Positions 1-30,457 are shown, counted from the stretch's first letter. The stretch: 30,457 nt of DNA from Candidatus Bathyarchaeota archaeon (GCA_965612785.1 CBFDTC010000007.1:1-30457); one strand, 5' to 3'. Numbers and translations: made by a program. The notes: generated from the sequence alone by a model not told the origin.

Positions 1-191
1 GGAAAACGGGTATCATCGAAATAGAACACAGGCAGCATCGATATGGCCTCTAAAATGGATGTCTTACCCGAGTTGTTCCGGCCTATCAAGACGGTGAAGC
101 GGGATAGTTTCACAGGCTTTCTGCAGCGTTTTATCCCCCTAAACTCTATGGGCTCAACGCTCTCTATCAGGGGAGCTTCCACGCTAGACAC
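1..191 (-). CDS. N-terminal fragment of a RecF/SMC/OLD-like P-loop ABC ATPase (AAA_15/AAA_21-type); the gene continues past the left edge
   Basis: Reverse-strand translation gives (V)SS(V)EAPLIESVEPIEFRGIKRCRKPVKLSRFTVLIGRNNSGKTSILEAISMLPVFYFDDTRF. This is a short lead-in, then Walker A GRNNSGKT followed by ILEAI, as in RecF-like ABC ATPases. In-frame GTG starts lie at 191 and 182. It is too short to appear in the ORF track. Confidence 0.5.
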   Translation of the reverse strand, partial: MSSVEAPLIESVEPIEFRGIKRCRKPVKLSRFTVLIGRNNSGKTSILEAISMLPVFYFDDTRF

Positions 192-226
192 CCAGCTTTA
201 ATTAACACTCGAACCCAAAAAATGGT

Positions 227-1123
227 TTAGATTCTGCGGCGGAGCTGGGCCAGGTAGGCCAGGTACTTCGGGTACTGCTGTTCAGCCATCCTCTCAACGT
301 CTATGTAGTGCTCCTCTAAGACGGTCTTCGGCCTCTCGCCCGCCAGCAGCCTTATTACGTCTGGTGTGAGGCCTGAGGAGTACATGGCGTTCATCGCGAA
401 CTTCCTGACGTACTTGAGCCGTGTCAGCCCGCGCCTGTAAGCCACTCTGAAACTGTCTTTGTTGATTCTGAAGCCCCCTTCGACGGCCTCTCTGATGAGC
501 TCGAGCGTCTCTGGCGTTATGTGTAGCCTGAAGCACGCCTTTGTACGCTTCACCATGTTTACTTCGTAGATGTAGAATTCGCCCGTCTTCGCCTTCCTCA
601 GCCTCCTCTCGTCCCACGTTTTGAGGACTTGTACGACGTGCGTAGGCCTCGACGGACTCTCGAGAACCACGTTGTAGACGGCTTGAAACTCGACCGGCAG
701 CTCCCTGACCTTCCTGAAAGTTTCGACTATCTCCTCCTCGCTTGGGACGTGTCTGTCAGCCCTCACCCTCACGGTTGGAACGGCCTCCTTGAGCTCCTCG
801 TACCTGTCCCTCGGAAGCCCGTAGTAGATTCTGTAGACTTTCAGCAGAATCTTGAAAGCCTTAGCCAGGTGGTCCCTGCCCCGCCCGCACCTGCTGAACA
901 TGTCGAGAACGTCTCTCGGCGACTTTATCGGCTCAGTCATGTGCCTGTCGAGCGTGCTCACCAAGTCCTTGACGTAGCTCGGGTCCCTGCCCGTAAGATG
1001 CTTCACGAACGTCTCCCTGACCTCCGAGTTCCAGACGACCGGCCGACCACCGCTCTCAACCCTCTCACCCGTAAGCCGTTCAAGCGCTATCTTCACGGCC
1101 TCCGCGAGTACGCTGCTAAGCAT
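227..1123 (-). CDS. Tyrosine recombinase / integrase of an integrated element
   Basis: The C-terminal region reads YRRGLTRLKYVRKFAMNAMYSSGLTPDVIRLLAGERPKTVLEEHYIDV, which fits the R..(H/K)xxR..Y catalytic layout of archaeal tyrosine integrases. The gene lies directly beside a tRNA 3'-half. Start taken as Met-86 of the track ORF (ATG at 1123), which has AATTAATAA 27 nt upstream. The track ORF's extension to 1378 reads through the tRNA half and into the next gene's promoter. Confidence 0.7.
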   Translation of the reverse strand: MLSSVLAEAVKIALERLTGERVESGGRPVVWNSEVRETFVKHLTGRDPSYVKDLVSTLDRHMTEPIKSPRDVLDMFSRCGRGRDHLAKAFKILLKVYRIYYGLPRDRYEELKEAVPTVRVRADRHVPSEEEIVETFRKVRELPVEFQAVYNVVLESPSRPTHVVQVLKTWDERRLRKAKTGEFYIYEVNMVKRTKACFRLHITPETLELIREAVEGGFRINKDSFRVAYRRGLTRLKYVRKFAMNAMYSSGLTPDVIRLLAGERPKTVLEEHYIDVERMAEQQYPKYLAYLAQLRRRI

Positions 1124-1179
1124 GTCTATGTCAATAGCCTGCGGGAGGGAGTTATTAATTGTCTTGTTCGTGTCTGGTA

Positions 1180-1221
1180 TTGGTAAGGCGGAGATCGCGG
1201 GTTCAAATCCCGCCCGGGGCT
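1180..1221 (+). tRNA. 3' half of a tRNA gene only (anticodon loop to discriminator); likely attachment-site copy (attR); anticodon loop TTGGTAA reads GGT (Thr)
   Basis: Layout: ttGGTaa / ggcgg / agatc / GCGGG-TTCAAAT-CCCGC / CCGGGGC / t. The T-arm and 3' acceptor strand are perfect. No complementary 5' acceptor (GCCCCGG), D-arm or 5' anticodon stem lies upstream, because 1175-1179 tggta cannot pair with ggcgg. Confidence 0.65.
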
Positions 1222-1301
1222 TCAAGGACATCGGAGGGCTGTGTTGAATAATGGTTATATGCACATAAATCGCCGTGTGATTTCTATTATGGTGCGCCTG
1301 T

Positions 1302-2264
1302 TTGTCGAGCGGCTTTAGGTACGTGTTCGGGCCGGTTCCTTCGAGGAGGCTTGGCAGGAGTCTGGGCATAAACAACATCCCACCGAAGAACTGTACGTAC
1401 TCCTGCGTTTACTGTCAGCTCGGCAGGACGATGAACCTGACCGTGGAGAGGAGGACGTTCATAGACCCTGAGCTGATTCTGGATGAGGTTTCCAGGGTTG
1501 TGGAAAGGGTCGGTGAGGGGAACATAGACTACGTAACGTTCGTCCCCGACGGGGAGCCCACGCTTGACCTGAACCTGGGTAGAATAGTCTCCAGGCTGAG
1601 GGAAATCACTTCCGTGAAGCTGGCCATCCTGACGAACTCCTCGCTGATGTACAGGCCGGATGTCAGAGAGGACCTTATGAAGTTCGACCTGGTCTCCGTT
1701 AAGGTGGACTCCGTCGACGGGAAAATCTACAGACGCGTAAACAGACCCCACCCGAGCATAGAGCTCGACATGGTTCTGGACGGAATCAGGCGTTTCACGG
1801 CAGAGTACGAAGGCACCGTCATAAGCGAGACGATGCTGATAGACGGCTTAAACGACGACCTGGACGGTGTGGAGAGGGTTGCGGAGTTCCTGGCGGAGAT
1901 AGAAGTCGACAAGGCCTTCATCTCCATACCGACGAGGCCGCCCGCGGAGGGGTGGGTTAAGGCCGCCAGCGAGCAACGTGTCGTGGAGGCCTACGAGGTG
2001 TTCAGGGAGCGCTTGGGTGAGGGAAGAGTTGAGACTCTCATAGGGTACGAGGGCTCCGAGTTTGCTCTGGCCAGTGGGGACGTCAGACGGGACGTCCTGG
2101 GCATAATGGCGGTCCACCCGATGAGGCTCGACTACTTCAGGGAGGTTGTCGGTAGAGGTGGTGTGAACCCGGATACGCTCATGTCGGAGCTCCTGAGGGA
2201 GGGTTTGGTTAAGGTTGTGGAGTACAGGGGGCACAAATTCTTAATAAGGAGCTTCAGAAAGTAG
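1302..2264 (+). CDS. Radical SAM protein (COG0731-like Fe-S oxidoreductase)
   Basis: CxxxCxxC cluster motif CTYSCVYCQ, preceded by GPVPSRRLGRSLGINNIP. 320 aa with a TTG start. Confidence 0.8.
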   Translation: MSSGFRYVFGPVPSRRLGRSLGINNIPPKNCTYSCVYCQLGRTMNLTVERRTFIDPELILDEVSRVVERVGEGNIDYVTFVPDGEPTLDLNLGRIVSRLREITSVKLAILTNSSLMYRPDVREDLMKFDLVSVKVDSVDGKIYRRVNRPHPSIELDMVLDGIRRFTAEYEGTVISETMLIDGLNDDLDGVERVAEFLAEIEVDKAFISIPTRPPAEGWVKAASEQRVVEAYEVFRERLGEGRVETLIGYEGSEFALASGDVRRDVLGIMAVHPMRLDYFREVVGRGGVNPDTLMSELLREGLVKVVEYRGHKFLIRSFRK

Positions 2265-2299
2265 ATACCCTTAGCCCGACGAAGACCGGGGGAGACCAC

Positions 2300-2899
2300 T
2301 TGAAGGCAGTCGTCCTCAACTACGGCGTCGGAAACCTCCTCAGCATAAAGTTCGGACTCGAAAGAGCAGGCTTCAAAGTACACATAGCCACCGCCCCGGA
2401 GGAGCTCCTCGACGCGGACGCCGTCGTCCTCCCAGGCGTCGGAAACTTCAGAGAGGCCTCGAAGAACCTCGGCAGGTTCATGGAGAACCTGACGGACGCC
2501 TTGGAGAGCGGAGTGCCCACGCTCGGAATATGTCTCGGGATGCAGCTCTTCTTCGAGGAGAGTGAGGAGGGGGGTAGGGGGCTAGGGCTCCTCAGAGGTA
2601 AGGTTGTGAGACTCCCCGGGTCCGTCAAGGTTCCCCACATGGGCTGGAACACCGTCGAGCCTGTGAGACACTCGGAGATACTCGAGGGGTGTGGAGACAG
2701 ACGTTACGCTTACTTCGCCCACTCCTACCACCCAAGCCCCGTGAACCGTGAAGTCGTGGCTGCTGAAACCGTGTACGGGGTGGCCTTCCCCTCCGTGGTC
2801 GAGTGTGGAAACCTGTACGGGACGCAGTTCCACCCGGAGAAGTCGGGCAGGTTCGGGGCCGAGATACTCAGGAACTTCGCATCCATATCCAAGAGGTGA
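2300..2899 (+). CDS. hisH: Imidazole glycerol phosphate synthase, glutamine amidotransferase subunit
   Basis: GVGNF, GICLGMQ (Cys nucleophile) and QFHPEKS motifs. 199 aa, immediately upstream of hisF. Confidence 0.9.
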   Translation: MKAVVLNYGVGNLLSIKFGLERAGFKVHIATAPEELLDADAVVLPGVGNFREASKNLGRFMENLTDALESGVPTLGICLGMQLFFEESEEGGRGLGLLRGKVVRLPGSVKVPHMGWNTVEPVRHSEILEGCGDRRYAYFAHSYHPSPVNREVVAAETVYGVAFPSVVECGNLYGTQFHPEKSGRFGAEILRNFASISKR

Positions 2900-2905
2900 G
2901 GGGAC

Positions 2906-3706
2906 GTGCTGGCCAAGAGAATAATACCCTGCTTAGACGTCGATCACGGCGTCGTTGTCAAGGGGATAAACTTCAAGAACCTCAGACACGCCGGAGACCC
3001 CGTCGAACTCGCCAGGAGGTACTGCGAGGACGGGGCGGACGAACTCGTGTTCCTCGACATAACTGCCTCCGTGGAGAAGAGACGCATACTGAAGGAGGTC
3101 GTAAGGTCCGTGGCAAGGGAGCTCGACATACCTTTCACAGTCGGAGGCGGAATAAGGACCGTCTCAGACGCGGAGCTCGTCCTGTGCAACGGGGCGGACA
3201 AGGTGTCCGTGAACACGGCTGCCGTCGAGAGACCTGAGGTCGTGACGGAGATGGCGGACGTATTCGGGAGGCAGTGTGTCGTCGTGGCCATAGACGCCAA
3301 GAGACGGTACGATGGCCTGGAGGGCAGGATGACCGTAGAGACGTCTGAGGGGCGATGCTGGTTCGAGGTCTACACGTACGGAGGCAGGAAGCCGACGGGC
3401 GTTGACGCCCTCAGGTGGGCGAGGAGGGTCGAAGAGCTCGGGGCTGGTGAGATACTCCTGACGTCCATGGACAGGGACGGGACGAAGCTCGGGTACGACA
3501 TAGAGCTCACGAGGGCGGTCTCGGAGCTCGTGAACATACCCGTCATAGCGAGCGGAGGAGCCGGAAGGCCCGAACACTTCCTTGAGGTGTTCACGGAAGG
3601 CAAGGCCGACGCAGCCCTGGCGGCCTCGGTGTTCCACTACACCGAGTACCCCGTACCCGTGGTGAAAAGGTACCTGGCCGAGAGGGGCGTACACGTAAGG
3701 CTCTGA
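2906..3706 (+). CDS. hisF: Imidazole glycerol phosphate synthase, cyclase subunit
   Basis: [22 protein letters not shown] and ASGGAG motifs. 266 aa TIM-barrel HisF pattern with a GTG start. Confidence 0.9.
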
Positions 3707-3712
3707 ACAGAG

Positions 3713-3886
3713 CTACTTCGGGCTCTCAGACTTCTTGGCCTTCAACCTCAAGATGGCCATGGCAAGGAAGCCCACTCCGGTTCCTATGGTTCCTCCCACG
3801 GCCGTCTTCCCGAACGCCATACCCACACCCGCTCCGATGAGTATGCATGCGACGAACACGAGACCCTCCACATGCTTGGACTTCAT
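3713..3886 (-). CDS. Small (57 aa) glycine-zipper membrane protein
   Basis: Own translation: MKSKHVEGLVFVACILIGAGVGMAFGKTAVGGTIGTGVGFLAMAILRLKAKKSESPK. It has an ATG start, two Gly-rich hydrophobic helices and a basic tail. It fills an otherwise empty gap and is below the ORF-track size cutoff. Confidence 0.45.
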   Translation of the reverse strand: MKSKHVEGLVFVACILIGAGVGMAFGKTAVGGTIGTGVGFLAMAILRLKAKKSESPK

Positions 3887-3930
3887 GTCCCAATTTAGTT
3901 AGGGAACTTGTGGATTAATGGTTTTATCGC

Positions 3931-5961
3931 CTACTGCTGGACTACGGACCTGTCCCCAACTCTCCTGACCCTTATGTGGTTTACCTGTGCCTCTTGTCCG
4001 TACCCGTGGTGGGTTACGAGGATTATCTGCCGTATCTCCCGTGTGCACCTGGATATGCTCTCCAGCAGGGCCGGTATGTTCTCCTCGTCCACGGCGTCCG
4101 TCGGCTCGTCCAGGATTAGGAGGGCTGAGAAGCCTATCGCCTTGAGGATGGCCAGCCGCTCGGCTAGGGCTATTATGCTTTCGTGTCCTCCTCCACACCT
4201 CCATGCGGGTATCTCGGTGGTGGAGCCCTTCGGGTAGACGTACAGCCTGTAGTTTCCCTCGTCTATCCTGAACGAGTGGTACACCTGTTGGTCCGTCATC
4301 CTCTGGAAGTACTTGAACGTGAGCCACTCTATCCGCTTCAAAAGGCTGTGCCTCACCTCCCTCTCGTACTCCTCAAACCTCTTCACGAGCCTCCTCGCCA
4401 CGGATATCTTCGCCTTGTATTCCTCTATGACCCTAAGCCTCTCCTCTATCTCCGAAACCCTCCTCGAAACCTTCTCCAACTCCTCCCTCGAAATCTCCGC
4501 CACACGCCTGAGGGACTGAAGCCTACCCCTAACCTCAGAAAGCTTCCCGACCACCCTCTCCCTCTCAGCCTGAACCTCCTCGAGCCTAGACTCCAAGGCG
4601 GATTCGAGGTTCTCGGCCGTGAGAGGCTCGACTCTCAGGAGCCTGACCGCCTCCTGGAGGGTTTCCGACAGAGTCTCCTCGAACCTCCTCAAGGCCTCAT
4701 CCCTCTCAGCCCTCAGCTCCTCAACCCTCTTCGAGACCTCCCTTATACGCGTGGCCGTGGACTCAAGCCTCCTGTACTCGTCCATCAGCTCCTCCATCAT
4801 ACCCCTCGTGGACTCCATCCTCCTCCTAACAGACCTTATCTCAGCCTCGACGGCCTTCAGCGACTCCTCAACCTCCACCAGCTTCCCCCTGTACTCGGAT
4901 ATCCTACGCTCCAGGAGCTTCCGGTCGATTCTCTGTCCACACGTGGGGCACACGGTCAAGCCCGATTCGGAGAGCTTCGTGTGTTCCTCGACTATGTGTC
5001 TGAGCTTCCCCCTCTCCTCGAGCAGCCGTCTACGCTCGGGCTCAAGCTCCTCGTCGAGGAGGAGCCTGAACCTCTCCTCAGCGTCTCTCAGCGTCTCAAC
5101 CCTTTCTGACAGGGTTCTGAGCCTCTCCTCCAAGTCCTCCCCGGCCTCCTCCCTCAGCCTCTCAAGTTCGGCCTCCATCCCCGCCACCTTCGCCTCCATC
5201 TCCCTCAGGCTTGCCGAGGACTCCCTCAGCCTGCTCAAGGCCTCGCTCAGCGCCCTGACCTCGGAGTCCAGCTCATCCTTCCTTCTCGAAAGCCCCTCAG
5301 CCTCCTCCTCGAGGCGTCTAAGCTCCTCCTCGATGCCCCTCAGCCTCTCCTCCACCTCCACCCTCCTCTTCTCCTCTTCCTCGAGGCTCTCCCTCAGGAC
5401 ACGCTCCTCCGAGAGGCGGCCCTCCTCCTCGAGCTTCCTGACGACAGCCCTGAGCTCCTCCCGGACCTCGGCTATTGCTGAGAGTCCGAGTATGGAGTCC
5501 ATGAACACCCTGTCCGGCCTGAGTATGTCGACGAACTCCTTCTGCCTGCAGTACACTATGCCGAGGAAGGCCCTCCTCCCTATCCCTATGAGCTCCCTGA
5601 GCCTCTCCCTAACCTCGGAGTCGCTCGTGACGACGTGTCTGTCACCCTCCACCTCCATCACAACCCTCGTCGTCCTGAAGGAACCCCTGCTCAGCACACC
5701 GCTCCGCACGATCCTCACCCGCCTACCCGTCGTCGGGCTTCTGAACACGAGGCTCACAGTCATGTCCCTCCCACCCAGCGATACGAGCTGCCTCTTGTCC
5801 ACTCCAGGGACCTCACCGTAAAGTGCGAACATTATGGCCTCCAGTATCGACGTCTTTCCGGAGGCGTTCCGTCCCGATATCCTGTTCAGCCCTGGTGTGA
5901 ACTTGATGGTCTGGCCGTCCCTGAAAAGCTTGAAGCCCCTGACGGTCAGCTCCTCTATCAA
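3931..5961 (-). CDS. rad50: Rad50-type SMC-like ATPase (compact, 676 aa)
   Basis: Walker A GRNASGKTSILEAI, long E/R/L coiled coil, central zinc hook CPTCGQ, Walker B LLILDEPTDAVD and H-loop VTHH. The start overlaps the mre11 stop (TTGA). Confidence 0.85.
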   Translation of the reverse strand: MIEELTVRGFKLFRDGQTIKFTPGLNRISGRNASGKTSILEAIMFALYGEVPGVDKRQLVSLGGRDMTVSLVFRSPTTGRRVRIVRSGVLSRGSFRTTRVVMEVEGDRHVVTSDSEVRERLRELIGIGRRAFLGIVYCRQKEFVDILRPDRVFMDSILGLSAIAEVREELRAVVRKLEEEGRLSEERVLRESLEEEEKRRVEVEERLRGIEEELRRLEEEAEGLSRRKDELDSEVRALSEALSRLRESSASLREMEAKVAGMEAELERLREEAGEDLEERLRTLSERVETLRDAEERFRLLLDEELEPERRRLLEERGKLRHIVEEHTKLSESGLTVCPTCGQRIDRKLLERRISEYRGKLVEVEESLKAVEAEIRSVRRRMESTRGMMEELMDEYRRLESTATRIREVSKRVEELRAERDEALRRFEETLSETLQEAVRLLRVEPLTAENLESALESRLEEVQAERERVVGKLSEVRGRLQSLRRVAEISREELEKVSRRVSEIEERLRVIEEYKAKISVARRLVKRFEEYEREVRHSLLKRIEWLTFKYFQRMTDQQVYHSFRIDEGNYRLYVYPKGSTTEIPAWRCGGGHESIIALAERLAILKAIGFSALLILDEPTDAVDEENIPALLESISRCTREIRQIILVTHHGYGQEAQVNHIRVRRVGDRSVVQQ

Positions 5962-7208
5962 GCTTCACCACCCCGGAAGCTCCTCCCCCTGAACAGCCTC
6001 AGCCACTCGTCCACCAGCCTCATCCTGACGCTCTCGGGGAGCAAACCCGTCCTCGGGCTCGCATGCTCCTCCAACTCGTCCACAACCCTCCGGTACATGT
6101 CCTGGACGTCGGAGGCGAAGTCCCCGAACTCCTCGAGGAACTCCTCCAGCTTCACGTGTCTCATCGGCCCGGCCACGTAGAGTGGCGGAAGCTCAAGGCC
6201 TGTGAAGTCCACGTCCACGTGGAGGAGGAGAGGGTTCTCCTCGACCTCCCTCTCAACCTGGAGGAGCTCCACGTCTGCCGGAAGGCCCTCAGAAAGCTGG
6301 CCGTCGACCTGTATCTTCACGTATCCGGCCTTTCCCACCCTCCTGAGGTGCTCTGAGAAGCGTCTAACCTCCGAGCTTATGGCCTCCGTGAACCACTTGG
6401 GGCTCCTCGGCACGGGGCTCGACACCACGGCCTTGGCCATCACGTGCAGGGGTTCGATGCCGACCCACCTGAACCTCGGTTCACCCCCGTCGAGTTCGAC
6501 TATGTAGAAGCCTTTGTCCGCCCTCTCCCCGAAGTCGTACATCTCGGTCGAGCCTGGGGTGAGTATGTACGTGTTTCCAACCTTCAGGGGCTCATGCCTC
6601 TCATGGTGGTGGCCGACGAACACGAAGTCGACTCCCGACCTTCCGACCCTCTCGACGCTTATCGAGGAAGCTCCCGGAGGCACGTCGTGGTAGCCCTTCA
6701 GGAACGTGTGGAGGAGCAGAACCCTAACCCTGCCGTCCCCAACCCCGAGAACAGGCTCCACAAGCTTCTCGTACATCTGCTCAACACGGTCGTAGTACCC
6801 AAGTCCGACCACGTACACACGGTCGTCCTCGTAGACCACCGGCCGTCCCTCATCGCCTATGACCACTATGTAGTCCGCCAGGGGATGCTCCACGTACTCC
6901 AGTGTGTTCGACTTGGGAGAGCCGTCGTGGTTACCCCTCACCATCACAACCCTAAGCGGCCTGCCATGCCTCTCCTCGTGCTCCAGGGCCAGCCTGTGGA
7001 GCTCCTCGACAACGAAGTGGACGATGCTCGGCCTGAGGGTCTTCCTCTCGAAAAGGTCTCCGCAGAGGAACACGTAGTCCACGCCCTCAGCCACGATGGC
7101 GTCCACGGCCTTCCTGAAAGCCTCGCAGAAAGCCTTCCTACGGTATTCGGCTATGGAGAGCGGTATGGCCCTACCGACGTGTGTGTCCGCAAGAACTGCG
7201 AATTTCAA
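5958..7208 (-). CDS. mre11: Mre11-type DNA double-strand-break repair nuclease
   Basis: Phosphoesterase motifs DTHVG, GDLFE, GNHD and GHHH. 416 aa, TTG start with an upstream GGTGGTG, translationally coupled to rad50. Confidence 0.85.
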   Translation of the reverse strand: MKFAVLADTHVGRAIPLSIAEYRRKAFCEAFRKAVDAIVAEGVDYVFLCGDLFERKTLRPSIVHFVVEELHRLALEHEERHGRPLRVVMVRGNHDGSPKSNTLEYVEHPLADYIVVIGDEGRPVVYEDDRVYVVGLGYYDRVEQMYEKLVEPVLGVGDGRVRVLLLHTFLKGYHDVPPGASSISVERVGRSGVDFVFVGHHHERHEPLKVGNTYILTPGSTEMYDFGERADKGFYIVELDGGEPRFRWVGIEPLHVMAKAVVSSPVPRSPKWFTEAISSEVRRFSEHLRRVGKAGYVKIQVDGQLSEGLPADVELLQVEREVEENPLLLHVDVDFTGLELPPLYVAGPMRHVKLEEFLEEFGDFASDVQDMYRRVVDELEEHASPRTGLLPESVRMRLVDEWLRLFRGRSFRGGEA

Positions 7209-7349
7209 CCCGAGACACCACCCCAGATGGGGTACGCCACATCAGAAATTTGCCCGAAGCTATAATTAACGTTTTAACGGAGGCGCTTCGGACAGAAGCG
7301 TATTAAAGTTTATAACTGTAGTTTAGTTGCCATTTATTTGAGACCGTTG

Positions 7350-8489
7350 ATGGCTGAAATACTGCAGAGACACACCCATATTCTGATCGCCGTGGCAACC
7401 GTCATAGCCGTAGTCGCCGTAATTGGACTGCTCTTCCCGAAAGCCCTCCTCACCGTGTATCTGGCCTTACACAATGTGAGCACGTCAGCCCGTATGCTCT
7501 ATGGCGGAAACATAGGATACTTCTGGACGAGCCTTATACTGGCACTGGAGATGCACATATTCGCCTTAGCAATATTTTCCATATTTGCTGGAGGGGAACA
7601 ACCCGAGACGGCCTACGAGACGCCCAAATGGCTTGAGAGAGCTTACATGAGGCTCTTCCACGCCGTCATAGTAGTCTTCAGACACATCATACTGATGATA
7701 TACGAAGTCTGGACGGCGGCCAGACGGGAGGCTGGTAGGATGTCGAAGTCCAAGCCTGAGGACAAGATAGACAACCAGTACTTCACACTCTCCTTCACCG
7801 CAGGCGTAGTCGGGTCCATAATACTCGTCCTCGTGTACGAGGTGAATGCAGCCGTCTTCTGGATACTCACGATACTGTACCTTGTGGTGGTCTTCCTGTA
7901 CATATGGTCCCTAGGCTTGGTTACGACCTACAGGAAGGTCGCCAGGCAGATGGGCGTCTACCTGAACGAGGGAAACTTGACCATCAGACACAGGTACGGG
8001 CGGATAAGGAGGCTCACGATATCCGAGGGGACCGTAGCGCTGGGCCTGTCGATAGGCACAGGGATGTGTGGGATAATAACCACGCTGGGCTCAGCCATAG
8101 TCAGGGCTCCGATAATCTTCACGCTCGTACCGATAACGTTCGACATGATATCCGTGTTGACGGCCATGATAGAGTTTCAGGGTTTGAAAGCTATATCGAG
8201 ACTGATAGCTGAGCTGAGAGGCGTCGAGATAAGCGGGATAGCCATGCTACTCATAATCTCCTGGAGCGTGTACATAAGCGGTGTGCTTATGGCCGTACTC
8301 AACGCCGTACACGCAACCGTTTCCACCAGCGTCGTGTTGACGACGATGTTCGGAGTCTGGGTCATCATCGCCGTAACCCTGAGCATATACATAAGACGGG
8401 CAACACCCATGGGAATGAAGGTGACGAAAAAGCTCCTAACCACGGCGCTGACGGCTTCAGCCATACCGCTACTTCTCCTAGCCGTGTAA
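7350..8489 (+). CDS. Polytopic membrane protein, unknown function
   Basis: About 10 hydrophobic segments and a long clean ORF. ATG at 7350 is preferred over the track's TTG at 7338. An AT-rich promoter region lies upstream. I recognise no family. Confidence 0.6.
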   Translation: MAEILQRHTHILIAVATVIAVVAVIGLLFPKALLTVYLALHNVSTSARMLYGGNIGYFWTSLILALEMHIFALAIFSIFAGGEQPETAYETPKWLERAYMRLFHAVIVVFRHIILMIYEVWTAARREAGRMSKSKPEDKIDNQYFTLSFTAGVVGSIILVLVYEVNAAVFWILTILYLVVVFLYIWSLGLVTTYRKVARQMGVYLNEGNLTIRHRYGRIRRLTISEGTVALGLSIGTGMCGIITTLGSAIVRAPIIFTLVPITFDMISVLTAMIEFQGLKAISRLIAELRGVEISGIAMLLIISWSVYISGVLMAVLNAVHATVSTSVVLTTMFGVWVIIAVTLSIYIRRATPMGMKVTKKLLTTALTASAIPLLLLAV

Positions 8490-8490
8490 G

Positions 8491-8818
8491 GGCGCGGCGG
8501 CGGCCCCCTCGGGTCGAGGCCTAAGCAAGCCGCAGCGTCCCAACCACCCAAGCTCCAGCCCGAGCCCCCACGAGCACCGAGCGTCCGGGCTTAGGTTGCT
8601 CCCTCCCGGGCCTGGCCAGGTTCGCCCGGCAAATGCCCAAACACACCCCCCTACGGGGGTGGCTGGGCAACCGCCGGTCCCGTGGGACGGGCCTTCACGG
8701 CTGGGGGCTGGGCCAGGCGGCTTGCATCAGCCCCTTCCCTCGGGTTACTGGCCCCCCCGTGTAGCCCGTTTGGGGTTACAGGGAAGGGCTAGCTCCCCGG
8801 CCCTCCCCGCCGCCGCGC
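8491..8818 (-). ncRNA. Signal recognition particle RNA (7S / SRP RNA)
   Basis: The minus strand reads GCGCGGCGGCGG...CCGCCGCCGCGC, a perfect terminal helix. It contains GGCCAGGCCCGGGAGGGAGCAAC, matching the conserved archaeal helix-8 element GCCAGGCCCGGAAGGGAGCAAC. Length ~328 nt, very GC-rich, no credible ORF. Confidence 0.8.
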
Positions 8819-8840
8819 ATGTTATTCTGGGGTTGGCTGG

Positions 8841-8848
8841 GTTAAATT
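8841..8848 (-). promoter_or_regulatory. TATA-like box (AATTTAAC) for SRP RNA
   Basis: It lies 22 nt upstream of the first G of the SRP RNA terminal helix. The 5S rRNA gene and the 15795-16008 element show the same 21-23 nt spacing. Confidence 0.45.
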
Positions 8849-8867
8849 CGTTTCGGATCGTCGTGGG

Positions 8868-9287
8868 TTAGGTTACGGAGACTTCGGCCTCGAAGGTGTT
8901 TCCTCTGGCCGTTAGGACTCTGACGGTGACCTCGTCGCCCACTTTGAGGCCGTGTCCCTCCTCCCACACTATTTCGAAGATGACGGTCTCGTTCGGCTGG
9001 AGCTTCTCCGGCAGGACCGGGTTCATCGTGAACACGTAGCCGTCGTAGCATCTGAGCAGCGTGCCGTCCGGCTTTACGATGTACAGCTCATCCACGGTGA
9101 GCGCTATCTCGCCCGTGTTCCTCAGGCCCAGGATGAGCTCGTCTGGACCGTTGTACGACACAAACAGCACGCTGAGACGCTCCCTACGCTTCCCGGCGAT
9201 GAACCCCGCATTCCACGCGTAGTAGGATGCGATGGCTGTGGGAACTATGATCGCCAGGGTCAGCAGAGCCGCTTTTCTCCTCGTCAT
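8868..9287 (-). CDS. N-terminally membrane-anchored, beta-rich protein of unknown function
   Basis: ATG start with N-terminal MTRRKAALLTLAIIVPTAIASYYAW (signal anchor), followed by a ~110 aa beta-strand-like domain. Confidence 0.55.
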   Translation of the reverse strand: MTRRKAALLTLAIIVPTAIASYYAWNAGFIAGKRRERLSVLFVSYNGPDELILGLRNTGEIALTVDELYIVKPDGTLLRCYDGYVFTMNPVLPEKLQPNETVIFEIVWEEGHGLKVGDEVTVRVLTARGNTFEAEVSVT

Positions 9288-9376
9288 CGCTGTCTCCGGA
9301 ATTAGGGAGGGGTGGGGCGGCTATAAGCGTTTGGAAACGTTTTTAGAGCCTCCGGCGTGATGGTGGTTGGCGGGGT

Positions 9377-10090
9377 TTGTCGAGGAAGCCTGTCAAGAGG
9401 TTCGAGTTTCTGGAGGTTGTGTACGACGGGGAGAGGTGGGAGCTCCTCAGGAAGCTGAGGGCTGAGGCTTTGGAGATGATGGAGGCTCTCCAGAGGGAGC
9501 GTCTCAACCCCATCGTTTACGGGAGCATAGCCCGCGGAGACGTTTGGAGCGGAAGCGACATAGACGTTTTCATCCCGTACGTGGTTCCGTCGTTCAGGGT
9601 TGAGTCGGCCATAGAGTCCGCCGGCTTCGAAGTCCTGAGACGCGTCATGGTCCAGGCAACCCCAAGCTACGCCGTGAAGGCTTACATAGAGGTGGGTGAG
9701 GGGAGGTCTTTCTCGTTTCCGCTCGTGAAGCTGAGGCCTGTTGAGGCAGAGTTCTACAGGTTCGCGGGATCTCTCAGCTTGGAGGAGCTCAGGAGGGGGT
9801 TGAGGGTGCCTGGTGTGGACAAGAGGCTGATGCTTATAGAGCCCACCGAGAGGGGACACGTGGAGAGCTCCGTCGTGGGCAGGGAGGGTTACGTGGCGAG
9901 CAGGCTTGGAATAGACGTCCGAACCGTGCTGGACAGGGTCAGAGCCCTGACCCGACGGGACGAGGTGGGCAGGACTGGTGTGTTCCTGAAGAGGGAGTTG
10001 GCGCCTGGTGAATGCTTCGAAGATGTTTTGAGGCGTCTGGCGGACAGGAACCCGGCTGTCAGGAGGAGGTTGATGGAGGGTACGAGTTAA
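9377..10090 (+). CDS. Pol-beta-superfamily nucleotidyltransferase domain protein
   Basis: GS-x(n)-DxD minimal NTase motif in YGSIARGDVWSGSDIDVFI. 237 aa with an extra C-terminal region and a TTG start. It lies directly upstream of polB on the same strand. Confidence 0.7.
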   Translation: MSRKPVKRFEFLEVVYDGERWELLRKLRAEALEMMEALQRERLNPIVYGSIARGDVWSGSDIDVFIPYVVPSFRVESAIESAGFEVLRRVMVQATPSYAVKAYIEVGEGRSFSFPLVKLRPVEAEFYRFAGSLSLEELRRGLRVPGVDKRLMLIEPTERGHVESSVVGREGYVASRLGIDVRTVLDRVRALTRRDEVGRTGVFLKRELAPGECFEDVLRRLADRNPAVRRRLMEGTS

Positions 10091-10118
10091 ATCCCACCGC
10101 ACGGAACGTCTGTATTGG

Positions 10119-12485
10119 GTGTCGGGGTTGGCTGGGAGGGTTAGGTTCTGGCTCCTAGACATAAACTACGAGGACACTCCCCAAGGCCCTGAGGTATACC
10201 TCTGGGGGATAGACGAGCAGGGCAGACGTGTGGTCGTCGTGGACAGGGGGTTCCTCCCGTACTTCTACGCCGTGGTCTCCGGGGAAGCAGACCCCGGTGA
10301 GGTTTTGAGACGTGTGGAGGCAGCCTCCAAGCCTTACGGGCTTGTGAAGTGTGAACTGGTTGATAGGAGGCTCTTCGGGAAGCCTGTTAAGGCGGTTAGG
10401 GTTGTTCTCAGGAACTCCGAGAACGTGGAGAAGTGTGCGGAGGCCGTCGGAAAGCTGGAGGGGGTCTCCGAGTGCCTCGAGGACGACATAAGACTGTCTG
10501 TCAGGTACCTGATAGACAACGGCGTCAACCCATGCGACTGGAACGAAGTGGAGGCCTCCGAAGGGAGTGTGGGGGAGCTTCAGGTTGACGCCCTCTACAC
10601 AGCGGAGGGGAGAGCTCAACCCGTGGAGGAGGAGCTCCCACCTCCAGACCTCAAGGTGATGGCCCTGTACATGGTGGCGAGGGCTTCCGCAGGCTCCCCT
10701 AAGGCTGAGAGGGACCCGGTGGTGGTGCTCTCGACGCTGACCTCGGAGGGGGAGCTGAAGACGTTCACGGCGGACGGCCTCAGCGACAAGGAGTTGCTGG
10801 AGTCGTTCGTAGAGTATGTCTTGAGGTACGACCCCGACGTAATCGTGGGCTACGGCTCGAACAAGGTCCTCTGGCCCTACCTGATGAAGAGGTGTGAGCT
10901 GAACAGTGTGAAGCTCTCCGTCGGAAGGACGGGAGCCGAGCCGCACACGAGCCTGTACGGGCATGTTTCCATCACGGGTAGGGCGAACGTGGACCTTTTC
11001 GACTTCGTAAGGGACATACCGGACATAAAGCTGAAGACCCTCGAGAGCGCCGCTGAGTTCTTCGGCATACCAAAGCCTGAGGAGGAGCTGGGCGTTGAGG
11101 AGTACGAGGTTCCGAGGCTCTGGGACAGCGAGGAGGGACGTGGGAGGGTCGTCAGGTTCGCTGAGGAGCGTGTAAGGATGGTGATGGCCCTCTCGGACAG
11201 CCTCCTCGACTTCGCCATACAGCTCTCCAGGGTCGTAGGCATGCCCCTCGACTACGTCGGGACAGCCGCCGTGGGCTTCAAGGTCGAGAACTTCCTGATG
11301 AGGCAGGCGTACAGGTTCGGGGAGCTCGTCCCCAAGAGGGTTGAACGACCCTACATGCCTTACGTCGGCGCCCTCGTCCTCAAGCCCAAGCCAGGCGTAC
11401 ACGAGGACATAGCAGTCCTAGACTTCTCGTCGATGTACCCGAGCCTGATGATAAAGTACAACATCTCACCCGACACCCTCGTCCCCGAGGGAGAGGAAGC
11501 CGAGGAGGTGTACACAGCCCCGGAGGTCGGACACAGGTTCAGGAAGGAGCCGCCCGGATTCTACAGACGCGTCCTCTCCGAGCTCCTCAGGGTTAGGTCT
11601 GAGATAAGGGAGCGTATGAAGAAGCTCGACAAGTCGAGCAGGCTGTATAGAGTCTTGGACGCGAGGCAGAGGGCTGTGAAGACGATAACCAACGCATGCT
11701 ACGGGTATGCGGGTTGGACGGGGGCCAGGTGGTACATAAGGCCTGTGGCTGAGGCCACGACGGCTTGGGGTAGGGCGACGATAAGGGAGACGATTAAGAC
11801 GGCTTCGGAGCTCGGCTTGGAGATAGTCTACGGGGACACCGACAGCGTGTTCGTGAAGTACGACCCTGAGAAGGTTGAGGAGTTCCTTAAGACTGTGGAG
11901 GAGCGTATAGGCTTGAGGATAAAGCCTGACAAGATATACAGGAGGGTTCTGTTCACCGAGGCGAAGAAGAGGTACGCCGGGATACTCGAAGACGGTAGGA
12001 TAGACATAGTCGGCCTCGAGGTGGCGAGGGGGGACTGGGCTGAGATAGCCAAGCGTGTTCAGAGGGACGTCATAGAGATAATCTTGAGGGAGGGGGATGT
12101 GAGGAAGGCTGTTTCGAGGGTCAGGGAGTACATAGCCAAAGTCAAGTCGGGCAAGGTTCCGCTGAAAGACCTGGTGATATGGAAGACTCTGACGAAGGAG
12201 CTGGACGAGTACAAGGTTAGGGCGCCCCACGTGGAGGCCGCCAAGAAGCTCTTGGAGGCCGGGTGGGAGCTCACGCTGGGAGACAAGGTTGGCTACGTCA
12301 TAGTCAAGGGTCCTGGAAAGCTGTACGAGAAGGCCAAGCCCTACGTCATGGCAAGCCCAGACGAGGTGGACACGGACTACTACGTGAAGAAGCAGGTCAT
12401 ACCGGCCGCCATGAGGGTGCTGAAGGTGTTCGGAGTCAAGGAGAGGGACTTGACCTCGACGACGCTCTTCTCCTACTCCATGTAG
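10119..12485 (+). CDS. polB: Family B DNA polymerase (polymerase motifs intact, exonuclease motifs apparently degenerate)
   Basis: Motif A is LDFSSMYPS, motif B is KTITNACYGYAG and motif C is YGDTDSVFV. The N-terminus LLDINYE is typical of archaeal PolB. 788 aa. Confidence 0.9.
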   Translation: MSGLAGRVRFWLLDINYEDTPQGPEVYLWGIDEQGRRVVVVDRGFLPYFYAVVSGEADPGEVLRRVEAASKPYGLVKCELVDRRLFGKPVKAVRVVLRNSENVEKCAEAVGKLEGVSECLEDDIRLSVRYLIDNGVNPCDWNEVEASEGSVGELQVDALYTAEGRAQPVEEELPPPDLKVMALYMVARASAGSPKAERDPVVVLSTLTSEGELKTFTADGLSDKELLESFVEYVLRYDPDVIVGYGSNKVLWPYLMKRCELNSVKLSVGRTGAEPHTSLYGHVSITGRANVDLFDFVRDIPDIKLKTLESAAEFFGIPKPEEELGVEEYEVPRLWDSEEGRGRVVRFAEERVRMVMALSDSLLDFAIQLSRVVGMPLDYVGTAAVGFKVENFLMRQAYRFGELVPKRVERPYMPYVGALVLKPKPGVHEDIAVLDFSSMYPSLMIKYNISPDTLVPEGEEAEEVYTAPEVGHRFRKEPPGFYRRVLSELLRVRSEIRERMKKLDKSSRLYRVLDARQRAVKTITNACYGYAGWTGARWYIRPVAEATTAWGRATIRETIKTASELGLEIVYGDTDSVFVKYDPEKVEEFLKTVEERIGLRIKPDKIYRRVLFTEAKKRYAGILEDGRIDIVGLEVARGDWAEIAKRVQRDVIEIILREGDVRKAVSRVREYIAKVKSGKVPLKDLVIWKTLTKELDEYKVRAPHVEAAKKLLEAGWELTLGDKVGYVIVKGPGKLYEKAKPYVMASPDEVDTDYYVKKQVIPAAMRVLKVFGVKERDLTSTTLFSYSM

Positions 12486-13594
12486 CCCTCCTTCTCAAGC
12501 GACTGGAAGGTCACAGTCCTTATCTTCTTCTGGGGCCTGACACCCTCACCTATCCTCTCACCGACGAGCAACTTGACACCCTTCTCCAAGGCGGTGTCCA
12601 CAAGCCTACGTGTTATTATGCCGTCGAAGGCCACAGCGTACACGTTCTCGACCTGCTTGAGCGTGTCTACGAGTTCGCTGACCGGAATCCTGGCAACCTC
12701 GTTTCCGTCCTCGTCGAACAGAACTGCCTCCAGTGTCTCCCTTATCTCCTGAGCCATCCCGGCTATCTTCTGAAGTAGCTTGAGCTCCTTGACCGACACC
12801 TTGGCCTTCAAGGCCTTCTCAACCTCCTCCCTGGTCAGGTCTTCGACCTCTTTGCCCCTCGGAGCCCTGGCAACCCACTTCACGTCTGCGACTTGGAGAA
12901 GTTCCTTCAGTATCAGGTCTCCACCCCTGTCGCCGTCGAGGAAGGCTATCGTCTCCTTCTCCTTGCAGAGCTTTATTATCGTCTCCGGAACCTTTACCCC
13001 CTCCATCGCTATGACGTTCTCGTACCCGTACTTGAGGAGGTTCAACACGTCCGCCCTACCCTCGACTATGATGACCGTGTCCGCCCTGTCCACACCCGGT
13101 CCGGCCGTGAGGCCCTCTGGACCGTATTTCACAGCCCTCGGAGTCTTCAGGGCGTTGGAGACCATCTCGATTATCCTGTCTGCGTCCCACTCCTCCCTGC
13201 TGACCCAGTCCTTCAGTATCTCGACGGCCCTCTTGACGATTCGCTCCCTCTTCTCCTGCCTGACGTCGACTATCCTCTCAACCCTTATCCTGGCGTTGCA
13301 GGGTCCAACCCTGTCCACGGACTCGATCGCCGCCGCTATTATGGCAGTCGGAACCCTGTCGAGGCTTGAGGGGACCTCTATCCTCCCGAAGGTCCTGTCC
13401 TTCTCGGACTTCAGGTCTACGGTTATGCGTCCGATCTTACCCGTCTTGAGCAGCTCCCTCAGGTCGAGCTCGGGGGGTAGCAAACCCTCCGTCTGGCCGA
13501 ATATGGCTCCGACGACGTCGTGCTTCTCTACGACTCCCCTAACCTCGAGCCTCGCCTTTATCAGGTACTTCATGGGTAGCGTGGAAGTCTTCAA
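12473..13594 (-). CDS. dnaG: Archaeal DnaG-type Toprim protein (primase-like / exosome-associated)
   Basis: N-terminal YLIKARLEVRGVVEKHDVVGAIFGQTEGLL, Toprim IIVEGRADV and FLDGDRGGD. 373 aa. It converges on polB with a 13 nt overlap. Confidence 0.85.
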   Translation of the reverse strand: MKTSTLPMKYLIKARLEVRGVVEKHDVVGAIFGQTEGLLPPELDLRELLKTGKIGRITVDLKSEKDRTFGRIEVPSSLDRVPTAIIAAAIESVDRVGPCNARIRVERIVDVRQEKRERIVKRAVEILKDWVSREEWDADRIIEMVSNALKTPRAVKYGPEGLTAGPGVDRADTVIIVEGRADVLNLLKYGYENVIAMEGVKVPETIIKLCKEKETIAFLDGDRGGDLILKELLQVADVKWVARAPRGKEVEDLTREEVEKALKAKVSVKELKLLQKIAGMAQEIRETLEAVLFDEDGNEVARIPVSELVDTLKQVENVYAVAFDGIITRRLVDTALEKGVKLLVGERIGEGVRPQKKIRTVTFQSLEKEGYME

Positions 13595-13638
13595 ACCGCT
13601 TCCCTCACTTGAACTGAATAAAAGAGGGGTTATGCCCC

Positions 13639-14670
13639 CTAGTAAAGTTTGCTCAACACGTTGAGAGCCTTATCGGTGGCCTCGACAGACTTCCTCCAGT
13701 CAGCCTCGGCCTCCGTCAAAGCCCTCACAGCGTCCACGTTGTCCGGTATGACGTCCGACTCGTTCGGACAGGCCCAGACCATGTAGACCTCGGAGCCCTC
13801 CACAGACACGGAGTCCCCCCAGACGGGTATCTCGTACAGGTCTCCACGCGGCCTTCCTAGGTCCCTGGCCAGCTCGAATACGGAGTTCAAGGCTGCCACA
13901 CCGTCCTCACCGTACACAAGCACCACACGTGGCTCCTCCCTAAGCGTCTCCAACACGTCCTCCCTTGAGACCGGTTTGGTGAGTTCTATCATCGCCATGT
14001 GCATGTGGTACAGGTTGTGGCTACCCTTAGCCGCCATCGTCACTATGTCGAGGTCGTGTATCACCGTCTTCACGTCCGGAGCGTGGTGGGACGGAACGTG
14101 GAGCTCCGGGACCGCCGTGTTGGTGCAGCCCGCCCTGTGGGACTCCCAGACGTCGCAGCACCTCCTGAACAGGACTATCCTCGCCTTCTTGACCCTGAAA
14201 GCCTTGTGTAGGCCTCCGACCACACGGCACATGGCCGTCGTGTTGCAGCTGACGACCCGTGTGAACTGGGCTCCGAGGGACTCTTCGTAGTTGTACGTGG
14301 CCACTATGGACCTGCCTGCGACCTCGTGTTTTTCACCGCCTTCGAATATGGCCTTCACACCCGCCTTCTCGTACACGGCCTTATTCTTGGCTCCTATCCC
14401 GGCCGGGGTGCAGTCCACGACGACGTCCACCTCTTCCAGAAGGTCCGACAGAAGCCCGGCGACCTCGACCTTCTCCTCCATGGCCTTCAGCCTGTCCGGT
14501 AGGGAGCAGTATATTGGGTACTTCTTGGCCAGCAGCTTTATCCTCCAGTCGGCGACCACGTCGGAGACGCCGACGACCTTCATGTCCTCTTGGGCTGAAA
14601 CGGCGTCTGCAACCCTTTTCCCTATGACCCCTGCACCGTTTATGCAGACTTTAATCGTGCTCCTCGGCAA
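13639..14670 (-). CDS. gap: Glyceraldehyde-3-phosphate dehydrogenase, archaeal type II
   Basis: NGAGVIGKRV Rossmann motif, active-site VSCNTT and PSHHAPDV. 343 aa. Confidence 0.85.
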   Translation of the reverse strand: MPRSTIKVCINGAGVIGKRVADAVSAQEDMKVVGVSDVVADWRIKLLAKKYPIYCSLPDRLKAMEEKVEVAGLLSDLLEEVDVVVDCTPAGIGAKNKAVYEKAGVKAIFEGGEKHEVAGRSIVATYNYEESLGAQFTRVVSCNTTAMCRVVGGLHKAFRVKKARIVLFRRCCDVWESHRAGCTNTAVPELHVPSHHAPDVKTVIHDLDIVTMAAKGSHNLYHMHMAMIELTKPVSREDVLETLREEPRVVLVYGEDGVAALNSVFELARDLGRPRGDLYEIPVWGDSVSVEGSEVYMVWACPNESDVIPDNVDAVRALTEAEADWRKSVEATDKALNVLSKLY

Positions 14671-14710
14671 CTTGGGTCACCAACATAGTTTGGCGGTTTT
14701 TCTAAAAACT

Positions 14711-15793
14711 TTATCTGGTAACCTCCAACGTCATGACTCTCTCCAGGTTCTTGGGATGTCTCTCAAAGTACTCCCTGACAGGTCTCAGTATCTCTATTAG
14801 GGCGTCAGCCACAGCCATCTTTAGGTCGAGTGGATGGAGCTTCCCGCTCACGTACGCCTTCTCAAGCTCCCCGTAGCTCCTGAACGTGACAGGCCCACCG
14901 TACTTCTCCTCCCTCTCAACCCTAAGCTCCGGTAGGTGTCTGAACACTATCAGCCTCGCCATGTCCATCACGGGGTTGTCCTCCACAGACCTCGGCGGGC
15001 AGTAGGCGGCCCGCAACTTCCTCCTTATGTCCTCGGGGGAGTCGTGCATGAATATGCACGAGCCTGGTACGCTCTTCGACATCTTCGTCCTTATCTCCCT
15101 GTCAAGCCTCTCATCCTCGTCGAACCTACCCTCCATCGAAACCTGCTTCAAGCCTCTGAGAAGCGGGGTGTGAACGCACACCGGGGGCTTCATCCCAATC
15201 TTCTTAGCGGCCTCCCTGACGAGCATGTGAACCTTCCTCTGGTCCATCCCCGCACATACGCAGTCCAGCCCGAGCTTGACTATGTCTGCGGCCTGCATCA
15301 GAGGGTATATCAGCCAGGCCGTCTCAGCGACCTCGTCGGATATCCCCCTGCCGAGCACAGGTAGGGCCCTCCTAACCCTCCTCAACGAGAACAGCTTCCC
15401 CAGCCTCAGGACGGTCTCCCAGTACTCGACGTCGTCGACGAGCTCCGACGCCCACATGTACCTCACCTTCGACTCGTCTATCCCGAGCGCCTTGAAGCAG
15501 TCCTTGAAGTACTCCCCGGCGACCCTGATCTTCTCCAGGTCTCCGCCGAACTTGTTGTTTATCCAGGCATGCCAGTCTGCGAGGAATATCGTGAACTCGA
15601 AGCCGGCCTCGACCATGTCGGCTATCTTAGAGCCGCATATAAGACCCGTGCCTATGTGCATCAAACCAGACGGCTCGAAACCCCAGTAGGCCTTAGGCCT
15701 CTCGACCGTCTCCAGAAGCTCCCTCAGCTCCTCTAACCTAACTACTTCAGCGACTCCCCTGACCGTCAGTTGAAGCCTCTCCTCGACGTCCAA
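14711..15793 (-). CDS. tyrS: Tyrosyl-tRNA synthetase
   Basis: GFEPSGLMHIGTG (HIGH-type) and KMSKS motifs. 360 aa with an apparent TTG start. Confidence 0.85.
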   Translation of the reverse strand: MDVEERLQLTVRGVAEVVRLEELRELLETVERPKAYWGFEPSGLMHIGTGLICGSKIADMVEAGFEFTIFLADWHAWINNKFGGDLEKIRVAGEYFKDCFKALGIDESKVRYMWASELVDDVEYWETVLRLGKLFSLRRVRRALPVLGRGISDEVAETAWLIYPLMQAADIVKLGLDCVCAGMDQRKVHMLVREAAKKIGMKPPVCVHTPLLRGLKQVSMEGRFDEDERLDREIRTKMSKSVPGSCIFMHDSPEDIRRKLRAAYCPPRSVEDNPVMDMARLIVFRHLPELRVEREEKYGGPVTFRSYGELEKAYVSGKLHPLDLKMAVADALIEILRPVREYFERHPKNLERVMTLEVTR

Positions 15794-15794
15794 G

Positions 15795-16008
15795 CATCAA
15801 CCCCTCGAACCGGATGCTTTCGGGCACCTGTCCCTTGCGAGACTAACACCCAGCCTCACCGCAGGCCTGAACGGCCCCCTAAGCTGGGCTCTCTCGCCGC
15901 AAGGGTTTCGGTGCCCGGGCCTGCCTGTACGACGGCTGGGTAACCCTCCCTCACGGGAGGCCTTGACGGGCCCCTCGGTTGGGTCCGTCGCCGTCACTTC
16001 GGCAGGCC
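15795..16008 (-). ncRNA. Unclassified GC-rich structured RNA element: either an independent ncRNA or a structured 5' leader of tyrS
   Basis: A 255 nt ORF-free gap with nested perfect helices: 16001-16008/15918-15925, 15910-15917/15821-15828, 15898-15905/15832-15839 and 15883-15888/15849-15854. Two hairpins are also present: 15945-15960, with a GUGA loop on the minus strand, and 15864-15876. The G-U wobbles and the GNRA loop exist only in the minus sense. A TATA-like box lies at 16030-16036. Confidence 0.5.
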
Positions 16009-16029
16009 ATCTGATATGTGGTTTGGGGG

Positions 16030-16036
16030 ATTTTAT
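16030..16036 (-). promoter_or_regulatory. TATA-like box (ATAAAAT) upstream of the structured element
   Basis: It lies 21 nt upstream of the first base of the outermost helix, matching the spacing at the SRP RNA and 5S rRNA genes. No other AT-rich box lies between here and the tyrS start. Confidence 0.4.
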
Positions 16037-16048
16037 CCTTTTCTCTGG

Positions 16049-18547
16049 TCAGTCGGGTATCTTGACCCCGTCGAGGGAGAGCATCCTGACGTATAGTGGG
16101 TCGTAGACGAGGTAGGCTCTTCCACCGGTTATGTCGGTTATCATGAACGGGAGCAGCTTGTCGACGACGTACCTGTCCATCCTCGGGAGCTTCAGGGATA
16201 TGGATGAGGATCCTTCGAACATCGTCACCTTCCTGTAGAAGCTCGGCTTGGAGAACCTCACGTCCGGCTCGACGTCTATCGATATTATCGGTATGCCCTT
16301 CTTCCTCGACAGGTGGGAGACCCATAGGACGTCTCTGACGGGTGCCATCGCCTCCTTTCCTTCACGCTTGAACAACGGTACGTTCGGGTGGAAGTCTGAT
16401 ATGACTATTATCAAGGGCTCGACCTCCTGTCTTCTCAAAGTCTCCCACTCCAGCATCCTCAAGCCCTTAAGCATTCCAGCCGCCAGCGGAGTGTAGCCTC
16501 CAGTCCTGAGGGCGCTTACCTTGGCCGCCACCACCTCCAGGTTGGTCGTCGGATGCTGGACTATCAGAGCCCCATCGTGCTTCAGGGCCACTATGCCAAC
16601 CCTGTCCCTGGCCTTGTACATCCTCTTGAACAGCCAGTTGAACACAAGCCAAGTCGCTCTGGACGCTAATTCCATCGAGCCGCTCAGGTCGAGGACTAGG
16701 CTGAGCGACATCGGGACGTCCGGGGACCTGACACGCTCCATCACGTCGTACCTGGTTATGCAAACCTTCGGCTCCCCCTCCCTGTTTACCCTACCCCTCG
16801 AAACCGCCGTCCTTATCGTGGCGGGTATGTGGATGTCCCTCGGCCTCCCTTTTGGAGGCCTCCAGGAGACGGTCCTACCCCTCTCCGGGGCTCGTCTCCA
16901 GCGAACGCCGATGCGGGAGCCCTTCCCACCCCTACGTCCCCACGTGAACCTGTAGCTGTGAGGGGCGTACTCCTTCACGTAGTCTCCGAGGGATGAGAGG
17001 TACTCCTTAAGCCTCGTGAAGGGGAGGGGGGAGAGAAACGGCCTGCCATAGGTAACGGCGGACGGCGGTATCGTGAACCGGGACGCCGTCCCAGGCCCAA
17101 TCAGGTTGAGCGCCCTACGTCCCATCGAAAACTTCGGCATATTCTTCGCCTTCCTCAACACAGCGATAATCGGAGGAATCTTCTTCGACAGGAAGAAGAG
17201 AAGAGCCATGGTGCCCAACGCAGCGGCAACGACCAGAGCCAGGCTGGGCCACGACAACGTGACGTGTCTCAGCAGTATGAACATGACGAGGACGGCCGTG
17301 GCTGCCATGACCAATATGTTCAGAAGCCTCTCCCCGAGTCTGCCGAGCGTCACCAAGGGGCCACGGCCTAAGGGCTGCATCCTGGTGGCCTCTACGCTCT
17401 TGTCGGTCACGGGCTTATCCAACGGCTTGAGCAGGTTCTGCCTTCCGGGAGGAACCTGAGGGGGGGTCTCTACACCCCCGGTCTGGACGGTCACGGGCCT
17501 CATCTCGACGAGCCTTTTCCTCAAGGCCTTCTCGATCTCCTCAGGCCTGGCCGGCTCCAGTAGGCCCTTGCTCCTCGTCCTGTGGCTTATGGCGAGCTTA
17601 GCGGCGAGTATGAGGTCCTCCGGCTCGACGACCTCCCTACCGTTGTAGGCTGCTATGGCCTTGGCCGCCATGCACATCACTATGTCCGGCCTCATTCCGT
17701 CCACCTTCAGGTCGAGGGCTGTTCTGGAGGCGACCCTTATCAGGTACTCGGGTATCCTAACCTTCGGCAGGAGTTCCTTGGCCTTGATTATGCGTCTCCT
17801 TATCTCCTCGTTCTTCGGCTCCCACTTCTTCCTGAAGCCCTCCGGATCCGTCTCGAACTCCAGGTTTCGCTTGACTATTTCAACCCTATCCTCAAGCGAC
17901 TGTATGTTCTCGACCTCGACGTGGAGGGCGAACCTGTCGAGCAGCTGGGGTCTGAGTTCGCCTTCCTCGGGGTTCATAGTCCCTACCAGGATGAACCTGG
18001 CTGGGTGGGAGACGGATATGCCCTCACGTTCGACTACGTTTACCCCCATGGCGGCGGCGTCCAACAGGTCGTCCACGATGTAGTCGGGCAGGAGGTTAAC
18101 CTCGTCCACGTAGAGGATGTTCCTGTGGGCCTCGGCCAGTATGCCCGGCTGGAAGCTCTCGACGCCGTGTTTTATGGCCTTCTCTACGTCTATGCTACCC
18201 ACAACCCTGTCCTCGGTGGCGCTGAGGGGGAGCGTCACGACACGCATCTTACGCCTCTCGACGGGGAGCTCCTTACCGCTCTCGTAGAGCTTTCTACACT
18301 TCGGACACATCTCCCTCGGGTCTCTGGGGTTGCAGTTGAAGGGGCATCCCTTGACAACCTCTATCTCCGGAAGCAGGTCGGCGAAGGCCCTGACGATGGT
18401 GGACTTACCCGTCCCCTTCGGGCCTCTTATGAGGACGCCGCCTATCCTCGGGTTTATGGCGTTTATGATCAGGGCTAATTTGAGCTCCTCTAAGCCAACG
18501 ATGGCCGCAAACGGGTAGACTGGAGGATGCTCGGACAACCTCTCCAA
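16049..18547 (-). CDS. ChlI/BchI-type AAA+ ATPase fused through two predicted TM helices to a ChlD-like von Willebrand A domain (chelatase-like)
   Basis: N-terminal [40 protein letters not shown], Walker [10 protein letters not shown] and [23 protein letters not shown]. Hydrophobic segments lie at aa ~408-426 and 433-453. The C-terminal MIDAS motif is LVLDLSGSM, followed by GGYTPLA. Confidence 0.75.
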
Positions 18548-18600
18548 GTTCTGAACCGCATGCGACGTTAAAATACGTTTTCATGTTCGATTAAACATGG

Positions 18601-19245
18601 ATGTCCTGGATCGTCTTCAAGCGCAGGGAAGTGTTGGAGCTCACGGTCTCCTGGGTAGCCCTCTCCGCCTCGTTTTCGATGGGTGCCTTCAGAGCGATAG
18701 CCTTCTTCAAGCCGCCGGGATACCCATACCTCATGCTCTCAACCTTCCTACAGTACCTCCTCCTGATAGGCCTCGCCTTCATACCCCATGAACTCGCCCA
18801 CAAGCTCACAGCCCAACGTATGGGGTACCTAGCCAGCTTCAGACTGTGGTCGTGGGGCCTGGCCATGGCCGTCCTGACAGGCTTCCTCACGGGAGGGATG
18901 TTCGTCATGGCCGCTCCAGGAGCCGTGTACATCCTCCCCCTGGCGGCCATCGTGTCGAGGGAGTTCGTACCCGACAGGAGGGTGAGCGGGCTGATAGCGC
19001 TGGCAGGCCCTTCAGCCAACATGGCCCTGGCCGTGGCCTTCGCCCTCCTCCGAATCCCGTTTGGGGCGCCCATACTCTCGGCTGGGTTGAGGGTGAACCT
19101 CTACCTAACCCTGTTCAACATGCTCCCCCTACCCATGCTCGACGGGTTGAAGGTCTTCTCGTGGAACAAGCCCGTGTGGGCTCTGATGACCGTCACGCCG
19201 GCTGTCTGGCTCGCCTTCCTCACGGGCTTCCTGAGGATTGGATGA
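18601..19245 (+). CDS. Site-2-protease-like membrane metalloprotease (peptidase M50 family)
   Basis: HELAHKL (HExxH) sits inside a TM helix. The protein is polytopic, 214 aa, and carries a C-terminal LPLPMLDG motif. Confidence 0.7.
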   Translation: MSWIVFKRREVLELTVSWVALSASFSMGAFRAIAFFKPPGYPYLMLSTFLQYLLLIGLAFIPHELAHKLTAQRMGYLASFRLWSWGLAMAVLTGFLTGGMFVMAAPGAVYILPLAAIVSREFVPDRRVSGLIALAGPSANMALAVAFALLRIPFGAPILSAGLRVNLYLTLFNMLPLPMLDGLKVFSWNKPVWALMTVTPAVWLAFLTGFLRIG

Positions 19246-19280
19246 ACATTTAAGACGAGCCACGTCCTTTTCCCTCTTAG

Positions 19281-19952
19281 GTGACCGAGTTGAGGATCAA
19301 GTGGCTCGGCCACGCAGCCTTCCAGGTGGAATCGGAGGACGGCGTGCTGTACATAGACCCGTGGCTCGAGAACCCGATGTCCCCTGTGAAGCCCTCGGAT
19401 GTGGACAGGGCTGACGTGATAGTCGTAACCCACGACCACCACGACCACCTCGGAAACACGGTCGAGATAGCCAAGCGGACCGGGGCCGTGGTCGTCGCCG
19501 TCCCGGAGCTGGCCTCCTACCTCAGCGGCATGGGGGTCGAGACGCATGCCCCCAACATGGGTGCCAAGACTGTTGTGAGGGGTTTCGGCGTTACGCTTGT
19601 GCAGGCGTTCCACACGTGTAGCAGGGGCTTCCCCACGGGGGTCATAGTCGAGACTGAGGGAAAGTCTCTGTACCATATGGGAGACACAGCCATATTCGGG
19701 GGCCTAACGCTGATAGCGGAGCTCTACAAACCGGAAATCGTCATGGTGCCGATAGGAGGGTTCTACACCATGGGACCCATGGAGGCGGCCAAGGCCGTCG
19801 AGATACTCAAGCCCAGGGTGGCCATACCGATGCACTACGGCACGTTCCCGGTCCTCGTGAAGACGCCCGACGAGTTCGTCAAGCTCGTCCGGGAGAGAGC
19901 TCCGGAGGTTAGGGTGCTAACTCTAAAGCCCGGTGGGGTGTACGAGGAGTAG
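19281..19952 (+). CDS. UPF0173-type metal-dependent hydrolase (MBL fold)
   Basis: IKWLGHAAFQVE, DPWL, VTHDHHDHLG and IPMHYGTFP. 223 aa with a GTG start. Confidence 0.8.
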   Translation: MTELRIKWLGHAAFQVESEDGVLYIDPWLENPMSPVKPSDVDRADVIVVTHDHHDHLGNTVEIAKRTGAVVVAVPELASYLSGMGVETHAPNMGAKTVVRGFGVTLVQAFHTCSRGFPTGVIVETEGKSLYHMGDTAIFGGLTLIAELYKPEIVMVPIGGFYTMGPMEAAKAVEILKPRVAIPMHYGTFPVLVKTPDEFVKLVRERAPEVRVLTLKPGGVYEE

Positions 19953-19961
19953 CGGTGGTTC

Positions 19962-20849
19962 TTGTTGGACGAGCGTGAAGCCTACCTCAGAGCAGGCCTG
20001 ATAGCGTCGAAAGTCAAGGAGGAGGTAAGGAGCAGGGTTAAGGTCGGGGCGAGCATACTGGAGATATGCGAGTTCGTCGAGAGACGGATAAGGGAGCTCG
20101 GAGGAGAGCCTGCCTTCCCATGCAACGTGGGTGTGAACCACATCGCAGCCCACTACACATCGCCCCCCGGAGACCCGAAGACCATACCAGACGGAGCCCT
20201 GGTCAAGGTGGACCTCGGAGTCCACGTGGACGGATACATAGCCGACACGGCGTTCACCGTGTCTTTCAACCCTGAGCTGGAGCCCCTCGTCGAGGCCGTG
20301 GAGACGGCTTTGGATGCGGCCGTGGAGGCCGCTAGGGCCGGTGTGAGGGTCTCCTCCATAGGGGCAATCATAGAGGCGAAGATAAGGGGGATGGGGTTCA
20401 AGCCCATAAGAAACCTGACTGGACATGGGCTGGCGAGGTACACGATACACTCTGGGGAGGTCATCCCGAACGTGCCCACAGGCCACAGGGGTAGACTGAA
20501 GGAGGGTAGGGCATACGCCATAGAGCCCTTCGCCACCACCAGGTCCGGACACGGGGAGGTGGCCGGAGCCCCCGAAAGGTACATATTCAGGCTCGTGAAG
20601 CTGAAGCGCATCGGTGGGATGGCTGGGGAGATGCTGGAGTACATAAACGAGCGTTTCAAGACGCTGCCCTTCTCTGAGAGGTGGCTCGTGGAGAGGTTCC
20701 CTCAGGGCAGGACGGAGGCGCTGTCAACCCTGTTAAGGTCTAAGGCCCTGATGGCCTACCAGGTGCTCGTGGAGAGGAGCTTGAGGCCGGTCGCCCAGGC
20801 GGAGCACACGATAATCGTCGAGAGGGATGGGTGCATCGTCATAACCTGA
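19962..20849 (+). CDS. map: Methionine aminopeptidase, type 2 (archaeal)
   Basis: A 295 aa pita-bread fold pattern: AFPCNVGVNHIAAHYTS, VKVDLGVHVDGYIADTAFTV, GHGL..Y.IH and AQAEHTIIV. Confidence 0.85.
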   Translation: MLDEREAYLRAGLIASKVKEEVRSRVKVGASILEICEFVERRIRELGGEPAFPCNVGVNHIAAHYTSPPGDPKTIPDGALVKVDLGVHVDGYIADTAFTVSFNPELEPLVEAVETALDAAVEAARAGVRVSSIGAIIEAKIRGMGFKPIRNLTGHGLARYTIHSGEVIPNVPTGHRGRLKEGRAYAIEPFATTRSGHGEVAGAPERYIFRLVKLKRIGGMAGEMLEYINERFKTLPFSERWLVERFPQGRTEALSTLLRSKALMAYQVLVERSLRPVAQAEHTIIVERDGCIVIT

Positions 20850-21132
20850 CCTTACCCTTAACCCTCGCGAATATCTTCGTTATCACCATCGGCCCACCAC
20901 ATCTCTTACAGGGCCCCTCCTCCTTGAACACGTAGTCGCCTCTCTTGAACATCCTGATCTCCTTGAGCTTACACTTGGCGCACTCCAAAACGGTGACGAT
21001 CTCGGATTCCTGGGGCTTCGAGGTGGGCATGAGCATCTTGAACAGGAAGAAGAGCAGGGCCGCCATCAGGAGGCCGAGTAGCATCATGTTGATCTCCGTA
21101 GACCCCGGGTTGAAGAGCACTGGACCGTGCAT
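20839..21132 (-). CDS. Small membrane-anchored zinc-ribbon protein
   Basis: One TM helix (MMLLGLLMAALLFFLF), then CAKC...CKRCGG. It sits 7 nt downstream of the preceding gene. The true start may be Met-16 (21087). Confidence 0.55.
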   Translation of the reverse strand: MHGPVLFNPGSTEINMMLLGLLMAALLFFLFKMLMPTSKPQESEIVTVLECAKCKLKEIRMFKRGDYVFKEEGPCKRCGGPMVITKIFARVKGKVRL

Positions 21133-21138
21133 GGCGTA

Positions 21139-22281
21139 TCACTGTCCTATTCCTATCGTGTTCCCGACGCCTGCCACTATAACCACGCCTCCCTTCTCGA
21201 CTCTGTCGGCTATGAACCTCTTTATGGCTTCGATAACCCTGTCAGCTGCGTTGGCTATCTCCTCCTTCATCGGGGATATGGCCTCGCTTATGTCCTCCTT
21301 TATCACGATGGCGTTCGTCGGAATCTTGTACTTCAACGCTATCTCCTCTATCTTGTACCTCTCAACCCCCACGCCACCTATGGCGGCCCCGATCCCCTCG
21401 GCCACGTCGCCCGTCTTCTCACCCTCAAGCTTCAGGGCGGCGTCCACCATTATGATCGAGGAGACCCTCCCACCCTCCTCCTCTATGATCCTCAGAACTG
21501 CGTCTCCAGGCTTGCCCACGTTTCCGCCTGGACCCTCAGCCTTGACCACGTACACTGTTCTACCGTCCACGTCTATCTTCGCCGCTATCGTGTCCCTAGC
21601 GACCCTCCTCCAGCTCCCGCCGTTGGCGAGCTTGGCCGCCACGAGGGGGCCTATGCCGTCTCCGATAGGGACGCCCTTCGAGAACGCCTTCAGGGCGTTC
21701 ATGTAGGCGTTGGCGTACTTCATTATCGTCGGCATGAGCATCTGTAGCTGGAGTATGATGTACAGGCTCATCGTCTTCTTTCCAAGCAGGTAGTAGTGGC
21801 GGGTTATCTTGTAGATGGAGTTCAGTGCCATCGCAGCCTCAACCATGTTCTCCAGGTTGTGAAGCTCGCTCTCGCTGGCCTTGGGAGAAATCTCCCTGAT
21901 CTCCTGCCTAAACCTCTCCTCCCTGACGTTCATCAGGTGCTCGAGCTTCCACACGATGCCAGCCGGATCCAAGTCCACAGGCTCTATCATGAAGTACTCG
22001 AGGAGGCTGTCCAGCTTAGGAGCTGGATCCCGATCGGGTTTTCCGACCTCCTTTATCGTCTCCAGGGCTATGGCCCTACCCTCATCACGCATACGCCTGA
22101 TCTTCTCCAGCGAAACCTCGATCTTCTTCAACGTCATGAGAGACTGTATCTGCTGACCGTAAAACAGGAACACTATGAACGCTATCGTGAATATCAACTG
22201 CACTACCGTGTTCAGAAGTCCACCCTGCTGGAACAGCTGACCGACCCTGCCGAACATCCACCCATAGCCCCGCAACCCCAT
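21139..22281 (-). CDS. Conserved archaeal membrane-anchored protein (DUF1512-like; family recalled from memory)
   Basis: The long ORF has an N-terminal TM (LLNTVVQLIFTIAFIVFLFYG) and a soluble C-terminal domain. Start moved to Met-19 (22281), because the track ORF's first 18 codons overlap the 5S rRNA gene. Confidence 0.65.
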   Translation of the reverse strand: MGLRGYGWMFGRVGQLFQQGGLLNTVVQLIFTIAFIVFLFYGQQIQSLMTLKKIEVSLEKIRRMRDEGRAIALETIKEVGKPDRDPAPKLDSLLEYFMIEPVDLDPAGIVWKLEHLMNVREERFRQEIREISPKASESELHNLENMVEAAMALNSIYKITRHYYLLGKKTMSLYIILQLQMLMPTIMKYANAYMNALKAFSKGVPIGDGIGPLVAAKLANGGSWRRVARDTIAAKIDVDGRTVYVVKAEGPGGNVGKPGDAVLRIIEEEGGRVSSIIMVDAALKLEGEKTGDVAEGIGAAIGGVGVERYKIEEIALKYKIPTNAIVIKEDISEAISPMKEEIANAADRVIEAIKRFIADRVEKGGVVIVAGVGNTIGIGQ

Positions 22282-22288
22282 GGGAAGC

Positions 22289-22409
22289 GGCCGCCAGCTT
22301 CCCCGGCTTCGCGTGGCCGAAGACCACACTACCACCGGGGACGGAGGGCGGTTTAACTTCCGAGTTCGGAATGGGTTCGGGTGGGACCCGCCCCCTTTGG
22401 CCGGCGGCC
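22289..22409 (-). rRNA. rrf: 5S ribosomal RNA (stand-alone gene)
   Basis: The minus strand reads GGCCGCCGGCCAAAGGGGGCGGGTCCCACCCGAACCCATTCCGAACTCGGAAGTTAAACCGCCC...GCTGGCGGCC. It contains the universal CCGAAC..GGAAGTTAAGC-type core and a 10 bp terminal helix. 121 nt. Confidence 0.9.
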
Positions 22410-22432
22410 AGAATAATGGATGTTGGCGGAGG

Positions 22433-22440
22433 AATTTAAA
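22433..22440 (-). promoter_or_regulatory. TATA box (TTTAAATT) for 5S rRNA
   Basis: It lies 23 nt upstream of the 5S terminal helix, in the short gap after endA. Confidence 0.5.
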
Positions 22441-22455
22441 CTTGTTGTGTTCGCT

Positions 22456-23007
22456 TTAGGGCCTCCACCACCTGAAGCCGACGTAGGTAACTTTCCCGTC
22501 CTCCAGGTTCGGGATGGCGGTTATGAACGTCTTCCTGACGGTCGTGGCCAGCCGTCCAGACCTGACGACGTCCGGGGCCTCCAGAGGCTCGTCTCGGCTT
22601 CTGACGTGGACTATGTAGGGTGCGTGGTCTATCCCAGGCCCCTTCCTATACACTGCGAAGTCGCATCCGTACTTTATTCCCGGAGTGGCTATCAAGCCCC
22701 TGTCCCTAAGGTCCTTGTAGACGAGGTACTTCATGTCGAAACGTTCATACAGGCTCCTGGCGACCTCCCGGAGCTCCCCGGCGTCCACCTCACGTCCGTC
22801 GGGCTTGACAACCCTTATGACACCCTTCTCCAGGAGGTAGAGACCCTCTATCAAGTCCAGTATGAGGGGGGCGTCGAAGCTGGCGTCCTTCGGCTTAGGG
22901 ACTCCGAGGGGCTTACCGTAGAAGCCCATCCTGAACAGCTTCCTACCGTCCTCCGTGTTCCAGACTACGAGCCTGTTCTCCAGGAGCTGAACCTCTATCC
23001 GAGCCAA
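22456..23007 (-). CDS. endA: tRNA-splicing endonuclease (catalytic subunit type)
   Basis: A 183 aa protein. The N-terminal domain reads LLENRLVVWNTEDGRKLFRMGFYGKPLG. The C-terminal catalytic block reads YLVYKDLRDRGLIATPGIKYGCDFAVYRKGPGIDHAPYIVHV. Confidence 0.85.
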   Translation of the reverse strand: MARIEVQLLENRLVVWNTEDGRKLFRMGFYGKPLGVPKPKDASFDAPLILDLIEGLYLLEKGVIRVVKPDGREVDAGELREVARSLYERFDMKYLVYKDLRDRGLIATPGIKYGCDFAVYRKGPGIDHAPYIVHVRSRDEPLEAPDVVRSGRLATTVRKTFITAIPNLEDGKVTYVGFRWWRP

Positions 23008-23018
23008 GTCGGCTCCAC

Positions 23019-23693
23019 CTACAGCGACAGTATCCTTATCAGGTCAGCCGCATCCTCGGCCCTGTCCGCTATGCTCTCGAGCAGGGCGGTTATGTCTCTG
23101 AGAAGCAGTATGGTGTGCAGGGGCATGCCGCTGCTTATTATGTGCAGGTCCACCTCCCGGTATATCCTGTCCACCACGCTTTCGCATTCGTAGACGCTCA
23201 GGGCTATGTTTGAGGCTGCGGAGGAGTTGAAGCTCAGTGCGAGTATGCCCTCCCTGAGCTTGAGCAACGTGTCGAGGGTGGCCTCGGAAAGCCTCGTGAG
23301 GTCCTCGACCACCTTGCGGTCAACCTTCCAGCCCATGTCGGCTATCTCGTAGACCCTGACGCCTACGCCCTCGCAGAAGTCCGTTATCTCCTTTATGGCG
23401 CTGACGAGCCTGTACATGTCCTCGCTGTGGGCTATGAGAGGACTCACCTCGTACAGCTCCATGACGAACCTCCTGCGGAGCTCGGCGGCCTTACACCGGA
23501 TTTCCCTAACCCTTTCAAGGTCTTCTCGGAGGGCTTTCACGTCAGGGTTTGAGAGGGCCGAAACCATCCCGATAACGGCTCTGAACATGTCCAACGCTGC
23601 CCTGACGTGGTCTTGGAATATCGTGAGCAGCCTCCTGAGCTCCCTCTCCTCGTTGGTTGAGAACATAGGCACTTCCCTTTTCCTTTCGGCCAA
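23019..23693 (-). CDS. PhoU-like / DUF47 family protein (COG1392-type)
   Basis: Two helical repeats each end in an acidic signature: SEDMYRLVSAIKEITDFCE and LLRDITALLESIADRAEDAADLI. 224 aa. Confidence 0.65.
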   Translation of the reverse strand: MAERKREVPMFSTNEERELRRLLTIFQDHVRAALDMFRAVIGMVSALSNPDVKALREDLERVREIRCKAAELRRRFVMELYEVSPLIAHSEDMYRLVSAIKEITDFCEGVGVRVYEIADMGWKVDRKVVEDLTRLSEATLDTLLKLREGILALSFNSSAASNIALSVYECESVVDRIYREVDLHIISSGMPLHTILLLRDITALLESIADRAEDAADLIRILSL

Positions 23694-23723
23694 GGGTATA
23701 TTATACGGGCTTTCTGATATAGT

Positions 23724-23945
23724 TTAGGTTTGACCCTTCTCTTTCTTGCTGCTCAACCACCATCGTAGGTACTCCCTACGCTCCCTCCTCAGACGCTCCT
23801 CCTCACTCTCCTCGAAGCCCCTGAGCCTGTCCATGGCCTCGTAGAGCTCCGAGAGAGTGTACACATTCCCACAGCTCTGACACACGTACTGCTTAGTGGA
23901 CGGATCGTACTTCAGGTCTCCACCACACTCAGGGCAGTACGGCAT
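23724..23945 (-). CDS. Small zinc-ribbon protein with a charged helical tail
   Basis: CPECGG...CQSCG, then an E/R-rich helix. 73 aa with an ATG start. Confidence 0.55.
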   Translation of the reverse strand: MPYCPECGGDLKYDPSTKQYVCQSCGNVYTLSELYEAMDRLRGFEESEEERLRRERREYLRWWLSSKKEKGQT

Positions 23946-24013
23946 GGAGCACCCAATACAGATTTAGCAGACGGTTAGTTATTAACGTTAGGCGGAAACT
24001 CTATCTCTGAGCG

Positions 24014-24682
24014 ATGGCCTGGCCCTTCAGACCGAAGCCCATAGACCTCGGAGGCCTGGACAGTAAGCTCAGTGGAATACACCTGATAGAGGGGATAGGC
24101 CTAAGCTCAAACATATACGTAATCGGGTCCAGAGAGCCCACCCTCGTGGACACAGGCGTCGGGGACGAGGTGAACAGCTTAGTCAGGAGCCTCTCCGAGG
24201 TGGGGTTAGAGCCGAACCAGGTTTCCCAGGTCGTGCTTACACACTCCCACTTCGACCACGTGGGGGGGCTGAGGGAACTCCTGGAGGAGGCTGAACCCGT
24301 CATACTCGTCCACGTGGACGAGCTTCCCATGCTGAGGTGGGAGTACTCTTCAAGGGCGAAGGCCGTCCACGACGGAGAAGTCGTCGAGACCGAGCTCGGA
24401 GAGCTCACCGTGATACACACACCCGGCCACACGGCTGGGAGCATATGCCTGCTCGACGGTGGTAGAGAAGCCCTATACTCCGGCGACACGGTGTTCGCAG
24501 ACGGCTTCTTCGGGAGGTACGACATGCCCACGGGAAGCCTCAGAATGCTCGTCGAAAGCCTCGGAAGGCTTTCGGAGCTCAGGGTTGAGGCACTCTTACC
24601 GGGACACGGCAAGGTGGTCGTCAGGGATGGGTGGAGGCACATAAGGGAGGCGGCCAACGCGGCTAGGATGATGTCGCTCTAA
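24014..24682 (+). CDS. MBL-fold metallo-hydrolase (glyoxalase II-like)
   Basis: VLTHSHFDHVGG, HTPGHTAGS and LPGHG motifs. 222 aa. Confidence 0.8.
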   Translation: MAWPFRPKPIDLGGLDSKLSGIHLIEGIGLSSNIYVIGSREPTLVDTGVGDEVNSLVRSLSEVGLEPNQVSQVVLTHSHFDHVGGLRELLEEAEPVILVHVDELPMLRWEYSSRAKAVHDGEVVETELGELTVIHTPGHTAGSICLLDGGREALYSGDTVFADGFFGRYDMPTGSLRMLVESLGRLSELRVEALLPGHGKVVVRDGWRHIREAANAARMMSL

Positions 24683-25872
24683 GCCATCTGTCTCAGCTCC
24701 TCCATGCTCCTCAACCCGACGAGGTGGAGGTTCCCGACGTTCACGTTCCTCAGATGCCTCCTGGCGGCTCTGTAGCAATCCAACACGTCCTTCAGCGGCG
24801 TGACGGGTAGGTCGCTCATCATCCAGTCTGGGTGGAATATCAGCAGGCTGTACGGTATCTCGGGGTTGAGGTCTGCTATGAACTTGGCTATAGCCTCCAC
24901 CTCCAAGGCGTCCACGTACCCAGGAACCAGCAGCGTGGTGGCGGTCAGGACGGGTACGTCGGGCCTCTCGTCGTAGAACTCCTCGGCTATCATCTTGAAG
25001 TTCTCGTAGGCCCTGTCGTTCGGGACTCCGCTCAGGGCTATGCTGAGGTTCCTGTCGAAGCACTTAAGGTCGAACTTTATGTTCCCACCGCTCTCCAGCG
25101 AGAGCTCCGCAGCCCTCCTGACCAACGTTGGGTTTCCACACCCGTTCCACTCGAAGCATATCCTGACCACACGACCACGACACTCCTCCAACACCGCCCT
25201 GGAGGCCCTCACGGCGTAGGGGAGCTGAGGCTCGGGGGAGCCTCCGAAGTAGCATATACACGTTATCCTCCTGTTGGCCCTAACGGTCTCGACGAACTCG
25301 TCCACGTGGACCACGTCGGCCCTCTGGAGCTCCTTGTGGCTGGAGTTCTGGCAGAAGAGGCAGTTGAAGTTGCACCCGTAGAAGAACACAGCCAGGTTGT
25401 AGTACCCGTACTCAGGCCCATCCCTGACGGCGTACTTCGGGTAGCCCAACCCCGTCCCGGCTGGGCAGAACCAGGCTGCGCAACAGTTGGTGACGTGTGG
25501 GTCCAGGTAGGCGTACAGCAGACCCACATCCGGGTTCACGAGCGACCTAAGCCTTCCGTCCACGTTCTCCCGGAGGCCGCAGAACCCTCTCTCGCCGGGG
25601 CCCATGAGACACTCGTTCGAGCAGAGGGCGCATGGGATTCCGCCAGGCGTCTTGGGTGGGGTGGGGGGTAGGCCGTAGGGCTTCCGGGAGGATGCGTGGG
25701 CCTCCAATACGTACGGCATGGCCTCCTCGGGGCGCTCCCTTATACAGTCGACGCACACACCGAGCTGGCGGGATACGGTCTTGGACTTCTTCCCGCAGAC
25801 TCGACACTCTTTTTCCTTGAGCGTGGGGGGCCAGACGAAGCGGTACACCATCAAGAGCTTAGCCGTCTCCAA
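24679..25872 (-). CDS. Radical SAM enzyme, PflA-activase / AmmeMemoRadiSam-like (COG1180)
   Basis: GCNFNCLFCQN cluster motif and N-terminal Cys-rich CRVCGKK...CVDC. 397 aa. It lies 13 nt downstream of guaA. Confidence 0.75.
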   Translation of the reverse strand: METAKLLMVYRFVWPPTLKEKECRVCGKKSKTVSRQLGVCVDCIRERPEEAMPYVLEAHASSRKPYGLPPTPPKTPGGIPCALCSNECLMGPGERGFCGLRENVDGRLRSLVNPDVGLLYAYLDPHVTNCCAAWFCPAGTGLGYPKYAVRDGPEYGYYNLAVFFYGCNFNCLFCQNSSHKELQRADVVHVDEFVETVRANRRITCICYFGGSPEPQLPYAVRASRAVLEECRGRVVRICFEWNGCGNPTLVRRAAELSLESGGNIKFDLKCFDRNLSIALSGVPNDRAYENFKMIAEEFYDERPDVPVLTATTLLVPGYVDALEVEAIAKFIADLNPEIPYSLLIFHPDWMMSDLPVTPLKDVLDCYRAARRHLRNVNVGNLHLVGLRSMEELRQMA

Positions 25873-25885
25873 GCCATATATGTGC

Positions 25886-27445
25886 TCACTCCCACTCTAT
25901 CGTGGCCGGGGGCTTGTGGGTTATGTCGTAGACCACCCTGACGACCTCGGGAACCTCGTTCGTAATCCTCGTCGCCAGACGCTCCAGAAGGTCCCAAGGC
26001 AGTTTTGCGAAGGACGCCGTCATGGCCTCCCTGCTCTCCACAGCCCTTATGGCGACCACGTACCCGTAGGCCCTCTTGTCTCCCTTTATCCCCGTCGTCT
26101 TCACGTCCAGCAGGACCGCAAAGTACTGCCACAGCCCCTTCCACAGACCAGACTTCTCGATTTCCTCCCGGACTATGGCGTCCACACGCCTCAGAATCCT
26201 AACCTTCTCAGGTGTGACCTCCCCTATGACCCTCACGGCCAGGCCTGGGCCTGGGAACGGCTGTCTGTGGACTATCTGCTCGGGCAGGCCCAGACGCCTC
26301 GCCACCTCGCGAACCTCGTCCTTGTACAGGTCTCTTAGGGGCTCGACTATGGCCTTGAACTCCATCTTCGACGGGAGGCCTGCCACGTTGTGGTGGGTCT
26401 TTATCTTGTCTGAGAACTTCCTGAACCCGGATTCTATGCGGTCTGGGTATATGGTGCCCTGTATCAGGTACTCGGCTCCGACCTTCTTGGCTATGCGTTC
26501 GAAAACCCTGATGAAAGTCTCACCTATGATACGCCTCTTTGTCTCGGGGTCCCTGACGCCCTTCAGGGCTTCGAAGAACTCCCGGCTTGCGTCCACGACG
26601 TGTAGGTTGGGGAGCATCTTCGAGAACACCTCCCTAACGTACTCGACCTCACCCTCACGCATCAGGCCCGTGTCTATGAATATGGCGTGGAGGCGGTCTC
26701 CGAGCGCCTTGGAGGACAGCACGGCAGCCGTGCTGGAGTCTATCCCACCGCTCAGGGCTATCACGGCCTTGCCTGAACCCACGATGCTCCTTATCTCCTG
26801 TATGGCTTTGGGTATGAAGTCCTCCATGCTCCAGTTCGGCGTGCAGCCGCAGACGTTGAACACGAAGTTCTCCAGCATCTTCACCCCGTTCTCCGTGTGG
26901 ACCACCTCCGGATGCCACTGGAGGCCGTAGAACCTCCCAGACGGATCCCTGAAGGCGGCTATGGGACACGTGTCCGTCTCAGCCAAAACCTCGAATCCCT
27001 CAGGCAACTCGGCCACCAGGTCCATGTGGCTCATCCACACACGCTCCCTCGGACCCAAACCCTCTAGGACACCCACGGGCTTGAGTATCCTGGCCACCGC
27101 AACACCGTACTCAGCCTTAGTCCCACGAGCCACGTACCCGCCGAGCATCTGAGCCAGAAGCTGGTGGCCGTAGCATATCCCGAGTATCGGGACACCGGCC
27201 TCCAGGATGTCAGGCTTGGGGCGGGGGGCTCCGGGATCGTACACGCTGGCAGGCCCGCCGGAGAGGATCATGCCCTTAACCACCATCCTGTCTCGGAGTT
27301 TCATGATGTCCTCGAGACCCACGTCTCCGGGAAGTATCTCGGAGTACACGTGGAACTCTCTTATCCGACGGGCTATTAGGTGACAGTACTGCCCTCCAAA
27401 ATCTAGAACCAGGATCGTGTCTGGTCTAGCAATAGACAGTGGCAC
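25886..27445 (-). CDS. guaA: GMP synthase (glutamine-hydrolysing), fused GATase plus ATP-pyrophosphatase
   Basis: [16 protein letters not shown] and WHPEV mark the GATase. SGGIDSS is the PP-loop, and the C-terminus is PPATIEWE. Start placed at GTG 27445, which has GGAGGTG 5 nt upstream. The track's ATG at 27520 would add 25 AT-rich codons ([19 protein letters not shown]...). Confidence 0.9.
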
Positions 27446-27525
27446 ACAGACACCTCCTACTATTTTTACCTCATCATTTTGAAAAAAAAACTTAATAACG
27501 TACAATGACCTTAAAAACATAGATT

Positions 27526-28068
27526 ATGTCAGAAGAGGGGCGCGAATACTATGAAAAGACTGTGAAGGAATCAAGGGAGCTTATAGCTGAGGCTCTTCCC
27601 AGAGTTGCCCGTGACGTTTTAGCGGCAGTTGTTATTTGGTTCTTCGCCAAACTAGTCTTCGTACCAATAGCTGGGAGCCTGCAATTCCGTGGGTACCCAG
27701 TGTCTCAGATACTGAACCTAATCATTGTGATTGCCCTAGCGGTTATAGTGGTCAATATGCTAGTAAATATTCGCAGGTTGATCGACGGAGCAGCTGGGTA
27801 TGCCGCATGCAGGATCGGTGCTCCCTATGACGTCTCACCTGAGGAGGTTGAACATTACAAGACTGCGCTTAGAGGCATCTTCTATATCATCGTCGTCTCA
27901 CTGATATACCTGCTCTTCGTCGAGTTCCTCTCAAGAATCCACCCAGCGCTTTCAGCCGTAACATTGATAGCAATTGTCATCTGGGCTATATACATGATCT
28001 GGAAAGTTGTCCAGTCGATTTCAGCTGAGATAGGGCGATATACAACCAAGTGGGCTGAGAGAATCTAA
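27526..28068 (+). CDS. Four-TM membrane protein, unknown family (paralog of 28361-28804)
   Basis: ATG start with no SD and an AT-rich box ~30 nt upstream, so it is probably leaderless. Topology is a charged N-terminal helix plus 4 TM. It shares LxAxxIWxFxxLVFxPxA and IYLL...IHP blocks with the third gene. Confidence 0.6.
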   Translation: MSEEGREYYEKTVKESRELIAEALPRVARDVLAAVVIWFFAKLVFVPIAGSLQFRGYPVSQILNLIIVIALAVIVVNMLVNIRRLIDGAAGYAACRIGAPYDVSPEEVEHYKTALRGIFYIIVVSLIYLLFVEFLSRIHPALSAVTLIAIVIWAIYMIWKVVQSISAEIGRYTTKWAERI

Positions 28069-28110
28069 GTCGAACCCAGGAGTAACAATTGAATCCTAAG
28101 GAGGGGTAGA

Positions 28111-28371
28111 GTGACTTTGACCGTCAAGTTTAAGATACTGGCGCTGGCCACTGTCCTGATAACTGACTTACTTTTTTTCCTTTTCTTTGCAGTCGCTTAT
28201 CCGGGGATTTTCCAAATGATCTTAGGATCACTTCCTTGGAACGATGATCTTGAAAAACTTATCATAGTAGTTTTAGGGTTATTAATAGCTATTATAACGA
28301 CAGTGGGGGTAATACATTTTACCTTAAAAGCCATTAGTGCACCTCAAGGAGGGAAAAATTGTGACCGTTAA
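28111..28371 (+). CDS. Small (86 aa) hydrophobic membrane protein
   Basis: GTG start preceded by GGAGGGG. It has 2-3 hydrophobic helices, low GC, and overlaps the next gene by 11 nt. Confidence 0.5.
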   Translation: MTLTVKFKILALATVLITDLLFFLFFAVAYPGIFQMILGSLPWNDDLEKLIIVVLGLLIAIITTVGVIHFTLKAISAPQGGKNCDR

Positions 28372-28804
28372 GGATTCTTTAGGTGATGTTGTGCCTGAAA
28401 TGGCTACGGCCTTTTTGACAGCGTTTCTAATATGGCTTTTTGGAGTTCTTGTCTTTCTCCCTTTAGCTCGTAGGGTTGAGCCATCCAATCTTCCTTTAAT
28501 TGTGAGTGTAATTATACTTCTACCCTTCACCAGGTTCCTGTTTAAGGGCCTGAGGGGGCTGGATAAGATTTTAGATAGACTCTCCAAGAGGATTACTCAT
28601 GAGTTGGTAAGTAGGAGGGACTTGAAAAAGAAGCTTTCAACTGAGAAAATAGTTAGAGCTGTTGTCTATACAGTGGCTATCCTGATTATCTACTTATTGT
28701 ACTCTCCGTTGCTTTCAGCGATTCATCCCTCAATAAACGGGATAGCCATAGTTGTAACTATAATGATCATTTTTTGGATACTCCTCTCAAAAAGGACACT
28801 TTGA
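28361..28804 (+). CDS. Four-TM membrane protein, paralog of 27526-28068
   Basis: GTG at 28361 is preceded by AGGAGGG and is preferred over the track start at 28337. Blocks TAFLIWLFGVLVFLPLA and ILIIYLLYSPLLSAIHP align with AAVVIWFFAKLVFVPIA and SLIYLLFVEFLSRIHP of the first gene. Confidence 0.6.
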   Translation: MTVKDSLGDVVPEMATAFLTAFLIWLFGVLVFLPLARRVEPSNLPLIVSVIILLPFTRFLFKGLRGLDKILDRLSKRITHELVSRRDLKKKLSTEKIVRAVVYTVAILIIYLLYSPLLSAIHPSINGIAIVVTIMIIFWILLSKRTL

Positions 28805-28872
28805 TCCAAGAAGCGATTGCTTGAACTCTCGATCAGAAAGATTCTTAAGAGTTACCTTTGAGGGAAAGGTTT

Positions 28873-29040
28873 ATGCCCTTCGACCACCATCAACCTTGAA
28901 GCTTTCCTGATTTTCTTCGAGACCAACGCTGCCTAGGACTATCTCGGAATAGATGTGGAACTCTCCCTGATGCGGTGGGCTATCAGGTGGCAGTACCGGC
29001 CTCTGAAGCCCAGCACAACCACTGCGTCTGGCTTACGCAT
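28873..29040 (-). pseudogene. guaA: Decayed 5' fragment of guaA (first ~57 codons), same orientation as the live gene
   Basis: Translation: MRKPDAVVVLGFRGRYCHLIAHRIRE(+2 nt)FHIYSEIVLGSVGLEENQESFK(+1 nt)LMVVEGH. The live gene reads [53 protein letters not shown]. The fragment has two frameshifts, an in-frame stop, and a mutated DFGGQY motif. Confidence 0.75.
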
Positions 29041-29064
29041 CAAAGAGGATTCGACCGGAGATGC

Positions 29065-29072
29065 TTTAAATA
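29065..29072 (-). promoter_or_regulatory. Stranded TATA box (TATTTAAA) of the displaced guaA 5' end
   Basis: It lies 24 nt upstream of the remnant ATG at 29040, which is leaderless-promoter geometry. The box is near-palindromic and could also fire rightward. Confidence 0.4.
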
Positions 29073-29314
29073 GTGCCGTGTGTGATGGGCATACTGATGG
29101 CGGTCGAAGGCTTAGAGAAGGAAAAAGCCGATGAAGTCTGTAAGAGACTGTGCGGCCAAGCATGCCCCGTTCGGCGGTTCCTAAGCGGAGTTAGGGAACG
29201 CATGCATGCGCTTCTGGGGAAGCCTACACACTCATCCTGATTAAGAAGCATCGCCATTATTGTATCGTGGGGTTAATGGGCCTGTTCCTCGTTAGGCGGG
29301 GAGTTTTAGGGACT

Positions 29315-30130
29315 CTATATGCTTCCTTGCTTGCCTGAGTGTTGTGTCACCATGAACCTGCAGTATGGGTCTCCTTTAGCTAGGCATTCGGTTTCCACGA
29401 CTGTGAAGTCTACGCCGAAGATTGCCTTGAAGACGCCTGCTATGTAGCCCCTTGCAAGGTGGCTTCTGGGTTCTTTGAGCTTTCCTTTGAACGGTAGGCA
29501 CTCGAACAGCTCGAAAGCTCTTACAACGGCCTCTTTCCTTTTCTCATCGAAGACTTCTATCTCAGGCACGGCCCAGCCTTTCGCTATAACTTGTTTGAGC
29601 ACCACATCGAGAGCTCGGCGTCCCCTAAGACCGTACTTTCTCATGACTGTCTCGGCTGCGCTCACACCCGTCTTCAGGCCCATGTTGTACAGGATTGTTG
29701 CGGCTCCGGAGCCGAACATGCTGAACACTTTTTCGAAGGCCTCGCCGACGGACTCGACCTTGAACAGCACGTACCTTTCCCCCGCGAGCGTGACTGGGAA
29801 GGACAATTCATCCACGACAAGCTCCCCAACTTTCTCAGAAGACTTGACATCCAGGACCACGTCAAGCTTCTTAAGCCGTCTGGCCACGTTCTCGACTTCC
29901 AATTTGGCGTCCGTCAGGTCCACAAACCCGCTCCAGACGGCCGTCTCTTCAGAAGCCTTAGCCCTTATGAAGCCTGACAAGATGTTTATCCCCATCTCCG
30001 CCGCGAGTTGCGATATCTTCGCAAACGCTCCAGGAACGTTCTTGACCACGATGACGAACTCGGCAATCTTCCTACCGGGTCCATACTCGCTGAACAGAAC
30101 CTCCTTCTCAACATACTTTTCGAGGCCCAC
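29315..30130 (-). CDS. ACT domain plus V4R (4-vinyl-reductase-type) small-molecule-binding domain protein
   Basis: The N-terminal EFVIVVKNVPGAFAKISQLAAEMGINILSGFI is ACT-like. The C-terminus has GSGAATILYNMGLKTG and ECLAKGDPYCRFMV, typical of V4R domains. GTG start. GC is lower (~50% by eye) than in the core genes. Confidence 0.65.
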   Translation of the reverse strand: MGLEKYVEKEVLFSEYGPGRKIAEFVIVVKNVPGAFAKISQLAAEMGINILSGFIRAKASEETAVWSGFVDLTDAKLEVENVARRLKKLDVVLDVKSSEKVGELVVDELSFPVTLAGERYVLFKVESVGEAFEKVFSMFGSGAATILYNMGLKTGVSAAETVMRKYGLRGRRALDVVLKQVIAKGWAVPEIEVFDEKRKEAVVRAFELFECLPFKGKLKEPRSHLARGYIAGVFKAIFGVDFTVVETECLAKGDPYCRFMVTQHSGKQGSI

Positions 30131-30457
30131 CCAACCACCCCAAGAATATATGCACTATGCAATTTGGTATAAAAGCCTTATTTTACAGCCTTTTTTGAAC
30201 GAATAGCCCCAAATCGGAAACGGTTAATGCTTTTTCCACAAAAAAAACGGAAAGCCGTTTCGCCACATCATATGGAACATCCGTTTAACGATTGTTTTAC
30301 ACCTATATATTCCACCCATCTTAGCCTGGCCACCATCCGATACATACGCCAAAACATAGCCCAAAACACATATAAAACCCTTATAATCGCCCCTCCTCCA
30401 ATTTTAGGGCCATTATATATGCGTCTTCTCCGTCGAGGTAGTATCCCCTTATCCGGT

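Follow-up and report, generated by a model that had tools for sequence, protein, structure and literature searches.

Displacement of the guaA promoter and 5' end by a foreign low-GC fragment in a Bathyarchaeon, probably through homology-driven insertion-duplication

Elements of the SXT family target a conserved housekeeping gene at its 5' end, using the tyrosine recombinase Int on nearly identical attP and attB sites. Hochhut and Waldor reportedly described in 1999 that the SXT target gene is kept functional by a promoter and N-terminus supplied by the element. Other foreign DNA enters through homology. A duplicated homologous locus has been taken to indicate that a circular molecule entered by a single crossover (PMC3240628). 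Homology-facilitated illegitimate recombination (HFIR), known from naturally transformable bacteria and from conjugation in E. coli, usually gives deletions instead (PMC3240628). In Vibrio cholerae, incoming effector-immunity modules of the type VI secretion system displace resident genes and leave orphan gene arrays, and that report mentions HFIR five times (PMC5361080). Here we compare with these systems a locus in a 30,457-nt stretch of DNA (the window) from Candidatus Bathyarchaeota archaeon (GCA_965612785.1, CBFDTC010000007.1:1-30457). We found that a foreign fragment of ~1.5 kb, made up of a gene cassette, a putative promoter and a guaA 5' end, was probably integrated there by homology-driven insertion-duplication.

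The guaA gene is intact on the minus strand at 25886-27445, as an earlier note on this DNA had stated, and codes for 519 aa from a GTG start with a Shine-Dalgarno-like GGAGGTG (27451-27457, minus strand, as read from the sequence) 5 nt upstream. The product matched the Pfam families GATase (1.7e-42) and GMP_synt_C (6.5e-40), contains GICYGHQ, QWHPEV and SGGIDSS motifs, and has the make-up of a single-chain glutamine-hydrolysing GMP synthase: an N-terminal class-I GATase, an ATP-pyrophosphatase PP-loop and the GMP_synt_C dimerisation domain. Its start is identical in independent gene calls (P0033), the protein is 96-100% conserved across strains, and the reading frame runs unbroken through the incoming 5' sequence.

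Further upstream on the same strand lies a decayed copy of the beginning of this gene (28863-29040), so that two collinear copies of guaA codons 1-62 are found ~1605 nt apart. Local nucleotide alignment of 27250-27470 with 28860-29065 gave a score of 93, as compared with 16.5 +/- 2.1 (maximum 24) for shuffled sequences, in agreement with the earlier note. The copy is collinear with live guaA from its ATG at 29040 to ~28863, and extends over ~62 codons rather than the ~57 first proposed. In-frame stops, frameshifts and the replacement of LDFGGQY by LGFRGRY had been described correctly; however, the damage includes more indels than the +2 and +1 shifts originally listed, comprising, relative to the live gene, a +2 indel that follows codon 30 and another four indels of one base each (three insertions and one deletion). 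The inactivating changes are also present in strain L104, and decay therefore started before L104 split off. A TATA box, TATTTAAA (29065-29072, minus strand), lies 24 nt before the remnant ATG, as had been noticed, and is also conserved in L093.

L093 (P0034) is the closest insert-free relative; its guaA is 90% identical at the amino acid level, it has no cassette, and it shares the downstream radical-SAM and MBL genes. The earlier note had looked to such relatives for the original form of the gene, and their guaA start matches the remnant and not the live 5' end: L093 and the next relatives (P0035-P0043) begin M(R/K)PD(A/G)(V/I)AVLDFGGQY, as the remnant does. Besides, the 200-nt upstream spacer of L093, including the TATA box, is ~90% identical to the DNA upstream of the remnant. 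The 40 nt directly before the remnant ATG are 90% identical, and the rest of this original spacer (29041-29252, minus strand, overlapping the tail of an acetyltransferase gene) is colinear with L093 1273-1480 at a similar level of identity. Since spacer, TATA box and guaA start of L093 are collinear with the remnant, the ancestral position is that of the remnant rather than of the live start, and the live guaA 5' end is incoming. This comparison backs the proposal that a low-GC insertion displaced the promoter and 5' end of guaA and supplied a new putative promoter, ribosome-binding site and N-terminus.

The live gene is composed of two parts. Codons ~42-519 and the stop (25886-27322, minus strand) are host-derived; codons 70-519 are 87% (nucleotide) and 92% (amino acid) identical to L093 guaA and have a GC3 of 0.78. 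The GTG and codons 1 to ~41 (27323-27445, minus strand) are foreign. In codons 1-30, only 13 of 30 third positions are G or C, as compared with a GC3 of 0.78 in codons 41-519 (binomial p = 3e-5), and every other 30-codon window of the gene is at 0.60 or above. At the nucleotide level, the foreign 5' end was closest, apart from itself, to distant lineages (L079, L061 and L047) and not to L093; these nearest matches are low-GC lineages with no cassette within 10 kb, and at its length and degree of conservation the arm cannot be placed at clade level. The live N-terminus differs from the M(R/K)PDAVAVL of the host clade and falls outside the host-clade grouping, yet the GuaA protein is almost unchanged because the real differences are confined to its first 10-14 residues.

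The remnant is of host type throughout. Its proximal part has a GC3 of 0.77 and, among 88 lineages, is closest to L093 (76% identity). For the distal part, the sole match is the live gene of the host itself (alignment scores 41-46, versus 15.5 +/- 1.9 and a maximum of 22 for 88 other lineages). Overall GC drops from 0.62 in the proximal to ~0.46 in the distal part, and private changes of the remnant are GC-to-AT biased in both halves; the distal part is AT-rich because of such substitutions, that is, because of decay. A codon-style flip claimed in the earlier note thus holds for the GC3 switch of the live gene, but the distal remnant, which had been taken for element sequence, is host-lineage DNA. 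Decay was uneven, with more indels in the distal part and private changes at 13 of 69 distal versus 8 of 108 proximal sites (p = 0.03, or p = 0.17 when ambiguous sites are counted), and some donor-type patches may be present in the distal remnant.

Informative sites place the transition from foreign to host sequence in the live gene at codons 40-43 (27317-27326, minus strand), directly after the best-conserved stretch of guaA. Position 27326 is the last site at which the remnant agrees with L093 and the live gene differs, and 27317 opens a run in which remnant and live gene agree and L093 differs. Sites of these two kinds number 16 and 8 before the interval and 0 and 20 after it (Fisher p = 2.7e-6). 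In other words, before codon 41 the live gene stands apart from the other two sequences at 16 sites; past it, remnant and live gene have 20 derived sites in common and none discordant. These 20 sites belong to the duplicated host segment, codons 41-62, one copy of which is in the remnant (28863-28930, minus strand) and the other within the live gene (27260-27325, minus strand).

These data bear on the mechanism suggested in the earlier note, which takes the 1.6-kb block for an integrative element, either degraded or mobilised in trans, that entered by site-specific recombination. Its attP would have mimicked the guaA 5' end, with a core at 27335-27360 and 28940-28965 flanked by reciprocal attL and attR arms. 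The topology fits, as the insert is bounded by a duplicated target and guaA regains a promoter and N-terminus from the incoming DNA, and the GC3 switch of the live gene is near the proposed core. The two blocks are indeed similar, but they are identical at 22 of 25 positions (88%) and do not form an exact core, and affinity switches 10-40 nt further downstream, at codons 40-43. Nor is the pattern reciprocal: the live gene is foreign and then host, whereas the remnant is host throughout (0 versus 20 sites). The exchange point is at codons 40-43, and neither an exact core nor an integrase is present.

The inserted block (~27323-28862) has 43% GC and is the sole such island in a window of 57-60% GC. 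The same arrangement was found in six other contigs from independent assemblies (L082-L086 and L104) and is not an assembly artefact. Next to the guaA start is a divergent AT-rich foreign intergenic region (27446-27525) with putative promoters for both guaA and the cassette, followed by three genes on the plus strand. Gene 1 (27526-28068) codes for a protein of 180 aa with four long, largely hydrophobic predicted helices, which are also seen in its AlphaFold model (pLDDT 84.5). It has 31 homologues at 44-72% identity, the named ones all from Bathyarchaeota; no family was found in Pfam, NCBIfam, PHROG or PADLOC, and its structure had no PDB match at E <= 0.001. Gene 2 (28111-28371) codes for a small hydrophobic protein of 86 aa, 41-45% identical to the middle cassette gene of L087-L097, where gene order is the same. 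Gene 3 (28337-28804; 155 aa, or 147 aa from an internal start) is a paralogue of gene 1 (26% identity, E about 1e-10) and is 36-52% identical to third cassette genes elsewhere. Other ORFs of at least 60 aa in 27446-28862 are limited to 87-aa and 64-aa frames overlapping these genes. Between gene 3 and the junction with the remnant is a low-GC flank (28805-28862), which is not homologous to guaA, to L093 or to the purF-like 3' ends of lineages with the cassette. At its left edge, the block extends only 58 nt beyond the last cassette gene, which is tidy for a random fragment and counts against one.

Further analysis of other genomes showed where the cassette is at home. A divergent guaA (minus) and three cassette genes (plus) occur natively in L087/L088/L089, L091, L094 and L095, with an intergenic distance of 87-110 nt; there the cassette has the GC of the genome, and guaA remnants are absent. 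Each of the three genes has its homologue across lineages and their order is kept, and the spacing here (80 nt) resembles that in L087, L091 and L094. The cassette is a conserved chromosomal unit of predicted membrane proteins and the native neighbour of guaA in at least three other Bathyarchaeia lineages. Because it is natively divergent beside guaA elsewhere, the guaA 5' piece would be its natural flank. It also occurs away from guaA (L090 and L096), a distribution indicating repeated relocation. Identity to the best cassette homologue is only 72%, no database sequence represents the donor (>72% identity), and the intergenic DNA here does not align with that of cassette-bearing lineages; the placement of guaA beside the cassette in the donor therefore rests on synteny in related lineages. 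The latter also have a Shine-Dalgarno sequence, like the new guaA 5' UTR; in the host clade, as seen in L093, L001-L003 and the remnant, a TATA box lies ~25-30 nt from the start.

The adjacency of cassette and guaA, widespread in another Bathyarchaeia clade, could also be read as ancestral here, with loss of the cassette by L093 and its relatives and the remnant as a later partial duplication of guaA. We regard this as extremely improbable: the cassette and the first 40 guaA codons have 43% GC and a GC3 of 0.37-0.52 compared with a genome GC3 of about 0.8, none of the best 80 guaA loci has the cassette within 10 kb, spacer, TATA box and guaA start of L093 line up with the remnant and the DNA before it, and the live N-terminus falls outside the host clade.

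The nature of the cargo likewise argues against a site-specific element. The absence of an integrase between the junctions, recorded in the earlier note, was confirmed: none lies within or next to the block, and the three cassette proteins contain no integrase domain. The only one in the window, an SSV-type gene (227-1378), is 26 kb distant. There are integrase-driven insertions in the vicinity, since a segment with a V4R gene, and in other strains a provirus, lie 200 nt upstream, and the cassette is found in more than one genomic context; however, L104 has the insertion without V4R or provirus DNA. No match was obtained for the insert DNA or the 180-aa protein in the phage and plasmid records searched, nor for the 180-aa family in IMG/VR, and the cargo is chromosomal DNA that elsewhere has native GC and lies beside guaA without remnants. 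The idea of a degraded or trans-mobilised element is thereby not upheld, and a site-specific origin of the block appears highly unlikely. In a comparison with 5'-end-targeting elements, either SXT/R391-like or archaeal and integrase-borne, neither a recombinase, a near-identical core, reciprocal arms nor a viral, plasmid or episomal form was found; what agrees is that incoming 5' sequence keeps the target gene functional.

The insertion with the V4R gene (in some strains also a provirus) is a separate and later event, 200 nt further upstream. Its edge is marked by the displaced last codons of the upstream acetyltransferase gene (29225-29260, minus strand; MAMLLNQDECV and a stop), which align with the 3' end of that gene in L093 and L104. 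The V4R segment bears an 8-nt direct repeat, and the provirus of other strains is a tailed one.

Homology-driven insertion-duplication would have proceeded as follows. The ancestor was probably arranged as L093 is, with an acetyltransferase gene, then a spacer of 200 nt in which a TATA box precedes the start by ~25 nt, and finally guaA; this TATA-to-start spacing suggests a leaderless mRNA. A fragment of ~1.5-1.7 kb, comprising the cassette, the common intergenic promoter region and the donor guaA 5' end, may have entered from a lower-GC Bathyarchaeon in which the cassette was divergent to guaA. Its guaA arm would have recombined with host guaA inside the best-conserved stretch of the gene. 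The product is the host promoter with codons 1-62 (now a pseudogene), the cassette, and the putative donor promoter and Shine-Dalgarno sequence with codons 1-40 in frame with host codons 41-519, an order in which host codons 41-62 are present twice. The simplest route would be a Campbell-type single crossover of a fragment that we infer to have been circularised. A plain single crossover in which the arm is wholly of donor type predicts a donor-type distal remnant, which is absent here, and an added step is therefore needed, either a conversion tract or an unequal event between two chromosomes. In the former case, a heteroduplex or conversion tract over codons ~41-62 would have been resolved to host type in both products.

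The latter case would have one homologous and one illegitimate junction between two chromosome copies. As an HFIR event, a linear donor would pair at codons ~40-43 and its other end would be attached, illegitimately, to another chromosome copy with a break at codon ~62. This creates the 66-nt duplication directly, predicts host type in both copies of codons 41-62 without a conversion tract, and agrees with one junction inside homology and another (28862/28863) without it. Many archaea are polyploid, a general statement that does not refer to this lineage; two chromosome copies and an extra break would be required. Short foreign fragments anchored by homology at a single site are known to enter by HFIR, but the described events typically delete recipient DNA and duplications are ascribed to single crossovers with circles (PMC3240628). 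In the literature searched, HFIR was found for bacteria only, and we consider this route unlikely here.

The most important consequence is likely to be that guaA has exchanged its promoter and translation start, from leaderless to Shine-Dalgarno-led, and its transcription and translation signals would now be foreign and common to the cassette.

Compared with the known systems, the locus resembles SXT-family sites in that a conserved housekeeping gene is entered at its 5' end, but has no integrase, exact repeat or reciprocal arms, and its cargo is an ordinary chromosomal cassette. As in the V. cholerae module displacement, leftover gene remnants lie beside a new copy (PMC5361080); organisms and genes are different, and what was displaced here is a housekeeping 5' end with its promoter, leaving a chimeric live gene. 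HFIR likewise involves a foreign fragment of ~1-2 kb with homology at one end and the other junction without homology, but its products generally carry a recipient deletion of similar size, with 3-10 bp of microhomology (PMC3240628), and the locus here has a 66-nt duplication in place of a deletion. Campbell-type insertion-duplication differs in that the arm here is homeologous (~65% identity outside the conserved block), that the distal duplicated part is of host type in both copies, which calls for a conversion tract or other step, and that a circle would have formed in a natural event in an uncultured archaeon. It is the same in that a direct duplication flanks the insert, the exchange falls inside donor-recipient homology, and one copy is functional and the other truncated. 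The event is probably ordinary homology-driven gene transfer and not a new kind of mobile element.

The guaA gene runs from a GTG at 27445, with GGAGGTG 5 nt upstream, to 25886 on the minus strand, and encodes a 519-aa protein with GATase and GMP_synt_C domains, all usual motifs and an affinity to Bathyarchaeia. Upstream of it lies the sole low-GC island in the window (41–47% GC vs 55–63% elsewhere), which contains three ORFs on the plus strand, 180, 86 and 155 aa long (27526–28068, 28111–28371 and 28337–28804; genes 1–3 of a membrane-protein cassette). Past these ORFs, guaA codons 1 to roughly 62 have a collinear counterpart at 28863–29040, and the similarity pointed out in the earlier note proved significant in a real alignment (local score 93 vs 16.5 ± 2.1 for shuffled sequences). 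This remnant has a +2 indel after codon 30, four more single-base indels, in-frame stops and substitutions of invariant residues (LGFRGRY where the live gene has LDFGGQY); its ATG at 29040 is located 24 nt after a TATA box, TATTTAAA (29065–29072). Six further contigs from independent assemblies showed the same structure at 96–100% identity, which rules out an assembly artefact. The window itself spans a complete contig of 30,457 nt. Contig L081 (ENA ERZ27227320 k141_49464), from another strain, stops 13 nt before the remnant ATG (about 29053 in the window), as would be expected if assemblers break at the duplicated 5′ sequence of guaA. A 16-nt inverted repeat (15/16 complementary, arms 202 nt apart) was also observed, with one arm in the distal remnant (28877–28892) and the other in the old upstream spacer (29095–29110). 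By a rough estimate, about 0.03 such repeats are expected by chance in the 2.3-kb region, and an extra C and a T-to-G change in the remnant relative to the live gene bring the repeat nearer to perfection; it could reflect template-switch (quasi-palindrome) mutation, or chance.

In a search of 5.8 billion proteins, a single relative was found at 90% identity (P0034, encoded on contig L093), the next relatives being 77–81% identical. Downstream of guaA, L093 resembles the window (radical-SAM and metallo-beta-lactamase genes), and the cassette is absent; upstream, an acetyltransferase gene is followed by a 200-nt spacer and then directly by guaA. The L093 spacer, TATA box and guaA start align with the remnant plus its upstream DNA, identity being 90% across the 40 nt that precede the ATG and 76% in remnant codons 1–30. 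Close relatives all begin with M(R/K)PD(A/G)(V/I)AVL, and the best matches of the live N-terminus came from distant lineages. Taken together, the L093-like spacer and start and the distant affinity of the live start indicate that the ancestral start is the one kept in the remnant and that the live start arrived with the low-GC block. Thus the central claim of the earlier note, that a low-GC insertion replaced the start of guaA and left the original 5′ end as a decayed remnant, stands, since the start in the insert-free relative matches the remnant. The inactivating changes are shared with L104, another strain with the insertion, so the insertion is older than the L104 split (3.6% divergence). 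It is younger than the split from L093; private change in the remnant amounts to roughly 10–20% plus five indels.

The GC3 switch noticed by eye in the live gene held when computed: 13/30 in codons 1–30 vs 0.78 in codons 41–519 (binomial p = 3e-5), the minimum for any 30-codon window in the rest of the gene being 0.60. L093 guaA had a GC3 of 0.87 across the first 30 aligned codons, and cassette genes ranged from 0.37 to 0.52 vs 0.77–0.83 in host genes nearby. The remnant, the live gene and L093 were then compared site by site. Within codons 5–40, the live gene was the deviant at 16 sites, L093 at 8 and the remnant at 8; within codons 41–63, the respective numbers were 0, 20 and 13, and the shift between the first two classes was significant (Fisher p = 2.7e-6). 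Sites at which the live gene deviates end at 27326 (codon 40), and the run in which remnant and live gene agree begins at 27317 (codon 43). These counts are at odds with the reciprocal attL/attR pattern that had been proposed for a site-specific element, as codons 41–63 offer no site grouping the remnant with L093 and 20 grouping it with the live gene. The suggested exchange core (27335–27360) is 22/25 identical between the copies, and the switch in affinity lies elsewhere (27317–27326). Nor is the AT-rich distal remnant element sequence: it scored 41–46 against its own live gene vs 15.5 ± 1.9 (maximum 22) against 88 other lineages including L093. Private substitutions in the remnant were biased from GC to AT in both halves (5:2 and 8:2), so decay explains the AT-rich codons. 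Donor DNA, a source favored by the low GC of this segment, was rejected on the informative-site evidence and the scores against 88 lineages. On this basis, the live gene combines foreign codons 1–40 with host codons 41–519, and the remnant represents host codons 1–62, such that host codons 41–62 are present twice (28863–28930 and 27260–27325).

The 180-aa product of gene 1 had 31 homologues (44–72% identity), and all named ones were from Bathyarchaeota MAGs. In L087, L088 and L089 (B26-2 type), L091, L094 and L095, three homologous genes occur in the same order, divergent beside guaA at a spacing of 87–110 nt and with a purF-like gene on the far side. In these guaA-adjacent lineages the cassette has the GC content of the genome (51% in 52.5%; 37% in 40%), and a search for guaA remnants beside cassettes of other lineages found none. 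Insert DNA and the 180-aa protein had no match in phage and plasmid records, nor did its family in IMG/VR. Cassette synteny and native GC elsewhere, along with the empty mobile-element searches, indicate that the insert is a chromosomal cassette of another, lower-GC Bathyarchaeia lineage, and the supposed attP mimic of guaA is simply a guaA 5′ piece, the natural neighbor of the cassette in other lineages. We consider it very improbable that the cassette, its divergent promoter and a guaA arm form a recurrent integrase-less “homing” module which spreads among Bathyarchaeia by host homologous recombination at guaA and replaces promoter and start each time, the adjacency in several lineages then representing repeated captures and not shared ancestry. 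The purF-like 3′ end expected from donor synteny could not be detected in the 58 nt flanking the block, and the new intergenic region showed no nucleotide conservation with cassette-bearing lineages beyond the gene 1 start. Among the best 80 guaA loci of GTDB representatives, which served for N-terminal comparison only, neighbors were not conserved and no cassette was found within 10 kb.

L090 and L096 possess the cassette without an adjacent guaA. In L096 (4681–5001), the cassette and purF-like gene occur, with guaA missing between a proteasome gene and the cassette; in cassette-free L012 (around 8560), the end of the purF-like gene lies just a few codons ahead of guaA, in the same orientation. 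Rearrangement of the purF–guaA interval has thus recurred in Bathyarchaeia. The products of genes 1 and 3 share 26% identity (E about 1e-10) and are paralogous, a relationship that recurs in every other cassette-bearing lineage, so that the unit resembles a pair of related helical membrane proteins accompanied by a small one. Nothing above threshold was found for the cassette proteins in Pfam, PHROGs, NCBIfam or PADLOC. The AlphaFold model of the 180-aa protein was confident (pLDDT 84.5, four long helices), and Foldseek against PDB returned designed helical bundles only (E > 0.5). Besides, strain L082 (around 4870, equivalent to 28750–28828) lacks about 79 nt at the gene 3 3′ end, and its product is shortened (135 aa called vs 147–155 aa), which suggests relaxed constraint on the gene 3 C-terminus or flank.

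Insertions lie on both sides of the 300-nt host segment containing the remnant. The second of them (29261–30408, 1,148 nt) is independent of the guaA insertion, carries a gene with ACT and V4R domains (29315–30130, minus strand) and is flanked by an 8-nt direct repeat, GCCATTAT, at 29253–29260 and 30409–30416. It occupies the 3′ end of the acetyltransferase gene, which gained a new C-terminus (...IMALKLEEGRL*) while its original last codons were stranded at 29225–29260; L104 and L093 have an uninterrupted gene and no V4R insertion. In L081 (1–9711) and L083 (3637–4306), a tailed-virus gene block (tape measure protein, 1576-aa Laminin_G/PA14 protein and large terminase) abuts the V4R segment at the same junction, where the window has the acetyltransferase gene (30421–30457); the divergence falls precisely at position 30421, within ‘CATATATA(A)TGGCC’. 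The viral block has the appearance of a provirus inserted at almost the same position as the V4R segment. The 3′ end of the acetyltransferase gene may thus serve as a hot spot for integration, and this difference between strains may be why the contig terminates at this point. When the far end of the provirus was sought via its terminase in IMG/VR, only relatives of ≤50% identity were found, and neither an integrase nor an att site came to light. A 383-aa ORF at the contig start (227–1378, minus strand), 26 kb from guaA and beside housekeeping genes, encodes an archaeal phage integrase domain (PF16795, E = 1e-21); any element owning it would lie off the contig.

As the earlier note had observed for the interval between the junctions, no integrase was found in or beside the guaA block, and L104 (96.4% identical) carries the insertion without adjacent V4R and provirus DNA; an integrase was thus not involved. 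One junction is inside homology and the other (28862/28863) is without it, and the outcome is an insertion-duplication. According to published work on one-ended homology, homology-facilitated illegitimate recombination (HFIR) usually leads to loss of recipient DNA, and a duplicated homologous locus is ascribed to a circular molecule that integrated by a single crossover (PMC3240628). A circularized fragment of about 1.7 kb, beginning near codon 62 of the donor guaA and ending shortly beyond the cassette, could have crossed over within guaA to give the observed topology, and a heteroduplex or conversion tract resolved to host type would make codons 41–62 host-type in both copies. Alternatively, two chromosome copies recombining unequally would yield host-type codons 41–62 twice directly; the data fit both routes and cannot separate them. 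Homologous insertion-duplication fits the locus, with HFIR as a close alternative.

Change in the GuaA protein is mainly confined to the first 10–14 residues. In the host clade (remnant, L093 and L001–L003), the TATA box is about 25–30 nt before the start codon, suggesting leaderless mRNAs. The new 5′ region has a longer AT-rich intergenic segment and a strong Shine-Dalgarno sequence, similar to cassette-bearing lineages. It appears that guaA exchanged a leaderless start close to the TATA box for one led by a Shine-Dalgarno sequence, and that it would now be driven from a putative promoter region shared with the three cassette genes. The functional effect is likely regulatory. The locus provides a well-resolved natural gene transfer in an uncultured archaeal class, in which a foreign chromosomal fragment entered by way of its homology to a housekeeping gene; what remains is a chimeric guaA together with a pseudogene, a datable “fossil” of the former start. 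In other respects the recombination outcome is ordinary.

As the locus shows, low GC and a duplicated gene end do not suffice to identify an insert as a mobile element. Here that reading was rejected because of synteny in other lineages and the site-by-site affinity analysis, which were decisive. The guaA insertion has a functional likeness to SXT/R391 elements at prfC, namely replacement of the 5′ end (PMC2791158); of the features that define a site-specific element, it shares gene restoration and fails all others.
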